Source: a virus
Length of the DNA: 64,000 nt
Reading direction: 5' to 3' (one strand)
IMG/VR virus record: IMGVR_UViG_3300050821_001592
Span: 20,703 to 84,702 of that record
Part shown: positions 1 through 64,000 of the stretch, piece after piece
Layout of the letters: the number at the start of each line of letters is the position of its first letter
Position numbering within the stretch: the first letter of the stretch is position 1
Program-made: the position numbers and the translations under genes
Notes under the pieces: generated by a model
Seen by the model: only the letters and a program-made list of their open reading frames with translations
Databases searched by the model: none
Told to the model about the DNA's origin: nothing

Positions 1-298
1 CGTTTAACGACTGGAGTATGGCGGATAGCCCGCCGACCATAGAGACACTCTGGTCAACTAGCCCTGTTTGTAGAAGAGAAATCATCGTGTCTGAAGGATT
101 TCCTTGCGGGGCGAGGGCGAAAATATCAGACGGGTCCGCGATGGTGTACGGGGTCGATACAAAGACATATTCCATCGTGACGGATATGAGATTGACGTAT
201 GTCCCTGCGCCTGTCGGGGGTATGATGGTTATAGGCGTTTCTGTCAACGCGAGAAGTTCAGCGGAAGACAGTACGACGGTAGCAGATTGAATAGCCAT
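1..298 (-). CDS. Virion/tail-fibre-associated protein, partial (runs off window start)
   Basis: ATG at 298 after AGGAGA RBS; open to base 1 (MAIQSATVVLSSAELLALTETPITIIPPTGAGTYVNL...); resembles the C-terminal domain of 307-1224 (VDIPASAL...PVQIIPAQGAGTRINV). Not in the ORF track. Confidence 0.7.
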   Translation of the reverse strand, partial: MAIQSATVVLSSAELLALTETPITIIPPTGAGTYVNLISVTMEYVFVSTPYTIADPSDIFALAPQGNPSDTMISLLQTGLVDQSVSMVGGLSAILQSLN

Positions 299-306
299 GT
301 TTCTCC

Positions 307-1224
307 TTAGTGAATCGATTCGACCGTGTAGTACGAGATGACCCGTAGGGTGAGCGTCCCCGTGAGGCCCCGAGAGGTGCTAAGCATATACGGTTGATTG
401 TTGAATAGCGATACGGCCAACGGGGCCTCCCCCTCCGTTTCGGAAGTCTCGTTTGAAAACAAGCTGGATATTCTTTCTGCTGAGTTGAGCACGAGGACAG
501 CATCGACATTAAATTCTGGTGTGTTGTTCGCGAGAGCCTGCGGGGGTCCAAGATTGAATTTAACCCCGGTACCGTCAGGTGTTCCGGCGCTGCTTTGGAA
601 CACCATATTTACCACATTGATTCTTGTTCCCGCGCCCTGAGCGGGTATTATTTGAACAGGGACAGCTAGGGAGTTATTTAAAGCACTAGCCGGGATATCT
701 ACCTGAGCCCGTTGGAGTCCCACCGGAATAGGGATTGTACCTGTTACGACAAGTTGGATGAAGGTGTACTCCATATTAGGGATTGGGACACGCGACGAAG
801 AGCCAAGGACTGTTATCGTGTATCTTCCTGCGGGTACGGAACTATCCACCGTTATAGTGGCTAGACTGGTGGTAGTCACGAGAGACGGTGCAAACGTCAC
901 TGTTACCCCAACCGGGGTTCCAAAAACCCGTAGTGATTCACTATTAACCCCTAGGAGATTAGTCAAATCTATGGTCGTTGTACCCACCCCACCCGGAGAG
1001 ACTATTACGACACTAGGCACGGTTTGTAAAGAAAAAGAAACCTGATTCCCGAACATATTAGGGGTCGGCGACCCTGACACCGGATTCCCGTTTAGGGTGG
1101 AGTTGGATTGGGGTATTACGTTTCCAAAAGGCTCGGGCTGACCAATCAGATTTCCAAAATTGTGAGGCAGGGTCATGGGAGTTCCGTTACGAAAATCTCC
1201 AGACCTTACGAGTCCTTGAGGCAT
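307..1224 (-). CDS. Putative virion structural protein with Ig-like beta-rich domain
   Basis: AGGAG RBS; T/V/P/G-rich; Ig-like segment (GVTVTFAPS...ATITVDSSVPAGRYTITV); tail gene neighbourhood. Confidence 0.6.
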   Translation of the reverse strand: MPQGLVRSGDFRNGTPMTLPHNFGNLIGQPEPFGNVIPQSNSTLNGNPVSGSPTPNMFGNQVSFSLQTVPSVVIVSPGGVGTTTIDLTNLLGVNSESLRVFGTPVGVTVTFAPSLVTTTSLATITVDSSVPAGRYTITVLGSSSRVPIPNMEYTFIQLVVTGTIPIPVGLQRAQVDIPASALNNSLAVPVQIIPAQGAGTRINVVNMVFQSSAGTPDGTGVKFNLGPPQALANNTPEFNVDAVLVLNSAERISSLFSNETSETEGEAPLAVSLFNNQPYMLSTSRGLTGTLTLRVISYYTVESIH

Positions 1225-1233
1225 GACATCTCC

Positions 1234-1911
1234 TTAATATTCAAATCCGACAATAACAACGGTTACGACAGCGGTTGTAGCACTCGCTAATTCTGAGATG
1301 CCGATTTGTTGCCCGCCTGTAATCTCCATACCGTCGGGGAAGTCCACGCTAGCCTGTGCCCCCAGCCCGCTCGTAGCAGCGGACGTAGCGGCTTCCAATT
1401 CAGCGATGATGTCAGAGCCGACAGCGACAGCCCCGCCGCTCGCAGCACCCTCCCGCACCCGAATCGCGGCGTTGACCAACGCGGCTGAGTTGCTCGTAAC
1501 GCCAAGGAATACGGACTGAATGCGAAATGTCTTACCGGAAGTAACGGTGTACGATGTACCCGTAGTTGGGGCCGCATCGCCTTTTTTAATCGTCATGGTG
1601 ACGAGCGCCTCGGAGGTTATCGCGGCTGCTTTAGTCAGGGTGAGTATTACCTTTGACCGTCCGCTGTCTTTGGCGTCTTGAACACAGAGGAGGTAGGTCC
1701 CTTGTGTTCCTTTCGGTTGTACAGCAGCTACCTGCGTCCCCGTTGTGGGGTCCTGAATCTGTATTGCCATTTGAGATACCTGTAAATTCCCACCACTAAA
1801 ACCTACGAACAACTGTCCAGTGTCAACGGCTAAATAGAACTCTCCATCCCCGAGAGTAGGTATGTTCGCTAACACACCCCGCAACATCTGAATAGCGATA
1901 TTACGCGGAAT
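1234..1911 (-). CDS. Tail fibre-like protein with Mtd-N-like N-terminus; probable ATT start at 1911 (alternative ATG at 1887)
   Basis: IQMLRG...LGDGEFYLAVDTGQLFVG resembles the major tropism determinant/hyaluronidase N-terminal motif; the ORF-track extension to 2058 overlaps the upstream gene. Confidence 0.6.
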   Translation of the reverse strand: MPRNIAIQMLRGVLANIPTLGDGEFYLAVDTGQLFVGFSGGNLQVSQMAIQIQDPTTGTQVAAVQPKGTQGTYLLCVQDAKDSGRSKVILTLTKAAAITSEALVTMTIKKGDAAPTTGTSYTVTSGKTFRIQSVFLGVTSNSAALVNAAIRVREGAASGGAVAVGSDIIAELEAATSAATSGLGAQASVDFPDGMEITGGQQIGISELASATTAVVTVVIVGFEY

Positions 1912-2456
1912 TAGAAAGTTCCGCAATCGACGAGGGTGAGGGATGAACCCGCGCCGATAGTTGCTGGGAGTTGAGTCTGGGCGATAGAACCGGAAACATC
2001 CGCGAACGCAGGCTGAGATAAATGTTGCACGCCTGACGTATCGACGTATGCGACCCATTGGTGGGCTGTTCCTGAAGATAGCCCTTGAATCGCGGTTCCT
2101 AACACCCCGATTTGAGTCCAGTTAGCGAACGTCGCATAAGCATTGACGACAAACGCCGTCAACATGAAAACTTGATTGATATCCGTGCGTACGCAGATGT
2201 CACCTGTCATCGCCCCGGAGAGCGCAATCTGTGCGGCTTGACTAGAAGCTGTGAAAACTTGAGTACCTGCGGCGGAACGTATCCACGCCTTCCCAGAACC
2301 CGGATTACCGATACCTGCGGTGCCTGACCCTTGGTCGATATACAGCGCGTTCGTGTCTGTTGCGAGGGCGAGTACGCCTGCTTGGCCCGTCGATGCTAAC
2401 GCGGAGAGGTTAGCTTCTACGCCCCGATAAAGGGCGATTTTAGTGTTGAGTGCCAT
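1911..2456 (-). CDS. Tail fibre-like protein with Mtd-N-like N-terminus
   Basis: IALYRG...GVLALATDTNALYIDQG motif; C-terminal VDCGTF. Confidence 0.6.
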   Translation of the reverse strand: MALNTKIALYRGVEANLSALASTGQAGVLALATDTNALYIDQGSGTAGIGNPGSGKAWIRSAAGTQVFTASSQAAQIALSGAMTGDICVRTDINQVFMLTAFVVNAYATFANWTQIGVLGTAIQGLSSGTAHQWVAYVDTSGVQHLSQPAFADVSGSIAQTQLPATIGAGSSLTLVDCGTF

Positions 2457-2465
2457 ATAGCCTTT

Positions 2466-2657
2466 CTAATACGTTCCCCCGTCCACGAGTGTTTCGGAGA
2501 TAGACCCCGAAGCCGAAGACATCACAGAACCATCGGAGAACTCAACGGTCCCGAATACGGCTTTTGTTGCAGCAAACCCGTCGTCTGTGACTTCAACGAC
2601 ACCGCTCTGTGTGTTACAGACCCACGGAGCTATAATATTTATTGGTTGTTTATTCAT
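2466..2657 (-). CDS. Small tail-associated protein
   Basis: ATG at 2657 directly after the tRNA 3' end; ends VDGGTY, like the neighbour's VDCGTF. Confidence 0.5.
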   Translation of the reverse strand: MNKQPINIIAPWVCNTQSGVVEVTDDGFAATKAVFGTVEFSDGSVMSSASGSISETLVDGGTY

Positions 2658-2663
2658 ATTGAT

Positions 2664-2738
2664 TGGCTGGCGCGGCAGGACTCGAACCTGCAACCACGCG
2701 GTTAACAGTCAGTCGGATTGCCGCTATCCTACCCCACA
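2664..2738 (-). pseudogene. Chimeric tRNA-Asn(GTT) with non-matching 5' and 3' halves
   Basis: D-arm GGAT/ATCC, anticodon loop CTGTTAA, T-arm GCAGG-TTCGAGT-CCTGC, G-CCA end. Anticodon stem (ACTGA vs CCGCG) and acceptor stem (TGTGGGG vs CGCGCCA) do not pair properly. Confidence 0.8.
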
Positions 2739-3034
2739 ACAGCGGCGAGCCCGTCCTCAACTTCTCGGTGGCAATTCGCACAGAGTAGGACGGTCTTCGC
2801 GAGTTCTTCCTGTATCTTCGTCCAGCTTCGGGTTAGGCCACGCTCGCTTAGAGCGAAGCCCTTCTCGTCTGGGTCGATATGATGGAATTCCAGTGCCCGA
2901 ATACAGCGACTATATCCGCAAAGTTGACACCTGCCGCCCTTCAAAGCTACTGACATCTGTTTCAATTTCTTACGACGCTTCTTCACCGCTATCATGTTTT
3001 CAACACGACGGTCGGCGTACGTTCTAATCTCCAT
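2729..3034 (-). CDS. HNH endonuclease
   Basis: CQLCGY...LEFHHIDP...LLCANCHRE zinc-binding HNH motif; stop codon lies inside the tRNA 5' half. Confidence 0.9.
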   Translation of the reverse strand: MEIRTYADRRVENMIAVKKRRKKLKQMSVALKGGRCQLCGYSRCIRALEFHHIDPDEKGFALSERGLTRSWTKIQEELAKTVLLCANCHREVEDGLAAVVG

Positions 3035-3049
3035 GCTGCACCGCCTTCT

Positions 3050-3141
3050 TGGCGATGTAGCCCAACAGCAGTGTGCCAGCCACTCGGTTTAAGTCCGAGA
3101 ACTTACCTCGCCACGTTTGTTAGTCGTGACGCTACACGCCA
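3050..3141 (-). ncRNA. Predicted multi-stem structured element upstream of the HNH gene
   Basis: Terminal inverted repeat TGGCGTGTAGC...GCTACATCGCCA; internal hairpins CTCGG-ACTTAAA-CCGAG and CACG...CGTG. Confidence 0.4.
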
Positions 3142-3144
3142 GAG

Positions 3145-3870
3145 TTAGAACCCGGTTTCGGTCTTAACGAATTGTCGGGCAAGAAATCCCGTCACGAATC
3201 CAATTTCGAACCACTTACGCCTGCCCTTACGAGCGGCGTCTTTCGCGACCTTGACCTGTTCCTTGCAAACTTGAGCATCGTCGACGGCTTTGAGCTTCAA
3301 GCCCGATACCTCTGTATTTAAGTCCGAGACTTGCTTAGCGTCTGCGGAGAGTAGAGAAAGGGCGTCTGTGGTTTGCTGGGTGCTGTTCGCGAGCTGTTGT
3401 GTTAACACAGGGACTTGTTCAAGAACATCAACCGTGGCGTGGGCATTCGCGGGAGAGACATCCACCCCTCCATCGGGGGTCATCGGAGCGCCATCGAACT
3501 TAGCTTGAGGGACTAGTGTCTGCCAACGTGCGATTAGTTGTGACGTAGTCATGACATCGTCCGTCTTTTGTTGTTTCGCCAAAGCGGTAGACAGCGCAGT
3601 ATTCGCTTGTATCAACGCGGCATCTTGTGCTTGCATTTTCGCTTGCAGTGCATCAAATGCAATTCTATCCGAAGCGACTTGTGCAGCAATCGCAGCGTTT
3701 GCGTCTGCTTGTGCTTTATCGGCGAGGAGGGCCTTGCCGTATTCTACGTTGTCGTGAGCGGCTATGGTAGACTCGACCTTGCCCGCGACTCCGAAGACAA
3801 GCCCGGCTGCGAGCACAACCATCAGAATAGTTTCATGAGCTTTGACGAATTTTATGTATGACTCAAGCAT
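3145..3870 (-). CDS. Membrane-anchored coiled-coil protein, spanin-like candidate
   Basis: GGAG RBS before ATG 3870; N-terminal TM (ILMVVLAAGLVFGVA), long Ala/Gln coiled coil, hydrophobic C-terminal segment. Alternative in-frame ATG at 4011. Confidence 0.5.
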   Translation of the reverse strand: MLESYIKFVKAHETILMVVLAAGLVFGVAGKVESTIAAHDNVEYGKALLADKAQADANAAIAAQVASDRIAFDALQAKMQAQDAALIQANTALSTALAKQQKTDDVMTTSQLIARWQTLVPQAKFDGAPMTPDGGVDVSPANAHATVDVLEQVPVLTQQLANSTQQTTDALSLLSADAKQVSDLNTEVSGLKLKAVDDAQVCKEQVKVAKDAARKGRRKWFEIGFVTGFLARQFVKTETGF

Positions 3871-4013
3871 GATTACTCCACGTATCCCAGAATCGCTTCC
3901 TGTGTCGGGTTGAATCGGGCACACCAATCGGTAGCGAGAACCTCCCCCGATACGACACCGCTCGGGCCCCTTGGCCGGATGTTCAAAGGCCACTTGTTGT
4001 TTCGTGAACATAT

Positions 4014-4178
4014 CTACTCCTTCCGCAAAAGCTGTTGTAAAAGCTGTTGTAAAAGCTGTTGTATATCTTCCGGTAGGCTGCGGCATAAATGCAGCTCAGG
4101 ATAGTACGGAAAAATCAAACGGAGAAGGTATTCCGATGTCTCTAGGCTGACCCATCCCGTACGGGAGATTTCAATCAT
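4014..4178 (-). CDS. Small hypothetical protein (54 aa, QQLL x3)
   Basis: GGAGG RBS then ATG; MIEISRTGWVSLETSEYLLRL...IQQLLQQLLQQLLRKE. Confidence 0.45.
   Translation of the reverse strand: MIEISRTGWVSLETSEYLLRLIFPYYPELHLCRSLPEDIQQLLQQLLQQLLRKE
4027..4062. repeat. 12-bp tandem repeat x3 (AAAAGCTGTTGT)
   Basis: Three exact adjacent copies. Confidence 0.95.
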
Positions 4179-4232
4179 AGGCCTCCGATAAAAGCTCGGT
4201 CGTCGGGGTGTCCTCTAAATTACAATGGCGGC

Positions 4233-4724
4233 CTATACCGTATTACCGATTACATATGTATCTTGAGTGACCTTTTTTGCTGCTCCATCTCGGAACTTCT
4301 TATGTCGCTCCTGCATTGCTGGGATTTTTGACGCGACATAATCCAACGCTTTCGCATAGAGAGACGTTGAGTTCCCCACAACAGGTCGGTCATCTATTAG
4401 ATTGCCTGTTGTTTGGGCGTCGAGAAGAATGCCCATACACGCTCTAGCGTGACCAAGATGGTGGCATCCAGAGTCTTCGGCCTCTTCTTGGCCTTCGAAC
4501 CACAAGTCGAGGTGGCGCTTCGCCGCCGCTACATATATCGACGCGATAACTTTATTTGCTCTCCAGTTAAACGGGTCATATTTGCCCGCGCCGTCCATCA
4601 TAGCAAGACCTTCCCATGCGAGAGCGATAGCGGGGATTTTTGTGACGTCTACCTTCTTAGCTCCTAGAATGTCCTTAGGATTACTTCCCAAGGCTTGTGA
4701 GGTTGGCGCAACCGTCGTGGACAT
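4233..4724 (-). CDS. dATP/dGTP diphosphohydrolase-domain protein (DUF5664-like)
   Basis: NPKD..G..K...GAGKYDPFNWR...Y..AAKRHL..W.EG.E..EDSG.HHLGHARAC..IL.DA motif. Confidence 0.85.
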   Translation of the reverse strand: MSTTVAPTSQALGSNPKDILGAKKVDVTKIPAIALAWEGLAMMDGAGKYDPFNWRANKVIASIYVAAAKRHLDLWFEGQEEAEDSGCHHLGHARACMGILLDAQTTGNLIDDRPVVGNSTSLYAKALDYVASKIPAMQERHKKFRDGAAKKVTQDTYVIGNTV

Positions 4725-5211
4725 CTCTTTCCTCCGATAGGTATTTCTTGACTTCATCCCACGTCCCAAAAAGTTTGACAGCCGGATACACCGAGGTCAC
4801 TCCCGCCCCGTCGAGATAGTGGAACACGTTTTCTTTCTTACCGAGTATGATGAGTTCTCGTGTGGGTTTGCCAAAATCTAAAGATTGAGCAACCGCGAGT
4901 CCATATACAAACCCCGATTCGAAATGTCGTCCTCCTCTCGAAGACGCCGCAACCGTCGCGTCAATGAGCATCTTGTCTTCCGGCACGGTCAGGACGACTT
5001 TGTCAGCCCGAAGGATATCTTCTAGGTCCGCGACTGCGGTCTCACGAAGATATTCGTCTGTGCATTGTTGGAGAGTAACGTTGTGCGGAACTTTCTCGTC
5101 CGCCCACCGCGAGGAACAGGCGATGCCAAGGAGTGCCAGCTCCTCGGCTCGCTGTTTAACACGGTCCTTGTCCGAGAACATGGACGCGATGTATACCGTT
5201 AGGGGCTTCAC
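4681..5211 (-). CDS. Nucleoside 2-deoxyribosyltransferase-like protein
   Basis: VYIAS...SRW...DLEDILRAD...RGGRHFESG motif pattern. Confidence 0.75.
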   Translation of the reverse strand: MKPLTVYIASMFSDKDRVKQRAEELALLGIACSSRWADEKVPHNVTLQQCTDEYLRETAVADLEDILRADKVVLTVPEDKMLIDATVAASSRGGRHFESGFVYGLAVAQSLDFGKPTRELIILGKKENVFHYLDGAGVTSVYPAVKLFGTWDEVKKYLSEERDVHDGCANLTSLGK

Positions 5212-5453
5212 AGGCCCAACTCCTTCAATTGACTCGGCTTGCCTTCGTTTATGATAGAGAACCCTGCGAAAAGGTTCATCAACTGCATCGTGGCAATCTT
5301 CCCGACGTCCAGAAACATATACGGGATGAGGAAAGTTTCCTCTTTCAGTTGCTTCGGGTCGTTCACGAGACGAGTGAAGACCTTGACCTCTGTAAGAGTC
5401 CCGGCTCCGTACGTGCCGTCTAGCCTAATACTCGTTGGTTGATTTTCATCCAT
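5208..5453 (-). CDS. Hypothetical protein
   Basis: GGAGG RBS, ATG 5453, GTGA overlap with the next gene. Confidence 0.55.
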   Translation of the reverse strand: MDENQPTSIRLDGTYGAGTLTEVKVFTRLVNDPKQLKEETFLIPYMFLDVGKIATMQLMNLFAGFSIINEGKPSQLKELGL

Positions 5454-5490
5454 ATCCCCTCCAGAATTTAGATTCAAAAGATTGACGAGG

Positions 5491-7164
5491 TTACGCCCGC
5501 CATCTTTCTCCACGCTGAGTAACTATCGCACGCTGTCCGTTGTCGTATTGCAGGACGTGACTGTGAGACCACGCACTCGGGCCAACAGTATACCCCCACT
5601 CTTTCGTCAACACGGTTGACGTACCTGCAACATAGAGTCCGTGGAATATGCCTGCGGTGTGCGTGTGGGCTGTAGTGGCTTTCACGCCAATTTTACTGAG
5701 GTTGTTAGGTGACCCATTGGCCCCGTTCGCCCCGACGTGCCCGTGCATGTCCAGTGCGACCTCTCCGACGAAATATGGCTCGTCGGGGGTTAGGAAGGTC
5801 ACTGCGCCTTTCGGAAGGCCCGCTTCATTAACCATCGCCCGTTCGACGAGATTGACGTCCTTAGGCAATTTCCCCTTACGGATTTCCGAATACATGAACT
5901 CCTGCAATCGCAGAAATAATTCGGCGTTCGCGGGGTCCACCCGATAATCGAATTCACTCAACCAACGCTTCAACCATTTACGGTCATGATTAGCATCAGG
6001 AACGACGGTCTTGCACCACGGACGAAGGTATTTTTCAATAACGGCTTTCGTTCGTTTGAATTCCTCATCAACCCGATGCAAACCACGTAGCCAATTCGCG
6101 AACTTCTCGTGGTTGTCTTTATATTTCCGGTCATGGGGATTAAAACCCGCACCTTCGAATAAGTCATGAAGTGCCTGATGCCCCGGCTTAAGGGTGTCGA
6201 GCATTTCCATCGCAGCGGACGTAACTCTCGGGTCTGCTTTTGTAGCGTGGATGTCTCCCCATGTAATGGCGGCAACTGTTGCTTTTGTAGAAGTAACAAC
6301 CCCGTCCTCGACAAGGACATTCAAGTCTTGAATAACACGACCATTCTTACGAGCGGCAACTTGACGGACCCACCAATTTCCCTTACCGTCGACTTCTACG
6401 ATGAGGAAGGCATAGCGATGGTGGTGTTCTGCCTTCTGGCCGACCTTCTTCTGGATATAATTGAGTTGAGTGACCGCGCCTGTCGTATACAGCATTTTAA
6501 CCGGGCGGTCGGGCGGCATCGCTATAGAGCGCATCTCAATCTTCGTGTGAGGCACTATGATGCTGGAACTGCCTTTATGAGATTCGAGCCCCGACAGAGG
6601 CTTGTCCTCCGTCGGCATGATGTTCATTTCTCCACACCACAGTAAGTCAGGCGCGAGCAAAACGGCGGAATCTTTGATGAAGGGCTGAATCTTCTCGTCA
6701 AACCACAGAGTGTACTCGTACGGACGCTTTGTTCCGCGCTTTACTGCCAACTTACCGTAACGATTCTGGTTGTATGAGAACGTCCCTATCATGACTTGGG
6801 CGTCGTAGTGTTTCGAGAACGCGAGAACATTAGCCCAAAAAGCCTCGTGAACGTGCGTATTGTTTTGAGCAGAAGTCAGGATATACCGCTTAACATCCTT
6901 CGTGTTGGGCAACGCGGCCCGTTCTTCTTTGGATTTCAACTGTCCGCCTGCTAGCGGCTTACCGATGCCTGCCTTGCGCTGGGTCGGGGTTAACTTATCA
7001 GTGATTGCGGAAAGGATGTCATCGTGTTTCGAAAAAAACTTCGAACGCTGTTTATCTGTAAAAACTGACTTAGCTCGGAGATAATCACGAGTAAGCGGAC
7101 CCTGAAGAGTCAACGCGACCCTCAAAGCGTCATCAACAATCTGGGATTTCGTCACCTTTGTCAT
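5491..7164 (-). CDS. T5 A1-like metallophosphoesterase/nuclease
   Basis: RYILTSAQNNT motif; GDIH, HDLF, NHD, HGH and HTH metal-binding motifs; size similar to T5 A1. Confidence 0.75.
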   Translation of the reverse strand: MTKVTKSQIVDDALRVALTLQGPLTRDYLRAKSVFTDKQRSKFFSKHDDILSAITDKLTPTQRKAGIGKPLAGGQLKSKEERAALPNTKDVKRYILTSAQNNTHVHEAFWANVLAFSKHYDAQVMIGTFSYNQNRYGKLAVKRGTKRPYEYTLWFDEKIQPFIKDSAVLLAPDLLWCGEMNIMPTEDKPLSGLESHKGSSSIIVPHTKIEMRSIAMPPDRPVKMLYTTGAVTQLNYIQKKVGQKAEHHHRYAFLIVEVDGKGNWWVRQVAARKNGRVIQDLNVLVEDGVVTSTKATVAAITWGDIHATKADPRVTSAAMEMLDTLKPGHQALHDLFEGAGFNPHDRKYKDNHEKFANWLRGLHRVDEEFKRTKAVIEKYLRPWCKTVVPDANHDRKWLKRWLSEFDYRVDPANAELFLRLQEFMYSEIRKGKLPKDVNLVERAMVNEAGLPKGAVTFLTPDEPYFVGEVALDMHGHVGANGANGSPNNLSKIGVKATTAHTHTAGIFHGLYVAGTSTVLTKEWGYTVGPSAWSHSHVLQYDNGQRAIVTQRGERWRA

Positions 7165-7187
7165 GAGCACCTTTCCCCCACATTTCA

Positions 7188-7216
7188 ACAGTACTATACT
7201 TTCGTGCTATTGTCAA
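7188..7216 (-). promoter_or_regulatory. Sigma70-type promoter for the A1/NDT/DUF5664 genes
   Basis: TTGACA-17 nt-TACTGT. Confidence 0.6.
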
Positions 7217-7218
7217 CC

Positions 7219-7515
7219 CTAGAAATCTTCGCGCCGTCTCCGGCTATTGTCGGCAATGGTCGATAGACTCTTGTCCATCGAGTGGAGAAGGTCATCTTGA
7301 TTTTTCAGACTCGCTTCCATGTGAGGAAAATGATTGGTGGCGAGCGTGTCAATTTGTCCGATTGTCTTGCTCGCTTGTGCAGAGAGTCGTTCAAAATAGG
7401 TCGCTACTTTCCACGCAAAAATACACAACGTGGGCCAGCCAATGACCTGAAGATGCTGAGCTACCCATTCGAAAGGCGAACTATTTAATGTCTGTAGGTA
7501 CGTCAGAGGTATCAT
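7219..7515 (-). CDS. Single-TM membrane protein in lysis-like cluster
   Basis: AAGGAG RBS before ATG 7515; one hydrophobic segment followed by a coiled coil. Confidence 0.55.
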   Translation of the reverse strand: MIPLTYLQTLNSSPFEWVAQHLQVIGWPTLCIFAWKVATYFERLSAQASKTIGQIDTLATNHFPHMEASLKNQDDLLHSMDKSLSTIADNSRRRREDF

Positions 7516-7702
7516 TCGAAGCTCCTTGAGACTGTACGTAGGCGTGCCCTCCAAGGAAGCCTAAACAGGTAGTCGTGAACGCGACAAAACTCGCATCCAA
7601 TCCGTGGAATATGTGAATCGCCGCGCCGATGAGGAAAATGGCAGTACCGATAGCAACGTGCCCGTCGCTGTTGATTTTAGAAATCCATGAAGATATAGAC
7701 AT
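7481..7702 (-). CDS. Holin candidate
   Basis: 73 aa, two TM segments, follows the hydrolase-like gene. Confidence 0.5.
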   Translation of the reverse strand: MSISSWISKINSDGHVAIGTAIFLIGAAIHIFHGLDASFVAFTTTCLGFLGGHAYVQSQGASNDTSDVPTDIK

Positions 7703-7709
7703 GTGCCCC

Positions 7710-8162
7710 CTAGTCCCAGAAACTCAACGTATTTAGGTCCGCAATTCTCTGGTGTATGCGTTGGCCTGTCACGGGATTCGTAGCGGCGATGAGCTGCTTG
7801 AACCACGGTCTTTCGATTTTATTTAGAGCGCCGAAGTATAGTGCGCCCGTTTTATTCTCGCTGTGTGCCCCTCGGGTCATGTCAGAAACGGAACCATCGA
7901 ATATCCCGTCGACTGCGGAGAGGAGTTTGATGAATGTCGGTTCCCAGATTGATGGGTGACTGAGCGGGGGGATTTCATTCTCGGCCATACTTTCAGGAAT
8001 CGTGTCGAGAACACGGAGCCACGACCCCCACCCCAAGCGAACTCGATTAGCGAGGGTGTGCATTACCATTTGTCCCGCGAGATGACCGCCGCCGTATGAT
8101 TGGCCAAATCTCCAACCATACTCTACGAGTTTTCCCTTCACATAATTGTCTTGAGTTAACAT
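7710..8162 (-). CDS. SleB/Hydrolase_2-like cell wall hydrolase homolog, catalytic Glu apparently absent
   Basis: GQMVMHTLANRV..GW...DMTRGA...GALYF follows the SleB pattern; AGGAGG RBS. Confidence 0.55.
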   Translation of the reverse strand: MLTQDNYVKGKLVEYGWRFGQSYGGGHLAGQMVMHTLANRVRLGWGSWLRVLDTIPESMAENEIPPLSHPSIWEPTFIKLLSAVDGIFDGSVSDMTRGAHSENKTGALYFGALNKIERPWFKQLIAATNPVTGQRIHQRIADLNTLSFWD

Positions 8163-8369
8163 TGAGTAGCCTACCCTCCTTTCTTACTGCCTTACTAGGC
8201 TCACTCACGGCGGTTACCAGCCGCTTAGCAACGGGAGTGATATTAATAACACGGGTGGTAGGAAACTGCCGCCTACGTCTGCTGCACTCCGTTTATAGGC
8301 CTTGTATGTCAGCCGTGGAGCCGTCGCTCTGTCTACCTGAGACGTACACCCGTGATGGGGTACTGAAGG

Positions 8370-8804
8370 TTATTTCTTCGTCTTGGGTTCTGTCAACTTT
8401 CCTTTTTCCCGTTCGAGTTCTTCGTGAGTCGGGTAGTGGGGTTGGAACCTCGTAGGAGTCTCTGCATCCTCTTCAGGAGTCGCGTCGGCAGATTCTCCGA
8501 GATGGTTCAACGCAACGTAGTTCTCGCGAGTCATGGGGATTTTATATTTCCGCATGATATCCCCGATGGGGTCAAACGGTATGTTTTTATCCAGCACTCG
8601 TCTTGGTTTAATGTTTGCGGGGTTGCCCAGCGCAGCCCTGTCAACTTCCATATCGGGTGTCTGTAATGGGGCCTTGTCGACATTCATCTTCGCCGCAACG
8701 GGGGTAACCGTTTCAGGTGGGTCCGTATCAAGATGCGGTGCGGGGGTGGGCGGATTCGTCTGCTGAAGAATCCTACCCCCGAAATCTACGGGTGCGCCTG
8801 CCAT
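8370..8804 (-). CDS. Hypothetical protein
   Basis: GGAG RBS, ATG 8804, own promoter. Confidence 0.6.
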   Translation of the reverse strand: MAGAPVDFGGRILQQTNPPTPAPHLDTDPPETVTPVAAKMNVDKAPLQTPDMEVDRAALGNPANIKPRRVLDKNIPFDPIGDIMRKYKIPMTRENYVALNHLGESADATPEEDAETPTRFQPHYPTHEELEREKGKLTEPKTKK

Positions 8805-8820
8805 ATTTGTCTCCATTAAT

Positions 8821-8849
8821 ACTGTACCACAAGGCTCAATCGAAGTCAA
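8821..8849 (-). promoter_or_regulatory. Sigma70-type promoter
   Basis: TTGACT-17 nt-TACAGT. Confidence 0.55.
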
Positions 8850-8852
8850 GCT

Positions 8853-11800
8853 CTATTTTTGAGAGGCATTCCACTGACTATCGGTCGTCCAGACGGGTCG
8901 TTTAAATCCGCCCGCTTTCTCGATAATCTGTTTTCGAGCTTCGTCTTTAGTAATCTTGCCTTCGCTCGCTTGTCGCCAGATATCCGCAGCGTCCTTACGG
9001 ATGCTACCTTTTTTGCCCTCACGACTAAACAAGGACCTTATGCCTTCCCAAGTTATGGATTGCATCTCTCTCGGAGAAACGCCGACTTCCTTTGCCGCCT
9101 GCTTATAGGCTTCATCATAGACCGGGTATGAACCACCCAGCCCCGTGCCCGCATGTTTGCCCGCGCCGGGTACACCCGGTGTAGACCCGCCGAAGTTGTG
9201 AGCCACCTCCGTATCTTTCTGGGAGAATGGTTTCCAATGAGCTGCGCCTACGGCGTGCGTATCAATAGTGACGTGCCCCCTGTCGGACCACGGGTTAATG
9301 ATGTTGTTATAGAAGTTCCTAATCTTGTGCCCGTTGCCCATCAAACGATTGATGTTCTCGATTGAACCGTCGTCTAGGAGGTTAACGGCCTTTGCGACAG
9401 CGTCGTATGGGCCCCAAGCAATCTTCTGCGACCCTCGGATTGTTCCGTCGGGGGCATACACTGGAATCTCGGGTGAGCCGTACGCTTGGTCAGCCATGCG
9501 AAGCCAAAGACCGCGCATTACGCTCGTTTCAGCGGGGGTGTCGCCCTGAAGCTCATCATAGGACTTACCACGCACGCTATCAAGGAACCCTCGGAATTCC
9601 GGCTTAGTCGACTTGGCATTACGGATGGCTGAAAGTTTCTCGTCCATCTTTTCATCCCAGATACGACCTCTGTCGTTCTTCCAACGCTCCATCAATCGTT
9701 GCGCCATGCCAACATTATTATCCCAAGGGTTGTTGGGTGACAGCGCAGCGATGACCGCAGCGGCTTGCTCGTGAGCTAGACCATAGTCATTAGCAAACCC
9801 CTTGCTCAAATCGTGTGCCGATTCATACCACTGTTTCGAGATACCGCGTATCGATTCGGGAATAGCGTTGTATAACGCTACGAGATTATCTTTGTAGTGG
9901 GCTACTGCTTTTTTGATAATTGAATTCGCGTGCTCAGCAGGCGTTTCCAATTCTTCGGGGGTGAGTTTTAGACCCGTATCTTTGTAGTTCGCCACCGCTT
10001 GAGCTATGGTCGCCTTCAACTTCGGAGGCGCATCGTTCAATGTTTTCATGCCGGAAGTACGGTCAGGGTTGTTAGTCGTGTCCGCGTTCACGGTTTGCGG
10101 ATTAGACGTCGCAATCTCTTTACTCTTCAAGGCGTCTGTATACTCGGGCGAGACCTTAGTTACGGGTCTCGCTTCCGGCAATGCCGCCGTCTTAAGTTCT
10201 TGAGCACGCTTAGCGATATCTGAGAAGGATGCGGTGTCTCCAAGCTCTGTTCTTGCTTGTTGAAAGAATGCCGTATCCCGAGCTGCGCCTTCGGGAGTAC
10301 CGACGGTTTGCGTCTTTGCCTGAGGCGGTTGAGGCATGTTTGGGTCACGGTTCATTGTTGCCCGAGCGCCCTCTGTTTGGTCAAATGGATTACTAATGGG
10401 TCGACGATTCTTGATAGCGTCTTCCAATTCAGCAGCAGACATCGTGGAACGCGACCCCGCCCGTCGTTCTTCGCCTGTATAAGATTCAGGTACGGCTAGT
10501 GAGTACTGTCCATTCTCTTCCCTTACAGCGTTTGGGAACTCCCGCTGTAGGGCCTGCCACACGCCTGCGGCTTTTGTCGTATTAGACACGTCCGACTCAA
10601 TCGTCTTGACACCCGCCTTCTGAGCTTCCTGAATGAGTTGTTTGTACGCACCAATACCGTAGCCTTTGCCTGTCTCTCCATTCTTAACAACTGCGTCTTT
10701 AACCGTCCATGTACCCGGAATCTGTTCCTCAACCTTGATATGACCGATAGGCTCGTCCCCCCGCATGATTTCCAAGCGGTCGGGCTTACCCTCGGCATCT
10801 GTGACCATGTCGTGGGTGACGGTCGGTTCTGGTTTCGCAACCTCGTCCAACAGAGATGAGGTCTGGGGTTGTGCCTGCGCCTTCACTTCAGCGGCGGCTT
10901 TACCCTGAGCTTGGTTCATAAGGTCTTCGAACTCGCGACCCGCCCCGCCTTCACCAAAAGGTTCACCTACTGTGCCGGGAGGGCCTAGCTCTCCGTGTTC
11001 ACGAGTAACAGCGTCTTTGAGATTAGTAGCCAACTTAGAAAACCATTGCCCCCAAGCTGGATTGAACATGATACGGTCCATCAAAAACTTGGATGCGATG
11101 GTACCTGTCATGCCGAAAGGTACCAAATGGGACGCCGCGACTTCCAGCGCGTATATACCCCAAGCCTTAATACCTTTAGGTGCGCCTTTAATAGGGTCGA
11201 ATAGCTTAGTGACGTTCTGCCAGTTGTCGTATCCTTCCTCACCTAATAGACGTTTGAAAGCTCCGGGGCCTTGCCCGCGACGAATCATCTTGTTATCGAT
11301 GTTAGCTTCGAGTCCGCGTAGAGTGTTTCCGGTTATCGTACCCTTCGCGGTTGCGCCGCGCAGGCCATTAGCTATCTCTTGAAAACGTTGAGAGTCTGCA
11401 TATAATTTCTTTGCCGAATCATACTCAGCGGGGGAGATGACATCGCTATGTTGTTTGAACCAGCTATCAATCGCCTTCTCGGCCTTCGGAATACCTGTTT
11501 TATATGCGTCCTCGCGAATAGCTGCGTCTTGGCTATTACTGTCCGCTTTAGCACGGTCCAATTCAGCCTTCAACTCGCTATACGACTGAGGCTTCTCGGG
11601 AATCGATACGGCGTTAGGGTCGTATACCGCATGGGGCATGGGCTCTTCGCCTTCAGAGAGGTTGGCGTTGTATGCGTCAATATTAGCGTTGTGACGGTCC
11701 AGCAGGTCCTTATGGTCATTCAACGCTTCCTTCACCGTGTGTTGCCACGCCGCGATATCCGCATCGGACGCAACATCAGCTTTTTTATATGTTTTTTGCG

Positions 11801-12950
11801 CGGTCGCTTCTGCGGCTTGCGCGGCCTCGTCATGCGTCTGGAATTTAGACAGAGTTTGGGTGCCTGCAATTTGGTCAGGCGTCGGTCGGCCATCCATGAT
11901 GGCGTTGTGTCGATTAATCTTATCCTCAGCGACTTGACCTATCGTGCTGGTGAGCTGACGTGTAGCAGCGGGGGCGGTCTTCGTTTTCTGAAATTCTTCG
12001 GCTGTTCCGGGGGTGGTCATCAGTCTTGTCGCACCCTTTGTAACGACCGACGGATTCTCCTGTTGGATGGCCGAAATCGGGGCTTCTACGCCCGCTGTTT
12101 TTTGTGTCGTGGGTCGAAGAGTTGTTCGTTCGCCTGCGACCGTACCGGGGGTTTTCGGCATCGGACCCTTGACTGTGGAGTTCAAAGCGTCGAGCTTCAG
12201 TTTATTCCACGTCGCATCTGTCGATGGGGTACGCCCCAGAGTTTCATCAATTGCACCTTTCACGGGATGAGCCGCAGCCATGGCGGCGACTTGAGAAACA
12301 GCCCCGCCGACATCGCCGCTCTCGGCTTTATCAACCAAACTGGCGACAAATGGCCCCGCGATAGGGACATATTCGCCTGCTGTATGGACGTAGGTGTTGA
12401 GAAGATGACCAATCGCCTCTGCACCTTTCGATTTAGTATATGCTTCCGCTTCAGCTAGAGCTTTCTGGCGCTCCTCAGCCGACGGAGCCGTGATGTATTT
12501 ACCGAGGAGAGTGTTCGCCTTGGGGTCGGTCCAAGAAATTTTCTTCTCGTCGGGCATAATAGCGGGCATCTTCGTGGAGATGAGGTCGTGCGCTACCCCG
12601 CCGAGGAATCCCGCCACCCCGTGTCCGAGGTTTCCAATATTATACGCGACGTTTTCATTCGTGAATCCGAGTTGTTTCGGGGGTGCGCTCGTCGGTGCTC
12701 CCCGCTCTGCTTCAGTCTCTTCATCGCCTGTTATACCGTGCCACAAAGCCTTTGCAGTGTTTGTAACGTGATTCTGCACTTCATCGAGATATGATGGCGT
12801 GGCGGTATCAATCGTGTTGACGGGGTTCGCAGTCTTCGGAGCTTCCGCTGCGACTTGGTCAAGCAGTGAGCCCTGATTCGGAGACGCGGGCGCATTCGGT
12901 TGTGGTGCTGGTGCTGGTCCAGCAACTTCGTCTAGTAAACTGCCCGCCAT
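8853..12950 (-). CDS. Large internal virion (ejection) protein with GNAT domain and C-terminal HhH-glycosylase-like (DUF7178-like) domain
   Basis: AGGAGAG RBS at ATG 12950; last of three Ala/Gln/Thr-rich large genes after the tail genes; GNAT motif GKGYGIGAYKQL...AAGVWQAL; C-terminal WYESAH...AAAVIAALSP..PW..N, KIRNFYNNI, VTIDTHA, MQSITWEGIR. Confidence 0.7.
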   Translation of the reverse strand: MAGSLLDEVAGPAPAPQPNAPASPNQGSLLDQVAAEAPKTANPVNTIDTATPSYLDEVQNHVTNTAKALWHGITGDEETEAERGAPTSAPPKQLGFTNENVAYNIGNLGHGVAGFLGGVAHDLISTKMPAIMPDEKKISWTDPKANTLLGKYITAPSAEERQKALAEAEAYTKSKGAEAIGHLLNTYVHTAGEYVPIAGPFVASLVDKAESGDVGGAVSQVAAMAAAHPVKGAIDETLGRTPSTDATWNKLKLDALNSTVKGPMPKTPGTVAGERTTLRPTTQKTAGVEAPISAIQQENPSVVTKGATRLMTTPGTAEEFQKTKTAPAATRQLTSTIGQVAEDKINRHNAIMDGRPTPDQIAGTQTLSKFQTHDEAAQAAEATAQKTYKKADVASDADIAAWQHTVKEALNDHKDLLDRHNANIDAYNANLSEGEEPMPHAVYDPNAVSIPEKPQSYSELKAELDRAKADSNSQDAAIREDAYKTGIPKAEKAIDSWFKQHSDVISPAEYDSAKKLYADSQRFQEIANGLRGATAKGTITGNTLRGLEANIDNKMIRRGQGPGAFKRLLGEEGYDNWQNVTKLFDPIKGAPKGIKAWGIYALEVAASHLVPFGMTGTIASKFLMDRIMFNPAWGQWFSKLATNLKDAVTREHGELGPPGTVGEPFGEGGAGREFEDLMNQAQGKAAAEVKAQAQPQTSSLLDEVAKPEPTVTHDMVTDAEGKPDRLEIMRGDEPIGHIKVEEQIPGTWTVKDAVVKNGETGKGYGIGAYKQLIQEAQKAGVKTIESDVSNTTKAAGVWQALQREFPNAVREENGQYSLAVPESYTGEERRAGSRSTMSAAELEDAIKNRRPISNPFDQTEGARATMNRDPNMPQPPQAKTQTVGTPEGAARDTAFFQQARTELGDTASFSDIAKRAQELKTAALPEARPVTKVSPEYTDALKSKEIATSNPQTVNADTTNNPDRTSGMKTLNDAPPKLKATIAQAVANYKDTGLKLTPEELETPAEHANSIIKKAVAHYKDNLVALYNAIPESIRGISKQWYESAHDLSKGFANDYGLAHEQAAAVIAALSPNNPWDNNVGMAQRLMERWKNDRGRIWDEKMDEKLSAIRNAKSTKPEFRGFLDSVRGKSYDELQGDTPAETSVMRGLWLRMADQAYGSPEIPVYAPDGTIRGSQKIAWGPYDAVAKAVNLLDDGSIENINRLMGNGHKIRNFYNNIINPWSDRGHVTIDTHAVGAAHWKPFSQKDTEVAHNFGGSTPGVPGAGKHAGTGLGGSYPVYDEAYKQAAKEVGVSPREMQSITWEGIRSLFSREGKKGSIRKDAADIWRQASEGKITKDEARKQIIEKAGGFKRPVWTTDSQWNASQK

Positions 12951-12960
12951 AAACTCTCCT

Positions 12961-15387
12961 TTACTGAAGCAACCAACCGTTGTTTTTTGCCAGAGCAACA
13001 GCCGCGTTGCGGTCATTACCTGCTGCTTGATAGTATGCTCGGGCCATGTTCTTATCAGTCATCTGCGTAGCCTGATGGTTGACCCAACCGCGAGGTAACG
13101 GCTGTGTAAATGGCAGAGCCTTAGAGTCGATACCCATACGCTTCAAGGCATTCTGTGCGTCCGTTGACATCAAATGAGGGTAGGTCGTACCCATCGTATT
13201 TACATACGCTTGACCCAACCCCTTCAATCGGACGTCTGCGGTGTCCGCTAATTGGCGAATAACGCTTTTGACTTGTCGAAGAGGGAGTTTGTCACTCAAC
13301 AGGGCGTTCATGTTCGCCACATCTTCCGACTTCGTAGCGTAGCCCGCAGCTAAGAAGTTCTCAATCTCGTGTTTCACAGGTTCGAGAGCGGCGGTATACG
13401 CAGACCAATCTTTATCGTCGGTCAATTGGTTGCCGATTTCCTTCAACGTCATGTTGAGTACGGGGCTGTGCGTCAAGCCAAGTGTCTTTGATTCCAACCG
13501 ACCTTCGGCATCAAGTAATGCAGCCGAGTGCCCAAGATAGTTATCAAACGAGACGAGCTGCTTGCCCGTAGGTGTTTTCTGTCCGCCTGAATAATCCTTG
13601 TACATGTTTGCTTTGGCTTCGAGAGCCGAACCTCCGTACTGAGTCGTATCCAACCCACGGTCAGCGGCTTCGTCGTGAATGGCATTGATAGCGTTTTCGC
13701 GAGCGTTGCCACGCATACTTACAATCTTAGTGACATCGTTGACATCGCCTTCAATTGTATTACTCGCGGTCCTCTTCATTTGTTCGGGGTCGCCGTTGGC
13801 GAGCTTGTTCTTCTCTTGAATGCCTGCACGCATGGCAACAGCCGCGTCGAGACGCGCTGTCAACTTCTCCACTTGCCCTTGCGTCATCAGAATTTGACCA
13901 TCCTTACCAGCGGTCGGTACGTCCGCGAGTAAGTTAGTCTTGTCTGATTCTTCTAGGTCGGGATTTCCCTTAATGCTGTTCACGAGAGCGGAGGTCTGGG
14001 CGGGGTTAGCGGGGGCTTTCTCACCCATGCCGCCTTGCTTCGCTAATGCTTCAGCAGAAGCACGACGATTTGTGACATCGTTGATGTAGTTCTGCACTTT
14101 ATCCCGGTCGGTTCCGAGAGCTTTGAAAATAGCATCCCCGCCATCGGCGGCAAGAAGCCGTTGGAGCTGAGCGGCGGTATCACCACCGTGCGCGGTCGCG
14201 CTCTCGAAATCCAACAAGGCCCGCATAGCGGACGGGTTACCTCTAACCGCAGCGGCCAGACGGCCTTCGACATCGCCGTGAATTCCAAGAGCCTTCAGCC
14301 CTTCATCTTTAGAATCGGATATAGACTGAAGGAGGTCTTCCGCATGGTCCACACTATTAATCTGGTGAGTCACGGCGGCGAAACGCCCGAGATTCAATCG
14401 GACATCACCATTCGTTTGTTCGTACAAATTAGCGAAGCTTGGATTGATTTTCGCAGCCCGGTCAACCGCCTCTTTGTTGAGTTTGATGTCTACGTCGGGA
14501 TTAAGAACCGTCCAAGTCGGAACGGAATGCGTCTTTCCGGTGCTAGGGTCAACTACCGAACGAAGACCATCTTGAACCATTAATTGGCTCGTCATCTTAT
14601 CTTTGAACGGGGACGTCAGAAGTTCTTCCGTGGTCATGCCGGAAGTCAAGCGGGCTTTCGGAGCGTCAGGCGTATTTCGATTGTTATCAAAATCATCCGC
14701 GCTCGCGAGAATCGTCGACTTATTCTGGTCTACGATGCCCTGCCAATTTTTGGTCTGAGTCATTTCCGCTTCTGCGCCTTCTTTTTCGGCAGCGAACTGA
14801 GCTTGTTGCATTGACGCATAGCCGTGCATCGCAGCCGTGTTAGCCGCAACGGCGTTCAACTTTCGCGTCTGCATGTCGTCGTATTGCTTCTGAGCTGATT
14901 GGCTCAGCTCTTTACCTTTTTCAGCTCCGGTGCCAAACGCAGCGATGGTGCTTGACGGGTCGATACGTTGTGCTCCCCCCGGACCTTCGACATATTTATT
15001 AGGCGTCATCATACCCGCCATTACAGACGCCATGAACATCTTTGCCATCGACGGCGTAGTGCGTGCGTCAGTGATTGTTTGTTTACCGTCGGGGGTGGTG
15101 CGAATTACGGGTTGTTGGGGGGTTACGGCTTTCAGGATGTGATTGAACCACTCGCCCTTCGTCTTAGGGGCGGTTGCTACGGGCGAAGGTGTAGCTTCCG
15201 GTGCGGGACTTACCGGGGTGGACGTTGGGGAGGTAGTGGGGGTAGGGACCACGGGCGACAGGTTCGAAGGGTTCGGAGTCACTGTATTCGGAATGGAAGA
15301 GACCGAATCTGGTGCCTGAGTCGGAACGCCAGTACCTAAAGTACTTGAAGGGTCAATCTGTTGTGCTGTCTTTATCGGGTCTGGCAT
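12961..15387 (-). CDS. Internal virion (ejection) protein
   Basis: 808 aa, Pro/Thr-rich N-terminus then helical A/Q/K-rich body; podovirus-like synteny. Confidence 0.6.
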   Translation of the reverse strand: MPDPIKTAQQIDPSSTLGTGVPTQAPDSVSSIPNTVTPNPSNLSPVVPTPTTSPTSTPVSPAPEATPSPVATAPKTKGEWFNHILKAVTPQQPVIRTTPDGKQTITDARTTPSMAKMFMASVMAGMMTPNKYVEGPGGAQRIDPSSTIAAFGTGAEKGKELSQSAQKQYDDMQTRKLNAVAANTAAMHGYASMQQAQFAAEKEGAEAEMTQTKNWQGIVDQNKSTILASADDFDNNRNTPDAPKARLTSGMTTEELLTSPFKDKMTSQLMVQDGLRSVVDPSTGKTHSVPTWTVLNPDVDIKLNKEAVDRAAKINPSFANLYEQTNGDVRLNLGRFAAVTHQINSVDHAEDLLQSISDSKDEGLKALGIHGDVEGRLAAAVRGNPSAMRALLDFESATAHGGDTAAQLQRLLAADGGDAIFKALGTDRDKVQNYINDVTNRRASAEALAKQGGMGEKAPANPAQTSALVNSIKGNPDLEESDKTNLLADVPTAGKDGQILMTQGQVEKLTARLDAAVAMRAGIQEKNKLANGDPEQMKRTASNTIEGDVNDVTKIVSMRGNARENAINAIHDEAADRGLDTTQYGGSALEAKANMYKDYSGGQKTPTGKQLVSFDNYLGHSAALLDAEGRLESKTLGLTHSPVLNMTLKEIGNQLTDDKDWSAYTAALEPVKHEIENFLAAGYATKSEDVANMNALLSDKLPLRQVKSVIRQLADTADVRLKGLGQAYVNTMGTTYPHLMSTDAQNALKRMGIDSKALPFTQPLPRGWVNHQATQMTDKNMARAYYQAAGNDRNAAVALAKNNGWLLQ

Positions 15388-15395
15388 ATCTCTCC

Positions 15396-16166
15396 TTAAT
15401 TACCTTGTGCGATTGCGTCAGGTGACTGTGCAGGGGTGTCATCGCCGCCCCCACCAAAGAGCTTACCGACGGGGGAGTTTTTCACCGCGTCCATGCTGAA
15501 TCCCGAACCGGGTGTCTTGCCATTTCCCCCCGGTGCAAGGGTACTGAGGGGTAACCCCGTAGCCGCCCCGGCTGCGCCTAACGCGCCTTTAACTACCAAG
15601 GGTTGCCACCAATTTTTCGCGGTGTCAATACTCTGTTGGCTTTTTTCAGCCGTCTGTTGTTCTTCAGCAGCGGCTCTGTTCGCTTCATTTGACGTCGCGA
15701 ATACGCCCGGTAATGATTTCTCCTCGCTCACCGCGTTAGTGAAATTCTTTCGACCTGCTTCATAGTCCTGTTGTATACCCTCAGCTTCGGCAGCACTGGC
15801 GTACTGCTCGGCTTTATCGGCAATAGCAGCCGTGTTCACACCTTGGGTCCCTGTATTGCCAACCGACGGACCCCCCGGAACGGACGAACCAATAACGGCT
15901 TTCTCGTCGCGAGCTGCCGCCGCCGCACGTTGGATTACAGAGGTGTTGTAGGCGTTGAACTGAGATTGACTCCAGCCTGCTTGAGATGGGCCTCCTTGGA
16001 CAATCCTCTGGAGGGGCGTCATGAGGTTGTTGAAGGTTGTCGAAGCCGCTATACCCTCAGCCTTGGCTTGCTGCGTCATAGACTGGCTGAATGACTGAAT
16101 CTGATTGTTGAGCGCCATAACTTGCGACGACGGCGCTCCAAAGGCAGCACCCAAAAAACTTCCCAT
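15396..16166 (-). CDS. Internal virion/pilot-like protein
   Basis: MGSFLGAAFG start, A/Q/S-rich, Gly-rich hydrophobic C-terminal segment. Confidence 0.55.
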   Translation of the reverse strand: MGSFLGAAFGAPSSQVMALNNQIQSFSQSMTQQAKAEGIAASTTFNNLMTPLQRIVQGGPSQAGWSQSQFNAYNTSVIQRAAAAARDEKAVIGSSVPGGPSVGNTGTQGVNTAAIADKAEQYASAAEAEGIQQDYEAGRKNFTNAVSEEKSLPGVFATSNEANRAAAEEQQTAEKSQQSIDTAKNWWQPLVVKGALGAAGAATGLPLSTLAPGGNGKTPGSGFSMDAVKNSPVGKLFGGGGDDTPAQSPDAIAQGN

Positions 16167-16179
16167 GATGATTATCCTT

Positions 16180-16656
16180 TTAGAGGAGTTCGGTCTCTAC
16201 GTAAAGAGAGAACTTCATTTGACTCGGTGTATTCGAGGCGTAACTCGCGGTACTTACTGATATAGCAGACGCACTCTGTGCGGATATGAGCGTCGTAGCG
16301 GAGCCCTTCGTAGTTAAAAGATTACCCGTTTGGGACGCGACTAAAGTTAACGTCTGATTAGTCGAATTATCGGCGTCCTTCCACGCGAGTGTAACTGATG
16401 GTAGGGTAGATGACACCGAATCGACGGTCGTAATGATGATGTAGACTGTTACCCGGTATCGAGCGTTATTCGGAACGGATGCCACGAGGTTCGTAACACC
16501 GACGTTCGCACCTTGCCCCGTCAGAGCTAATTCGGTCTGTACGACAGCCGACGAGGGTACGGACGCAGATACATTACCGCTCGCGTCTTCCGCCCATACG
16601 ACATTATTACTGCCCGCAGGGGCGGCTGGCAGTGTTGAATTCAGATTGATAGCCAA
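16180..16656 (-). CDS. Virion structural protein
   Basis: AGGAG RBS, TTG start, S/T/V beta-rich. Confidence 0.55.
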   Translation of the reverse strand: MAINLNSTLPAAPAGSNNVVWAEDASGNVSASVPSSAVVQTELALTGQGANVGVTNLVASVPNNARYRVTVYIIITTVDSVSSTLPSVTLAWKDADNSTNQTLTLVASQTGNLLTTKGSATTLISAQSASAISVSTASYASNTPSQMKFSLYVETELL

Positions 16657-16665
16657 GGTGTTCTC

Positions 16666-16962
16666 CTACGCCCCGTTAACCAAAACAGGTGTTCCTGAAT
16701 TGGTACTCAAAGGCAAGTTGCAAGAAATCTCGTAGTCGTCACTGACGGGCACGCCGTTGACTTGAATACTTGTATCGAGGTCAGTTGGGACGTATTCGGT
16801 TCCACCTATCGCGACGAGCGTTTGTGGGACAGTGAGCGATGGGAGCGTAGCGGAGACCGGAATAGTTTGAATTCCTATGACGACGACCCGCACGGCCCCG
16901 GCTTCGGCACTTAAATCCCCTCGCAAGGGGAAAAGACTGGCTGGATATGCTTGACGGTTCAT
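16666..16962 (-). CDS. Hypothetical virion protein
   Basis: Abuts neighbours in the structural operon. Confidence 0.55.
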   Translation of the reverse strand: MNRQAYPASLFPLRGDLSAEAGAVRVVVIGIQTIPVSATLPSLTVPQTLVAIGGTEYVPTDLDTSIQVNGVPVSDDYEISCNLPLSTNSGTPVLVNGA

Positions 16963-17649
16963 CTAGGTCTCCAAGGGCACAAAGACCAGAGTCACGTTCG
17001 TACCCGCGATAGAGACGCTAGACGGATTCAGAACGGTGACGTAAATCGTGGTAGTCTGTGGGGAAGCTTGGTTCGCTCCACATATATTTTGACTATACCA
17101 GATAAACGGACTCGTGTCAAGTATTACGTCGATAATTATGTTTTGCCCGACTTCGGCAGGAACGGGTGCGTCTGGAGAGCGTGATGCGTCGAGGGCCTGT
17201 GCGGATACACTACCGTACAAGCGAACGTTGCACGGGTTGTTCGACGCGATGGATAAGAGCTGAAACGACTGCGACATCGGCACTGATAGCCGAATGAGCG
17301 AGTTGCTCGCTAAAAATGGTACAGACAGGGTGACCGTCTTAGGATTAATGACCGCCGGGGTGGAACTACTTGAACCGGAGGTTCCCGAACTCGTTGACCC
17401 GCCACTCGTTGTAGATATAACACTGCCCTGAAGTGGCGGAAGCGGCAACATTCGGAATTGTGGGTTTTGTCCTCCGCTCTCATTCTGACGAATTAAGTCC
17501 GCATCGGCATTCGTTGGAGGCAACGGCGTCCGCATCCGAGGGCTGGAGCGGACGGGCGTTGTCGATTCTGCTGCTGGGGAGCTGTCGAGCGGCGTGTATC
17601 CTTCAGGCCAGCCGTTCGACAAGTCTATGAGATTGTCCTTGCGTGGCAT
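16963..17649 (-). CDS. Hypothetical virion protein with Ser/Thr/Gly linker
   Basis: GGAG RBS; STTSGGSTSSGTSGSSSST linker then beta-rich domain. Confidence 0.6.
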   Translation of the reverse strand: MPRKDNLIDLSNGWPEGYTPLDSSPAAESTTPVRSSPRMRTPLPPTNADADLIRQNESGGQNPQFRMLPLPPLQGSVISTTSGGSTSSGTSGSSSSTPAVINPKTVTLSVPFLASNSLIRLSVPMSQSFQLLSIASNNPCNVRLYGSVSAQALDASRSPDAPVPAEVGQNIIIDVILDTSPFIWYSQNICGANQASPQTTTIYVTVLNPSSVSIAGTNVTLVFVPLET

Positions 17650-17656
17650 AAGTCTC

Positions 17657-20600
17657 CTAGGACATCTGTGCGAACGAGCCGTAAATGGTAAAACTTTGCA
17701 ACTCGTTAAGAGCGGCTTCGGCGGGCCACTGAACCATCACTTGCATGTGTCGGCACAATGCTGCCGTATCGCCATTCCCGGCTTCAGACATATAAAACCG
17801 TTGACCCAGAATAGACGACGATTCGGGCAACGTGGGCGGGTCGGAAACCCAATCCTTGATGATATCGAAGCTACCTTGATAATACGGGAGGGCTTCATCG
17901 AATATAACCCCGATGATACACGGAGAGCCCACGTTTACTTGGTCGGTCGTAATGAAACTAATAGCAGCGACCTGTCCGGGTTGTGCTACGACATAAGACC
18001 CAAAAACTCCGAACGCCGGATAGGTCGTACCGTTGACCAAGAATCCGCCGTTGTAATCCCCAGAGCCCCCGTCAGTGGAAGCATCCAAATCGCGAAATAG
18101 GATTGTTCCGAAGCCTTCAGTACCACCACCTAGTGCGGGACCGATTAGCAACCTATGGTCACCCGGTGCTACTTCAATAGCACCGATAGCGCCACAACCT
18201 TGACCTGAGTACCCGTAGTTAGTAACCGGGTTTATGCTTGCAAAAGGACTCCAACACCCTCCTTCTAGACCTTCGGGCGCGGGCGTCTGGATTAGTCGAA
18301 ACCATCCATGGAGGCCGTCTGCTAAGAACCACCCCATATCTTCGCCGTTGACATACCACGCGACATAGCTCGTCGCAGGATTCCAATCGGTGCCTGCTAA
18401 CCCGGTTTGGAGACGGAGTAGGTTAGCAATAGGATGACCTTCGTGGTCCACCCCATGTTGCGGTGTGAATATTACAAACTGGTGGTCAGTAGTGAACATC
18501 CCGATTTGTGTTCCATTGGTGGACAGTGCGTTATAGCTGCTGAGACCGAGACCCGGAACGTAAGTCTGAACATTTTGAATAGCCCCACCTTGCGTCGGCA
18601 CAATATCCACGTCGGACAGCGTGAACGTCAAAATACCGATGGAGCTGGGGACTATGCGAGTGATGCGCGAGAGCGTAGAACTATTATTCCCCGGAGCGCC
18701 CCCGTTGATGCCATTACCCGACGGGTCCTGAGGACCTGACGTGTAAAATATTGTGTTCCCCACACTGTACCAGATACGATTAAGCGCGTATGCGAGGTTA
18801 ATCGCACCTGCTCGTGGGGGCGTATTCTGTTGGGCTGTTGCTCCCGAGACAAGTAAGTCTAACCCGGTGTCGGGGGTGTTGTCGACGTATCCGTTGGTGA
18901 GATACTGCACCAATGGAACTGTGTAATTGGTATTCCCTCCCGACGGGATGAGAAGCTCAATAGAGCCCCCATCTGTCGTACGATAAATCGCGACATAATC
19001 CGATTGGGGGTCAATGTTATTTAGGTTCAGCCCTTCACCCGGAGCAAATACAATCTCACCGTTCTTGACTTGAATGCCGATACCATTGACCGCATTCGTA
19101 GGCGACATATTAGAAACCGTGTTATCCAGTGTGTTAACCACAGCGATTCCATATATAAACCCCTGCGGGGTCGTAGCAGTAATCTTACCCGGAGTGTTAG
19201 TCGGGGTGGTGGAACTCCCCGTGTTAATCCAGAACAACTGCCCGACTGTTCCATCTTGAGTTGTGACGTTGCCTACATTTGGAGCTGCCGCGAAAATAGC
19301 TGTGGGTATAGTCGAACCCGAGATGCCCGTTCCATACGGTAGGAAGGTACTAGTGTTGACTACAATCCCCGAACCGGGCAGTGTATACAGGGTGTTCGGC
19401 ACGGCTACGAAATTACTCTTCGAGCCAAGATTCATCCATACGTAAAGTCCCCCTTGAAGAACTTCCGACGTCAATCCGCCGAATTGAATACCGTACGAGT
19501 ATGGAGCTGTCGTTTGCTCTATGACATACGGAAAGGTGTTATACGCCGCGCCTGTAACCGTGAAATTGTTGAATACTGGCTGAGTATGCCACGATAGGTC
19601 TTGGCCTACGGCGAGATTTTGTCCAATGACCGTAGTGCCTGATACGAAGGGTGCCGTTTGGGAGATGACCATAACGCCTTGGTCTTCCCAATTTACCCAA
19701 TCTGCTTCTAGGACATACACCCCTGAGTTAGGAAATGTAAAGGCCCCTGTTTCCGTCAAAACGCCCGACGCTGGGGGCGAACCTTCACCGCCGTTGCGAA
19801 CACTGTTGTTATTTCCAACGAGCTGAGCTATCGGAATGTTATACGCCGTCGAACCCGTCGTTGAGGATGCATTTACGGGGGGCCCTCCCGAAGCCGAAGC
19901 CTGAGAAAACCCAAAGAACGCACCATCGTCGTGCATGATGGAGAAAACGTACGGAGAACCGATGGTTGGGATGTAAACGTTGGCGACAATCGCCCCGCCC
20001 TGTCCGGGGCTAGTTTGACCGGAGTCGACTGCCGAGCCCAAGAAACCTGCACCATCCATGTTGTAGAAGAATATGTCGCCGCCCGAAGCAGAGGGCCATG
20101 CCCCGAACGCACCCGTGGGTTGAGTTGCACCCGAACCTGTCTGCATCCATAAACTCGGGGGCTCTGCACCAGCCGCGAAAGTAAAGTCGGGCGCATGGTT
20201 CGGTTCGAGGGGATAGAACCCCTTGAATGTCCCTTGATTCATGGTCGTGGAATTAAATCCGAAAAACGTCACGGGTGTAACAGGTGTCGTAAAGTTCGAT
20301 TGAATGGCGGGCTGGCCTGCACTGCGGCTTGGCGGAAGGCTATGAATGAAAGGCTGCACACCTTTTACAAGCTGTTGCCACTGGCTGTTGGCCAATACGA
20401 AATCATCCTCGTAGAAATGTTGAGCCCCAACCCAAGCGTTACAACCCGGAACTCCGTTAGCCGTTGCGGGTGGTTGTATGCACAACCACACTTCCGTCCC
20501 TGAAGAAAAATAAGACGCGAGCGTCGTGACCGCTGCGACACTCTTCGTTATGAGACCGTAACCCGCGTCTGCGATAATCCCAGCGGAAGATGCGAGACCT

Positions 20601-22240
20601 ATTGTAGATGACGCGGTCGCAGTCACCGTATATCGAGAACCCGTTGCAGCATTGTAAGACCCGTGGTCTGAAACCGAAACTACTGTGAATAACAGGCCGT
20701 TGCATGCAGTAGCATTAACAGGTGACTGCACTCGAAGACGATTGACAATAAACGTATCGCCCGCCACGAGCGCCCGATGTCCCGTTAGGTCTTCGGTGCT
20801 GAAAGTCACAGAAGCTAGCCCGCCTACAATACCGTTAAGGGTGACCGCGTAGAGGTCGAACTTCGGCGCGGGTGTAGGGGTGGCCGGAAAAGAAGCCGTT
20901 GAAAACCCAGAGCCTGTTGTTCCGGCTTTGAATATCTGCCACAAATATCCGGCATTGTCCTGAACAATACTCGCGGGAGAGTAATACGTGTTAGGAGACC
21001 AACTACCTGCGGACGCACCTGTGGAAGAGACCACGAGCGCCTCATCGGGGGCAGCAATCCCCCAATTCTCAACTGTTGACCCCCTGTTGACCCATAAAGC
21101 CTGTCCGTCGAGAGTGATACTTCCCCCGAAGTTATTCGCAGCCGAAGGGACCGTCGACCCGAATGTGGGCTTAGTCGGCCCAAGAAGGACGTACTGGCTG
21201 GGTTGGATAGACGGCACACTCCCGCCGTTGAGGATTTGTAAAAACGCAGTGTCGGGGTTCGTAATAGCTGTCGGGGGGATGTCCGCGTGGTCGACATTCG
21301 CTGTGACAGTCGTGCTATCCCACGTATCTGTTATAGTGATTTCCAGACCTTGCAGAGCTGCGAGAGTACCCCCTTTACCGAATTGACTCGCGCCAGCGGC
21401 GTTGTCTGTGCTCCAAATGAAAAATTGCGTACCGATAGGTGGTGCCGGAACCGAACCCGTAGCATCTCCGGTATTGAACGGAGCGGAACTCATCGTCAGA
21501 GTGAGAACGTTGTTAGAAATCTTCGCCGACGTAATATAAACATTACTCACCGTGGGTGAAGCTACGGTCTGGTCGGAACTCTGGACAATCGCACCAATGA
21601 GCTGCTGGATATCTCCGTTACCGTCTATGAGGTATGTCGTCATAAACGGGTAGGTATTCAATGGAAGAAGGTTGGGGCTGGTCGGGGTTGTGGGCCATTG
21701 AAACAAAGTCTGCAACCACTTCTTATTATCGACCCCATTACCGAAATAGAATTCATTGCCTACTTGGACGCCGTAAGTCTGGCCTGCGGACATGCTCGCG
21801 CTTTGCCACACAAGCTGTTTTGCTAACGCAGAGCTGAGAGCGGACAGGGATGCAGGCGTGTTGGAATACGCCGTCGATTCGGGGCCCTCGCTCACCATCG
21901 TGAATATGGCCTCGGTGCTTTGGCCAAATGAATCGCTCAAGGCCTTACTAACTCGAAATCGGTCAAAAGATAGCACATTCTGCCATTCATTAACCGTGTC
22001 GTATTCGGGATTTCCGGGGCGACGACCGAGGGTGAGTTTATTAGTAATCTCGACATTCAAACCATCAATCAGAGCGTCCCCAGCAGGGCCGTAGAATTTT
22101 TCAACCGTGCGGGTAGACTTGGCATCTCGCAAGGGAGAACGGTTGGTATTAATGCCCGAAAACATACGCCCTACATAGATAGGCGCAGCTTTCGTTTGTT
22201 TACCCGGATTTGCGCCGTTTGACTGGAGGACGTTTGACAT
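17657..22240 (-). CDS. Large tail protein (nozzle/tubular protein B-like) with inserted beta domains including a PA14-like module
   Basis: 1527 aa; N-terminal GLNVEIT..LTL.RRPG and C-terminal beta-propeller-like segments; central YVFSIMHDDGAFFGF...YVLEADWVN. Confidence 0.6.
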   Translation of the reverse strand: MSNVLQSNGANPGKQTKAAPIYVGRMFSGINTNRSPLRDAKSTRTVEKFYGPAGDALIDGLNVEITNKLTLGRRPGNPEYDTVNEWQNVLSFDRFRVSKALSDSFGQSTEAIFTMVSEGPESTAYSNTPASLSALSSALAKQLVWQSASMSAGQTYGVQVGNEFYFGNGVDNKKWLQTLFQWPTTPTSPNLLPLNTYPFMTTYLIDGNGDIQQLIGAIVQSSDQTVASPTVSNVYITSAKISNNVLTLTMSSAPFNTGDATGSVPAPPIGTQFFIWSTDNAAGASQFGKGGTLAALQGLEITITDTWDSTTVTANVDHADIPPTAITNPDTAFLQILNGGSVPSIQPSQYVLLGPTKPTFGSTVPSAANNFGGSITLDGQALWVNRGSTVENWGIAAPDEALVVSSTGASAGSWSPNTYYSPASIVQDNAGYLWQIFKAGTTGSGFSTASFPATPTPAPKFDLYAVTLNGIVGGLASVTFSTEDLTGHRALVAGDTFIVNRLRVQSPVNATACNGLLFTVVSVSDHGSYNAATGSRYTVTATASSTIGLASSAGIIADAGYGLITKSVAAVTTLASYFSSGTEVWLCIQPPATANGVPGCNAWVGAQHFYEDDFVLANSQWQQLVKGVQPFIHSLPPSRSAGQPAIQSNFTTPVTPVTFFGFNSTTMNQGTFKGFYPLEPNHAPDFTFAAGAEPPSLWMQTGSGATQPTGAFGAWPSASGGDIFFYNMDGAGFLGSAVDSGQTSPGQGGAIVANVYIPTIGSPYVFSIMHDDGAFFGFSQASASGGPPVNASSTTGSTAYNIPIAQLVGNNNSVRNGGEGSPPASGVLTETGAFTFPNSGVYVLEADWVNWEDQGVMVISQTAPFVSGTTVIGQNLAVGQDLSWHTQPVFNNFTVTGAAYNTFPYVIEQTTAPYSYGIQFGGLTSEVLQGGLYVWMNLGSKSNFVAVPNTLYTLPGSGIVVNTSTFLPYGTGISGSTIPTAIFAAAPNVGNVTTQDGTVGQLFWINTGSSTTPTNTPGKITATTPQGFIYGIAVVNTLDNTVSNMSPTNAVNGIGIQVKNGEIVFAPGEGLNLNNIDPQSDYVAIYRTTDGGSIELLIPSGGNTNYTVPLVQYLTNGYVDNTPDTGLDLLVSGATAQQNTPPRAGAINLAYALNRIWYSVGNTIFYTSGPQDPSGNGINGGAPGNNSSTLSRITRIVPSSIGILTFTLSDVDIVPTQGGAIQNVQTYVPGLGLSSYNALSTNGTQIGMFTTDHQFVIFTPQHGVDHEGHPIANLLRLQTGLAGTDWNPATSYVAWYVNGEDMGWFLADGLHGWFRLIQTPAPEGLEGGCWSPFASINPVTNYGYSGQGCGAIGAIEVAPGDHRLLIGPALGGGTEGFGTILFRDLDASTDGGSGDYNGGFLVNGTTYPAFGVFGSYVVAQPGQVAAISFITTDQVNVGSPCIIGVIFDEALPYYQGSFDIIKDWVSDPPTLPESSSILGQRFYMSEAGNGDTAALCRHMQVMVQWPAEAALNELQSFTIYGSFAQMS

Positions 22241-22249
22241 AGGACCTTT

Positions 22250-23416
22250 CTACCCGATGATGATTTGTGCGATAGAGAAAATATCACTGCCGATGGGTGA
22301 CATCAAAGATGTAGCACTAGCATCCGACGAGTGATTCCCTGAGAGGAATCCTGTAATCCCGCCATAAGCTTGCCATACGTTCCCGCCTGCATTTGATGTC
22401 GTGAAATATGCATTACCTGCGGAGGATGACGGGTCGATATATACCGCGATATAGTAATCATGGGCAGTATCGATTGTGATTGCCGCCGGGTTACTGAGGT
22501 AAAGCGTGCCCGCGCTAGAAAAAGACCCACCGGGCCACGTCAACGGAACCGGGGAGGTCGTCCATACGGATGACCCCGGCAGGGTGGCTCCGATACTCGC
22601 GGCATTAACAATAAACGGCAGGGTCGCCGTGGTGAGAAGGCCTACTTGGACGCTCGGTCCTACACCCACGATGTACGTCGCGGGGATTTTAAATACTAAC
22701 GTAAACCCATTCAATCCCGCGCTCACCGTTGTGGGGTTTAGAATCGGCATCGTCACTACGTTACTGCCTGCGGGGCTTCCTGAACCTGAAGCTGAGATTA
22801 AAATCTCCCCCGCTGAGGGGTTCGTAATAGCTATGCCCGTGCCTGCAACAAAGTTTATAGGATTGGTAGAAGTTATCGGAGTTCCACCGACCTCGACATT
22901 GAGAACAGATGTTGATGCCCACTCTAGTTCCCCGTTCCCTAAATCAGTTATGGTAATGCCCGCGCCTGCGGTGAAATTCGCGATAATCTGACTTTCGGCT
23001 GGGGTGCTGTTAACTTCTAGCAATAGTGGCTGGGTAGCAGGAAACCACGATATGACTGTATTCGGAAGCCATGCATCCAGATTAAAAGTCGCGCCGGAAC
23101 CGACTTGCTGGTTGTTGGGCCCAAAAGCTCTCTGGCCTTGCGAAGTAAACCCCGTAACGCGATAGAAATTATTCTGGGGGGACATCGCGAGATTGGACCA
23201 AACGAATTGATTCGCAGCAGCGGGGGTGGATATCGAAGACGCAACATTGCCCTGAGAGTCGAGTTGAATGATGATGTCAATGCCGGAACAAATCGTTCCC
23301 ACGCTCGGGACCAAACAATCCTGACTTAAATGAAACCTGAGAGTTCCGTTCGCTAGAGGCGACCCGGTGGGGGTTTGGAAAGAGCCTCCAAGTAGCTGTG
23401 TCTTCGTTGCGGGCAT
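22250..23416 (-). CDS. Tail fibre/spike-like protein
   Basis: GGAG RBS at 23416; repeated NF.AG.GI.IT units; N-terminus paralogous to 23425-23715. Confidence 0.6.
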   Translation of the reverse strand: MPATKTQLLGGSFQTPTGSPLANGTLRFHLSQDCLVPSVGTICSGIDIIIQLDSQGNVASSISTPAAANQFVWSNLAMSPQNNFYRVTGFTSQGQRAFGPNNQQVGSGATFNLDAWLPNTVISWFPATQPLLLEVNSTPAESQIIANFTAGAGITITDLGNGELEWASTSVLNVEVGGTPITSTNPINFVAGTGIAITNPSAGEILISASGSGSPAGSNVVTMPILNPTTVSAGLNGFTLVFKIPATYIVGVGPSVQVGLLTTATLPFIVNAASIGATLPGSSVWTTSPVPLTWPGGSFSSAGTLYLSNPAAITIDTAHDYYIAVYIDPSSSAGNAYFTTSNAGGNVWQAYGGITGFLSGNHSSDASATSLMSPIGSDIFSIAQIIIG

Positions 23417-23424
23417 TCTATCTC

Positions 23425-23715
23425 CTACGGGGTGAGGCTGAAGGTGGGGGCGTCCGGTACGACGACGACTCCGCGCCACACTTTCTGGCCTTTAGCGGAG
23501 TACGCGCTCATGTGATATGTCACGGGCCCCCAAAGGGTGGGACCTCCTGTGACGCTTCCGCTCGCATCCAAATTTAAGGTGCTTTGTAATCCCGCGCAAA
23601 GCTGTACTCCGATGTTAACGTCTTGCGACAATTCAACGATGACTGTACCGAGTGCGAGCGGATTGCCGAGACTATCCTGAAAACTTCCACCCGAGATTAC
23701 CGCTTCCTGACTCAT
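23425..23715 (-). CDS. Small tail protein, paralog of the N-terminus of 22250-23416
   Basis: GGSFQDSLGNPLALGTVIVELSQD vs GGSFQTPTGSPLANGTLRFHLSQD. Confidence 0.6.
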   Translation of the reverse strand: MSQEAVISGGSFQDSLGNPLALGTVIVELSQDVNIGVQLCAGLQSTLNLDASGSVTGGPTLWGPVTYHMSAYSAKGQKVWRGVVVVPDAPTFSLTP

Positions 23716-23716
23716 G

Positions 23717-24706
23717 TTACACCGTCCGCGATTGCATGCCCTGCTGTTTCTTCATCATCTGAGCATTGGTAAGTAAATCCCAATTGTTGAGGAATATGTT
23801 ACGGTCTTCGTCATCAATGCCCGATTGACGGGCTAACACAGCGGCCTTGAATTGAGAGTTATACATCGGGGCTCTCGGGTCGTCATTAAACGCTAACATC
23901 CAGCCGAGGAAGCCAAGGCTATAGACGTTTTCAAGATAGTCCGGTAACGGGGCCCACGTCTGGTTAATGCTTGTGATGAGCGGCGGGGTGAGCTGGGTGT
24001 GAATACTCACGGGGTAGTTTTTATTGGGTGAAGGCATGACGCGGAAAGTCATGTTGCCATTTGCGTCTTCGGATTCGGGGCTGATGAATGCCGACCGACC
24101 TTGTGTGGTATTCAGTGCAAGATTGTCTTTTACTGTCAACTCAACCCAATTCGGATTCGTATTTGTAATATCAAAAACCGAAGCGTGTTCGATATGTGAA
24201 AACCATCCGGTGGTTGCTCCCCCCGATGCGTTATACCCTGCGGGCGGGGCCACGACATAGTCTTGAGTCGTTGTCGCCGTGAATGTGCCTGTCGTATCGG
24301 TACCATCTGGTAAATTGACGAGCGCCGTAAAACCAGTGTAATTCGGAAAGGTTCCGATTACGCTCTGGACAGATACGAGAAATCCGTTGAGCTTTGTAAT
24401 AGTGCCGAATGCTGAACCCGTGAGAGGCATACCAACGCCAAAGCTATTGGCGGCGGTTACGGTCATCAGTCCGCCTGCAATGGTTACTGCGGTAGTAGAG
24501 GCAGAAGGCGCAACGGTCGACTCGTTGAATGTAATCTCCAGAGTGTTCCACCACCACACGAACGGGGGGCCGAGTATGGTTTGAATAACAATGTTGGCAG
24601 ACGTCAAGGCGGGCTCCAACGAATTCCCGATAACCGGGTTATGGTTGAAACACAACCTCTTAGCCCAATTAACTGTATCGCCTATCTTACGGGTTGACGC
24701 TGCCAT
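23717..24706 (-). CDS. Head-tail adaptor/tubular protein A-like
   Basis: Helical N- and C-termini, FRVMPSP and INQTWAPLPD motifs; paralog of 25477-26790. Confidence 0.55.
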   Translation of the reverse strand: MAASTRKIGDTVNWAKRLCFNHNPVIGNSLEPALTSANIVIQTILGPPFVWWWNTLEITFNESTVAPSASTTAVTIAGGLMTVTAANSFGVGMPLTGSAFGTITKLNGFLVSVQSVIGTFPNYTGFTALVNLPDGTDTTGTFTATTTQDYVVAPPAGYNASGGATTGWFSHIEHASVFDITNTNPNWVELTVKDNLALNTTQGRSAFISPESEDANGNMTFRVMPSPNKNYPVSIHTQLTPPLITSINQTWAPLPDYLENVYSLGFLGWMLAFNDDPRAPMYNSQFKAAVLARQSGIDDEDRNIFLNNWDLLTNAQMMKKQQGMQSRTV

Positions 24707-24716
24707 GATGGGTCCT

Positions 24717-25145
24717 TTAGACTGCTCGCAATTTACGAATTACATCAAACACAAAAAGAAACGGAGAGAATGCACCGAGCCATTCACCTAACATCAACAA
24801 AAAGTCGCCGATGGAATAAATCGCATTCTTCATGTCAAAAATGTCTGCGAGTAGGTTGAGATGGGTCTGGCTCGTCATAACACAATGAGTGTCGTCGATG
24901 AACCCCTCGGATTCGAGAGCCTGCAAATCGAACGTAGCTTGAATGACGATGTCGAGGTCTTCACTCGTGTCTGCCGTCTTTTCTAATCCTAAGCGGTACT
25001 GCGCTACTTTATAGGTGTTCCACATTACCGGGAATCGGTCGTTGTTCGCGTAAAGTACGGCTTGGTTAGAGGCTGCGCCTACCAGAGTGAGCACGATTGG
25101 TATAGCAAGGATGTAAAGAGAGGTCTTCCTGAGGGATTTGAACAT
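24717..25145 (-). CDS. DUF5317-like membrane protein
   Basis: N..V..AN..RFPV...HCVMTSQTHLNLLADIF...YSIGD motif with flanking TM segments. Confidence 0.7.
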   Translation of the reverse strand: MFKSLRKTSLYILAIPIVLTLVGAASNQAVLYANNDRFPVMWNTYKVAQYRLGLEKTADTSEDLDIVIQATFDLQALESEGFIDDTHCVMTSQTHLNLLADIFDMKNAIYSIGDFLLMLGEWLGAFSPFLFVFDVIRKLRAV

Positions 25146-25213
25146 CGGGTCTCCGACAGAGCATCCTTTTTTATAGCGTGCCTGCGAACGCAGCCCTCTG
25201 TTCACGCTGTAGA

Positions 25214-25229
25214 GGGGGCCGAAGCCCCC
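25214..25229 (-). terminator. GC hairpin after the small secreted peptide gene
   Basis: GGGGGC-TTCG-GCCCCC (minus strand); no strong U-tract. Confidence 0.4.
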
Positions 25230-25235
25230 GCTAGT

Positions 25236-25409
25236 TTACTTGACTGCGGTGCCTACGCACATGCAGAGATAAGGACCACCATCGCCACCGAAATAGCATT
25301 CCAGAACGGATGGAGGGGTACATTTGGGTTTCTCGTACGCATACACCCGAGCGGCGAACACGGTTGCCAAAGCGAACAAGGCCACTGCAAAGGCCAATTT
25401 CTTCTTCAT
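25236..25409 (-). CDS. Small secreted 4-Cys peptide (57 aa)
   Basis: AGGAG RBS; MKKKLAFAVALFALATVFAARVYA-YEKPKCTPPSVLECYFGGDGGPYLCMCVGTAVK; below the ORF-track cutoff. Confidence 0.75.
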   Translation of the reverse strand: MKKKLAFAVALFALATVFAARVYAYEKPKCTPPSVLECYFGGDGGPYLCMCVGTAVK

Positions 25410-25444
25410 TAAGTCTCCTAGGTCATACTTTTTCCACTCTTGCG

Positions 25445-25473
25445 ATTATAGCACAATCGAAAGAGTATGTCAA
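25445..25473 (-). promoter_or_regulatory. Perfect-consensus sigma70 promoter
   Basis: TTGACA-17 nt-TATAAT. Confidence 0.85.
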
Positions 25474-25476
25474 GGG

Positions 25477-26790
25477 TTAATAAGACCCCCACTGCCCGTA
25501 AGGCCATTGAGGGCTGATTCCACTACCGTAGTTGAGGCCCGTATCCATGACTCCGGCTTCGCTCGGAACAAATCCAAAAGCATCGTCTTCGCGACTTCCT
25601 TGACTGACCGAGAGATTCAACGACTCCATCCACAGTTTTTTCGCCATTTCAAACTTCGCTCGGACCTTGGGGTCGGGCGATGCGGCGTAGCAATATGCAA
25701 AGAACCCCTGCTTGAAGTAGCGATAAAAATCATCGGGAATAGGGTCGAGCGTTTGATTGATATTAGTAAATTGCGCGATTCGGGCTTGTCCGATAGGTGC
25801 AATCTGCCATACAGGTCCCGTTTGAGAAGGCATCGGAGAGATACGGAAACCTTGGCCCTTAGGCCAGACGGCTGTCCACTGAACCGTACCGTCCATTACT
25901 GTAGTGGCTACCGTATTTTGGGACGCGAGGGTCGGATAGACGGGAGAGATAGAAAACGTGCCGACGGTGTCCGTTCCATTCGGAAGATTGACGGTTGCAG
26001 TAAACCCGGTTGGGCTCGCGGTCAGAATCGTTATGGGTAGCCCGTTCAAGTCCGTCAAGGTCGTAAAACCACTGCCAATTACAACGGTGCCTGTTTTCAA
26101 GCCATTAGGAGCTGCGACAGTGAGTGTCCCGCCTGAAATTACGACGGACGTAGCTATGGGCGCGAAGGGGTTGAAGACGCCGCAAGTGCCATACCCCCCG
26201 TTCGGGTTGAAAGTGGTTGAGGGTGTGATAATCCAAAAATTGCCTGCTTGGTCTTGAACTTGAGTGATGTTATTGGTAGGCGTGGCGGTAAGCCCGAGGG
26301 GGTTAGTATAAACAACGCCAGCGGAGGGGTTGCCGAGGCCGGAAAAACTCTGGATAGTGCTCTGGCCCCACGTACCATAAGTAAGGGTGTCGTTTTCCAT
26401 CCAGCAGATTTGCGCGTATCGCGAACCTTGTCCGTTTACGCCAGTCAGCAGTAAGTCCCGCTTTACTTCAATCACAGCCGTAGGTTTAGGTACCACAGTT
26501 GAAGAAGTGTTGTACGCGAGACAAGACTCTAGCCAACCGAGATTGGTCAAAGAGCTGGCATAGTCTTGCTGCCAAGAGTTGACGAAGAATTGGGGTACAA
26601 GGATTCGGTTGAATTTGAAATTAAAACGAGAGCCGCGAGCAGAACCCAGAAGCATGTCCGTCATCACGTCGTTAGTTATGCTGAGGGCCAGTGTTTCGTA
26701 ATATCCACCTGTGGGCAGAACGGGGGCTAGGTCCCCCATCGTACGGGCTTGGTCCACAAGATTTTGGACTGTGTAGGAACTGTTTGCCAT
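25477..26790 (-). CDS. Head-tail adaptor/tubular protein A-like (paralog)
   Basis: AAGGAG RBS at 26790; FRISPMP and INQTLDPIPD motifs. Confidence 0.55.
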   Translation of the reverse strand: MANSSYTVQNLVDQARTMGDLAPVLPTGGYYETLALSITNDVMTDMLLGSARGSRFNFKFNRILVPQFFVNSWQQDYASSLTNLGWLESCLAYNTSSTVVPKPTAVIEVKRDLLLTGVNGQGSRYAQICWMENDTLTYGTWGQSTIQSFSGLGNPSAGVVYTNPLGLTATPTNNITQVQDQAGNFWIITPSTTFNPNGGYGTCGVFNPFAPIATSVVISGGTLTVAAPNGLKTGTVVIGSGFTTLTDLNGLPITILTASPTGFTATVNLPNGTDTVGTFSISPVYPTLASQNTVATTVMDGTVQWTAVWPKGQGFRISPMPSQTGPVWQIAPIGQARIAQFTNINQTLDPIPDDFYRYFKQGFFAYCYAASPDPKVRAKFEMAKKLWMESLNLSVSQGSREDDAFGFVPSEAGVMDTGLNYGSGISPQWPYGQWGSY

Positions 26791-26886
26791 GACACTCCTT
26801 GAAATACTGTTGGACGGTGGGGGCGTTATACCCACGACCCCTCGGCGTCTACCCGAGTGCTCTACTCTGAGCTACGTCCAAGCTTG

Positions 26887-27612
26887 TTAACGAAGGTTGG
26901 TCGAGGCCATGCTGTCTTTATACTCTTTGTTCCCGTCGACCCACTGACGGGTAACCGTGTCCCATTTATGAAAGGAGCAAATGACGGAAGACGACGGAGA
27001 GCCCGTAGTCGTGAACTTACACGCTTCGCGATACTCACGGTCAGCGTTGATGAAGGCCGTTTTATCAAACGCGCCATCCTCGGGAGCGACTTGATATCCT
27101 TGAGCATCAAAGTAGAAGTTTTTCTCGACCGGAGGGGCCCAAGTCTTACCGCAACGGGTACAACGAACCCACATATCTCCGTTAATCATGCGGTGACGGA
27201 TGACCGAACGTTTCTCGGAATCGCCGCCCTCGTGTAGAACTCTTAGGTCCCGAGCGTGGGCCATCCCACCTTTACGGTGAGAACATACATTCTGGCGAAG
27301 GTGGTCGGTTGCACGTTGCTGGCCGAACACACGAGACTTCTGCTTCAAATCATTCTCAGCCTGCTTGCGTTTAATCTCGCGGTCAGACTGGCGTTTCTTA
27401 CTTTCGTCGATATTAGCGAGACGCTCCTGAATTTCGAGCTTCTTTGCAGTCAACTCTTCCTGCTTCAACTGGATTTCGAGTTGCTGGGCTTGCAGCTTGG
27501 CTGCCTTGATTTGGTCATCCATGCTCGGCTCTGCGGGCGGGGCCGGGACATATCGAACGTCAGCCGCGATGGGTTCTTTCGAATCCTTTACTTCCTTTTC
27601 GTTGTGCATCAC
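26887..27612 (-). CDS. Hypothetical coiled-coil protein with Cys/His zinc-binding motif
   Basis: CSHRKGG...CTRCGK; AGGAGGAG RBS. Confidence 0.65.
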   Translation of the reverse strand: MMHNEKEVKDSKEPIAADVRYVPAPPAEPSMDDQIKAAKLQAQQLEIQLKQEELTAKKLEIQERLANIDESKKRQSDREIKRKQAENDLKQKSRVFGQQRATDHLRQNVCSHRKGGMAHARDLRVLHEGGDSEKRSVIRHRMINGDMWVRCTRCGKTWAPPVEKNFYFDAQGYQVAPEDGAFDKTAFINADREYREACKFTTTGSPSSSVICSFHKWDTVTRQWVDGNKEYKDSMASTNLR

Positions 27613-27617
27613 TCCTC

Positions 27618-28325
27618 CTATTTGCTCAACCTATTCCCCTGATTTCTAAAAGATTGCAGCGTCCGGTTGTAGCGATGAAACGCTGGTGTCGTAGGGGGCT
27701 TACCAAAAACCTCTTCAGCTTTCTCTCGGGAGATTCGACCCTTGAGGATGAGCTGAAGCAAACACGTCCTCCAACCACGGTATTTCTCTGTTGTGGGGAT
27801 GTTATGCTCGTCAAACCGCATGACACTCAATTCTGGCATAAACCCGAACTGAACCCAACACCCGACTTCGGCTTCTTTGGACTTCTCGTTAACTACCACA
27901 AGGGTGAGTTTGTCGGGGTGTGGGTGACGACGATACCAACAATTCAACCCGGTTTTTTGAAGCTCCGTTATGAAGGTAGCAACGCCTTTGACTTTTCCGA
28001 CTCTGTCGCCCGCGTTGGCGTACTCTTCTGGTGTTAGCCATTGGTACTCTTTCGCAGTGTGTTCGTTATTTTCTTGGATGCGACATAATTCTTCGTCGGT
28101 TTGGGCGGTAGGGGCGGCATCAGAGACGCGCTTCGAGTACTCTTCAATCGCGTCATTCAGCGCGGCGTCATTAAACTCCCCCATCATCTCTTTGTCATAC
28201 GTATCGACGTCTTGCTGCTTCGTCGCTCGGTTGAGGGCCGCTTCTTTTTGCTCCGGGGTCCAAGAGTCTACTAACTCCGGTGCAGACTCTTCCCATCTTT
28301 GCAGGTAATCTTCATTAGTGGGCAT
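27618..28325 (-). CDS. Hypothetical protein
   Basis: GGAGG RBS, 235 aa, within operon. Confidence 0.65.
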   Translation of the reverse strand: MPTNEDYLQRWEESAPELVDSWTPEQKEAALNRATKQQDVDTYDKEMMGEFNDAALNDAIEEYSKRVSDAAPTAQTDEELCRIQENNEHTAKEYQWLTPEEYANAGDRVGKVKGVATFITELQKTGLNCWYRRHPHPDKLTLVVVNEKSKEAEVGCWVQFGFMPELSVMRFDEHNIPTTEKYRGWRTCLLQLILKGRISREKAEEVFGKPPTTPAFHRYNRTLQSFRNQGNRLSK

Positions 28326-28806
28326 GGTCCTCCAAGGTTTTTAGAGTGAGGCCCGGTTTTAGAGAATCGAATACGTTTGACGATGCGAAGTGAAACCGAA
28401 AAGAAATCCATCCCGGTATAAGAGCACACGGGTCATCCACGCTGGGCTGTGTGTTGATAACGAAGGTAAACTTCAGGTTCTTGTTTTCGAGCAAGTCAAT
28501 TATCACGTTATGTTGAAAGGTCAACCTAACGTTTTTGATAAGGGCGTTATATAGAATCGCACACCCCGCTCCCAAAATTTTTGCCTTGTCGACCGCGTTA
28601 TCCTCGGTCACATTAAGGTAGTCGGCATACTCGTGAACCAACGCTGCCTCCGGCGTAGAACCGTATGAAAACATCTCGATGCGCGTCACGCGTTGGTTGG
28701 GGACAGGCACGGTTATAAACCGTCGAACTTCGTCAATCTTAAGATGCTGAATAACGCTGTCGTGAAAAGCTGCGCTAACTTTGGATTCTAGTTCCTTGAA
28801 ATCCAT
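28315..28806 (-). CDS. Hypothetical protein
   Basis: AGGAGG RBS, 163 aa. Confidence 0.65.
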   Translation of the reverse strand: MDFKELESKVSAAFHDSVIQHLKIDEVRRFITVPVPNQRVTRIEMFSYGSTPEAALVHEYADYLNVTEDNAVDKAKILGAGCAILYNALIKNVRLTFQHNVIIDLLENKNLKFTFVINTQPSVDDPCALIPGWISFRFHFASSNVFDSLKPGLTLKTLEDHAH

Positions 28807-28941
28807 ACCCCCTCCTAATTAACCAAAAAACATACCAAACCCGTTCATGACGATTCCGGGTCGACTCTGAACGGGTTCGATACTGACACTTAGTATCGGC
28901 ACGCGCCACGATAGCAAGTCGCGGTCGTAACCGACGCTTTC

Positions 28942-29220
28942 CTACTGCATCGATTCAGTAGTTCCACCGTCTACCGATTCGGGTAATCCACCGTCCTCGG
29001 ATTCGACGACATCTGCGTCAAACTCACCGTCGCAGAACCGTTTGAAAGTCTCGTCGTTCTCAGCCGCCGTTGCAACCTGACTACGAAGGCTTTCATTAGT
29101 TCGTCGTAACGTGCGAATCACAATTCGCAACGTAGCGTTTGTCTCGCGCAAGCGGGAGACCTCTTCCTGCAAAATCTCATTTGATTCCTGCAAAGCCGCA
29201 GCTAACGTTCCCTCTTCCAT
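28942..29220 (-). CDS. Hypothetical coiled-coil protein
   Basis: GAGGAGG RBS; heptad pattern. Confidence 0.6.
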   Translation of the reverse strand: MEEGTLAAALQESNEILQEEVSRLRETNATLRIVIRTLRRTNESLRSQVATAAENDETFKRFCDGEFDADVVESEDGGLPESVDGGTTESMQ

Positions 29221-29313
29221 ATTCCCTCCTCAGGGTAGAACTAATTCCTGCCGTTTCCAACAGTCTGTCCTGTGCCCGCGTGGTTTGCATTCCAAATCAT
29301 CGCGGCGTGTTTC

Positions 29314-29493
29314 TTAGCATTCTTTAGCGACATCGTCTTGCCTGTCTTCGGGTCTTTGTGAGTCAAGAACTTGTCGCGAATTTTCTCGTAGCCTCGTGGC
29401 ATGGACCTCCTTAATCTCTTGGGGTTTCCATTCTCGGGTAATCTGGCTGGGGTGGAAGTTCTGTCCGCCTACTCGACTTGATGAGTTTGACAT
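29314..29493 (-). CDS. Small hypothetical protein
   Basis: AGGAGG RBS before ATG 29493. Confidence 0.5.
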   Translation of the reverse strand: MSNSSSRVGGQNFHPSQITREWKPQEIKEVHATRLRENSRQVLDSQRPEDRQDDVAKEC

Positions 29494-29506
29494 ATTCCTC
29501 CTAAAC

Positions 29507-29545
29507 AAAAGACAAGCCGCTGCGATTGCAAACGGCTTGTCTTTT
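29507..29545. terminator. Intrinsic terminator, possibly bidirectional
   Basis: AAAAGACAAGCCG...CGGCTTGTCTTTT. Confidence 0.7.
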
Positions 29546-29558
29546 CTGGGATTACAAA

Positions 29559-30182
29559 TTAAGCAATAACGCTAACGACCACCTGTGCATAGATAAACAT
29601 AATCGGACCCTCTTCAGGGGCCGTGTATCCATCATTATCGCCAAGAGTGTTGTCAAACGTTGGGAATTGACACTCAAGGATGCACTGTCCGACGTGGTTA
29701 GCGGTCACGACTACGTCGGCATCGTACGTCCCGTACGGAGCGCCCAGCGTAATTACACAAGCGTCGTAGTTAGACGTCGCGCTTCCGGTGGACGACCCGT
29801 TGTTCGGGCGATACCAACCTTCGGTGTTTGGAGCCGGGGCGCAATAAGCCTCCCACACGGCTTCGGTTTGGTTATATCCGCCGTTAGTGATGGGCTCATT
29901 CAGCACATCCACAAGAGCCGCAGTCAGCTCCGCAGTAGTGTTGTATTTCACGCCGTTGACTGTAGCGCCCGTGAGGCTGAGGGTCAAAGCATACTGAGCA
30001 ACGGGGAAATTACCCGGACCTGAACTTGGCCCAGCGGTCGCGCCGATACCCTGACCGTTAATGGGGGATGCTGTGCTGCCGGGGTGAACCAAAGACCCGC
30101 CAGCGGGATTCGTGACATTGACTCCGGCTACGTGAACATACGCAGCTACGCCGATGCCAGTCGTAGGGTTAGAACTAGGCAT
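29559..30182 (-). CDS. Putative capsid decoration/minor virion protein
   Basis: G/T/P/V-rich beta protein two genes after the MCP. Confidence 0.5.
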   Translation of the reverse strand: MPSSNPTTGIGVAAYVHVAGVNVTNPAGGSLVHPGSTASPINGQGIGATAGPSSGPGNFPVAQYALTLSLTGATVNGVKYNTTAELTAALVDVLNEPITNGGYNQTEAVWEAYCAPAPNTEGWYRPNNGSSTGSATSNYDACVITLGAPYGTYDADVVVTANHVGQCILECQFPTFDNTLGDNDGYTAPEEGPIMFIYAQVVVSVIA

Positions 30183-30183
30183 G

Positions 30184-30612
30184 TTATCTCTTTTCTGCCT
30201 CTTTAGAGGCTAACTGCTGTGCGAACGCATGAATTGAATCGATGCGTTGCTTGACAACCCCAAAAGGTACCGGGGTTCCATAAGCCCGAGACATATTACG
30301 CTCCATCCAGTGCAGAAGGGAAAATCTTGACTTACTGCCATGGCAGGAGAGCTGTGGGCTTTCGTAATGAGAACTGCATACAGGAACTACATTTCCGTGG
30401 ACAAAACCGCGTGACCAGTCAATCCGGTCGAGTCCCCAAACTTTACCATTCTCGGGAATTCTCCCGCAGTAGGCACACGGTCGAGGTTGACCGTTATTCA
30501 GAAAGTAGTGAATCGCTTCGTTGAGATGTGAAAATCCAAACGGGCAAGACTCCTGTCTAGCGACCCATCGCATGGCAAGATACCGTTTTTTGATGCTCTT
30601 GTCATAGGGCAT
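30184..30612 (-). CDS. HNH-like endonuclease
   Basis: CAYCG...GLDRID.SRGF..GNVVPVC...CHGSK. Confidence 0.65.
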   Translation of the reverse strand: MPYDKSIKKRYLAMRWVARQESCPFGFSHLNEAIHYFLNNGQPRPCAYCGRIPENGKVWGLDRIDWSRGFVHGNVVPVCSSHYESPQLSCHGSKSRFSLLHWMERNMSRAYGTPVPFGVVKQRIDSIHAFAQQLASKEAEKR

Positions 30613-30705
30613 TTCGTTCTCCGCACGCAGTGGGCTCTGTATTGCCTTCAGGAGGCGTCCAGTCGGCGTCACTGTTGACGTAAAAGCTGTTAAGCGTCGT
30701 TGGAA

Positions 30706-30740
30706 GAAAAAACCAAAGGGTGTAAATTAAATTACACCCC
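30706..30740 (-). terminator. Intrinsic terminator after the MCP gene
   Basis: GGGTGTAA...TTACACCC stem followed by TTTGGTTTTTT on the minus strand. Confidence 0.6.
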
Positions 30741-30762
30741 TAAGTTCTTTCAAATCAACGAG

Positions 30763-31788
30763 TTACGAAATCGCGCTTGCCGCGTCAATTTCCCGAATTC
30801 TGATTGTGGTGTCTGGTCCGAGGCTGGTCGTGAAGTGTACACGATAGCTCGTCCACCCCGGAATCAGACCTTCGGGGTCTGCAACGGTAGGTGCAACGTT
30901 CTGCACGACGTTGCACTTGATGTTCTGCCACTGACCTTCGCCGAAAGTCGTGTCGTTCTGCGCTCCGAGGTTGATGGAGAAAATACCATCTTGCCCGAAA
31001 ATGTAAGTACGCAGGGCGGTCAGACCCGTCACGCCTTGGTAATTAATCGTCTGCGTGACGAGGTTGGTCTGGAAGAACCGAACGCCGCTAGACGGCAGCT
31101 CAACGCTACCTTCGAGGTCGGTGCTCACCAATTCGTCCATGGTCATCTGACCCTGAGCGGTGTGCTTCAGGATGTCGATGGGGGAGTCGTTCGAGTTGTC
31201 AGCCAACACGTCGCCAAGAGCGAACGGGTGGATGACGCCCACGAACATATCCTTCATGAACGGCTTCACAGAGCGGCCAGCCAGAGACTGAACGCTGTTA
31301 CGAATCTGGGAGAGACTCAGAGCGGTAAAGCTCGAAGTGCTCGACGCAGCCAGCTCCACGAGAACGCTAGAATCGATGCTGTTCGCACCGTCTGCGGTCG
31401 CACGGACCAGAGCCGACAAAGACTCGCCCAACTGATAGGACAGTTCCTTCGCCACGTTCTCGACGGTGTTATCAATGGCGGTAGCCAAAGACAAGCTGGA
31501 GAAGTTCGCGTAGTCTGCGTATTCGCCAATCGTCGCGGTGGTGTTCAGGACGTTGACGCTCAAGGAGCTACCAACCGTTCCTTCGGTGGTCTGAGTGGTC
31601 AGAGCCGCCAGCGGAACGTACATGAACATCTCATATTGATTTCCCGAATTCTTCGGGAGGTCCAAACGCTGAGAGCAACGAACGAACGGAGTCTGCGCCT
31701 TCAAATTCTCGCGAAAACGTTTGTCGTAGTACTTCACAGTGCTCTGGGGCAGGTTAGAAAGCTGATTGCCTGCGGGACTAAAAGCCAT
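30763..31788 (-). CDS. Major capsid protein (N4-gp56-like, HK97 fold)
   Basis: 341 aa after scaffold; LPKNSG, TEG, IGEYADY, FVGVIHP, ADP motifs. Confidence 0.85.
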   Translation of the reverse strand: MAFSPAGNQLSNLPQSTVKYYDKRFRENLKAQTPFVRCSQRLDLPKNSGNQYEMFMYVPLAALTTQTTEGTVGSSLSVNVLNTTATIGEYADYANFSSLSLATAIDNTVENVAKELSYQLGESLSALVRATADGANSIDSSVLVELAASSTSSFTALSLSQIRNSVQSLAGRSVKPFMKDMFVGVIHPFALGDVLADNSNDSPIDILKHTAQGQMTMDELVSTDLEGSVELPSSGVRFFQTNLVTQTINYQGVTGLTALRTYIFGQDGIFSINLGAQNDTTFGEGQWQNIKCNVVQNVAPTVADPEGLIPGWTSYRVHFTTSLGPDTTIRIREIDAASAIS

Positions 31789-31812
31789 GGCTATTTACCT
31801 CGTGGTGAGAAG

Positions 31813-32919
31813 TTAACGCTGTCTCGCCGCTCGACGGAGGTCAGCTTCTTTTTGAAGCCTATCCACTGTCGGAAGGAACGTCGGGTCTTCTTTTGACCTC
31901 TTGGCGTACACATCGGCGGACATCTTGTCAACTTCTGCCAGTGTCAGAGTGCGCTCGCTCGCGGGTGTTGCTCCGTTGGATGAAGACACGCGGTCATTCA
32001 ATCCTGAGGGCGTCTGGCGTCTGGCGTTTTGTACCGTCTGTGCGTCACTAGTAATCCGACTAGCTGCTACAGGGGGAACCTGCGGTTTCGGTTCCGTTTC
32101 CACTGCCACGGGGGCTGCCTGTGCCAGTTGTACGACTGGAGCGGGTACTAGCAATGCGCTAGTTCTCGCTAAGGCGATTTCGAAATTATCAGTAGTGGGT
32201 TCGAGATTCCTCTCACCCATCCACTTAGTTAGGATTTCACGATTGGCTTCTACGTTATAGAAACCATCGCCAACCCTGTCAATGAATTCTTCAAAACTAC
32301 GTACGACCTGATTCTCCAAAAGGAGTCGCTGACTTTGATTCAGCACTTCCGTAATAACTTCAGGCGTAGCGCCGAAAGTAGCTTCGGCAAGTCTGACCTT
32401 CGCGTCTTCGAACTTCGCGGGGTCATTCAAATCTTGTGTCAACTGATATCGCTCGTCAGCATTCAACTGCTTCGGTTTTAATCCCCCAAAATTCTCGGGC
32501 AGCCGTTTCGCCCTAGTGGGTACTTCCTGTTCGGGGGTGAGACCGAGGCGAGCATCCCGAGAAAGTTTCCTCATCTGTCGAAGGATGCTGTTGTTCTGTT
32601 CCGTGAATTTCTTAATTAACTCTTCGTGCGTTTTATAAATAAGAACTTGCTTACCGCCGAACGGCTTACCCATCTCGTCCGTCGGCTGCCATTCATACCG
32701 TTGTTCAACCGGGTCCGCCGCCGCTACCGTAGTAACAGCCGGAACGGGGGGTTCAGCCACAATCTCTACGACTGTTTGGGGTACGGCAGGGAGACCCGTC
32801 TCAGGGTCCAGAACTTCAACCGGGAACATCGCGTTAACGGCGGCGATGAACTCCGGGTCCTGTAATTTCGCAGCGTATTCGCTTGCCGACATGTTGTCAA
32901 TATCTGTTGACGTGTACAT
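31813..32919 (-). CDS. Capsid scaffolding protein
   Basis: Upstream of MCP; charged and helical; MSASEY/MSADVY terminal motifs. Confidence 0.65.
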   Translation of the reverse strand: MYTSTDIDNMSASEYAAKLQDPEFIAAVNAMFPVEVLDPETGLPAVPQTVVEIVAEPPVPAVTTVAAADPVEQRYEWQPTDEMGKPFGGKQVLIYKTHEELIKKFTEQNNSILRQMRKLSRDARLGLTPEQEVPTRAKRLPENFGGLKPKQLNADERYQLTQDLNDPAKFEDAKVRLAEATFGATPEVITEVLNQSQRLLLENQVVRSFEEFIDRVGDGFYNVEANREILTKWMGERNLEPTTDNFEIALARTSALLVPAPVVQLAQAAPVAVETEPKPQVPPVAASRITSDAQTVQNARRQTPSGLNDRVSSSNGATPASERTLTLAEVDKMSADVYAKRSKEDPTFLPTVDRLQKEADLRRAARQR

Positions 32920-32947
32920 AATTTCCTCCTCTTGGAAATCCTAAACT

Positions 32948-33304
32948 TTAAAACGCTTCTTGCCCTTCAAACTCTGGCGGGTAGTACGGCCTTTCGGGGT
33001 CTTCTATAGTGCCTATGGTGGACGTTTCGTTCCTCAAGAGAGTAATCTCTTCTTCGATTCTCTGTAGCAAGCCTTGGTAAATCATGCCCGCTGCTTTCAC
33101 CATGCGATGTCTTGATAAAACTTCATCACTGCTTGTAGGGTCCGTATTCACCAGTCTCTGATTGAACAGTTTGATTTCATCCTCAATCATCTGCTGGATG
33201 AGCTTGAACCCTTCCGTGTGGATGTATCCCGCGAGGACCCCCCGCTGCTGGCGATTCAATTTCGACAAAGGCTCCATCCCAATCTTCGCGATATCAATCT
33301 CCAC
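32948..33304 (-). CDS. Hypothetical helical protein between portal and scaffold
   Basis: GGGGGAG RBS, GTG 33304. Confidence 0.6.
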   Translation of the reverse strand: MEIDIAKIGMEPLSKLNRQQRGVLAGYIHTEGFKLIQQMIEDEIKLFNQRLVNTDPTSSDEVLSRHRMVKAAGMIYQGLLQRIEEEITLLRNETSTIGTIEDPERPYYPPEFEGQEAF

Positions 33305-33323
33305 GTCTCCCCCTAAAATTTGT

Positions 33324-33459
33324 GGCAGTTTAGAGTGATGCCCAGCACTAGCGGTCTTTCGACCAGATATCTCTGCGGCTCCTCGCGGACCCCCGCAGTG
33401 CGGGGTTAGTTTTGGATGAGGAACCAACTGTCCTCGAAACGGGCGAGCGACACCCGTTT
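33324..33459 (-). ncRNA. Densely structured intergenic element with two H-type pseudoknots
   Basis: GAGGA/TCCTC stem with loop GTTGGT pairing ACTAAC; AGTG/CACT stem with loop GGCA pairing TGCC; three further hairpins. Confidence 0.4.
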
Positions 33460-33467
33460 ATGTTTGA

Positions 33468-33698
33468 TTACGCAGCCGGAGTTGCCGGAGTTGCAGGCGC
33501 GGGGGTCAACGCGGCGACTACGGAAGCGTTGATTGCATCAACACTGGCCTTAGCGGCGTCCACCTGTGCCTGAGGCACCGTATTGGCTTCTTGTGCGATA
33601 AGCGAGGCAACGTTACCTGAGAGGGTAGCGATACTGGTATTCAGTGCGTCAATTGCCATTCTTAGTCTCCTTAATTCATGAATCAGTTCAAAGTCCAT
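33468..33698 (-). CDS. Small Ala-rich protein
   Basis: GGAGG RBS; second possible start MAID. Confidence 0.55.
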   Translation of the reverse strand: MDFELIHELRRLRMAIDALNTSIATLSGNVASLIAQEANTVPQAQVDAAKASVDAINASVVAALTPAPATPATPAA

Positions 33699-33710
33699 AC
33701 ACCCTCCAGA

Positions 33711-35837
33711 CTACTCGACGGTTGGTAACTGGCCCTGTAACCCTTGTTGGGACGGTTCGCCGTTCACGCTCTCCGACATCCCACTAGCCTTAGCGGCCTC
33801 GCGTGTGATGTCCCGCTTAATTCGGTTGTCTGAAGCTTGGTCTTCGAGCTTTTGTTTCTGTACAAATTTTTGTTGGTCGCTTTGTTGCTTAACCTGCATC
33901 GCTTGCGCTTGCAGAGCAGCCTTCGAGTTCGCATCCCGACGTTGTTTTTCTTCGGGAGTCATATCCTCGACGATATCATTCTTGTTCTTCCACTCCGAGG
34001 CTTCCATCCACATATCGATAATCGGCTCGATATTAATCTTCTTGCCGACTTCCGATAGCATCGTTTGGATTTGCGGATTATCTAAAATCTGCGTGAGCAT
34101 GACCATAGATTGCGCCATTGTCCGCTTTGCCGCGAGGGACGCGCCTGCTAGGACCTCGTATTCAATCTGAGCGTCGTGGAATTCCTGAAGGGTAAATCCC
34201 TCCAGCATATCCTCGCCCATCTTCTTACCAAGAACGTGCTTAATAGCAAAATCAGACATGACCGTAAAGGTCAACATGTCGATAACGCCAATGAACGGTT
34301 TGAAAACTTGTTCTATGAAGTTATCTAAAGGCCCGTCAAGTCGGGTTGCGGACGCCCCGGCCATCAGATTCGCACCTGTAGCAGAACGTCCCATACCTGC
34401 ACGAGGCCCCGCTGAACTCCCTTGAACGAGAGTCTGGTCGGCACCTGAGGAACTCTCGGTTGCGGCCTCATTCTCTTTCATTGCCGACCAAATGTCAGAC
34501 GGCACCTTTGGGGATTCGAGCAGCTTATAGGATTTCTCTGTATCCGTCACACTAATAATCTTACCGATTCCAGTACGGATGGTCTGTGTGGGCGCGTTGT
34601 CATCCCGATGGCGAAGATAAATCGGATTAACACCGTAACTCAGGATTTTCAGAATTGAGTTGATTGTGCCTTGGTCGACGCGCTGATTTTGTCCAACGAT
34701 TAGACCGAGACCCATACCGTAGAAAGCCCGAGGGCGATTCCACCAGTTGGACGACAAGAACGGAATGCGTTTGAATTCGTTCTCGCCCGTATAGACGATT
34801 TTCTCTTTGTTCAGAACAACAATCTTTCGACCGCCGTCCCAATATTCCATCAACTCTAGTTTCGTTCGTCGTGGGTCGGGGCTCGCCTGATTATTGACCT
34901 CCTCAGCGTGGAATACTACCCCGCGCACTTGGGTAGTCATATCCAAGTCTTGAATCTGCTGTCCTGCTTGACCGTCCCACATACCCGCGATTTGAGCATC
35001 GGACGGAAATATCCAACCGTCAATGGCGACACCCTCTTCGCCGTCTTCTATCGCACCACGAATACTATTCTTCAAATCCATGAACTGGTACCAGTCCATG
35101 TAGCGGATATCAATGACCCACCGGGCTTCCCGAATATCCGAAACTTCCAACTGCGGGTCAACGAGAACGCGATTTAACGGACGATGCTCAAAAAAAGGCA
35201 TCGGCACGATTTTCACCGTACGCTCTATGCTTGGCGGCTCATCCAACGCAATGTCCTGTCGTGTGGTAGACCCGTCGGCGTTAGGTAAATCAACATGCTT
35301 GACTGTCGCTGTTCGCTTGACAGTTACGATTTCTTTCCAGTCATATCCCCATTTGAAAATACCCGTACCGAGATGAGCCATCTGCTCAAGCCCCCACTTC
35401 GTGTGGTTCTTGAACTTACACTCATCGAGAATATAGGAGTATAAAGCGGTCTTCGCGTCAACAACCTTTTGACTCGTACCCGGACGGGGGCGAATAAGCA
35501 TCGGCGGGTCGTCGTAGAACAGACCCTTGTATAGTTGAGGTACGACAGCATTACAAACTTTCGCGACGGTAAAACGCTGTACATTCGGTTCGAGAACGTA
35601 GGTATTCTCGTACACCGTCATCGGACGGGGCGATTGGAACAACAAATCCGCGTCTCTCCACATCAACGTCCATTGACGGTTTTGAATATACGCCTTTGCG
35701 AGTTCCGCCGAACGGCATACGAGGGCGAGTTCTTTATTGATAGGGAGGTCCCCGGTTTTAACGTTTTTGAAATCTTGGGGCGCGATATTTCCGTTTGGGT
35801 CTCCGTCGCGGATGACCGCTTCCGTAAGTACGTCCAT
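33711..35837 (-). CDS. Portal protein
   Basis: 708 aa after terminase; GTGIFKWG, YGMGL, SATGA motifs; Gln-rich C-terminal barrel. Confidence 0.85.
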   Translation of the reverse strand: MDVLTEAVIRDGDPNGNIAPQDFKNVKTGDLPINKELALVCRSAELAKAYIQNRQWTLMWRDADLLFQSPRPMTVYENTYVLEPNVQRFTVAKVCNAVVPQLYKGLFYDDPPMLIRPRPGTSQKVVDAKTALYSYILDECKFKNHTKWGLEQMAHLGTGIFKWGYDWKEIVTVKRTATVKHVDLPNADGSTTRQDIALDEPPSIERTVKIVPMPFFEHRPLNRVLVDPQLEVSDIREARWVIDIRYMDWYQFMDLKNSIRGAIEDGEEGVAIDGWIFPSDAQIAGMWDGQAGQQIQDLDMTTQVRGVVFHAEEVNNQASPDPRRTKLELMEYWDGGRKIVVLNKEKIVYTGENEFKRIPFLSSNWWNRPRAFYGMGLGLIVGQNQRVDQGTINSILKILSYGVNPIYLRHRDDNAPTQTIRTGIGKIISVTDTEKSYKLLESPKVPSDIWSAMKENEAATESSSGADQTLVQGSSAGPRAGMGRSATGANLMAGASATRLDGPLDNFIEQVFKPFIGVIDMLTFTVMSDFAIKHVLGKKMGEDMLEGFTLQEFHDAQIEYEVLAGASLAAKRTMAQSMVMLTQILDNPQIQTMLSEVGKKINIEPIIDMWMEASEWKNKNDIVEDMTPEEKQRRDANSKAALQAQAMQVKQQSDQQKFVQKQKLEDQASDNRIKRDITREAAKASGMSESVNGEPSQQGLQGQLPTVE

Positions 35838-35848
35838 GGATTTCCTTC

Positions 35849-37843
35849 CTAGCTAAAAACGTCGGATAGTGGGTCACAATAATCCGACCCTAACCCTGCG
35901 CCCGTAGTTGATTCTCCCCCGGTGTCAGGAAAACTCGCGGCAAGAGCGGCCATCTGAGATTGGTCAACAGCCTTCCCCTCATATACTTGTTTGTACGCCG
36001 CATTCATTCTGGGGTCGAAGTATGCGTCTTGGGCTGCGGATACTTTCGCCTCGTTCTCGGCGTATGCACAAAATTGATTAACGAGGATTGCAAGAACGTC
36101 CACGATGTCGTCGTGTAACGCGGCTGCGGTTCCGAACTTAGACAGCTCGTCATAAAGTTCATCGAGGCTCGGACAGGAGTTCAAAAACAACAACTTTCCC
36201 TCGCCGAGATATCGAAGTACGGGACCCGCTTTCTCGGACTTCGACTTGGTCTTTTTGCCTTGACCTAGAGAAACCCATTCAATAGGTACGCGGACTTTCA
36301 ATTTGTCCATCTCGCGGTAGGCTTCGCGGCCCATCCACTTCACGCCGACAGACTCCTCAATGCACATCCTACGAGGCTTCCACTGTAGGGCGGTAGCCGC
36401 AATCAACGCGGGGAGTTCAAACTCGTTGTAGCGCCCCCGCTTCATATCGATGATATAGAATCGTCCCCCATATATCAGCGCCGTTATGATTACCGTGTAG
36501 TCAGCCCATGACTTAGTCGAATATGCTGTATCGACACAAGTGACAATCATCCCCGAGTTGGGCAACATCGCAGCCGGGACGGTACGACGCACCAAAAGCT
36601 CCCGAGGGAACTTGATGACGTGCATCTGAGTCGGGTCGTTGAGATACTTAATCGCGAACCACGGGTCCGTTTTTTTCTTGTGTTGCAGGAACTTGAATGT
36701 CAGGGAGTGTTCGTTCTCTGGAACATTGAACCAGTAATCGTAATCACTCTCCGTCATCTCAGATTCGACTTTACCCGCCGACCGGGCTTCAGCATTCTGC
36801 CACCATGCCGCACGGATATAAATCTTCATCGGGAACTGTGAAACAGCCCCGCCCTCTTCAATCCATTTCTTTAGGTTCAGGATATCCTGACCGTAGGTGT
36901 CTTGCGAATCGTACCACGTCCCAATCTTGTCGTAAAAGCCGTACGGGTGCAACATCGCGGCGTTAATGCTAACCTGTTTGTTGATATTCAGAATACGGTC
37001 AGCAGTCTGGGAGTTCTCGTTGGTGACCACGTCATCCAATTTCATGATGCAGACGTGCCAACCCGCTAGATTCTGCTCAATCGATGCCGCGAATACGGTA
37101 CATTCTTTTTCAACAGCGGAAACCGCTGGGGTTTGGTACTCGTACCCTTTACCGTCGTCCTTTTCAATGCAGTGTTCGGGAAATAGAACCTGAAACATGC
37201 TTTCGGTTCCATCGAGCATGATGCGCGGGCTGAGGCTTTTCTTCTTTATGAACAGCCCTGCTGGACCCCCATCATTAAGAGTGAAGTGGCCTTTAATTTC
37301 TCCAACGAAATCTTTCGCGAGGTCTAACACACCCGTCAATACGAGGATAGTTACTTCGGGGAACGCGATAATCCATTGAACACAATCCGCCATATTCATG
37401 GAGGATTTAAACCCGCCTCTGGGTACGAGAAGCAGCCGTTCTTTTTGCTCGATATAGCTGTCTTTCGACGCGAAGTCTTTGAAGGTCTTTTTAGTCGGGT
37501 CTTTTTTTACAAAAAACTCATTGCATATTTCTTCGTGGGTGTTATGTACAAGGCCGTCCGTCCAGACATACTCGTGGTCGGTCATATCCTTGTATTTTTC
37601 TAACAACTTGCAAAGTGCGAACAGGTTCGTCTGGGCCATAAAACGAAACCGATAGATGTCTATCTCGTTCGTAAGCCCCTTCAAGTGACAAACTGTTATT
37701 ACCTTCATCTGCTGGTCTGGGGTCAATCGCAGGAAGCTCGTCTTCGCCTGTTGGTCAAACACCTCATCGGACATATCACGGTGTTGATAGTTCTTGTCGT
37801 GTCGATGTTGGTCAAACCAAGAGGTTAGATTTTCCGCGTGCAT
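35849..37843 (-). CDS. terL: Terminase large subunit
   Basis: Walker A PRGGFKSS, Walker B IMKLDD, IGTWY, nuclease VDTAYS..ADYT and HDDIVD. Confidence 0.9.
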   Translation of the reverse strand: MHAENLTSWFDQHRHDKNYQHRDMSDEVFDQQAKTSFLRLTPDQQMKVITVCHLKGLTNEIDIYRFRFMAQTNLFALCKLLEKYKDMTDHEYVWTDGLVHNTHEEICNEFFVKKDPTKKTFKDFASKDSYIEQKERLLLVPRGGFKSSMNMADCVQWIIAFPEVTILVLTGVLDLAKDFVGEIKGHFTLNDGGPAGLFIKKKSLSPRIMLDGTESMFQVLFPEHCIEKDDGKGYEYQTPAVSAVEKECTVFAASIEQNLAGWHVCIMKLDDVVTNENSQTADRILNINKQVSINAAMLHPYGFYDKIGTWYDSQDTYGQDILNLKKWIEEGGAVSQFPMKIYIRAAWWQNAEARSAGKVESEMTESDYDYWFNVPENEHSLTFKFLQHKKKTDPWFAIKYLNDPTQMHVIKFPRELLVRRTVPAAMLPNSGMIVTCVDTAYSTKSWADYTVIITALIYGGRFYIIDMKRGRYNEFELPALIAATALQWKPRRMCIEESVGVKWMGREAYREMDKLKVRVPIEWVSLGQGKKTKSKSEKAGPVLRYLGEGKLLFLNSCPSLDELYDELSKFGTAAALHDDIVDVLAILVNQFCAYAENEAKVSAAQDAYFDPRMNAAYKQVYEGKAVDQSQMAALAASFPDTGGESTTGAGLGSDYCDPLSDVFS

Positions 37844-37852
37844 ACTCCCCCG

Positions 37853-38542
37853 TTATTTCTTTCCGTTTTTCCAACCGTGCATGGCCACCGCCATGACGCC
37901 CATTTTTCTTACGTGAGGATTATCGCTATTCGCGGCTTCTTGCTTTTTATCCAGCGGGATGGGTTGTCCTTCAGGAATCCCGAGATGCCTATGTAAACCG
38001 CCTTGATTCAAGTGACTCATCGCCCTATGGAAATGCGATTTTTCTTCCGGTGTGTGCTCCACCATCCCTCCTTTGTCAAATAAAGGGGCCTTGGGTGTCG
38101 GTTTGATTTCTGGCGTCACGTCATTCGCGTCACGCATTGTTTTACCACCGATGGGTAGCTTCGTAGGGGCTTTCCCGTCTACGCCCATGACCTTCTCGTA
38201 ACGTTTGTTCTGGTCTCCTGTCAAGACCCGTTCACCGTCTTTAACGATGGCGACTTGGTGCTTTCCATCGGCGACGTTGACCTTCCCGCCGTTGTCATAT
38301 ACGGGTGCCGCGCCGAGATTCTTGGTCATCTTCTTTAACTCGTGCGCGGGAATTCGCTTTTCCCCTTTGATGCGGGCTGGGCGGTCGGTCACTAAATCCT
38401 GCTTGTACACGGTATCATCCTTGGCGGGCGTACCTGTGATGGCGGCGGGGTGGGGGTTCAACTCCTCCATAGCATTTCTATGAGCGCGTACTGCTTCGCC
38501 TTCAGCTTCATCGCCGGGGTGGAACGGATTGCCTGCGGACAT
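37853..38542 (-). CDS. Hypothetical protein
   Basis: AGGAGAG RBS; C-terminal GGLHRHLGIPEGQPIP motif. Confidence 0.65.
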   Translation of the reverse strand: MSAGNPFHPGDEAEGEAVRAHRNAMEELNPHPAAITGTPAKDDTVYKQDLVTDRPARIKGEKRIPAHELKKMTKNLGAAPVYDNGGKVNVADGKHQVAIVKDGERVLTGDQNKRYEKVMGVDGKAPTKLPIGGKTMRDANDVTPEIKPTPKAPLFDKGGMVEHTPEEKSHFHRAMSHLNQGGLHRHLGIPEGQPIPLDKKQEAANSDNPHVRKMGVMAVAMHGWKNGKK

Positions 38543-38585
38543 ATTCTCTCCTTGTCAATATAGTGTCATTATGACAACATGTTGA

Positions 38586-38897
38586 CTACATGCCTGCGGG
38601 CGTGATAGCGGCGGGCGGCTCAGGAGACGGAGACGCCGTCAACTGCGGCACTGCGGGAGTCGTCGGAGCTTCACCCGGAGCGGGTGTACCTGCGTGGTTC
38701 TCCAGATGGTCATGAACGCCCGCCATGCTGTCGTGCATGTGCGTCTCGTCGTGCTTCTCACTATCAAACGGGGCGTGATGTTTGTGCGTCATGACATGCT
38801 TACCATTGTGGGTCTTGGTATACGTAATGGACTTGATTTCTTTCTTCGGACCTTTCGCACCTTTGTCCTTGAGGACTGAGTAGATGTCGTGTGTCAT
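38586..38897 (-). CDS. His-rich hypothetical protein
   Basis: AGGAG RBS at 38897; His cluster and Pro/Ala tail. Confidence 0.6.
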   Translation of the reverse strand: MTHDIYSVLKDKGAKGPKKEIKSITYTKTHNGKHVMTHKHHAPFDSEKHDETHMHDSMAGVHDHLENHAGTPAPGEAPTTPAVPQLTASPSPEPPAAITPAGM

Positions 38898-38898
38898 G

Positions 38899-39417
38899 TT
38901 ATCTCCTATTGAAAAACGTCGGTAGCTCAGACCAACGCTCTCGTGCATGCGCCCTCATGCCCCGACCGGGGTCGTAGGCGGGGTACAACGTGCGAAACTT
39001 ATGTTCGGCTCTCAAAAACCCTTCGGGCATCTCTCCTATTGTTCTCAAAAACATGAGCATCATCGTCGGCCCGCGTGTGTGTCCCGCAATGCAGTGTGAC
39101 AAAAGCTTATCGCCCTCGTCATACCTCTGTTTCAAAAAAATCAAGCCCGCGTCTACAGCTTCGCGAGGTATCATAGTGGGGTCGTCCACATCTATGAGAT
39201 TCAACGCCATGCGTGTCTTGTTCGATTGAACAAAATAGTAATCTTTATCCTTCGGAGCGCCGAGAGTTGTATACCCGAGTACCGCTCGGTGACAATCGGA
39301 AGAGCCGTCTTTACATGCCGCGAGGATGGAATATCCGTGCTTTTCCGCGACGGGGACGGATTCTTTGTCACCCACCCATAATCTTGGTATCACTTCGACT
39401 AAAATCGCTTTGTACAT
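38899..39417 (-). CDS. Dual-specificity protein phosphatase
   Basis: EVIPRLWVG N-terminus; HCIAGHTR CX5R catalytic loop. Confidence 0.85.
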   Translation of the reverse strand: MYKAILVEVIPRLWVGDKESVPVAEKHGYSILAACKDGSSDCHRAVLGYTTLGAPKDKDYYFVQSNKTRMALNLIDVDDPTMIPREAVDAGLIFLKQRYDEGDKLLSHCIAGHTRGPTMMLMFLRTIGEMPEGFLRAEHKFRTLYPAYDPGRGMRAHARERWSELPTFFNRR

Positions 39418-39748
39418 TCACCCCTCCGATAGTCAATCCGAGGGCTGTGAACGCATCGCGGACGTGCTCACGGAAATGGTTGTTGTCAAGTTTTTTAGAA
39501 AAAAGACTTGACCGTCGTTTAACAAGTTCGTCCGAATCTTTCCCAAATACAGAACGTTCTTCACACGGGCGTTTCGGGAATGCCGCCGACCGAATCACCG
39601 CCGTTGTGGCATACTTAACCTTACGGTCACGAGAGTCGGGACCGCGCAGAGCCGTAAGGACGTCCCACAGCTCGCCGCTGTATTCTTGACCATCCAGCAT
39701 GTCCTGAATCGCGTCGAGGGCCGAGCGTAATGTACGCGGAGTGGCCAT
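39368..39748 (-). CDS. Hypothetical protein
   Basis: TGATG coupling to the upstream ORF. Confidence 0.55.
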   Translation of the reverse strand: MATPRTLRSALDAIQDMLDGQEYSGELWDVLTALRGPDSRDRKVKYATTAVIRSAAFPKRPCEERSVFGKDSDELVKRRSSLFSKKLDNNHFREHVRDAFTALGLTIGGVNVQSDFSRSDTKIMGG

Positions 39749-39921
39749 CAGCAACAACTACAATCGCCGCCTTGCGGTACGAACTTGACAGAGTCACCGT
39801 TGATTTCCCAATGACCCGAACCGTCAATCTCGGGATTGACTTGATTCCGAAGCTCAATCTTTCGTCCCGAAAGTTCCGCTTTTACGGTCTTCGGCTCTTT
39901 CACATCTGATTCTTTTGGCAT
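39748..39921 (-). CDS. Small hypothetical protein (57 aa, ends CSCC)
   Basis: AGGAG RBS; MPKESDVKEPK...GGDCSCC; not in the ORF track. Confidence 0.55.
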   Translation of the reverse strand: MPKESDVKEPKTVKAELSGRKIELRNQVNPEIDGSGHWEINGDSVKFVPQGGDCSCC

Positions 39922-39928
39922 AACACTC

Positions 39929-40219
39929 CTAATCGGTAAGTATGATGGCGCTCTTGGGCGCTTCGGTCCATCCCGAGGGTGAAGCGGGGGCTTGCTCGGC
40001 TTGTTTCTTTTGAGCCAGAGCTTTAATCTCTTCCACTACTTGTTTTCGAATCATCACGGAATAGTCGGCTACGAAACTCTTCAATACGACATTCGCAAAG
40101 TCAGTAGCAAAGCGTATAGTCACGCCGTCGATAATAGGCTTAACTCCGCTACCCATGTGCCATGCTTGTTTTTCGTACTGTCGAGTCTGCGCTTCTGTTA
40201 TCGTTGGAATAACCATCAC
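39929..40219 (-). CDS. Hypothetical protein
   Basis: GGAGG RBS, coupled to the upstream gene. Confidence 0.6.
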   Translation of the reverse strand: MMVIPTITEAQTRQYEKQAWHMGSGVKPIIDGVTIRFATDFANVVLKSFVADYSVMIRKQVVEEIKALAQKKQAEQAPASPSGWTEAPKSAIILTD

Positions 40220-40497
40220 CCCTCCCGTTTTAATTTCAGTTTATTCATTAGCTCGGCAACTTCGGGGTCATACTCGACTTCCTCCGGCGCTGTTAACGAA
40301 CGCGGAGACCAACCTCGTATTCGGTCGAGTGCAAGAATTTCCTTGGGGAAAAACCCATCAAGCACCCCGATTCGGTCTGCGACTTTCAACAGAACGGACG
40401 GCTTCAACGGGGTCTTACCCGATTGATGCTCCTGAATCATTTTTACGAATAACATTCGCAAACGCTTTACTGACCGTGGTGTGTTCTTCCCAGACAT
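40216..40497 (-). CDS. Hypothetical protein (weak small-terminase candidate)
   Basis: GGAGG RBS at 40497; small, helical, upstream of terL; no diagnostic motif. Confidence 0.45.
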   Translation of the reverse strand: MSGKNTPRSVKRLRMLFVKMIQEHQSGKTPLKPSVLLKVADRIGVLDGFFPKEILALDRIRGWSPRSLTAPEEVEYDPEVAELMNKLKLKREG

Positions 40498-40650
40498 CGC
40501 TAAACCCCCTCCGTGCTTGAATTTCGTTTGGTAGAGATGCGGATTCACAATAGTCCGCAAAATGGTAGGGGTCGAGCAAACAGTCGTAAATACGCTGCAC
40601 GACTAACTCCTGAATTATGCGGGACCTTTCGGCCCCGCCATCCAACAAAG

Positions 40651-40815
40651 CTACAGTTTTTTCACTTCGGCGGATACCGCGCTTGACACAGCCGAAGTTG
40701 CGGCAGTCTTAACAGCGGTCGCTTTCTTGGCGAAAGCGGATTTGATTTTCTTGGCGATGGACGGGCAGAACACCCCGAAAGCGACACCAGAAACAGCGAC
40801 TATAACACAAAACAT
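40651..40815 (-). CDS. Small membrane-anchored Ala/Lys-rich protein (54 aa)
   Basis: AAGGA RBS; MFCVIVAVSGVAFGVFCPSIAKKIKSAFAKK... Confidence 0.5.
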   Translation of the reverse strand: MFCVIVAVSGVAFGVFCPSIAKKIKSAFAKKATAVKTAATSAVSSAVSAEVKKL

Positions 40816-40824
40816 AGGATATCC

Positions 40825-41166
40825 TTACTCGTGTTGCGGAGCTTGAGACAAACCGTCGACCGCGTGCGAACCTGCGGGCGGGGTCGGCACTACCCCAACA
40901 CCTGAGACACATACGAGCGCATTGCCTGTTGCGCCTGCGGTGCCGTCGGCTTTAATCTGTGAGGACCGCTGTACAACCCCACTAACGAGCTTCTCTTTGG
41001 GTTGACCCGGTTTTGTCTGAATCACGATGTTGCCGCTATCGTACGGGGTAATCGCCGTCGACAAATCAGTATTACTGTGGGTCGCCGTCAATTGATACTG
41101 CTGCGTAATTCCCTTGGGCTGAACGCCCGCTACTCCGCTACCTGCTGGCTCTAGAACGGCACTCAT
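40825..41166 (-). CDS. Hypothetical protein
   Basis: AAGGAG RBS, 113 aa. Confidence 0.6.
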   Translation of the reverse strand: MSAVLEPAGSGVAGVQPKGITQQYQLTATHSNTDLSTAITPYDSGNIVIQTKPGQPKEKLVSGVVQRSSQIKADGTAGATGNALVCVSGVGVVPTPPAGSHAVDGLSQAPQHE

Positions 41167-41176
41167 GACAATCTCC

Positions 41177-41707
41177 TTATACTTTCGGAACGATGATTAG
41201 GTTGTTATCCCAACCCGAACAAAATACCCGTCGTTCAATCTTGTACGGCTGCTTGATATGCCGTGTTGCTGGCGCATCATCGCTGACATCCTCTATGATA
41301 TAAACCCCTCCGGGGGTCAACAGGGGATATAAGACTTGAAAACTGACGACTTGGTGAAGCGGAATATGCGAGCCGTCATCGATGATGACGTCAAAACGTC
41401 CGCCTGTTCGAGGACCTACTGTGCGTAGCGACTCGATTTTACTCTGGTCACACTGTAAACAGTGGATTCGTTCGTCTTCGAAAAATGATTCACGCTTGAT
41501 GTCAATTCCGTAAATCTCCGCGTGGGGGAAATAATCCCTCCACATTCGAAGACTCCCGCCGTGAGATATACCAATTTCTAACAGACGTTGAACTCTCCGG
41601 CCTTGAAAAAACGGATGGTAAAACTCCGTATAATCGTGGTGCGAATCCTTATTCACCCTAACTTTGTCCGTGTTGTACTTCAAAGCTATTTCGCACAGCG
41701 GGGTCAT
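41177..41707 (-). CDS. Class I SAM-dependent (sugar O-)methyltransferase
   Basis: TDK..HHDY, LLEIG...GGSL..W..YFP, FDVIIDDGSH, L.PGG.YIIED. Confidence 0.9.
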   Translation of the reverse strand: MTPLCEIALKYNTDKVRVNKDSHHDYTEFYHPFFQGRRVQRLLEIGISHGGSLRMWRDYFPHAEIYGIDIKRESFFEDERIHCLQCDQSKIESLRTVGPRTGGRFDVIIDDGSHIPLHQVVSFQVLYPLLTPGGVYIIEDVSDDAPATRHIKQPYKIERRVFCSGWDNNLIIVPKV

Positions 41708-43308
41708 TTCGGCCCCCGAGGGTGTGTCGTAAACCAGTCAACAACTAAATCCTGTCTTAACGGCGGACGCATCGGGTTACCGTTATTCCCACGACGATAC
41801 TTTGGGTCTACCCACGACTTATCTCGATATTTCGCGGGAGCCGCTGAGGGGGTATCTTGATTTCTCACGGCATACGCATCCCGCATCACCTGATTATTGT
41901 AGACGTTCGGGGTGTCACAGAGATGCGATGTGATGAAATCGTTGTCTCGATGCGGTCGGTCGGTCGGTCGTCCGTATCGGGGGTCATGCTTCAGAAGAAT
42001 TCCGAAAGGGGCAAGAGAGCGCCCGACCCATCTATCCTCAGCCCAATCGTTAACGGGCACCGTCAGGACTAATTCAGTCGCTTTCTTACTGAGCCAATAA
42101 CCCGCCCCGCCTGAAGCGTATTTCGCGCCGGAACCTCCGCATTGATGACCTGTATATTCCGTGTCTTCAAACCCACTATCCATTAACTTCGGAATGTCAA
42201 TGAAGGTGTCAGGGAAACATTGGAATATGTAGTCATATCCGTGGTCCAGAGCCCAGCGATGGCTATGCCATGTCTTGTGACCTAAATAGAGATATCCATC
42301 AGGGCAATCAAGTACAACCTCGTCTTCCTGTGGGGTGTATGTGAAGGGGTCTTGAATTTTCGTGGAAATAGCTTTGTGTTTGTGCCCGCGAGTCGCGTGG
42401 GTCACGGAGTCTTCCAACCGAGATTCGTCCTCAACACTAACCGGGGTTCCGTTTCCTATGAAGAACCTATGGTCTAGAATTTTATGGTCGACGTCCTGTG
42501 CATACGTCTCGCGAATGGCTTGGTTATCGCCGTTTGTAGCACCTGTGACCCAGCTCGAAACGGCAATCAACGCCTTGAACGGTTGCGCCTGCATCGCCTT
42601 TCTAAGAGCGTGCATACGAGACGGCGTATATCCAGCCTTGAATCCCGCGTGCGTGGTAATGATATTGTTATACGGGCTGATGTCGTTATCACTATATCGA
42701 ACATCGTGTTTCAACACAATGCCCTTGGCTTGTGCGAGTGTCGGAAACCAACTATCGTCTGCACAACAATTAATCCGAGCTTCAATGACCCGAGACATTG
42801 TCTTACGACTTACCCACCAACCAGAACCTCCCGCGACGTTTCGTCCGTTCGGTCCACCGATGAAGTCATATTTCTCGAACCCACTACGCATCAGACGAGC
42901 GATGTCAACATACGTGTCAACGTCGCATTTGAATACGAAGTCATACCCTTGTGTGTAAGCCCATCGAAATATTTCTCGAACCTTAACGGCGAGATGGACG
43001 TAGTCGTCAGGAACCGGGAGGATAACCTCGTCTACTTGTGGGTCTACCGGAAGTTCCGCCGCAGTCTCTTTCGCCCGTTCAATCCCCTTAGCTTCGTAGT
43101 CAATACCCCGATTGCTATCGGATGTACCCCGCTGGGACTCCCAGATGGCGGCTTCGTCGTCATCTGTCGGGGTGTCATCCCCGATAAAAAATTTGTAATC
43201 AACTGTTGGGTGTTGTCGAATATCAGTCAACCATGTATCACGAACCCCTTGGTTGAACCCGTTGCGGGCGTCCCGGCGGCAGGATGCGATTGCTATCAGT
43301 ACCCGCAT
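41704..43308 (-). CDS. Tandem two-domain GT31/Fringe-like glycosyltransferase
   Basis: Two homologous halves: VRDTWL..VPDDY..YDFVFKCDVDTYV..GGSGWWVS..ADD and IRETY..CPDGY..YDYIFQCFPDTFI..SGGAGYWLS..AEDRWVG. Confidence 0.8.
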   Translation of the reverse strand: MRVLIAIASCRRDARNGFNQGVRDTWLTDIRQHPTVDYKFFIGDDTPTDDDEAAIWESQRGTSDSNRGIDYEAKGIERAKETAAELPVDPQVDEVILPVPDDYVHLAVKVREIFRWAYTQGYDFVFKCDVDTYVDIARLMRSGFEKYDFIGGPNGRNVAGGSGWWVSRKTMSRVIEARINCCADDSWFPTLAQAKGIVLKHDVRYSDNDISPYNNIITTHAGFKAGYTPSRMHALRKAMQAQPFKALIAVSSWVTGATNGDNQAIRETYAQDVDHKILDHRFFIGNGTPVSVEDESRLEDSVTHATRGHKHKAISTKIQDPFTYTPQEDEVVLDCPDGYLYLGHKTWHSHRWALDHGYDYIFQCFPDTFIDIPKLMDSGFEDTEYTGHQCGGSGAKYASGGAGYWLSKKATELVLTVPVNDWAEDRWVGRSLAPFGILLKHDPRYGRPTDRPHRDNDFITSHLCDTPNVYNNQVMRDAYAVRNQDTPSAAPAKYRDKSWVDPKYRRGNNGNPMRPPLRQDLVVDWFTTHPRGPK

Positions 43309-43316
43309 TGTCCCTC

Positions 43317-44147
43317 CTAGACGTATGTCGTCTTGTGCTTCACCCACCGTTCGGGAACCAAATCTTGGTCGTGGAGCCATTCCACCCGGAACCAATCGTC
43401 AGGGGCCAACACGACGCTATTGCCCTTGTCCATGAGCCATGCGCCCCACCATGAGAAAGAACTGTTAGAGATGACCGCGTTCTCACACAGACTCATGAGA
43501 TATAAATCCCACGGGGCCATCGGGAAGGAATGCCCGGTGCCTCGATGGTCTATAATGACGCAATCTTTGAACTGCGACTTACACCAATCAGGGTCATCCG
43601 AGAAAACAAAAAATCTAGAATCCTGAATTCGGTCTTCGATATGTCTAGCAGCGGTTAAATAGTACTCAGCCGAGAGACATCCGAAATCTCGCTGAAGATT
43701 CGGGGTGAGATAATCACCGCGTCGAACACTGATGAATGCCGGGTGTTTACACGCTTTAATTTCTTTCGCGAGAGACTTTATCTCCTCGGGCATATCACCT
43801 GTCGGCACAGCTAATTCTTTTCGAAGGGCGGGGATGACTTCGGGGGCGAAATATTTCTCCGATTGCCAGTACCCGTGATAACACGTAGTCAACGGCTTAG
43901 CGTAGACCTCGGGCAGGAAACGAATCGAAGGTTCCCAAAAAAGTCTCGGGTCGGTCGAATCGAGTATATTGTCCGGTTTGTACTCCGTTTGCACGGGCCA
44001 ATCATTCAATCGATACAGACCTTTGAACTTCGTTGCGTAGTCTGTCTTATCGAAATAAACAGGCTCGTTACGAATTGCGGCGAGAGACCGTCCGAACGCG
44101 TACTGAAATAGTTGATTTCCTATCCCGCCCCGAATCTTGACAATCAT
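43317..44147 (-). CDS. Alpha-1,2-fucosyltransferase (GT11)
   Basis: GGIGNQLFQYA, GYWQSEKYF, VRRGDY, FSDDP.W, NSSFSWWGAWL. Confidence 0.92.
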   Translation of the reverse strand: MIVKIRGGIGNQLFQYAFGRSLAAIRNEPVYFDKTDYATKFKGLYRLNDWPVQTEYKPDNILDSTDPRLFWEPSIRFLPEVYAKPLTTCYHGYWQSEKYFAPEVIPALRKELAVPTGDMPEEIKSLAKEIKACKHPAFISVRRGDYLTPNLQRDFGCLSAEYYLTAARHIEDRIQDSRFFVFSDDPDWCKSQFKDCVIIDHRGTGHSFPMAPWDLYLMSLCENAVISNSSFSWWGAWLMDKGNSVVLAPDDWFRVEWLHDQDLVPERWVKHKTTYV

Positions 44148-44148
44148 G

Positions 44149-44820
44149 TTACCGCCTTTTGAAGTATCGGAGGCTTTCGGATAACTCCCGAGGCTGTAAA
44201 TCAAAGCCATGCTCGGACAAAAATTGTTGTATCTCCGGCAATAAGTACGGAGTGTTATATACCCCACACTGGCCCTCACTCCACACTTCTAAGAAAAGAT
44301 GTTGAACTGTCTTAAGGGTTTCGATTGCTCCACGCAATACTGGCAATTCATGACCCTCTACATCAATCTTCATCACAGAGACGTCATTATGCCCGTCGTT
44401 CAATGTCAATGAATCGAGAGTTGTCATGCGGGTTGGACTAATGCGACTCTCGCGAAGGGTCGCATTACCTTGATTGCCTTCCGGGGCGGTTACCTTGCAA
44501 AACCCCTCGCGGTCAGATAAGGCTAATTGGTAAGCGACACAATTCGTGATGTCATTCGCTTCGAGATTTCGTACGAGCTTGTTATAGAATGTCGAGCGGG
44601 GCTCAAAAGCGTAGACGTTTTCGGACGGACAGAACATGGAGAAGTAAAGAGCGTGCGTACCGATATAAGAACCCACATCGACGTAACTACCGGGGCACTG
44701 CAAACTCCTGATGAACTCCAGATTGGCGATTTCATACCACTTGCCTTTAGAGAGCATCTGCTCGATATAGTCTTTTGGATTGAGGTCGACGAAGGTGACT
44801 TCCCGGTTGTTATAAATCAC
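44149..44820 (-). CDS. FkbM-family methyltransferase
   Basis: VDVGSYIG, VYAFEP, TLDS, MKIDVEGHE..VL.GA. Confidence 0.92.
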   Translation of the reverse strand: MIYNNREVTFVDLNPKDYIEQMLSKGKWYEIANLEFIRSLQCPGSYVDVGSYIGTHALYFSMFCPSENVYAFEPRSTFYNKLVRNLEANDITNCVAYQLALSDREGFCKVTAPEGNQGNATLRESRISPTRMTTLDSLTLNDGHNDVSVMKIDVEGHELPVLRGAIETLKTVQHLFLEVWSEGQCGVYNTPYLLPEIQQFLSEHGFDLQPRELSESLRYFKRR

Positions 44821-44829
44821 ATCCCCCTC

Positions 44830-45129
44830 CTAGTCTCGACGTTTGTTCCTATTTCCAGAGGCGAATTGAGTGAGCACCCCATCCCCCGCGTCTTGCACGC
44901 GTAACTTCCATTTCATGAGAGTGATGGCCTCGCTGCGAAAGCTCCTCTGCTCAGTACCTGATATTTTGAAGCCGTGCTCTGTCAAGAGTTCTCGATGGGC
45001 GGCTTGATTCGTTAACACTTCGAAGTTAAGAAAGCCTGCGTTATTGGCCGCCTCAACTTGCTCACGGACCCACGAAGCTGTCATATCTACCGGGGCGAGA
45101 ACGGTTTTTGTACAGGTATTATCCGACAT
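44830..45129 (-). CDS. Hypothetical protein
   Basis: GGGGGA RBS at 45129. Confidence 0.55.
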   Translation of the reverse strand: MSDNTCTKTVLAPVDMTASWVREQVEAANNAGFLNFEVLTNQAAHRELLTEHGFKISGTEQRSFRSEAITLMKWKLRVQDAGDGVLTQFASGNRNKRRD

Positions 45130-45445
45130 AGTCCCCCCAAAGATAAGAAGCCCGCTCAACGCACTGGCATGCGGAGCGGGCTTAGGTATCAGGGGTGCGT
45201 AACCGCTGGGCGGCTACGGGAGGAGGGGTCACCCCTGTTTGTCGTGTAGCTTGTTACTAAAGTGTACGAGATTTACAGGCTTGAGTCGCCCGTTTTGTGT
45301 CGTGGCATATACCTCATCTGGGGGTTCTCGTGGACCTAAACTTTTTCCTCACTCTTCAGTAAATGCGAGTTTCTTCGACGTAGGGGGCGTTTTGCGGCAC
45401 GTAAAACACCGTAAGTCCTTTAGAATCAATTGCAAGAAAAATATG

Positions 45446-45652
45446 TTACTCAGCGTTCTTTTTAGGTGGAACTCGCCCCATGTCTGTGAACTTCGCCCCC
45501 TCTACCGATTCCAAAACCGAAGAATCGCCTAAGTAGGTCAATCGAGCACTTCGACCCCTTTCCATTGATAAACCCTCTCTGGTCAACAGCTTAGACCAGT
45601 ACTCTTTGCTCTGGTAGTCTAGACCCTCCAAACCCTTACGCTTACGCGCCAT
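45446..45652 (-). CDS. Hypothetical protein
   Basis: GAGG RBS at 45652, coupled small-gene operon. Confidence 0.5.
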   Translation of the reverse strand: MARKRKGLEGLDYQSKEYWSKLLTREGLSMERGRSARLTYLGDSSVLESVEGAKFTDMGRVPPKKNAE

Positions 45653-45851
45653 TTTCGTCCTCTTCCACACGATTCAACTTCTTGATTTCGTACGCTCGGA
45701 TGCCAAGGGCGGGGTTATCAAACGTAACCTCCTGAAGAAACAAAAAAGTCATCTTGCCCGCATCTATCTCGCATTCCTTGATGAGGTCTCCCGTTATAGT
45801 TCCCGTGCCTGTGAAAGTGCTCGTTACCCGCTGACCTAAATCAAAAGCCAT
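45642..45851 (-). CDS. Hypothetical protein
   Basis: GGAG RBS, overlaps neighbours. Confidence 0.55.
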   Translation of the reverse strand: MAFDLGQRVTSTFTGTGTITGDLIKECEIDAGKMTFLFLQEVTFDNPALGIRAYEIKKLNRVEEDENGA

Positions 45852-46047
45852 GGTCACTCCCTTTCGACTCTATCCTGCAATCACGACAGCAACCTTTAGA
45901 GACCGCCGTCTTTTCAGACGTCTGTCCCCAACGGTGCCAGCACTCTCTATACCGACGCTCCTCGAACTCTTCTTTCGACACCTTATCGGCATCGATGAAG
46001 TAATAGGGGGTCGTCCCGTCGTCCACAAAAAAGTCTTTGTACTTCAT
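45841..46047 (-). CDS. Hypothetical protein with Cys/His motif
   Basis: ATGA overlap; CWHRW...CCRDC. Confidence 0.5.
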   Translation of the reverse strand: MKYKDFFVDDGTTPYYFIDADKVSKEEFEERRYRECWHRWGQTSEKTAVSKGCCRDCRIESKGSDHGF

Positions 46048-46208
46048 CTCTTGTCCAAGAATTTCGCAACCATCTTGATGAGTTCGTGATTACATGCACA
46101 GCAGAGGTCGGCGAACTTGCGAGCCGAGCTATGGGTCGGAATCTCTACTTGGTCCATCTGGCGGTCGGCTTCAACCTTACACCTGTCGCAAATATACTTT
46201 TTAGCCAT
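46044..46208 (-). CDS. Small zinc-finger protein
   Basis: CDRC...DLCCAC; GGAGG RBS. Confidence 0.6.
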   Translation of the reverse strand: MAKKYICDRCKVEADRQMDQVEIPTHSSARKFADLCCACNHELIKMVAKFLDKR

Positions 46209-46225
46209 GTTCCCTCCACTATTCA

Positions 46226-46296
46226 AAGATAACACGGAAGCATGAAAAAGGCAACCCCTAAAAACTATTGACTTTACGCCCTTCGCATGCTAATCT
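46226..46296. promoter_or_regulatory. Divergent sigma70 promoters at the strand switch
   Basis: Minus TTGCCT-17-TATCTT (46254-46226); plus TTGACT-17-TAATCT (46268-46296). Confidence 0.65.
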
Positions 46297-46368
46297 AGGA
46301 AGAGTCGAGGGACGAAAGTTCTATCGAGTGTACCAGTATGTCCACAGCCTACGGGCAAAAGGAGAACT

Positions 46369-46758
46369 ATGGGTATTGTCATTAAGAAGAAAGTGTATGA
46401 ACTCGCAGACGAGGGTCTTCACAATGTCGTCATCACGCGGATTGAGGATATCGGTCTGGTGGAAACCCAAAACGGCACAAAGGACCGGGCGGCGATTTAC
46501 TTCACCTGTCTGGACCAAAAAGGCAAGGATGGGAGCGACGTTGACCTCCGTTACCAAGTCAATAAGGTCATCAATGACCGCTCGACTCTGGGCAAACTGC
46601 TCAAGAGCCTTAAGGTCTCCGCTGATGACAACTTTGACATGGATGACCTCATCGGCATCAAAGCTCAGGTCGTAGTTGAGCACACTTCAGCCGACGGCAA
46701 CAACTATGCCAACATCACGAGCTTCATCCCGGTTAAAAAGGGAGTCGAGCAAGTATAG
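46369..46758 (+). CDS. Phage ssDNA-binding-like (OB-fold) protein
   Basis: YELADEG.HNV...STLGKLL...DDLIG..AQVVVEH...YANI pattern; first gene of the replication module. Confidence 0.6.
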   Translation: MGIVIKKKVYELADEGLHNVVITRIEDIGLVETQNGTKDRAAIYFTCLDQKGKDGSDVDLRYQVNKVINDRSTLGKLLKSLKVSADDNFDMDDLIGIKAQVVVEHTSADGNNYANITSFIPVKKGVEQV

Positions 46759-46819
46759 TTGTTATTTGTAAAAAAGCGGGGCTGTGCCAGCAGTCTCGCT
46801 TATTTTTTCTTGGAGGGGT

Positions 46820-48883
46820 ATGCCCGACTCAAAGTTGGTTGAGGAGATTCTCGCTTCAGCACAAGATGCGCTGGCTCGGGGGTTTGCAATTCTTACATGC
46901 GAACCTCACGACAAATCTCCATGGGCGTTATACAGCCCACACGCGGTCAATAGTTCCACCCGAAACCCTGAAGTCGCATTAAAGCCGTGGGTAGTCGACA
47001 AAGTAGAGGCTAACTATGGCGTGGGGTGCGGGCCATCCAACATCACCGTGGTTGACGTAGACCACGGCGTGAATTCTATTGAAGACTTTGAAAAGTGGCG
47101 CACGGACCACGGTTTCCCCGAGACTTTTACTGTCATCTCGGGTCGAGACGGTTTCGGGGCGCACTTGTACTATTCCGGTGCTGTCGCAACGACGGGTTTT
47201 GATATTGGTGGAGTGACTGGAGAGTTGAAAGGTCACGGCGGGTATGTCGTAGGGCCCGGTTCGGTCCATCCCTCAGGCAAAAAATACTCCATCTACAAAG
47301 ACATCGCTATCGTCCCTCTGCCCGACGGTGTGAGGTCCCTCGCAAAGGAAAAGAAATCTGCGAACTACACGCCTGTGAAGGATGGCGGCAAACTCATTGC
47401 AGCCGGAAATCGATGGCTTCATCTTCAATCCGCATCGGGAAAATTCCGTAATGCAGGCCTCGACGAAGAAGGTATTTACGCAGCCCTGAAGAACTTCGCT
47501 ATCAACAATTGCGAGGACGGAGACAATTATCCTGATGAAAAAATTAGAGAGATTGCCAATGCAGCATTCAATAAGTTCGAGGCCACTGAAGCTGCGCCTA
47601 TTGTGTTCTTCGGCGGCAGCTCCAAGATTGACGTCAACATTACCGAACTGCCACAAACTGCTGTCGACGGAGATTGGATTGGAGAACTATCCCACTGTGT
47701 CGCTGACGGAACTTTTATCCCCCTCTCCTTTGCCAGAGCGCAAATCAAGACAATTCTTGCTGCCTCATTGGATGGTAAGGTAGGATTCCCCGGACAACCT
47801 GACCTCCACATGAAACACTGGAGTATGCTCGTGTCCTCCCACCCAGAATCTGGGAAGGGGGAATCTTGGAAACGTGTAGGCGAACAAGCTCTCGCTAACT
47901 ATATTTCAAAAACCAACATCGGATTGCCAAAATCTGGATGGTTCTCATCCGGCGAGCACATGGTAAAGAAACTCTGCGATGAGCAGTTCGAAAACAAAAA
48001 CTGTCTTGTATATTTCGATGAGTTGAAAATACTCTTCGAAAAAGGCGGGTCGAGCAACTCCACGTTATTCTCGAAAATGATTGAACTGTATGACCGGAAA
48101 GACTCTAGCGCGGGTTCCCTCTCGCACGAAGGTGGGGAGTTCAACAACATCTCTCTGTCCTTCACGGGGGGCTTCACCCGGTCGTCTTACGAGTCCGCAT
48201 TATCCGGCAAGGGCGCGGGCGGTGATGGGTTCTTATCTCGTTGCGTTCTGACATACACCGGAGATGTCACCCACACGGGGGATTGGTCTGAACTGAACCC
48301 CCTCGCGGTAAATGACCTCGCAAACAAGATGCTTCTGCGGTGGCAGATGATTAGCAACAGCATGGGGCTTAATGAAGGGAAACCTTTACAGATATCCGAG
48401 ACGTCGGAAGCCTATGACCTCCGTATGAAGTTTCAGAAAAGCTTAGCAATCCAACGAGCCCGTTTGAATGAAGAGATGCCCGGTATGGGTATGACCTCTC
48501 GTCTGGAGAGTCATTTCAAACGCGACCTCCTACTCCGTGCTATATTCTCGGGAGACCCTGAAGTCACGCCCCTCATTACCGCTGACATGGTTGAGCGGTC
48601 TGTTATTTGGGCAGAACACGAACTTTACCTTCGCGAGGAACTATGGCCTATCGATAAGGGCAACCTTGTCGAGCGCATGGAACAAAGCATGAGAAAGGCT
48701 CTGAAAAAACACGAGGCCTTAACTAAAAGCCAGCTTATGACCGCGTGTAATGTTTTCAGGGCGGGGTCTGGGGGCATGGAAACTTTCGACCGGGCTTTTA
48801 AAGCTATGCTTCGTGGAGCGTTAGTGGTTATCGGCAAAACTTCTAAAGGGACCGAGAAGTTCGGGTTAGACGAGTCCCTCTAA
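46820..48883 (+). CDS. Bifunctional primase-polymerase fused to PriCT and P-loop (DUF3987-like) helicase domain
   Basis: VVDVD, GAHLYY, GGYVVGPGSVHPSG; GNR..L...G.FR PriCT; PESGKG and VYFDEL. Confidence 0.85.
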   Translation: MPDSKLVEEILASAQDALARGFAILTCEPHDKSPWALYSPHAVNSSTRNPEVALKPWVVDKVEANYGVGCGPSNITVVDVDHGVNSIEDFEKWRTDHGFPETFTVISGRDGFGAHLYYSGAVATTGFDIGGVTGELKGHGGYVVGPGSVHPSGKKYSIYKDIAIVPLPDGVRSLAKEKKSANYTPVKDGGKLIAAGNRWLHLQSASGKFRNAGLDEEGIYAALKNFAINNCEDGDNYPDEKIREIANAAFNKFEATEAAPIVFFGGSSKIDVNITELPQTAVDGDWIGELSHCVADGTFIPLSFARAQIKTILAASLDGKVGFPGQPDLHMKHWSMLVSSHPESGKGESWKRVGEQALANYISKTNIGLPKSGWFSSGEHMVKKLCDEQFENKNCLVYFDELKILFEKGGSSNSTLFSKMIELYDRKDSSAGSLSHEGGEFNNISLSFTGGFTRSSYESALSGKGAGGDGFLSRCVLTYTGDVTHTGDWSELNPLAVNDLANKMLLRWQMISNSMGLNEGKPLQISETSEAYDLRMKFQKSLAIQRARLNEEMPGMGMTSRLESHFKRDLLLRAIFSGDPEVTPLITADMVERSVIWAEHELYLREELWPIDKGNLVERMEQSMRKALKKHEALTKSQLMTACNVFRAGSGGMETFDRAFKAMLRGALVVIGKTSKGTEKFGLDESL

Positions 48884-49129
48884 TCACTGTCAAACGGTTG
48901 ACAGTGATGAATACTGTATAAGTCCTTTAGAATGAAGGGCCGACTACAATCACTGTCAAAACACCCTATATATATATACGTGAGGATGAGTTTTTTTTTC
49001 CTAATATAGGGGTATATATATACAATACTTTTGACAGTGATTGACGGGAAACTGTTGATAGTAAATAAGATACGCCGCAAAAACTACTCGACAGTGATTG
49101 ACAGTGATTGACCGTGATTGACAGTGATT
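48882..49129. repeat. Iteron-like GACAGTGATT repeats around an AT-rich core; probable replication origin
   Basis: Inverted copies at 48882 and 48948, direct copies at 48900 and 49033, four tandem at 49090-49129; TATA/poly-T core. Confidence 0.7.
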
Positions 49130-49142
49130 GGAGGAGGTAACT

Positions 49143-51167
49143 GTGGTAACATCGCAAAGAAGACTGTGGATGGATTATGAATCCCGGTCCCATATTGACA
49201 TCAAGAATTACGGTCTGGATAACTACGCGAAGCATCTGACAACCGAGCCGTTGATGATGGCGTATGCTTTCGATGAGTCCGAACCTAAGCTCTGGAAAAT
49301 TTGGATGGGGGAGGAGATGCCCGAAGACCTTAAAGAGGGTCTGCTTAACCCTGAGGTCATGCTCGGCGCATGGAATTTTAACTTTGAAAAAGATATAACC
49401 GAATATAAAATCGGGATTCAAACGCCCCTGTCCCGATGGTTCGACCCGTCCGTCTTGTGTGCGTACATGTCCCTCCCTATAGGTTTGGACCGGGCATCTA
49501 AGGCCCTCGGACTCAAAGAGAAGAAGATTCACCAGACGGGCCCGAAACGCGGTATCGCTTTGTTTTCAAAACCCAGCAAGACGAAGAAGACGTCCCTGAA
49601 GAAAGACCCAACTCTCCCGCCGACGTATTTCAAAGATTGGAACAGCCACCCCGAGGATTGGGAGATTTGGTGCCAGTACTGTTTGCAGGATGTCCGAGCT
49701 GAGCGAGAGGCATGGCATAGGGCCGTAGAATATAACTGCCCGATGACAGATGAAGAGTTCCGTGCGTGGCAGCTCGACCAACGGATGAACGAGACGGGCC
49801 CCTATATCGACGAGCAATACGTCACCAACGCTAAGGCTCTTGCTGAAGCTGAAGCTGAGGAAATCCTATCGGAGATTAAAGCCAACACAGGCTTGGAGAA
49901 CCCAAACAGTCGCGACCAGATGCTTGAATGGTTGACCGACCGTGGATATCCATTCACATCCCTCGATAAAGAGCATATCGAAGAGGCCCTGAAACACAAA
50001 ACTCTGAAACCTCTCGTCCGTCAAATGTTAGAACTAAAACAGAAGCTCGGCGGTAGTGCGTACAAAAAACTCGAAGCAATTCTGGACCGCATGGGGGTCG
50101 ATAAACGGCTGCGCGACCAGTTTATCTATCACGGGGCCCACACCGGACGTTGGGCGGGTCGTGGAGTACAGCTCCAGAATCTATTCAAGCCCGACCGTAA
50201 TGTCCTCGCGTACTCATGGGAGAAAGACACCACAAAGCGGTTGGATATCTACACGCGGGCTATCCGAACGGGTAAAAAGATTTACTCCCCGTTCACCCCT
50301 ATGAACCTCGTCGCAAGTACAATCCGGTCGGCGTTTGTCGCCACACCGGGGCACAAACTAGACGTCGGCGATTTAGCACAAATCGAAAGCCGGGTTCTGT
50401 GCGTTCTCGCCCGTTGCGTATCGATGTCTGAGGCATACGCGGCAGGACGGGACCTCTATAAAGAGTGTATGGCGAAGCAGCTCGGGATTGATATATCTCA
50501 GGTCACGAAGGCCCATCGCGACCGGGGCAAGGTCCAAGTTCTCGGCTGTGGTTACGGGATGGGTTGGGAGAAGTTCATCGCGTATGCCGCAACTTACGGA
50601 CTCATACTCACAGAGAAAGACGCTAAGGAAAGTGTCTACGGTTTTCGCGAAGCCTATCCTGAAATACCGGATTTGTGGAAAGAGTTCAACACGGCTGTTA
50701 TCCGAGCTGTGAAATCAAACATCTGCGTCTACGTGAAGGGATGTGTCGTTGACGGAAGAGACGCTCGCGTTCTGAAAATTAAGCTCCCTTCCGGTCGGGC
50801 ACTTCACTACTTCAGTCCGTACGTCAACATCAGTATGAAGTTCGGGCGTCCGCTGGAACAGGTGTCTTACACTCAGTATGACGCCAAGGGTTCGAAGCTT
50901 TCGGATTTGTACGGCGGGCTTATCGTCGAGAATGTCGTGCAAGCTATAGCTAGGGACATCCTATTGAACGGCATGTTCGAAGCGGAGAAAGCGGGCTTTA
51001 CGATAATCATGACTATTCACGACGAAATCGTAGCAGAATCTTTAATAGATTCAAAATTAAACCTTGACACCCTGCTAGATTGTATGGTCAAATGTCCTCA
51101 GTGGGCCGAGGGTATGGGCTTTACGCTCAAGGCTGAAGGGTATGAAGGACTGTATTACAAGAAATGA
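49143..51167 (+). CDS. DNA polymerase family A with 3'-5' exonuclease
   Basis: DYESRS exo I, HTGRW, DLAQIESR (motif A), RGK..LG.GYGMG (B), IHDEIV (C); GGAGG RBS before GTG 49143. Confidence 0.93.
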   Translation: MVTSQRRLWMDYESRSHIDIKNYGLDNYAKHLTTEPLMMAYAFDESEPKLWKIWMGEEMPEDLKEGLLNPEVMLGAWNFNFEKDITEYKIGIQTPLSRWFDPSVLCAYMSLPIGLDRASKALGLKEKKIHQTGPKRGIALFSKPSKTKKTSLKKDPTLPPTYFKDWNSHPEDWEIWCQYCLQDVRAEREAWHRAVEYNCPMTDEEFRAWQLDQRMNETGPYIDEQYVTNAKALAEAEAEEILSEIKANTGLENPNSRDQMLEWLTDRGYPFTSLDKEHIEEALKHKTLKPLVRQMLELKQKLGGSAYKKLEAILDRMGVDKRLRDQFIYHGAHTGRWAGRGVQLQNLFKPDRNVLAYSWEKDTTKRLDIYTRAIRTGKKIYSPFTPMNLVASTIRSAFVATPGHKLDVGDLAQIESRVLCVLARCVSMSEAYAAGRDLYKECMAKQLGIDISQVTKAHRDRGKVQVLGCGYGMGWEKFIAYAATYGLILTEKDAKESVYGFREAYPEIPDLWKEFNTAVIRAVKSNICVYVKGCVVDGRDARVLKIKLPSGRALHYFSPYVNISMKFGRPLEQVSYTQYDAKGSKLSDLYGGLIVENVVQAIARDILLNGMFEAEKAGFTIIMTIHDEIVAESLIDSKLNLDTLLDCMVKCPQWAEGMGFTLKAEGYEGLYYKK

Positions 51168-51173
51168 GGGATT

Positions 51174-51359
51174 ATGAAAGTCAATGTCGTTGAGACTTGG
51201 AGGCATACGTACTCTGTCAGGCTCGGACAGTTCCGATTGGATTTTGAAGGGACGAAAGCTCGCGCCGATGAAATCGCGGCCTATCTCAAGCGGTCTATCA
51301 ACCGTTCGGGCACGAAAAAGAAAAGCTTGACAGCCGCGTCGAGGTTTGATACTCTCTAA
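51174..51359 (+). CDS. Small hypothetical protein
   Basis: GAGG RBS, follows the polymerase. Confidence 0.5.
   Translation: MKVNVVETWRHTYSVRLGQFRLDFEGTKARADEIAAYLKRSINRSGTKKKSLTAASRFDTL
51327..51355 (+). promoter_or_regulatory. Sigma70 promoter of the ncRNA array
   Basis: TTGACA-17 nt-TACTCT; predicted +1 falls at the first stem (about 51362). Confidence 0.7.
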
Positions 51360-51623
51360 ATAGGGGGAACCAATCCCGAAACGAATGAGCGAGGCTAACC
51401 TTGGGACCTCGCCCTTGAATCGGTGGAAAACCCCTCTAATTCTAGAAACAGGCGTGGATGGGAGATTCGGGTCATCCTAGGATTGACACGTTGAAGCCTG
51501 TACCCGTCGAGTCCAGTCCACACAACGACGGGAATTTTAAGTTTGGGTAGCGCAGGACTTCCGTTGCGGTCTTCCGGGTGACCGGAAACACACTTGCCGG
51601 GAGTCCAGAGCGGACCCAATTAT

Positions 51624-51777
51624 GGGCATACGCTGTTAGGGAAAGCGGGCCTTAAACCCGCCACAGCATTGCATGGAGACGTTGTCTAAAAGAAAACAGG
51701 TAAAGACTGAGGTAACTCTGCTAGTAGCCTGTTAGTAATCCATGCAGAACGACGGTTCGATTCCGTAGGTGCCCACC
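51624..51777 (+). ncRNA. tRNA-like RNA (acceptor stem + T-arm, enlarged internal arms)
   Basis: GGGCAT pairs GTGCCC-ACC; ACGG-TTCGATT-CCGT; arms GCTGT/ACAGC and TGCATGGA/TCCATGCA. Confidence 0.6.
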
Positions 51778-51858
51778 GAATCTAAGTTTGCGGCAAGTCG
51801 TGGATTACCTGCTACGCCTATCGAGGGCGTCGTAATGCAGGAGAGCCGCAAAAATTAT

Positions 51859-52230
51859 TACGGTATGAAGGCGTGGTTTCCATTGCCAGACGCGGGTTCG
51901 ACTCCCGCCGCCTCCACCCGACAACACGAAGCGGACTTAGAGCGCAAAACCTTTTGGGGCAGCGATGACGGCTCGCCATTAGGGAGTAGGCTCGAACGGC
52001 TCCGACCTAGACAGTCAACTAGCGTATGCTTCGTGTTGCCCGGTGGGGGCGTCACGGAATCGATGGGGATGATGAAGGCACGCTGGACTGTACGAGGTTA
52101 CATGGCCCTCGTTAATCAGACACGTAAATCACAAATGCCACGCCAAAACGTGCGTTTGCTGCCGCTGCTGGACGCTAACCCGTCCTGCACGACTGAGTTC
52201 GCGGGGCACTTGGAAACAGAAGCCCCGCAA
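51859..52230 (+). ncRNA. ssrA: Circularly permuted (two-piece) tmRNA
   Basis: 3' end GACGCGGGTTCGACTCCCGCCGCCTCCACC (to 51918) precedes 5' end GGGGGCGTCACGGAATCGATGGGG (52045); G3:U70 pair, helix 2, pk1 and tag frame 52137-52178 all present. Outer ends are approximate. Confidence 0.88.
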
Positions 52231-52432
52231 AAATTGACCTAATCCTGATTCCCAGAGGCGGAACATGCTAGCCACCGTTTGTTGGGATAAAGGAAGCAGT
52301 GAGGGGGCACAGGGCTCGCAAAGCGAGACCTGACTAAACGCTGGGCAGAAATGCCGAAGCCCCCGAATTTGACGTTGCTGTCTGACCATCCGAGCCTTGG
52401 GCTACAGACAGGCGCTTAATTGAAACACGGCT

Positions 52433-52702
52433 GTGCGCGACCGCGAGGTCATACAGGCGAACCAGATTCTAGGAGGGCTCGTGGATAAGACAACACAAAT
52501 ATTCGTAGTAGAGGCGGGGCAAGAGTTTGAAATTCAGGTCATGGGCTCTGAGGCTTCGGTAGCCGACCCGACAGGTATCATCAACGGAATCACGTACCGC
52601 TATCGAGCCGACTCTAGCGGGCTTACTCAACTCGGACAAGCCTACCGCTCCGTACCAAGTCGAATCGAAGGTCGTTGGATGCTCGAAAGGAAACCCCTCT
52701 AA
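52433..52702 (+). CDS. Hypothetical protein (start uncertain)
   Basis: TAATG coupling to the next gene; GGAGG at 52471 suggests GTG 52481. Confidence 0.5.
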   Translation: MRDREVIQANQILGGLVDKTTQIFVVEAGQEFEIQVMGSEASVADPTGIINGITYRYRADSSGLTQLGQAYRSVPSRIEGRWMLERKPL

Positions 52703-53295
52703 TGGAAATCTTCATTACGAGCGATGAGCACTACGGACATCGAAACATCATTACGTATTGTAAACGTCCGTTTGCAAACACAGATGCGATGCGAGATTAT
52801 ATCATCGCTCAGCACAACAAGAAGGTTCCGCGCTCGCCGAACTACCTTACGATTCATGCGGGCGATATGTTCTGGAATACCCTGACTCAAAAAGAGGCGG
52901 CTGAAATCCTCTATCAGTTGAATGGCAAGCATGCCTTCCTGTATGGGAATCATGACGAGTTAATCGAGAACAACCCTTGGATACGCTCTGAATTTATGTG
53001 GGTCAAGGGCGAGAATAAGGTCGGCGGCGCAACCATAGTTAATTTTAACAACAAGAAACTCCTCGTCAGCCATTTCGCACATCGTGTGTGGGAGAGAAGC
53101 CATAAAGGGAGCTACCATGTTTACGGACATTCGCATCAGGAATTACCGCCGTTGGGTCAATCTTTTGATATCGGAGTTGAGGGACACGATTACAGCCCTT
53201 GGTCGCTGGAAGAGATTTTTTCAAGAATGGAGACGCTTAAACCGCACCATGTAATTCCGAAGGACCAGATATGGGATGGCAAGTCTACCGAATAG
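52702..53295 (+). CDS. Calcineurin-like metallophosphoesterase
   Basis: TSDEHYGH, HAGD, GNHD, SHF, YGHSH, FDIGVE. Confidence 0.9.
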   Translation: MEIFITSDEHYGHRNIITYCKRPFANTDAMRDYIIAQHNKKVPRSPNYLTIHAGDMFWNTLTQKEAAEILYQLNGKHAFLYGNHDELIENNPWIRSEFMWVKGENKVGGATIVNFNNKKLLVSHFAHRVWERSHKGSYHVYGHSHQELPPLGQSFDIGVEGHDYSPWSLEEIFSRMETLKPHHVIPKDQIWDGKSTE

Positions 53296-53513
53296 TCAAC
53301 GAAGAGGGGCTCAAGATGCTCGGCCCCTTTAAGACGCCGCACATGGCGAAGCTGAGGGCCGAACAAAATGCGAAGTATCTGAAATCCCTCGGGTATGACC
53401 TAGTGTGGTACAAAGTGGAGGAAATAATTGGCGATTATGACTCAAACCCACTCAACCCACTTAACTCGGTTATATTTCCAACAGTGGGTCGGGACGGCTG
53501 GCAAACATTTTGA
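53271..53513 (+). CDS. Hypothetical protein
   Basis: AAGGA RBS, overlaps the upstream stop. Confidence 0.5.
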   Translation: MGWQVYRIVNEEGLKMLGPFKTPHMAKLRAEQNAKYLKSLGYDLVWYKVEEIIGDYDSNPLNPLNSVIFPTVGRDGWQTF

Positions 53514-53826
53514 AGTGGAGTTCGCCACACCAACAGTCGTTGACCCTTTTGACCGTATGCGGATTGTGTGTCTGAAGTGCCGCCAGACCCTTACGGGAGA
53601 CGTCCCTGAAACACCGGAGAAGCTCGATTGGACGATGCAGAGGTTCGTAGAGATTCACGCTCATAAAAACACTGGTATACCGTGTATACCGAATTCGACT
53701 GTGAATGCGGTTGACCCTATGTCAACGAAGCCCGTGACAGCGGATTTCAAGCCCGTGAAGCCCGTGAAGCCCGTGAAGCTGAGCGTCTTTTCAAAATCTG
53801 GACGGAGGTTTCGTGAAGCTAACTAG
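53428..53826 (+). CDS. Hypothetical protein with CxxC (start probably later)
   Basis: CLKC...HAH; KPV x3 from a 9-bp tandem repeat. Confidence 0.5.
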   Translation: MAIMTQTHSTHLTRLYFQQWVGTAGKHFEVEFATPTVVDPFDRMRIVCLKCRQTLTGDVPETPEKLDWTMQRFVEIHAHKNTGIPCIPNSTVNAVDPMSTKPVTADFKPVKPVKPVKLSVFSKSGRRFREAN

Positions 53827-54250
53827 TGCAGAGAAAACGACTGAGATGCTTAACACCCTTCGGGGGGTGAGCGACCAGTGTTTCAATATTGACAGTCCGC
53901 CCGAGAGTGAGTTCTCGTGGAGGTTCGAGGCGGGGGACGTATTCATCCTTCGATTTGACCCCATGCTCGGTATTGGATTTGGGCCTGTCGTAGCGTACGC
54001 GATTTGTACTCCTATGAATTTTTTGTGGCAGATAGCGACCTTTCCGCCGTACCGTGGGCGCGGTTTTGCGACTGATTTACTGAAAGAGATTTTCGAGGAG
54101 TATAAAGGGGACATTGAACTCACAGTAAGGCTTGACAACGCGACCGCGCAGATGCTATATTTGAAGAATGGTTTTAGAGTCGTGTCAGTTCTTCGGAAGT
54201 ACTTCCCCCCTGAAGACGGCCTTCTCATGAGGAGAGTTCATGTTCCTTGA
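53813..54250 (+). CDS. GNAT (RimI-like) acetyltransferase
   Basis: PPYRGRGFAT.LL, LTVRLDN..A..LY.K.GF, RKYF..EDGL.M. Confidence 0.88.
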   Translation: MKLTSAEKTTEMLNTLRGVSDQCFNIDSPPESEFSWRFEAGDVFILRFDPMLGIGFGPVVAYAICTPMNFLWQIATFPPYRGRGFATDLLKEIFEEYKGDIELTVRLDNATAQMLYLKNGFRVVSVLRKYFPPEDGLLMRRVHVP

Positions 54251-54812
54251 ATGTTCGAAGTGTGAAGACCTAGTTGATGTTGAAACACGGACGGTTGTTG
54301 CGCCATTCGTATGTAAGTGGTGCGAGGAGGGTTTCATCGTGGACTATCCAAAATACATCATTGAAGTTTTTCTTACCCTCTCGGGGTGGCAACGGTCTAT
54401 TGACCTCAACGGAGTGTTCTCATCGTACGATGAGGCTCAAGCCGCGATTGATTCGTTTCAAGACAGCATGACCCGTCGGGTTGTACCCCTCGCTTCCCCC
54501 ACCCCGCCACAGCCCCAGAGTCCAGCATACATGGATTACGTCCACATGGATGATTCGAACGACTCAGACAACTCGGATGACCCGAACCACCCGGATGACA
54601 TACTCGGGATTGACCCCGTTCCGGTTGATAACCAGTTCGCCCTCGATACGAAATTGATTGAGGATATTGAGGCGCAACTAGCTGAGGCGAATAGTATGAT
54701 TGATTGTTATGAGAAAACGACATCAACCCTCCAAAAAATCGTCGATGAGCAAGAGAGTGACATCCGAGTGTACCGCAAGCTCCTCGGGCTGTCAGTGTCT
54801 GAAAATTGTTAA
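54240..54812 (+). CDS. Hypothetical protein: Zn ribbon, acidic linker, coiled coil
   Basis: CSKC...CKWC; Asp-rich stretch; heptads. Confidence 0.6.
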   Translation: MFLECSKCEDLVDVETRTVVAPFVCKWCEEGFIVDYPKYIIEVFLTLSGWQRSIDLNGVFSSYDEAQAAIDSFQDSMTRRVVPLASPTPPQPQSPAYMDYVHMDDSNDSDNSDDPNHPDDILGIDPVPVDNQFALDTKLIEDIEAQLAEANSMIDCYEKTTSTLQKIVDEQESDIRVYRKLLGLSVSENC

Positions 54813-54836
54813 CTTGTTAAATTAGAAGGAGTTTCA

Positions 54837-55937
54837 ATGAAGATTTTTTCGATTGTGCTGTTGATATTGGCCATGGCTATGGGCGTGTCCGCTCAGACTT
54901 ACGACACCCTCCTCGTCAATGGAGCTGCCACCCCGTCACAAATTCCTGACCTCATGGCCTACCGTGCGGTGTTCGTCCACATGCAGGACCCCAATGATTC
55001 TGTCCCCGTAGCGGACCGCGTGTCCCAGATTCCGTTCACGAACTTACAGGACATGTCAACCTTTGAAACGACGACACAGAGCTTCTACTCCGCGTACACA
55101 TCTGCTACGACCCGCGCTCAGAAAGACGCGATTGTGCAGAACACTATGAACTCCTTGAATACTAATCTGAGTTCTCCGGGGTCTCTGACTCTCAACAACT
55201 ACATCCAGAGTCAGAAGTCGGGAATCAACGTATACGGCGGGGTCATCAACGGAAATAGTATTGTCCTGTACACGACGTACTATTCTGTTACCGCTCTCTA
55301 CACAGGAACTGTTGAGTCTATCTGGGATGATTACAGCAGTGATGAAGGGTATGACGACGTCGGCGGCGGTGGTGGGTTGGTGTGCTCTGATTCACCGCAG
55401 AACCCTTTGCTTCAATACGGAATCACTCAAATCCCCGGTACGGTCACCGGACAGACTAGCTCCGTAGCGTATAACATCCCAAACGGCAGCACTTCTGGTT
55501 TTGGTGCATCAGGCGGGTACCCCGGAGCTGGAACGATTTACACGTCAACAACGACCTATAAGTTCCTCCAGTTCTGTACCATCCAAGGTCGGGACCCGTG
55601 GTACCAAAACATTTCTTTCTCGATTAGCCCTCAGTTCGAGATTGCGTATACGAAGTCTCTCAACACCGGAATCGCGTATGGTTGCTGGGTAAATCACGCC
55701 GGAGTTACGACATGTTGGTACCCGACGTCCGCGTGGTGTCAGGTCCCCAATCCCGACTACAACCCATCGGCAATTAGCGATACGCAGTTTTGGGCAGCTT
55801 GGTACGTCGAAGCGGCTTGTGGCCGACTCGGTACCAGTGGTCCTTGGACGTGTGTCCTAGGATTGGCGAAGGGCACGACAAACCAAATACGAGCTGGTAG
55901 TTTCGGAAGCCCTATGCCATGTTCATATAACCCGTAA
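54837..55937 (+). CDS. Secreted Cys/Thr/Tyr-rich protein
   Basis: AAGGAG RBS; signal peptide MKIFSIVLLILAMAMGVSA; eight Cys in the C-terminal half. Confidence 0.75.
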   Translation: MKIFSIVLLILAMAMGVSAQTYDTLLVNGAATPSQIPDLMAYRAVFVHMQDPNDSVPVADRVSQIPFTNLQDMSTFETTTQSFYSAYTSATTRAQKDAIVQNTMNSLNTNLSSPGSLTLNNYIQSQKSGINVYGGVINGNSIVLYTTYYSVTALYTGTVESIWDDYSSDEGYDDVGGGGGLVCSDSPQNPLLQYGITQIPGTVTGQTSSVAYNIPNGSTSGFGASGGYPGAGTIYTSTTTYKFLQFCTIQGRDPWYQNISFSISPQFEIAYTKSLNTGIAYGCWVNHAGVTTCWYPTSAWCQVPNPDYNPSAISDTQFWAAWYVEAACGRLGTSGPWTCVLGLAKGTTNQIRAGSFGSPMPCSYNP

Positions 55938-55958
55938 TTCAGGCCGTAACCCGGACTC

Positions 55959-55976
55959 GGGGGTCGAAAGACCCCC
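55959..55976 (+). terminator. GAAA-tetraloop hairpin after the secreted protein gene
   Basis: GGGGGTC-GAAA-GACCCCC; weak U-tract. Confidence 0.45.
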
Positions 55977-55991
55977 ATTAAGTGAGGTATT

Positions 55992-56231
55992 ATGAGCTTT
56001 TTGATTTTCGAAGAAGGTCCGAGTTCAATCAGCGGAAAAACTAAGACGTGGATTATCAACGGTGGTAAGCTGGGGTCAATCCTGTGGTACCCCCATTGGA
56101 GAAAGTATTGCTTCTTTCCTCAGGCGAGTACCCTGTTCGACAACGATTGCCTTTTGACGATTGCGAACTTTTGTTCAACAGAGACACAGAAACACAAAGA
56201 CGCACACAAAGACGCACACAAAGGCTCGTGA
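55992..56231 (+). CDS. Hypothetical protein
   Basis: GAGG RBS; LGSI.WY.HWRKYCFFP motif. Confidence 0.65.
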   Translation: MSFLIFEEGPSSISGKTKTWIINGGKLGSILWYPHWRKYCFFPQASTLFDNDCLLTIANFCSTETQKHKDAHKDAHKGS

Positions 56232-56443
56232 TGACTGAAACTGAAGCATATGAAACCCTCGGATGGCCCCGAGCGGGGAGTGCGATGTTTATCCTCCCCA
56301 TCTCTGGTTCTGACCGAACCGATTGGGAAACGTACGAATGCCCGAGAGGGTGTTACCGGGGGTTGACTCTTCCTGAGGCGAAGGCACAGCCCGAGTTTAT
56401 GGGCAAGTGCCCAAGATGTAACATCCCTTGGATTTGGGGTTAG
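56231..56443 (+). CDS. Small zinc-ribbon protein
   Basis: CPRGC...CPRC; TGATG coupling. Confidence 0.5.
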   Translation: MTETEAYETLGWPRAGSAMFILPISGSDRTDWETYECPRGCYRGLTLPEAKAQPEFMGKCPRCNIPWIWG

Positions 56444-57370
56444 CTAGGCTCACTATGTAACACGTCTCGTAACCCTCTATAACACCCTCCGCGACACCCT
56501 CGTTCGACCCCCTCGTTTTAAATGTAACAAATCCCTAAAAATTAGAAAATCGGGCACCCACCCCTGAAGCGGACGGTGACATACCCCGTAGCCGTATACG
56601 ACATCCCGTCCCCTTAAAGACCCCCTATATTGGGACCCGCCTCGGATGGGACCCCCGACCCTTCCGGGTCCTCAGGACTCGTGTTTGTAAACCCCAGAAA
56701 ATAAAAATTTTATATGCCGCGTGGGAGAGTCCGTATAGGACCCATATGGGGCCCGCACTGTCAAAGGGGGGTATAGGGGGGACCCACAAGGACCATGCAC
56801 GCTCGTGTGGCTAGGCCAAGCTCGGCTGGCTGGCGACAAGGGGCTGGGGTGACCGCCACGGCCTGTTTCTTGGCAGTTAAGACCCCCTTTTGAATCAGTA
56901 GCTTAGGGGGAGAATCGTACATAGTGTTCGCTCCGTATTCGCCACGATTAAGTGTTTTATTTAGTGAGAGATGCAGAGCGAGCCGAGCGGAACAGGTGGC
57001 ATTTTATCTAAATGTAGGATTGCAAAGGGCTTAGATGGTTGTTACACTAGGGTGTTTTGTAACACGGCTGATGCACGAGGGTCGAGCGTCGTCCATGGCC
57101 CGTTAGTGGGGCGAATAAAACGCGGCGTAGCCACGACCACACGCGACACACACGCGACACACACGCGAGCCACGACTCAGGCTGCATCTCTACCCTTCGC
57201 TTTATCTTTGTGTTATTACATATAACACTGGCTCAAACCCAAGCTAGCCATTCTCTACCTCTCTATTCCCTTCGCTCTCTCCTATAGCGTCCGTTATCGA
57301 GGCTGCCCGATTTCTTGAATTGATACCGTAATACAATGATAGATGTAACACATGTGTTTCGCCTTCTATT
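56444..57370. other. Long non-coding region, probable genome terminus/packaging site
   Basis: About 0.9 kb without a credible CDS; G/C runs, repeated GGACCC; directly precedes the early promoters. Confidence 0.45.
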
Positions 57371-57373
57371 CGC

Positions 57374-57416
57374 TAGACCTTCGTGCCATTGCATTTGTTT
57401 TATTACTTGGTAGAAT
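57374..57416 (+). promoter_or_regulatory. Early promoter 1 with degenerate palindromic box
   Basis: TAGACCTTCGTGCCA-TTGCAT-16-TAGAAT. Confidence 0.6.
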
Positions 57417-57438
57417 GGTCACGGTTGGAGGACACAAT

Positions 57439-57678
57439 ATGCGCTTCGATTACTCAATTCAAGGCTGGCAGAACAACGGTCGCGTATGCGCTAGCGTTCA
57501 AGCTTCCGCCATCGTCGCAGAATTCAATCGCCTTAATATGCCCGTACCCAAGTCACTTGTCGAGATTACGACTAACGGAATACAGTACAGCAATCAAGAC
57601 TTTGATGTCCTCTCGCACGCCATGAATCTCTTGTGGCAGGTCGATAATGATGTGTGGGCACGAATTGCAACGAAGTAG
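57439..57678 (+). CDS. Early hypothetical protein
   Basis: GGAGG RBS, ATG 57439. Confidence 0.65.
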   Translation: MRFDYSIQGWQNNGRVCASVQASAIVAEFNRLNMPVPKSLVEITTNGIQYSNQDFDVLSHAMNLLWQVDNDVWARIATK

Positions 57679-57719
57679 CACCTTTGTGCTATTGCCCGTC
57701 CTCGCGGGTGTGGTATGAT
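57676..57719 (+). promoter_or_regulatory. Early promoter 2 with palindromic box
   Basis: TAGCAC-CTTT-GTGCTA-TTGCCC-16-TATGAT. Confidence 0.7.
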
Positions 57720-57726
57720 TATCCTC

Positions 57727-58080
57727 ATGGCGCAACGTAAACACCGGAAGCAAATGACACGCGGGGAGATAGCCGCTATCGAATCCCTCATCAAGGCTGT
57801 CCCGTCTTGGGTCAGCAAGTCTCACTACACCGTACGTAGCCGCGAGCGTCGGATTGCCCGCATTGAGGTATTTCAAGCCGTGCGCTACGGTGAGGTCATT
57901 GAGGCGAAGGATGACAACCGCGTCGTCATGCGTCACCATTCCGGGGTTTGTGTCGTATTAAGTGTGCCCGACCACACCGTTGTCACAGTCTGGTATAACG
58001 CCCCTGAGGACCAACATTACACACTCGATTTGAGCCAATACCGATGGAGTATTGACCTCACGAAATGGAGCCCGCGATGA
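57727..58080 (+). CDS. Early protein, possibly RelE-like fold
   Basis: SHY..R..ER.I...G.VIE...RV..R...VVTVW.N...D.H.TLD pattern; leaderless start. Confidence 0.5.
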   Translation: MAQRKHRKQMTRGEIAAIESLIKAVPSWVSKSHYTVRSRERRIARIEVFQAVRYGEVIEAKDDNRVVMRHHSGVCVVLSVPDHTVVTVWYNAPEDQHYTLDLSQYRWSIDLTKWSPR

Positions 58081-58322
58081 GAGGCGACAGTCAGTGGTTC
58101 AAGGACGTATACGAACAGGCCGAGACGGCTACACGGTTAGAGCATGCCATGTTCGATGCTGGACTCGACTGTCGGACAGATGCAGGCTTTTCAGCATGGT
58201 TTCATTTCAATCACTCGGGCCCGTTGGCTCGTCAACACAGGTTGGATTGTCAGCCCGTGTGGGAACACCGGACGTTCCAAGCTTGGGGCGGATATGCCGG
58301 ATACATCGAATCTCTAGAGTAG
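58077..58322 (+). CDS. Early hypothetical protein
   Basis: GGAG RBS, ATGA overlap. Confidence 0.55.
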   Translation: MRGDSQWFKDVYEQAETATRLEHAMFDAGLDCRTDAGFSAWFHFNHSGPLARQHRLDCQPVWEHRTFQAWGGYAGYIESLE

Positions 58323-58364
58323 CACCTTTGTGCCATTGCGCGATTCGTGTCGTAGATGTAACAT
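58320..58364 (+). promoter_or_regulatory. Early promoter 3 with palindromic box
   Basis: TAGCAC-CTTT-GTGCCA-TTGCGC-17-TAACAT. Confidence 0.6.
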
Positions 58365-58370
58365 TATTAC

Positions 58371-58817
58371 ATGGAAACGAATTGCATATCAGGTGGCATT
58401 AAATTCGCCCTCGCTGATGCGCTAGCTGTGCGGGATGAAGCGCACGCGACGGAGCATAACGATTGCACAGTTCGGGCGCTGAGGGTCGCGGCAGGCGTCC
58501 CGTATGCCGATGCTCACTCATTATGTGCCCGATTAGGCCGCCGTAATCGTAAGGGTATGAAAACCGCGGAACTCTTCAATATGTGCGCGTTACCCCACGT
58601 CTATGGATACAAAGTCACGCGGGTTATACTGCCGATGTTCGTGAATACCCTAGGGCGTGCGATGCCTCATCTGCGAACAGGGCGTTATCTCATCGTGAAG
58701 ACAGGCCACGCTATCGGCTGTATCAACGGCGTCCTATATGACACGGCACCGAGCGGTCCGTCTTCTCGGATTAAGATGATATTGAAATTCACTCCGACGA
58801 GCGAGGTCGGGCTTTAG
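58371..58817 (+). CDS. Early protein with DCTVRAL...H...D motif (possible papain-like fold)
   Basis: NDCTVRAL..A....Y..AH...GRY.....GHA....NG..YD. Confidence 0.6.
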   Translation: METNCISGGIKFALADALAVRDEAHATEHNDCTVRALRVAAGVPYADAHSLCARLGRRNRKGMKTAELFNMCALPHVYGYKVTRVILPMFVNTLGRAMPHLRTGRYLIVKTGHAIGCINGVLYDTAPSGPSSRIKMILKFTPTSEVGL

Positions 58818-58824
58818 AATTCGC

Positions 58825-58854
58825 TTGACAGGGTTTTACATCCTACGATAGGAT
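58825..58854 (+). promoter_or_regulatory. Sigma70 promoter
   Basis: TTGACA-18-TAGGAT, ATG 6 nt downstream. Confidence 0.6.
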
Positions 58855-58901
58855 TATCTCATGAAACTCACTCTTGAATTGCCAGCGATTGGAGGCCTAG
58901 C

Positions 58902-59114
58902 GTGAGAACTGACGGCGTGCCTTTCCTACAGGACGCAGTAAACCAATGGCGCAAGGCGGCTGCAATGTTTCCCGAAAATCCATCGCATGCGGCGGAGTGC
59001 AATCTTGCCGCACGGTCGCTCGAACTAGAAATTGAGACAGGCGAACCGCACTGCGTCTGTCACCTGATACCTTCGACTACTTGTCCGAAACGAATTGCGA
59101 GGGAAATACGATGA
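58902..59114 (+). CDS. Early hypothetical protein
   Basis: GGAGG RBS, GTG start. Confidence 0.55.
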   Translation: MRTDGVPFLQDAVNQWRKAAAMFPENPSHAAECNLAARSLELEIETGEPHCVCHLIPSTTCPKRIAREIR

Positions 59115-59497
59115 CGAAACTCACTCTTGAATTGCCCGCATCTGCCGCAGCAAAACTCGCCACACTCACATCCGCGCAGCTAGCTGAATTGGGCGCTATC
59201 CTCGGCTGTGAAGTCAAGAGTGTGGCCATCCAACCGAGCGAGTACACACGTCGGTCGCGTGTGAATGCTGCGCTCTATGACCTGACAACCAAGGGCGTAT
59301 ATCCCGATACCGTGCCGTGGCAGGAGATAGATGCAATACTCGCCGAGCATGGTTTTGACTGGCGGCGAGACGAGAGCGCCGTGACTACAGGCGCTGACGG
59401 GCGCGTGCATTATCAGGTAGGCCCTAAGACGTGGCTACTCGTGTCGTGGTATCGCATGCCTTCTGGACGCTATGAGGTCGTCGCGTATGTCAGCTAA
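59111..59497 (+). CDS. Early hypothetical protein
   Basis: ATGA overlap; C-terminal SWYRMPSGRYEVVAYVS. Confidence 0.65.
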   Translation: MTKLTLELPASAAAKLATLTSAQLAELGAILGCEVKSVAIQPSEYTRRSRVNAALYDLTTKGVYPDTVPWQEIDAILAEHGFDWRRDESAVTTGADGRVHYQVGPKTWLLVSWYRMPSGRYEVVAYVS

Positions 59498-59831
59498 AAA
59501 TATAGCTTGCGTCACCCCCGGTTGTCCAAACAACGGGGAGCTAATCATGGGTATGCGTGCTTCCTTGTGTACGGAGTGTATCGCACAACCAGAACCGAGC
59601 CCCATGCGACAGCAAGCGGCTGAATTACTTAAGCGGGCGCATATCCCAACTACTGAGCCCGACATCACGACACTCGCTAAGGACCTCGAACTCGTTCATT
59701 ACGAACGGGGGCTAGACTGCGTGTGGAAGAGGAACTACTCCGCGCCTGAATTATTGCTGTCGCGTATTGGCGGTATTGGCGCACTATCACGATATCTATC
59801 CACCATACGACCTACGCGGAGGGGAAAATGA
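59487..59831 (+). CDS. Early hypothetical protein with Cys motif
   Basis: CVTPGC...CTEC. Confidence 0.5.
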   Translation: MSAKNIACVTPGCPNNGELIMGMRASLCTECIAQPEPSPMRQQAAELLKRAHIPTTEPDITTLAKDLELVHYERGLDCVWKRNYSAPELLLSRIGGIGALSRYLSTIRPTRRGK

Positions 59832-59983
59832 TTATCGAATTGACTGACAAGGAACTCACTCTGGCCCGCGTTGCACTACGGGCGTATCGCAATGACTTGC
59901 TCGACGAGGCCCACATCGACGATTGGGTTTATATCGCAGCGGAGGACATACAGCGGTTGCACGACAAGCTGGAGCGGCAATGA
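59828..59983 (+). CDS. Early small protein (51 aa)
   Basis: GGAGG RBS; ATGA overlaps at both ends; not in the ORF track. Confidence 0.6.
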   Translation: MIIELTDKELTLARVALRAYRNDLLDEAHIDDWVYIAAEDIQRLHDKLERQ

Positions 59984-60231
59984 GACACGAGCATAAAGAC
60001 CGCGTCGGGCGTGCCTGCACGATATTGAATTCCGGCGGGCATTACGAAGTCTGCGAGTGTGGAGCTACTCGTTTAGTCCCATCAGATGGTCGCCCGAAGA
60101 TTACCGGGGGAGACGACCGTGAGGGGTGGCACACTTGTCCGATATGCACTCCCGACTTTTTTCTCACTGAAGGCCCGCCAACGGATTGGACGAAACTCTT
60201 ATCCCGCGAAAAGAAAGCGAAAATACGATGA
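59980..60231 (+). CDS. Early Cys/His-rich protein
   Basis: HEH...CECG...CPIC. Confidence 0.55.
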   Translation: MRHEHKDRVGRACTILNSGGHYEVCECGATRLVPSDGRPKITGGDDREGWHTCPICTPDFFLTEGPPTDWTKLLSREKKAKIR

Positions 60232-60446
60232 CGCTATTAGAGCGCATAGAATCACTCGTGGGTACCGTTACTGCGTACGACGGTCGGTTGTGCTTCTGGG
60301 CTAATGCACGACCGAATGACGTAAGGGATATCGCCCCACGAGTCAATGCCCACCCACTAGATGTCATGGCCTGTATGCCCGTTTTTGAACGTGTGAAGCG
60401 AGGCAGAGAAAAGCCCGAAGCCTCAGAACCCGAAAGCGAGGAGTAA
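60228..60446 (+). CDS. Early hypothetical protein
   Basis: ATGA overlap. Confidence 0.5.
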   Translation: MTLLERIESLVGTVTAYDGRLCFWANARPNDVRDIAPRVNAHPLDVMACMPVFERVKRGREKPEASEPESEE

Positions 60447-60447
60447 T

Positions 60448-60654
60448 ATGGACGTTACATATAAAATCGGCGTCGAACTCGATGAATCTGAATTAGACGA
60501 ACTGATTAGCGCGGTATGGCACGCGCAACAGGATTCGAGCCCGATGTATTATGAACGGCTCGCTAAGTTGCGTGCCCTGCTAGAGCGTAGCCGAACTGCC
60601 CCCCGTATTGCTCATATAGGAACAGGGGATAACATGATAGTCGTTCAGCAGTAG
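60448..60654 (+). CDS. Early hypothetical protein
   Basis: GAGGAG RBS. Confidence 0.55.
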   Translation: MDVTYKIGVELDESELDELISAVWHAQQDSSPMYYERLAKLRALLERSRTAPRIAHIGTGDNMIVVQQ

Positions 60655-60696
60655 CACCTTCGTGCCATTGTGTTATTTCTACAAACCTCTTATGAT
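60652..60696 (+). promoter_or_regulatory. Early promoter 4 with palindromic box
   Basis: TAGCAC-CTTC-GTGCCA-TTGTGT-17-TATGAT. Confidence 0.6.
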
Positions 60697-60771
60697 GTAT
60701 TCACGCTGGCTTTGAGCAACGACGAATACGAGCTTAGGCAAACGGTCGGGCCAGCGAAAATAGGGGGACAC

Positions 60772-61113
60772 ATGGGTTACTCTTGCACAAAGGACGCGGC
60801 TGATATGCTGGGGCTCATCCGCAATCAGTTCCGTGATGGAGAGACCTCCAATGGTTTACGTATCGGCGCTGCGACATTTTTCTATGAGGTAGGCCGCGAG
60901 CAACCAGACGGCTCAATCACGGGCACGCTGTTCGAAAACATCGACGCGACTCACGCGAGAAAGTACGGCTCTTTCAAGATTTCATATTCGGGCGGTATCG
61001 TTCGATTCCCCGGCATCAAGCGAGATATGCGTACCTCCCTACAGTTTCGATTTTTTGAACTTCGTCGCGTCAATCCCGCGTTACTCTCGTCCTATTCTCA
61101 CGGAGGCATCTAA
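60772..61113 (+). CDS. Early hypothetical protein
   Basis: GGGGGA RBS; MGYSCT...GREQ.DG.ITG motif. Confidence 0.65.
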   Translation: MGYSCTKDAADMLGLIRNQFRDGETSNGLRIGAATFFYEVGREQPDGSITGTLFENIDATHARKYGSFKISYSGGIVRFPGIKRDMRTSLQFRFFELRRVNPALLSSYSHGGI

Positions 61114-61436
61114 TGTCTTGCACCAATCCGAATTGCGAATGCAAGCCCGGTACGTTTGCCAACATGAACCCGCCGAGGGCACTCGTATATGAGGGCTTCG
61201 GCCAGTTCAACCCACAGATGATTACCGACCTCGAATGGCAGAAGAAAGTCAGCGTCAACACTGCAAGCGGTAAGTACCGCGTAGAGATTAGGTGGGCCCT
61301 CGACTGCTATGACATCTATGTATGGCGTCGTGTGCAGGAGCCTGAGAGGGTCGTAGCCTACCACTATGCTAACTATTCTCGTACAGCCGTCAAGACGGCG
61401 AATCGATTACTCCGGCATTATGGTCGGAGTTACTAG
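61113..61436 (+). CDS. Early hypothetical protein
   Basis: GGAGG RBS, TAATG coupling. Confidence 0.55.
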   Translation: MSCTNPNCECKPGTFANMNPPRALVYEGFGQFNPQMITDLEWQKKVSVNTASGKYRVEIRWALDCYDIYVWRRVQEPERVVAYHYANYSRTAVKTANRLLRHYGRSY

Positions 61437-61477
61437 CACCGACGTGCTATTGAACGCTCTCCCCCGCGTGTTATAAT
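61434..61477 (+). promoter_or_regulatory. Early promoter 5 with palindromic box
   Basis: TAGCAC-CGAC-GTGCTA-TTGAAC-16-TATAAT. Confidence 0.75.
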
Positions 61478-61483
61478 CATTAC

Positions 61484-61699
61484 ATGAACTGGAGACGGCA
61501 ACAATTTCTCGAAGATTGTAGGGACGCTCAGAAGCCCTGCGAATGCCAGAATAATAGCGACCTCTGTAACCCATGTCGTGCTCGTGAAGTCGTAGGTATG
61601 GCGAAGACCCCGAGCGAAGCGTGGGCGATGGTCGCGCATCAGAAACGGGCAATCGCCGAATCGGAGCAGCACCTAAGTGCTATTGACGAAATTCGGTAG
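61484..61699 (+). CDS. Early Cys-rich protein
   Basis: Leaderless ATG; CEC...LCNPC. Confidence 0.55.
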   Translation: MNWRRQQFLEDCRDAQKPCECQNNSDLCNPCRAREVVGMAKTPSEAWAMVAHQKRAIAESEQHLSAIDEIR

Positions 61700-61714
61700 A
61701 CGCGATATTATGAT
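61667..61714 (+). promoter_or_regulatory. Early promoter 6 with palindromic box
   Basis: CAGCAC-CTAA-GTGCTA-TTGACG-17-TATTAT. Confidence 0.7.
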
Positions 61715-61720
61715 TTCACT

Positions 61721-61948
61721 ATGAAGAACTTAAACGCAATGCGGCTCCTGAAGAATGCAGCGGTGCAGACGCCCCTTAACAGTCCCGAATGGAATACTCT
61801 GGTCCATGCGGCCATATTCGTTGAGAAGTCGCAAAGCGAGTTAGCGGCGAAACGTCGCAATGCGGCCCGTAGGGCTCGCCACGAGGCGTTGACCTCTCTC
61901 GGATTGAAGCGGGTCAAGGGGGCTCTGGGCGGGACATATTATGAATAG
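61721..61948 (+). CDS. Early basic protein
   Basis: C-terminal SLGLKRVKGALGGTYYE. Confidence 0.65.
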   Translation: MKNLNAMRLLKNAAVQTPLNSPEWNTLVHAAIFVEKSQSELAAKRRNAARRARHEALTSLGLKRVKGALGGTYYE

Positions 61949-62141
61949 CACGGAGCTATATACGTTAACGGATACGGAAAGCGGGTTTACGACTGCCCTC
62001 GAATTGACGCTCAGCTTGAGGCGAGTGGGGTTCAAGACGCGACTAGCGGAACGTAAATTTAACCGATTCGGAGTGGTGACCGTGGTTGCGACATATCCGA
62101 AGAGACCGAACAGGAAGGAACGCGGGGCTAGTCTTAATTGA
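61941..62141 (+). CDS. Early hypothetical protein
   Basis: Overlaps the upstream stop. Confidence 0.5.
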   Translation: MNSTELYTLTDTESGFTTALELTLSLRRVGFKTRLAERKFNRFGVVTVVATYPKRPNRKERGASLN

Positions 62142-62244
62142 TTGCCTCTGATACATCGTGGCCAAACGTGGACGCACGGCTCTGGATGAAGCGAAGGTTA
62201 ATCCCTTAGCAGGAGATGGCGGCGCTGTATCAGAGGCAGTCAAT
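62137..62244. repeat. 19-bp inverted repeat enclosing 70 nt; candidate small RNA
   Basis: ATTGATTGCCTCTGATACA (62137-62155) / TGTATCAGAGGCAGTCAAT (62226-62244), one G:U on the plus strand. Confidence 0.7.
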
Positions 62245-62258
62245 CAGGAAAATAACTC

Positions 62259-62287
62259 TTGACACAGGAGTGGTCATCCGGTAGGAT
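62259..62287 (+). promoter_or_regulatory. Sigma70 promoter of the AAA gene (leaderless)
   Basis: TTGACA-17-TAGGAT-6 nt-ATG. Confidence 0.75.
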
Positions 62288-62293
62288 ACTCAC

Positions 62294-63853
62294 ATGGCAA
62301 ACAAGACCTTCACCGAACAGTTTCTTGAGGCGCGGTTAGTCAGCACTCCGCAGGTTGTCATACGCACCCATGATGCTTTCGCTACTACAAAGGCGATTGC
62401 AAAGGCTTTCGATAAACGCGAGGACATGCCCTTTATTTCTTGGGACGCTATCAACGGGCTCAAGGGCTTGACTGACGCGGGCGTCACTGAAATCGGCGAT
62501 ATGCTGAAACCTACTGAGACGGCACCAGCGGAGACCGTGGACCTCTCAGTCGCACTAGGCGTACTCGCGTCAGCATCGAAGGATGTAATCGCTTTCATCC
62601 ACAATCCGCATCTCGTGTGGGATACAGACAAAAAAGTTCTTCAGGGTATCTTGAATCTCCGCGACGACTACAAGGCCAACGGTAACATGGTGGTGTTTCT
62701 CCTCGGCGTGGGCGATGAACTTCCGAGTGAAATCGGACAGGATGTCCTCGTGTTAGAAGTCCCATTGCCTACCCGCGAACAGCTTGCGTCAATCGTAAAA
62801 TCTATTTACGAATACGCGGGACAGGAGACGGCGTACAAAGCGTGCAAAAAAGGCCCCGATGCCGAAACCCTGCGACGTGCAACTGACGCGGGTATCGGAC
62901 TCCCGCAATTCCCCTTCGACCAATCGACCGCAATTTGCCTCAATAAAGTCACGGGCGTGCTCGATATAGACGCTCTGTGGACGCGTAAGCGAGAGATTGT
63001 TACGCAAAACCCCGGATTGACCTACCACGCGACGGTAGAAACCCTAGCGGACATGGCGGGCTGTTCTTCGTGGCTCGACTCCGCTCAATTGTTGATGAAT
63101 GGTCCGAAACAACCGACTGTTATCGTCCGTATGGACGAGATACAGCGGCAATTCGCGGGCAACGAGACGGATTCCTCCGGCACAAAAGGCAACCTCATGG
63201 GGGAATTCCTGAATTGGGTGAACGACCGGAAGGTCATCTGTACTCTCAACGTAGGCGTCTCAGGAACATCTAAATCATGGGCACCCTACTGTATTGGCGG
63301 ACAGGCGGGTAAGCCCGTAATTAATTATGACCTCGCGGCGATGGAACATGAGCACGTCGGCAAATCCGCCCGCCACATGCGGAACGCGAATCGCTGCCTC
63401 GATGCTATCGGAGACGGTAAAATCTGGCTCATTGCAACGGCGAATAAACTCGACGGTCTCCCGCCTGAGTTGATATCCCGGTTTCAGTTAGGCGGTATCT
63501 GGTTTTTTGATATGCCTACGGATGAGGAGAAGGCCGCTATCCTGAAGATTAAAGTAAAAGCATACGGGCTCGATGCGAATCAACCTATGCCCGCGATGAC
63601 CGGATGGACGGGGCGAGACATCGACAACTGCTGCAACAAAGCGAGCCTTTTCGGTACTACCCTACAGCGGGCGTCCAAATACATCGTACCGTTGCACGAG
63701 TCGCATCACGAGCAGATTGAGGGTATTCGCATGGCCGCGAGTGGTCGCTTCCTATCCGCTTCGACGGAGGGCATCTATCGATACTCGCCTTCGCCAATTA
63801 AGCACGAACCCGCATCGAAGGTCGTCGAGGGGCGAAAGTTCAGGACTGAGTAA
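62294..63853 (+). CDS. Ycf46-like AAA+ ATPase with rearranged motif order
   Basis: Degenerate first AAA domain (LP.E....LPTRE.L), then VRMDEI..F.G...SSG, GVSGTSKS, VG.S...MR, IATAN....LPPEL, FFD.P..EE. Confidence 0.8.
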   Translation: MANKTFTEQFLEARLVSTPQVVIRTHDAFATTKAIAKAFDKREDMPFISWDAINGLKGLTDAGVTEIGDMLKPTETAPAETVDLSVALGVLASASKDVIAFIHNPHLVWDTDKKVLQGILNLRDDYKANGNMVVFLLGVGDELPSEIGQDVLVLEVPLPTREQLASIVKSIYEYAGQETAYKACKKGPDAETLRRATDAGIGLPQFPFDQSTAICLNKVTGVLDIDALWTRKREIVTQNPGLTYHATVETLADMAGCSSWLDSAQLLMNGPKQPTVIVRMDEIQRQFAGNETDSSGTKGNLMGEFLNWVNDRKVICTLNVGVSGTSKSWAPYCIGGQAGKPVINYDLAAMEHEHVGKSARHMRNANRCLDAIGDGKIWLIATANKLDGLPPELISRFQLGGIWFFDMPTDEEKAAILKIKVKAYGLDANQPMPAMTGWTGRDIDNCCNKASLFGTTLQRASKYIVPLHESHHEQIEGIRMAASGRFLSASTEGIYRYSPSPIKHEPASKVVEGRKFRTE

Positions 63854-63904
63854 CAGGGCTGAGTAGCAGGAGTAACCGTCTAAAAAAAATTAGGGAAGGC
63901 TAGA

Positions 63905-64000
63905 ATGATTACTTTTCTGAAGGAAGATGAACAGCACCAGCATAACGGCGGCGGTTGGGTCGCTAACACCGCGACCGTAGAAGACACCGCATATATCGGA
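63905..64000 (+). CDS. Partial hexapeptide-repeat (left-handed beta-helix) protein
   Basis: HQHNGGGWVANTATVEDTAYIG; runs off the window end. Confidence 0.6.
   Translation, partial: MITFLKEDEQHQHNGGGWVANTATVEDTAYIG

Follow-up and report, generated by a model that had tools for sequence, protein, structure and literature searches.

A probable phage ssrA locus with a permuted tmRNA gene and a conserved tRNA-shaped companion RNA

The window analyzed here is a 64,000-nucleotide stretch of an 84,702-base virus record, and it contains a gene-free stretch of 1.1 kb (features are on the + strand unless stated otherwise). Between 51360 and 52432, the only + strand ORF of at least 40 amino acids overlaps a tmRNA gene, and the candidate small ORFs preceded by a ribosome-binding site encode just 12 to 22 amino acids, with none conserved. 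ARAGORN, applied to the window and to the whole record, found the tmRNA alone and no ordinary tRNA, and RF04321 was the sole Rfam match at gathering score in the 64 kb; the statement of the first-pass annotation that the region lacks an ordinary tRNA was thus borne out. An Rfam 15 search of 51100-52700 with E values up to 10 returned six matches, four of them to tmRNA-type models. The remaining two (E values of 8.1 and 9.3) were far under their cut-offs, and known ribozymes, riboswitches, group I introns and Y RNAs were not found. A blastn comparison of 51150-52650 with 50,697 phage records gave no match.

A sigma-70-type promoter lies at 51327-51355, within the last codons of a small ORF (51174-51359). 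Its -35 element (TTGACA, 51327-51332), 17-nt spacer and -10 element (TACTCT, 51350-51355) are present as first annotated and recur in four related loci (L002, L003, L068 and L049), where TTGACA-N17-TAnTnT is followed by (G/C)TAA(A/G)TAG(A/G)GGG; promoter and transcript start are kept in five loci. A generic promoter scan omits the site because the -10 element matches at just three of six bases. From this promoter a long non-coding transcript would run on into the downstream genes, and no + strand terminator was predicted inside the region.

A circularly permuted (two-piece) tmRNA is encoded at approximately 51787-52255. The match to RF04321 scored 70.5 bits against a cut-off of 47 and spans model positions 1-213 of 213, and ARAGORN placed a permuted tmRNA with the tag ATPKRAFAAAAGR at 51824-52269. 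The acceptor (3') piece precedes the coding (5') piece with a 126-nt insert between them, which is the permuted order. In gene order, an extension hairpin at the 5' end would come first, followed by the acceptor core, a hairpin between the pieces that is excised, and the coding piece with its terminal hairpin. The count of about ten structured RNA modules given by the first-pass annotation was too high: the tmRNA gene takes in four or five of them. Domains of this one tmRNA account for the hairpin at 51787-51852, the two pieces themselves, the hairpin between them and the GCGGGGC hairpin with CCGCAAAAATT at its end. The remark that CCGCAAAAATT ends two modules held in so far as the sequence was found at both places (51846-51856 and 52225-52235), but such a pair is at chance level (E of 0.5-1 in an 84.7-kb genome).

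The core of the acceptor piece (51859-51918), delimited by the RF04321 alignment, is 72-97% identical to eight relatives. It holds the 3' strands of helix 2, the T-arm (51892-51908), the 3' acceptor strand CGCCUCC (51909-51915) and, at 51916-51918, the discriminator A and CC; the terminal A is not encoded. Just upstream, a hairpin closed by 8 bp (51787-51852; z-scores of -3.6 and -3.4) is read, from its position alone, as the 5' extension of this piece. The ARAGORN start falls within this hairpin, and blastn with 51780-51854 found no match in seven related and five further loci. The relatives carry a pseudoknot-containing block in its place, with no shared sequence; the block is common to L002 and L021, and 175 nt at the same position are 86% identical between L003 and L068. 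Model R2, built on a module common to L002 and L003, found no copy in the window or in 15 other loci.

The intervening segment (51919-52044) is an unaligned insert in the RF04321 match, with an 11-bp closing stem (51922-51932 with 52028-52038). Transcripts of permuted tmRNA genes are cut by tRNA-processing enzymes (PMC11915505), and by analogy this segment would be removed on maturation. The coding piece (52045-52255, from ARAGORN and the RF04321 alignment) starts with the 5' acceptor strand GGGGGCG (52045-52051), and the alanine identity pair G3:U70 is present as G52047 with U51913, read from the alignment. Its tag frame (52137-52178) opens with an Ala codon and has its stop within a hairpin loop. 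The ending of the tag is unusual, with Gly-Arg after AAAA; six of the ten distinct loci have tags ending in Gly-Arg, the usual ending being Ala-Ala. The terminal hairpin of the piece (52201-52228) is 90% identical to L032 8861-8901, and its loop (52209-52219) may pair with 52245-52255 at 9 of 11 positions, a candidate pseudoknot noted by eye and by analogy with L002 and L023. Used as a DNA query against 301 Alphaproteobacteria, the tmRNA gave matches in 11, just 25-33 nt long. An SmpB gene was not found in the phage record.

The second functional RNA of the transcript would be a 154-nt tRNA-shaped RNA at 51624-51777, defined by folding, alifold and models R1 and R3. Like a canonical tRNA, it has an acceptor stem (6 bp, with a conserved A.G), a T-arm (GGTTCGATTCC in the window, GGTTCGAnTCC in general), a D-like stem whose loop retains GG, a variable region of 4-5 nt and a 3' end of ACC. 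Unlike a canonical tRNA, it has an extra hairpin in the D-loop and, in place of the anticodon arm with its 7-nt loop, a 9-bp stem leading to a branched tip (a three-way junction). Neither ARAGORN nor Rfam at E up to 10 recognized it. A canonical tRNA (RF00005) was rejected as an assignment on the missing ARAGORN and RF00005 matches, the branched arm and the lack of a 7-nt anticodon loop. Position 3:70 is G-C in the window and G3:U70 in two of nine complete copies (L068 and L049).

Ten aligned copies of this RNA from nine loci were available for covariation analysis. Over the ten rows, 86.8% of cells were paired and 26 of 40 pairs had changed on both sides, although fitting the alignment to the model biases it towards the structure; when partners were slid by 1-3 columns, 29-45% were paired. 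The covariation score was reached by none of 500 shuffles, and the 5-bp D-like stem covaries. The RNA at 51624-51777 is therefore a real, conserved and uncatalogued RNA family. A search with a 20-mer pattern returned 37 metagenome and 17 genome stretches, most of them by chance; model R1 confirmed seven of the metagenome loci and none of the 17 genome loci, which is not proof of absence from bacteria. An exact-pattern scan of viral contigs gave only two contigs that were already known.

In all eight places with enough flank, a phage tmRNA was found on the same locus as the tRNA-shaped RNA. Since 3 of the 11 tmRNA-bearing loci (window counted) are without the tRNA-shaped RNA, and since its order varies (upstream of the tmRNA in five loci and downstream in three), the two RNAs are linked but are not obligatory partners. 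In a non-exhaustive literature search, no tRNA-shaped RNA was found described in association with the tmRNA genes of phages. Our best guess is that this RNA mimics a tRNA without decoding and is tied to the tmRNA system, and it could serve as a processing or binding partner for proteins that handle tRNA or tmRNA.

Ten other loci with a permuted tmRNA were found (L002, L003, L021, L023, L025, L030, L032, L068, L071 and L072). ARAGORN was positive for tmRNA in 2 of 16, 5 of 25 and 4 of 7 loci in successive scans; among the four positives of the last scan, L064 is the same contig as L002. The tmRNA is situated between the PolA and metallophosphoesterase genes in eight loci (L002, L003, L021, L023, L025, L030, L032 and L068); in L071 PolA adjoins the tmRNA, and in L072 the tmRNA is in another context. 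Matches between the window and these relatives are confined to four parts, namely the tRNA-like RNA, the core of the acceptor piece, the coding piece and its terminal hairpin. Among cultured sequences, the nearest PolA is just 34.6% identical, and therefore a host could not be assigned. On L002 and L003, Rfam with E-value reporting found tmRNA and tRNA only, and no group I intron. A LAGLIDADG-like motif, read by eye only, was noted in L002 (8630-9064).

The promoter and the tRNA-shaped RNA are separated by a leader of 262 nt (51362-51623) with four hairpins (51363-51435, 51448-51501, 51503-51532 and 51543-51619), whose z-scores are, in order, -2.2, -3.2, -2.4 and -3.9. The leader is conserved over just its first ~12 nt; blastn with 51360-51613 found no match in seven related and five further loci, and an Rfam search at E up to 10 left the hairpins without a match. 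The location of the leader, after the promoter and immediately before the first RNA gene, would suit a riboswitch- or attenuator-like cis-regulator of the tRNA-like RNA and tmRNA downstream, and, by eye, a C-rich run further downstream can pair with the transcript 5' end (AGRGGG) in the window, L002, L003 and L068. A glutamine riboswitch has also been proposed in the ssrA gene of phage Melnitz (PMC9004378). However, the absence of any riboswitch or leader family at E up to 10, the lack of conservation past the first ~12 nt and the small protein gene found at this position in L003, L021, L030 and L068 make such a regulator highly improbable. In our preferred reading of the region as an ssrA locus, the leader is lineage-specific and consists of a putative 5' stabilizing stem plus spacer hairpins.

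The hairpins past the tmRNA (52250-52287, 52303-52364 and 52378-52411; z-scores of -1.6, -5.0 and -1.8) lie in a lineage-specific trailer, or 5' untranslated region of the next gene, at approximately 52256-52470. Again, no match was found by blastn (52232-52470, in the same seven related and five further loci) or among Rfam families at E up to 10. In the relatives, the ribosome-binding site of the next gene lies approximately 10-25 nt past the tmRNA. In the window, the next protein gene encodes 73 amino acids (52481-52702, with a GTG start at 52481 behind AGGAGG) and is followed by the conserved metallophosphoesterase gene (52675-53295). A Pfam search of six neighbouring ORFs of the relatives and the 52481 gene gave one weak match, RNase_Y_N, at a sub-cut-off 19.4 bits. 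As part of an ssrA locus, the ~215-nt trailer would be a putative lineage-specific spacer or a set of untranslated-region hairpins.

At the positions of the leader and trailer hairpins, the relatives have protein genes or nothing, and ORFs of 70-290 amino acids occur in them between the promoter, the tRNA-like RNA, the tmRNA and the phosphoesterase gene. The leader and trailer could accordingly be the decayed remains of such small genes, neutral and with incidental hairpins, which would also fit stem counts at the background level (see below). On the other hand, tblastn with the relatives' ORFs of at least 35 amino acids gave no credible match in 51360-51620 or 52250-52470, and two of the hairpins are far more stable than shuffles: 51543-51619 has a z-score of -3.9 (matched control -5.2) and 52303-52364 one of -5.0 (matched control -3.5). 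We consider gene decay quite improbable. It overlaps with our preferred explanation in that both give the leader and trailer no shown function. The two stable orphan hairpins could be functional.

The closing stems claimed for the region are present and perfect, with 6-8 bp (51448-51501, 6 bp; 51503-51532, 7; 51543-51619, 6; 51787-51852, 8; 52201-52228, 7; 52303-52364, 6; 52378-52411, 7). Compared with 407 background windows, 51360-52470 contains 23 stems of at least 6 bp versus 19.5 +/- 4.4 (23% of windows reach 23), 7 of at least 7 bp versus 4.9 +/- 2.2 (19% reach 7) and 4 of at least 8 bp versus 1.3 +/- 1.4 (2.7% reach 4). Closing stems of 6-7 bp are therefore at the genome background rate, and those of the leader and trailer do not exceed the frequency found elsewhere in the genome. 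Sliding 100-nt windows did not separate the region from its coding flanks either (mean z of -0.58 versus -0.35, Mann-Whitney p = 0.19). The z-scores per module (-2.2, -3.2, -2.4, -3.9, -3.6, -3.6, -1.6, -5.0 and -1.8) are for segments picked after the fact. Closed segments with z of -3 or lower number five in 1.11 kb versus 1.27 per kb, a density approximately 3.5 times that of the remaining genome, and the tRNA-like RNA or tmRNA accounts for three of the five.

These figures bear on the proposal that the transcript yields about ten small RNAs, mostly new, such as decoys for defence proteins or translation modulators. The region is indeed ORF-free, behind a promoter and present in contigs from RNA libraries, its low-z closed segments are dense, hairpins 51543-51619 and 52303-52364 are unusually stable, and there is a precedent in the tRNA and tmRNA fragments that serve the phage anti-defence protein AcrIIIA1 (PMC11662646). 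Against this, a single tmRNA gene accounts for five of the items, homologues of seven hairpins are missing from the 10 related tmRNA loci, closing stems of 6-7 bp are at background, and no Rfam family or second copy of the leader and trailer modules elsewhere in the genome was found. We judge an array of this kind very improbable, and nothing observed speaks specifically for defence decoys. Of the uncharacterized small RNAs proposed, the tRNA-like RNA is upheld by covariation, but the four leader and three trailer hairpins are without a homologue. Likewise, the suggested Rfam scan identified the tmRNA (RF04321) but gave no match for the leader and trailer hairpins at E up to 10, and the suggested covariation check was passed by the tRNA-like RNA (26 of 40 pairs) but cannot be passed by these hairpins, because they have no homologue in related loci and no Rfam match. 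Our analyses indicate, with a probability of roughly 70%, that the 1.1-kb gene-free stretch is a phage ssrA (tmRNA) locus and not a ten-gene RNA array. The ssrA locus is of a known kind; the companion tRNA-shaped RNA is new and uncatalogued.

In three soil metatranscriptome libraries, contigs were found that match the locus with 0-1 differences. Three of them cover the leader (51304-51776, 51284-51565 and 51461-51627), one the trailer (51889-52399), and a fifth spans 51536-51779; as Logan contigs they give presence only, and cannot give RNA ends, strand or level. Together with the conserved promoter, they support the original claim of a non-coding RNA locus behind a promoter. Since contigs bridge the leader and tRNA-like RNA (51304-51776) and the intervening segment and trailer (51889-52399), what is seen is unprocessed precursor or library DNA. 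Two RNA contigs end at 51776 and 51779, beside the predicted 3' end at 51777, which is no hint of processing as DNA contigs also gap there. No RNA-library contigs were found over 50300-51107 and 52724-53300, a gap that carries no weight.

Our evidence supports the view that the region holds RNAs of the type excised by tRNA-processing enzymes. Host RNase P, 3'-end trimming and CCA-adding enzymes would act at the tRNA-like ends (51624, 51777, 51918 and 52045), which would free the tRNA-like RNA together with both parts of the tmRNA. These parts would then pair and, with host SmpB, rescue ribosomes that stall in the course of infection.

The phage T4 tRNA cluster co-transcribes stable small RNAs, species 1 and 2, and by analogy only, the RNAs here would likewise come from a polycistronic tRNA-type precursor; in L072 the tRNA-shaped RNA adjoins, and is in line with, a tRNA-Gln, as in phage tRNA clusters. 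YrlA is permuted, with its ends within the Ro-binding stem. The tRNA-shaped RNA resembles YrlA and bacterial Y RNAs (RF02553; PMC4201824) in being non-coding, having a tRNA-like module and occurring in phage. It differs in that it ends in an acceptor stem, as in tRNA, and no Y RNA or YrlA family is among the Rfam matches of the region at E up to 10. With the TLD-only tmRNA of phage DS6A, as described in PMC4131195 and PMC11915505, it shares a phage origin, a tRNA-like top half and the lack of a tag frame. Unlike that RNA, it has a closed D-like stem and two extra branched arms, has G3:U70 in only two of nine copies, has no RF00023 match at E up to 10 and accompanies a complete tmRNA. A TLD-only tmRNA of the DS6A type was rejected as an assignment for 51624-51777 on G3-C70, the covarying D-like stem and the missing RF00023 match.

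Phage-borne tmRNAs are already known, though not their purpose. According to PMC9004378, tmRNA occurs in 402 of 18,146 phage genomes, and of 133 unique forms 53 are two-piece by ARAGORN, 50 of these being marine or aquatic. The locus resembles the ssrA of Melnitz and the pelagimyophages described there in being a permuted ssrA behind a promoter in a lytic-type phage genome, here with no phage SmpB found. It differs in coming, along with the sequences that carry it, from soil libraries, in the frequent Gly-Arg tag end (6 of 10 distinct loci), in the linked tRNA-shaped companion and in having no glutamine riboswitch (Rfam, E up to 10).

A soil and peat phage clade thus keeps a two-piece tmRNA and a second conserved tRNA-shaped RNA, and this two-RNA locus is a concrete system for testing phage manipulation of ribosome rescue. 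With a covariance model and ten aligned copies at hand, the tRNA-shaped RNA can be put forward as a candidate for a new RNA family. A molecule similar to the DS6A TLD-only tmRNA strongly inhibits tmRNA, perhaps by titrating SmpB (PMC4131195, citing Mao et al. 2009). One speculation, unlikely when all its parts are taken together, is that the tRNA-shaped RNA is a partner or antagonist in a take-over of ribosome rescue, a non-decoding tRNA mimic that would engage SmpB, EF-Tu, RNase P or a host tRNA-targeting defence, that the Gly-Arg tag of the co-expressed tmRNA would no longer be a ClpXP mark, and that at least hairpins 51543-51619 and 52303-52364 would be further stable small RNAs. The region also carries a caution, in that a tidy run of hairpins in an ORF-free stretch proved to be mostly the domains of a known RNA plus unconserved spacer. 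Elsewhere, a sub-threshold tRNA-like match was observed on the minus strand at 2667-2738 (27.7 bits against a cut-off of 29).

The locus sits within the replication module of a phage genome (the 84,702-base IMG/VR virus record that is the source of the 64-kb window; completeness estimate 89%). Genes for a primase-polymerase (46784-48883) and a family-A DNA polymerase (PolA, 49128-51167) and a 61-aa ORF (51174-51359) lie upstream, and a metallophosphoesterase gene (52675-53295) lies downstream. No credible ORF was found on the + strand from 51360 to about 52470; a 157-aa frame (51769-52242) overlaps the tmRNA, and the first following gene with a ribosome-binding site has its GTG start at 52481. 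The first-pass annotation had proposed about ten separate RNA modules behind a promoter. Our analyses indicate a real transcribed non-coding locus with two RNAs, not ten: a phage two-piece tmRNA, which is of a known kind and is found here in soil phages, and a new, conserved tRNA-shaped companion RNA. Both are embedded in lineage-specific leader (51362-51623) and trailer (about 52256-52470) sequence of unproven function. All the stems and motifs listed earlier are present in the sequence, and the absence of ordinary tRNAs that had been stated was borne out: none was called by ARAGORN in the window or across the complete record, or by Rfam in the window. The proposed promoter also held up. It has a perfect -35 hexamer, a 17-nt spacing and a -10 hexamer that is omitted by a generic promoter scan because it matches at only 3 of 6 positions. 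We take it as real since TTGACA-N17-TAnTnT, followed by (G/C)TAA(A/G)TAG(A/G)GGG, is conserved at the equivalent position in four related loci (L002, L003, L068 and L049).

One look-up returned 19 sequencing runs, and three soil metatranscriptome libraries (X1, X3 and X4) and one DNA run were compared. Contigs with 0-1 differences covered 51116-51343, 51304-51776 and 51889-52399 in X1, 51284-51565 and 51536-51779 in X3, and 51461-51627 in X4. The RNA libraries that contain the locus belong to three coded studies, possibly a single campaign; the contigs give its presence and carry no information on RNA ends, strand or levels. Some of them bridge the leader and the tRNA-shaped RNA, or the acceptor piece and the trailer, as expected of a precursor or of DNA carry-over.

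The run of closed hairpins exceeds chance only in part. Set against 407 stretches of equal size from this genome, the 1.11-kb region contained 23 perfect inverted repeats of at least 6 bp (background 19.5 +/- 4.4) and 7 of at least 7 bp (4.9 +/- 2.2), both within the spread; enrichment was seen only for stems of at least 8 bp (4 versus 1.3 +/- 1.4, with 2.7% of windows reaching 4). In 100-nt sliding windows, folding relative to shuffles was no better than in the coding flanks (mean z -0.58 versus -0.35, p 0.19). When every genome segment closed by a perfect stem of at least 6 bp was used as the control, five segments in the region had z <= -3, versus 1.27 per kb elsewhere in the genome. Three of these five fall in the tRNA-shaped RNA or the tmRNA, and the remaining two are 51543-51619 and 52303-52364. 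Two leader/trailer hairpins are thermodynamically outstanding and the others are indistinguishable from background. For leader and trailer, no blastn homologue was found in seven viral relatives or five metagenome loci, and there was no protein remnant, Rfam match or second copy in the genome. The most stable leader hairpin starts with GGGTAGCG (51543-51560) and ends with GCGGAC; L021 (about 7920-7975) and L030 (about 7915-7960) share a block, GGATGGGTAGCG...GGAC..AGGCTTTGGC, 5' of their tmRNAs. This resemblance covers few bases and may have arisen by chance.

The tmRNA gene was recognized by two methods. The Rfam permuted tmRNA model RF04321 matches 51859-52172 (70.5 bits, cut-off 47), and ARAGORN called a permuted tmRNA at 51824-52269. 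The RF04321 alignment places the T-arm at 51892-51908, the acceptor 3' strand at 51909-51915, followed by A and CC to 51918, and the 5' strand GGGGGCG, which gives G3:U70, from 52045. A 126-nt intervening segment with an 11-bp closing stem and a tag frame (52137-52178) were read off the alignment. This one gene accounts for both 'TTTGCGGC...GCCGCAAA' and 'the tmRNA pieces', listed earlier as separate modules, and also absorbs one of two CCGCAAAAATT-ended modules and part of 'TCCCA...TGGGA'. The hairpin at 52201-52228, which ends in CCGCAAAAATT, is assigned to the 3' domain of the coding piece because it is 90% identical to an L032 hairpin in the equivalent position and has counterparts in L002 and L023. 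Inspection by eye suggests a pairing of its loop (52209-52219) with 52245-52255 (9 of 11 positions), and the L002 and L023 loops may likewise pair with sequence 3' of each.

Relatives carry a conserved block 5' of the acceptor core (L003 8988-9160 and L068 5323-5495, minus strand, are 86% identical over 175 nt). Its pseudoknot-like core, AAGGCU..CGACC..AGCCUU..GGUCG with variants, also occurs in L002 (8558-8619) and L021 (about 8023-8075). The block is probably a pseudoknot domain of the acceptor piece, outside the coverage of the Rfam model. The window has in its place a hairpin closed by 8 bp (51787-51852), and its position was our sole ground for placing it in the acceptor piece. The 11-nt repeat CCGCAAAAATT (51846-51856 and 52225-52235) follows two hairpins, the one preceding the acceptor core and the one that terminates the coding piece, and is statistically at chance level; TTTGCGG at 51787-51793 could base-pair with either copy. 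In one X3 contig, the 30-nt acceptor end shared with the window (at 51918) joins the 5' end of a different tmRNA (GGGGGCGTCACGG...) without an intervening segment; this contig is either from another organism or phage or a joined form.

Of the tags from 10 distinct phage tmRNA loci, 6 end in AAGR (window, L003, L021, L023, L030 and L068), an unusual Gly-Arg ending; the others end in AAAA (L002), AAGL (L025), SAGA (L032) and AAHA (L072). Gly-Arg is encoded by GGA CGC in the window and GGT CGG in the other five, and these two synonymous codon pairs suggest selection at the peptide level.

PolA-based searches of viral contigs yielded 16 loci and then 28. ARAGORN found a permuted tmRNA just 3' of PolA in L002 and L003 (2 of 16 scanned) and in L021, L023, L025, L030 and L032 (5 of 25 scanned). 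These seven are the loci with a PolA 40-61% identical to that of the window; for L022 and L024 (54-55%) the contig stops there. A tmRNA is likewise present in three loci from metagenomes, L068, L071 and L072. The PolA-phosphoesterase interval is very variable, with small membrane-protein genes, a 292-aa ORF, a 144-aa ORF and other structured blocks besides the tmRNA. The 144-aa ORF (L002 8630-9064), between the upstream pseudoknot-like block and the acceptor core, has a LAGLIDADG-like motif by eye and no Pfam match, and may be a homing-endonuclease insertion within the tmRNA gene. Since the ribosome-binding site of the following gene comes within about 10-25 nt of the tmRNA in relatives, the roughly 215-nt trailer of the window is the lineage's own insertion. 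L002 (9095-9206) and L003 (9549-9684) share a closed RNA module, about 112-136 nt long, with an outer stem AGTCGC...GCGACT. Comparison of the two copies shows compensatory change at 7 of 30 predicted pairs. It looks portable because it constitutes the intervening segment excised from the L002 tmRNA, whereas the L003 copy lies downstream of the tmRNA. Its model, R2, found no match in the window, leader and trailer included, or in 15 other loci.

Phage tmRNAs, including two-piece forms, are documented (PMC9004378, PMC4131195), and tRNA-processing enzymes are stated to cleave permuted tmRNA transcripts (PMC11915505). We infer that host tRNA enzymes cut out the pieces and that the tmRNA relies on host SmpB; the phage record yielded no SmpB gene. 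PMC4131195 also describes a TLD-only tmRNA in phage DS6A and, citing Mao et al. 2009, a molecule similar to TLD-only tmRNA that reportedly inhibits tmRNA, with titration of SmpB as a possible mechanism. Our non-exhaustive search of main-text literature turned up no account of a tRNA-shaped RNA associated with tmRNA genes of phages.

This second RNA was revealed by aligning the window with L002 and L003, as a conserved block at 51624-51777. Its predicted fold is cloverleaf-like, with an acceptor stem, a D-like stem (GG retained in its loop, which also has an extra hairpin), a 9-bp stem with a branched tip replacing the anticodon arm, a 4-5-nt variable region, a T-arm and a 3' ACC. The earlier proposal of an Rfam check gave a mixed outcome, with the tmRNA matched and the tRNA-shaped RNA, leader and trailer unmatched; ARAGORN did not recognize the tRNA-shaped RNA either. 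Its covariance model R1 matched L021 and L030 and, after a metagenome pattern scan, L068, L054, L049/L071 and L072 (two copies), and confirmed none of 17 bacterial-genome pattern matches. Covariation, proposed for all the stems, was found here: across 10 rows, 86.8% of cells were paired and 26 of 40 pairs had changed on both sides. The rows had been aligned by fitting to the model, a procedure that biases the result towards the structure. None of 500 shuffles reached the observed value, and slid partners gave 29-45% pairing. In the window, L002, L003, L068 and L071 the RNA lies upstream of the tmRNA, and in L021, L030 and L072 it lies downstream. It is absent from L023, L025 and L032; neither unfiltered searching nor the broader model R3 detected it there. 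Only 2 of the 9 complete copies have G3:U70.

A sub-threshold tRNA-like element lies between two minus-strand ORFs (2667-2738, minus strand). It scored 27.7 bits with the Rfam tRNA model RF00005 (cut-off 29) and 22 bits with R3, and was not called by ARAGORN; its T-arm is good, and its acceptor and anticodon stems are mismatched. In L072, a tRNA-Gln(UUG) stands between the two copies of the tRNA-shaped RNA in a tRNA row (5748-6280), about 3.9 kb downstream of the permuted tmRNA, and the length of the contig (332,300 bases) suggests a very large phage.

What the first reader, a model, noticed from the sequence alone, without database searches (positions are those of the whole stretch)
63100..63480. 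AAA+ ATPase with Walker B placed before Walker A (internal segment swap)
Seen order: PTVIVRMDEIQRQFAG..DSSG...MGEFLNWVND (about 63110-63225), then LNVGVSGTSKS...YDLAAM....VGKSARHMR (63245 onward), then IWLIATAN...LPPEL. Known: Ycf46-type AAA domains run Walker A, pore loop (VGESE..MR), Walker B (..IDEI.K.F.G..DSG....G.FL.W), sensor 1 (ATAN). Here two internal blocks are exchanged in frame with the flanks in place, which is not a simple circular permutation. Inference: a rewired AAA+ topology expressed early from its own leaderless promoter; the GTSKS P-loop may alter activity.
Basis: partly seen in the sequence, partly recalled or inferred. Interest (0 to 1): 0.75.

Follow-up and report, generated by a model that had tools for sequence, protein, structure and literature searches.

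The report
Phage AAA ATPase with swapped core
A soil phage gene encodes an AAA-type motor ATPase in which the piece carrying the Walker B motif is encoded ahead of the ATP-binding Walker A piece, a rewiring shared by hundreds of related phage proteins that appears to keep the usual fold and active site.

Summary
Confirmed. The ORF at 62294..63853 (+, 519 aa) is a two-tier SpoVK/Ycf46/Vps4-type AAA protein. In its C-terminal ATPase core, the 40-residue Walker B/pore-loop-2/helix unit (residues 273-312) lies before the 63-residue Walker A/helix/strand/pore-loop-1/helix unit (313-375).

- **Block swap.** Profile-profile alignment to normal-order viral relatives tiles exactly but out of order: block C maps to 296-336, block B to 235-296, with the flanks collinear.
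- **Family-wide.** All 387 family members tested have the swapped order, and 113 of 121 normal-order relatives have the usual one, with 8 lacking a hit. Misassembly and chance are therefore excluded.
- **Catalytic residues.** E282, N384 and R396 are invariant in 390 of 390 members; K327 in 389 of 390.
- **Fold.** An AlphaFold model of the core (pLDDT 95.3) superposes on spastin, NVL and Vps4. Coevolution supports the normal strand neighbours. I could not read model coordinates.
- **Untested.** The leaderless promoter is plausible only. The Ser in the P-loop is a family-variable position.
- **Function.** The substrate is unknown.
- **In print.** Five literature searches found no description.
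- **Earlier in this scan.** The scan has noted this family on other DNA: 23 notes in at least 23 genomes.

The parts
62259..62287 (+). Promoter-like site TTGACA-17 nt-TAGGAT; the ATG follows 6 nt after the second hexamer and there is no Shine-Dalgarno between them
   Evidence: It is the only such match in 61900-64000, where shuffles give 1.3 +/- 1.3. Function not shown.
62294..63853 (+). CDS of the 519-aa two-tier AAA protein (P0001), stop codon included
   Evidence: Full-length homologs begin at the same place.
62294..63013 (+). Residues 1-240: N-terminal AAA-like tier without Walker A or B, in normal strand order
   Evidence: hhalign to residues 9-202 of normal-order relatives, E 5.1e-25. 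The whole model aligns to Cdc48 D1-D2: Z 17.9, 401 residues, rmsd 4.2.
63014..63109 (+). Residues 241-272: linker and helix alpha0 that precede the ATPase core
   Evidence: hhalign to 205-235 of normal-order relatives, E 9.5e-7. DCA contacts of 257-268 with the P-loop and alpha1.
63110..63229 (+). Block C, residues 273-312: Walker B strand (D281 E282), DSSG pore-loop-2 region and helix alpha3, here placed first
   Evidence: hhalign to 296-336 of normal-order relatives, E 9.5e-15. D281 is 383 D / 7 E and E282 is 390 of 390.
63230..63418 (+). Block B, residues 313-375: Walker A strand and P-loop (G321..K327 S328), alpha1, beta2, pore loop 1 (H354 V355 G356) and alpha2, here placed second
   Evidence: hhalign to 235-296 of normal-order relatives, E 1.1e-19. 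K327 is 389 of 390 and G356 is 388 of 390.
63419..63850 (+). Block D, residues 376-519: sensor-1 strand (N384), arginine-finger region (S395 R396), beta5 and helical lid (R441), collinear with normal relatives
   Evidence: hhalign to 340-456, E 1.2e-31. N384 and R396 are 390 of 390. PF00004 positions 100-124 match residues 375-398.

Best explanation
The gene encodes a phage member of the SpoVK/Ycf46/Vps4-type classical AAA ATPases. It has two tiers: a catalytically dead AAA-like N-terminal tier and an active C-terminal tier.

In a large phage-borne lineage, the C-terminal core has been rewired. The beta3(Walker B)-pore loop 2-alpha3 unit is encoded in front of the beta1(Walker A)-alpha1-beta2-pore loop 1-alpha2 unit.

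Shown:
- The block swap itself.
- Its presence in every family member examined.
- Strict conservation of the Walker A Lys/Ser, the Walker B Asp-Glu, the sensor-1 Asn and one arginine finger.

Inferred, but with three lines of support: the chain still folds into the normal AAA sheet (strand neighbours 2-3-4-1-5), so the ATP site is assembled as usual from pieces that arrive in a different order.

Inferred from family knowledge only:
- It forms a ring and uses ATP to pull a protein substrate through pore loops.
- It acts early in infection.
- Small DUF2997/DUF1257 proteins, which lie next to the gene in relatives, are partners or adaptors.

The most economical origin is a tandem duplication of the B-C segment followed by loss of the first B and the last C. 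No intermediate was seen.
For: **Swap.** Out-of-order HMM hits on P0122. Block HMMs give order C<B<D in 149 of 149 representatives and 119 of 119 further members. All 268 of the 270 proteins P0001-P0121 and P0124-P0272 that passed the filters have C<B<D. Among 121 normal-order relatives, 113 are B<C<D and none is C<B<D. hhalign tiles the blocks with E 9.5e-15 and 1.1e-19.

**Size of the family.** 6675 cluster representatives at E<=1e-3 and 1226 at E<=1e-30; the best 150 are all single-stretch and full length.

**Active site kept** (390 members): E282 390, N384 390, R396 390, K327 389, G321 389, G324 389, S/T328 389, G356 388, D281 383 D / 7 E.

**Fold.**
- AF2 of residues 241-519 on 150 rows: pLDDT 95.3, pTM 0.89. 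Element order is strand 276-280, helix 297-311, strand 315-321, helix 330-338, strand 342-345, helix 357-373, strand 377-383.
- VIA-align: spastin 6p07_A Z 16.1, rmsd 2.4, 195 aligned; NVL Z 15.8, 206 aligned.
- DCA on 387 sequences (Neff 275): 276-373 ranks 3rd of 32385 pairs. In the normal order these are chain neighbours at the alpha2/beta3 joint. Pairs 308-370 and 312-370 rank 4th and 5th.
- Strand pairs among the top 300: WB strand with sensor-1 strand 5 of 110; WA strand with sensor-1 strand 3 of 121 (314-377, 317-380 and 318-381, one register); WA strand with beta5 2 of 99.
- In total, 11 of 410 cells for expected neighbours against 3 of 576 for non-neighbours, Fisher p 0.0058.

**One lineage.** A tree built only from the collinear N and D parts has a single split, 268 swapped against 111 normal, with support 0.996.

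**Partners in relatives.** DUF2997 is found in 5 of 5 related swapped-type phage records (1 over cut-off) and DUF1257 in 3 of 5. They lie 0.7-2.6 kb downstream on the same strand. DUF2997 is found in 5 of 5 normal-order records, all over cut-off.
Against: - I could not read coordinates of either AlphaFold model, so the strand order in the model was not seen directly. AlphaFold may lean on its knowledge of AAA folds.
- DCA is modest. The beta2/WB-strand neighbourhood has only 1 of 80 cells in the top 300, and 3 cells of non-neighbour pairs also reach it.
- This protein departs from the consensus site. It has Ser326 where the P-loop has Gly, and Ser395 where most members have the first arginine, with Arg441 in the lid instead. 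No ATPase activity has been measured for any member.
- Pfam and NCBIfam see only fragments.
- This phage record has no DUF1257, DUF2997 or DUF3150 at E<=1.
- No neighbour gene is shared with relatives, apart from a 66-aa ORF.
- The single-origin test used only one normal-order subfamily plus P0122.
- Substrate and role in infection are unknown.
Confidence: 0.8

Rival explanations
1. The swapped unit does not fold back into its own subunit. Instead the Walker B strand-helix unit inserts into the sheet of a neighbouring subunit (three-dimensional domain swapping), so the active site exists only in the oligomer.
For: The unit sits at the N-terminal edge of the core, after a linker and helix. The loop that follows it (residues 288-296) is the least confident part of the full-length model, with a block pLDDT of 58. 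Nothing I ran tests intra- against inter-subunit contacts, and DCA cannot tell them apart.
Against: The monomer model of the core is compact, with pLDDT 95.3 and no segment under 50. The connections are short: residues 312-315 and 373-377 join helix to strand directly.
Confidence: 0.07
2. The rewiring destroyed catalysis, and the protein is a structural or regulatory pseudo-ATPase.
For: In this protein the P-loop Gly before Lys is Ser, and the first arginine of the finger region is Ser. The N-terminal tier of the same protein is already a dead AAA-like domain.
Against: The Walker A Lys and Ser/Thr, the Walker B Asp-Glu, the sensor-1 Asn and Arg396 are kept in 383-390 of 390 members, down to about 32% identity. 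An arginine is present at either 395 or 441 in all the combinations listed. That pattern is what selection on a working nucleotide site would give.
Confidence: 0.08
3. Artefact: a misassembled or chimeric contig, or a chance resemblance of motifs in a protein that is really collinear with AAA domains.
For: BLASTP gives one collinear alignment to P0122 (residues 110-494 to 102-506, 20% identity, E 5.7e-16). Read support on this contig is thin, at depth 2-4, and may come from the source sample.
Against: The same order appears in 387 proteins from many independent assemblies and sources, and in the isolate Tunturiibacter phage Tunturi_3 gp103. The block-wise hhalign E-values are 1e-15 to 1e-19 at out-of-order places. 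A contig of run X1 bridges the C|B border without any difference (63094-63294).
Confidence: 0.01

Closest known systems
Normal-order viral SpoVK/Ycf46/Vps4-family AAA ATPases (P0273 and relatives from IMG/VR contigs L010-L014, named so by JGI; PHROG phrog_8638; Streptococcus satellite phage Javan368 QBX09687.1 = P0122)
   Same: Same length class (about 470-525 aa). Same dead N-terminal AAA-like tier (hhalign E 5.1e-25). Same lid and sensor-1/arginine region (E 1.2e-31). Very similar Walker B unit (DE[IF]EKQFAG..DSG) and a DUF2997 gene nearby.
   Different: They run Walker A, pore loop 1, Walker B, sensor 1, and match PF00004 and phrog_8638 in one stretch. This protein has blocks B and C exchanged and matches phrog_8638 in 3 stretches. 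Gly before the P-loop Lys is found in 118 of 121 of them against 117 of 390 here.
Tunturiibacter phage Tunturi_3 gp103 'ATPase' (XOB77284.1, PP885686.1)
   Same: 38% identical over 98% of the length, with the same swapped order. It is the only cultured-phage member in the phage collection searched.
   Different: It has GVPGVSKS, a Glu-Ser pore loop and RR at the finger position. The paper's main text holds neither 'ATPase' nor 'AAA' (passages only).
Two-tier (type II) AAA unfoldases Cdc48/p97/VAT, NVL, Rix7
   Same: The predicted two stacked AAA-like tiers superpose: 8ua0_B Z 17.9, rmsd 4.2, 401 aligned, model 3..496. It has a classical-clade lid and pore loops.
   Different: There is no N-terminal substrate-binding domain. 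The first tier has no Walker motifs. The second tier has rewired connectivity. Sequence identity is 11-13%.
Circularly permuted GTPases (YlqF/YjeQ-type; recalled, not from a call)
   Same: A natural P-loop NTPase in which motif order along the chain is changed while the fold is kept.
   Different: There the whole domain is cyclically permuted, so the termini move. Here the termini and flanks stay and only an internal segment is permuted, and it occurs in the ASCE/AAA+ division.

Membership tests
Classical AAA domain (Pfam PF00004) | Walker A Lys and Ser/Thr in a Gly-rich P-loop | tested here: met
   G321, G324, K327 and S328 are present. K327 is 389 of 390 and S/T328 is 389 of 390. Deviation: Ser326 replaces the Gly before Lys (Gly in 117 of 390).
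Classical AAA domain (Pfam PF00004) | Walker B hhhhDE | tested here: met
   VIVRMDE. D281 is 383 D / 7 E and E282 is 390 of 390.
Classical AAA domain (Pfam PF00004) | Sensor-1 Asn and arginine finger(s) of the second region of homology | tested here: met
   N384 and R396 are 390 of 390. The first finger position, 395, is Ser here (R 235 / S 140) and is paired with Arg441.
Classical AAA domain (Pfam PF00004) | Collinear order Walker A, pore loop 1, Walker B, sensor 1 | tested here: not met
   The order here is Walker B, Walker A, pore loop 1, sensor 1. Out-of-order HMM and hhalign matches. PF00004 matches only positions 100-124 (22.1 bits against a cut-off of 21.2).
Classical AAA domain (Pfam PF00004) | Alpha/beta core plus helical lid superposable on solved AAA modules | tested here: met
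   Model only. Spastin Z 16.1, rmsd 2.4, 195 aligned; NVL, Rix7, Vps4 and FtsH Z 14.9-15.8. About 40-50 residues of the 245-residue span stay unaligned.
Phage/mobile-element Ycf46-like two-domain AAA (phrog_8638) | Homologous N-terminal tier and C-terminal lid | tested here: met
   hhalign N E 5.1e-25 and D E 1.2e-31. phrog_8638 E 2e-30.
Phage/mobile-element Ycf46-like two-domain AAA (phrog_8638) | One collinear match to the family profile | tested here: not met
   3 stretches for this protein and 4 each for P0123 and P0200, against 1 each for the normal-order P0122 and P0273.
Phage/mobile-element Ycf46-like two-domain AAA (phrog_8638) | DUF2997 (and often DUF1257) gene within about 3 kb | tested here: inconclusive
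   None at E<=1 in this 84.7-kb record. However, the record is linear and 89% complete, and it ends 147 bp after the stop codon. Present in 10 of 10 related records.
Type II AAA unfoldases (Cdc48/p97) | Two stacked AAA tiers | tested here: met
   Model only: Z 17.9, 401 aligned to D1-D2.
Type II AAA unfoldases (Cdc48/p97) | N-terminal substrate/cofactor-binding domain before the first tier | tested here: not met
   The alignment starts at model residue 3 against chain residue 219, so no residues are left for such a domain.
Type II AAA unfoldases (Cdc48/p97) | Hexameric ring | not testable with these tools
   Not established here; see Tried and rejected.

The most novel reading that the evidence does not exclude
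This lineage is the first natural AAA+/ASCE core with a non-terminal (internal) permutation, and the rewiring is not neutral. The Walker B strand and pore loop 2 now hang directly from the dead N-terminal tier, and the sensor-1 strand is fed straight from helix alpha2. The path that couples ATP hydrolysis to the pore loops and to the upper tier is therefore changed.

The relaxed P-loop glycine would then be a follow-on adaptation of a re-engineered motor, as would the arginine that moves between the finger position 395 and the lid position 441.
Probability: 0.25. Interest if true: 0.85.

Novelty: new variant of a known kind. Interest (0 to 1): 0.7.

Why it matters
The order Walker A, Walker B, sensor 1 is treated as a fixed signature of AAA+ and other ASCE ATPases, and domain models and annotation pipelines depend on it.

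- **Protein evolution.** A large natural lineage that keeps every catalytic residue with two core blocks exchanged shows that this fold tolerates internal rewiring.
- **A natural experiment.** It offers a way to study how chain connectivity shapes folding and allosteric coupling in ring motors.
- **Annotation.** It explains why these abundant soil-phage proteins are annotated only as fragments or as hypothetical proteins.
- **Phage biology.** It marks an unstudied early-region motor with small conserved companions (DUF2997, DUF1257) in relatives. The same companions sit beside the normal-order form.

Tried and rejected
- **BLASTP against P0122** gave one long collinear alignment at 20% identity. 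It hides the swap, so I went to block-wise HMMs and hhalign.
- **A regex for motif order** called 118 of 152 swapped, 33 incomplete and 1 normal (the control P0122). It was too strict, and block HMMs replaced it.
- **Foldseek on the core model** found AAA proteins (best E 8.2e-8) but with rmsd 8-19 A and TMq at most 0.59. It says nothing about connectivity.
- **Complex prediction** with three copies of residues 241-519 plus three ATP returned 'no answer' (score 0.00, mark 0.42). I draw nothing from it.
- **A first DCA** with 270 sequences gave the same pattern as the later one, but weaker.
- **Duplication intermediates.** No protein among the 389 swapped-type and 121 normal-order proteins searched has two hits (iE<1e-3) to block B or block C. 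I did not search the 'longer' length class.
- **Partner genes in this record.** DUF1257, DUF2997 and DUF3150 are absent at E<=1. HMMs built from the relatives' own partner ORFs found nothing better than E 3. Pfam on ten neighbouring ORFs gave only a YdcK beta-solenoid repeat.
- **Synteny**. No shared neighbour apart from a 66-aa ORF.
- **The scan of bacterial and archaeal genomes** found only 4 loci. One is a full-length relative (35% identity, on a Myxococcales MAG contig); I did not check its block order. No host can be named.
- **Sequencing runs**. Contigs only, at depth 2-4. The pre|C and B|D borders are not bridged by 31 letters on both sides. The RNA-library contigs show neither transcription nor a start site. 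X1 may be the source sample.
- **Literature.** Five searches found no description of a permuted AAA core or of this family: Ycf46+phage+AAA; Walker A/B+permutation+AAA+; DUF1257+DUF2997; circularly permuted+AAA+; Tunturiibacter phage.
  - PMC10853773: passages only. Its 'circularly permuted' refers to methylases.
  - PMC11924767: passages only. No 'ATPase' or 'AAA' in the main text.
  - All other papers were seen only as search listings.
Full report
**What is there.** The window is the last 64 kb of an 84,702-bp linear virus record, which CheckV rates 89% complete. The ORF 62294..63853 (+) encodes 519 residues (P0001). Its stop codon lies 147 bp from the contig end.

- VIVRMDE, with D281 and E282 at 63134-63139.
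- DSSG at residues 293-296.
- GVSGTSKS at residues 321-328 (63254-63277).
- HVG at residues 354-356.
- ATAN, with N384 at 63443-63445.
- R396 at 63479-63481.

Pfam sees only positions 100-124 of PF00004 (22.1 bits, cut-off 21.2). NCBIfam gives nothing below E 0.09. PHROGs gives phrog_8638, of unknown function, in three stretches.

**Is the order really exchanged?** The phage collection held two relatives.
- Tunturiibacter phage Tunturi_3 gp103 'ATPase' (P0123) is 38% identical over 98% of the length and has the same order.
- A Streptococcus satellite phage Javan368 protein (P0122, 525 aa) has the normal order: Walker A, Y-V-G pore loop, Walker B, ATAN. PF00004 covers it end to end.

An HMM of 38 family members (A1) matches P0122 in out-of-order pieces:

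| Family HMM positions | P0122 residues | iE |
|---|---|---|
| 318-379 | 274-335 | 9e-10 |
| 277-311 | 332-368 | 2.4e-5 |
| 375-491 | 371-503 | 1.2e-16 |

Viral contigs L010-L014 and 120 proteins found with one of them supply a normal-order sister family of the same architecture. Some of these carry the JGI name 'SpoVK/Ycf46/Vps4 family AAA+-type ATPase'. hhalign of separate blocks of the swapped family (271 rows) against 115 of these proteins gives an exact tiling:

| Block (this protein) | Normal-order relatives | E-value |
|---|---|---|
| N, 1-240 | 9-202 | 5.1e-25 |
| pre, 241-272 | 205-235 | 9.5e-7 |
| C, 275-312 | 296-336 | 9.5e-15 |
| B, 313-374 | 235-296 | 1.1e-19 |
| D | 340-456 | 1.2e-31 |

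The chain A-B-C-D of ordinary relatives is therefore A-C-B-D here.

**Is it a property of a family or of this contig?**
- The 90%-cluster search gave 181 hits, with 120 listed at 52-78% identity, nearly all over at least 85% of the length.
- The exhaustive search of 50%-cluster representatives gave 6675 hits at E<=1e-3 and 1226 at E<=1e-30. The best 150 are all one full-length stretch.
- A third search with distant members gave 1343 hits, with 120 listed.

Block HMMs give the following orders:
- C<B<D in 149 of 149 representatives.
- C<B<D in 119 of 119 of the last set.
- C<B<D in all 268 of the 270 proteins P0001-P0121 and P0124-P0272 that passed the filters. Two were dropped; the two fragments under 440 aa account for them.
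- B<C<D in 113 of 121 normal-order proteins. The other 8 lack a hit, and none is C<B<D.

Misassembly is therefore excluded. In addition, contigs of a soil DNA run are identical to the window, and one (63094-63294) bridges the C|B border. That run may be the source sample, and its depth is only 2-4.

**Is the site kept?** In 390 aligned members:

| Position | Count |
|---|---|
| E282 | 390 |
| N384 | 390 |
| R396 | 390 |
| K327 | 389 |
| G321 | 389 |
| G324 | 389 |
| S/T328 | 389 |
| G356 | 388 |
| D281 | 383 D / 7 E |

Position 326, the Gly before the P-loop Lys, is relaxed: Ser 137, Ala 126, Gly 117. It is Gly in 118 of 121 normal-order relatives.

The strongest coevolving pair of the whole core is 395-441. 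Members carry either Arg395 with Ala441 (222) or Ser395 with Arg441 (138, this protein among them). Both and neither are unseen among the 384 of 390 listed. An arginine has therefore moved between the finger position and the lid position. That pattern is what one expects of a nucleotide site under selection.

**Does the usual fold survive?**
- AlphaFold on the full length (38 rows) gave pLDDT 85.8. On residues 241-519 (150 rows) it gave pLDDT 95.3 and pTM 0.89.
- The element order in the core model is strand 276-280, helix 297-311, strand 315-321, helix 330-338, strand 342-345, helix 357-373, strand 377-383, strand 401-405, then lid helices.
- The core model superposes on classical AAA modules: spastin Z 16.1, rmsd 2.4, 195 aligned; NVL Z 15.8; Rix7, Vps4 and FtsH Z 14.9-15.4.
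- The whole model superposes on Cdc48 D1-D2: Z 17.9, 401 aligned. The N-terminal 240 residues are thus a dead AAA-like tier.
- About 40-50 residues of the 245-residue core span stay unaligned. That is the size of one block, as expected if a sequential aligner meets a swapped chain, but I had no control for this.
- I could not read coordinates.

As an independent test I ran mean-field DCA on 387 sequences (Neff 275).
- Pair 276-373 ranks 3rd of 32385. In the normal order these are neighbours at the alpha2/beta3 joint; here they are 97 residues apart.
- Pairs 308-370, 312-370 and 300-359 rank 4th to 6th (helix alpha3 against alpha2).
- Residues 298 and 300, just before and at the start of alpha3, couple with pore loop 1 (348-351).
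- Strand pairs in the top 300: WB strand with sensor-1 strand 5 of 110; WA strand with sensor-1 strand 3 of 121, in one register (314-377, 317-380, 318-381); WA strand with beta5 2 of 99; WB strand with beta2 1 of 80.
- Non-neighbour pairs: beta4-beta5 2 of 99, beta2-beta5 1 of 72, and the other four pairs 0.
- Totals are 11 of 410 against 3 of 576, Fisher p 0.0058.

This fits the canonical sheet order 2-3-4-1-5, which is established knowledge of AAA+ folds and recalled rather than taken from a call. The beta2 edge is weakly supported.

**Origin.** A tree made only from the collinear N and D parts puts all 268 swapped proteins on one side of a single branch and all 111 normal ones on the other, with support 0.996. 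This fits one origin. The normal-order sample is one subfamily plus P0122, however, so the test is weak. No protein has two copies of block B or C. Duplication of B-C followed by two deletions is the simplest route, but it is inference.

**Context and function.** The gene lies in the plus-strand block of small genes, opposite the large minus-strand structural genes. A TTGACA-17-TAGGAT match ends 6 nt before the ATG, and no Shine-Dalgarno lies between. This fits the leaderless reading, but it is a single consensus match where shuffles give 1.3.

Contigs of a soil RNA library are identical to 62363-62592 and 62635-62838. That is only a hint of expression.

- In five related swapped-type phage records, DUF2997 is found in 5 of 5 (1 over cut-off) and DUF1257 in 3 of 5. 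They lie 0.7-2.6 kb downstream on the same strand.
- In five normal-order records, DUF2997 is found in 5 of 5 over cut-off, about 0.8 kb upstream in the two records I mapped. DUF1257 is found in 0 of 5.
- In this record none is found. The record ends 147 bp after the gene and may lack the relevant stretch.

The most likely mechanism is a ring-forming, pore-loop-bearing protein remodeller that acts early in infection with small adaptor proteins. This rests on family knowledge, not on a test here.

**Novelty.** PHROGs files the family only as fragments of the normal-order phrog_8638. Five literature searches found no description. This scan has met the family before on other DNA: 23 notes in at least 23 genomes. 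My tests agree with those notes.

Noticed in passing
window 63476-63478 (S395) and 63614-63616 (R441): An arginine relocates within the family. 222 members have Arg395 with Ala441. 138 members, including this protein, have Ser395 with Arg441. Both and neither are unseen among the 384 of 390 listed. It is the top DCA pair of the core. The Ser395/Arg441 type goes with Ser326 in the P-loop (117 of 140).
   Followed up: partly
window 63269-63271 (S326): The Gly before the P-loop Lys is relaxed in the swapped lineage (Ser 137 / Ala 126 / Gly 117 of 390). It is Gly in 118 of 121 normal-order relatives.
   Followed up: partly
window 63905-64000 and L015:111-473 (start of the same contig): ORFs at both contig ends look like beta-solenoid repeat proteins. 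The one at the contig start hits the YdcK repeat PF18836 (E 2.7e-12). They do not join in frame. The assembly may have broken inside a repeat gene, or about 10% of the genome is missing here.
   Followed up: partly
window 61941-62141: The 66-aa ORF just upstream of the ATPase gene has homologs 2.3-2.6 kb downstream of the ATPase gene in two related phages: L004:7902-8099 (E 1.9e-10) and L005:6043-6303 (E 9e-9). In L005 it lies right after the DUF2997 gene. It has no Pfam family.
   Followed up: partly
L016-L024 (related phage records), L010-L014: Small DUF2997 genes, and in some records DUF1257 genes, accompany both the swapped and the normal-order ATPase genes: downstream of the swapped gene, and upstream of the normal-order one in the two records I mapped. 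None is found in this record.
   Followed up: partly
window 62363-62592 and 62635-62838: Contigs of a soil metatranscriptome library (coded X2, a different study from the DNA holder) are identical to the N-terminal part of the gene. DNA carry-over is not excluded.
   Followed up: partly
window 63353-63355 (H354): The pore-loop-1 position before Val-Gly is His here (Leu 220, His 107, Ile 21, Phe 18, Tyr 16 of 390). The normal-order P0122 has Tyr.
   Followed up: no
L015:481-717: A 79-aa ORF near the contig start gives a weak, sub-threshold match to ribosome modulation factor (PF04957, E 0.0092, 16.5 bits against a cut-off of 27.9).
   Followed up: no
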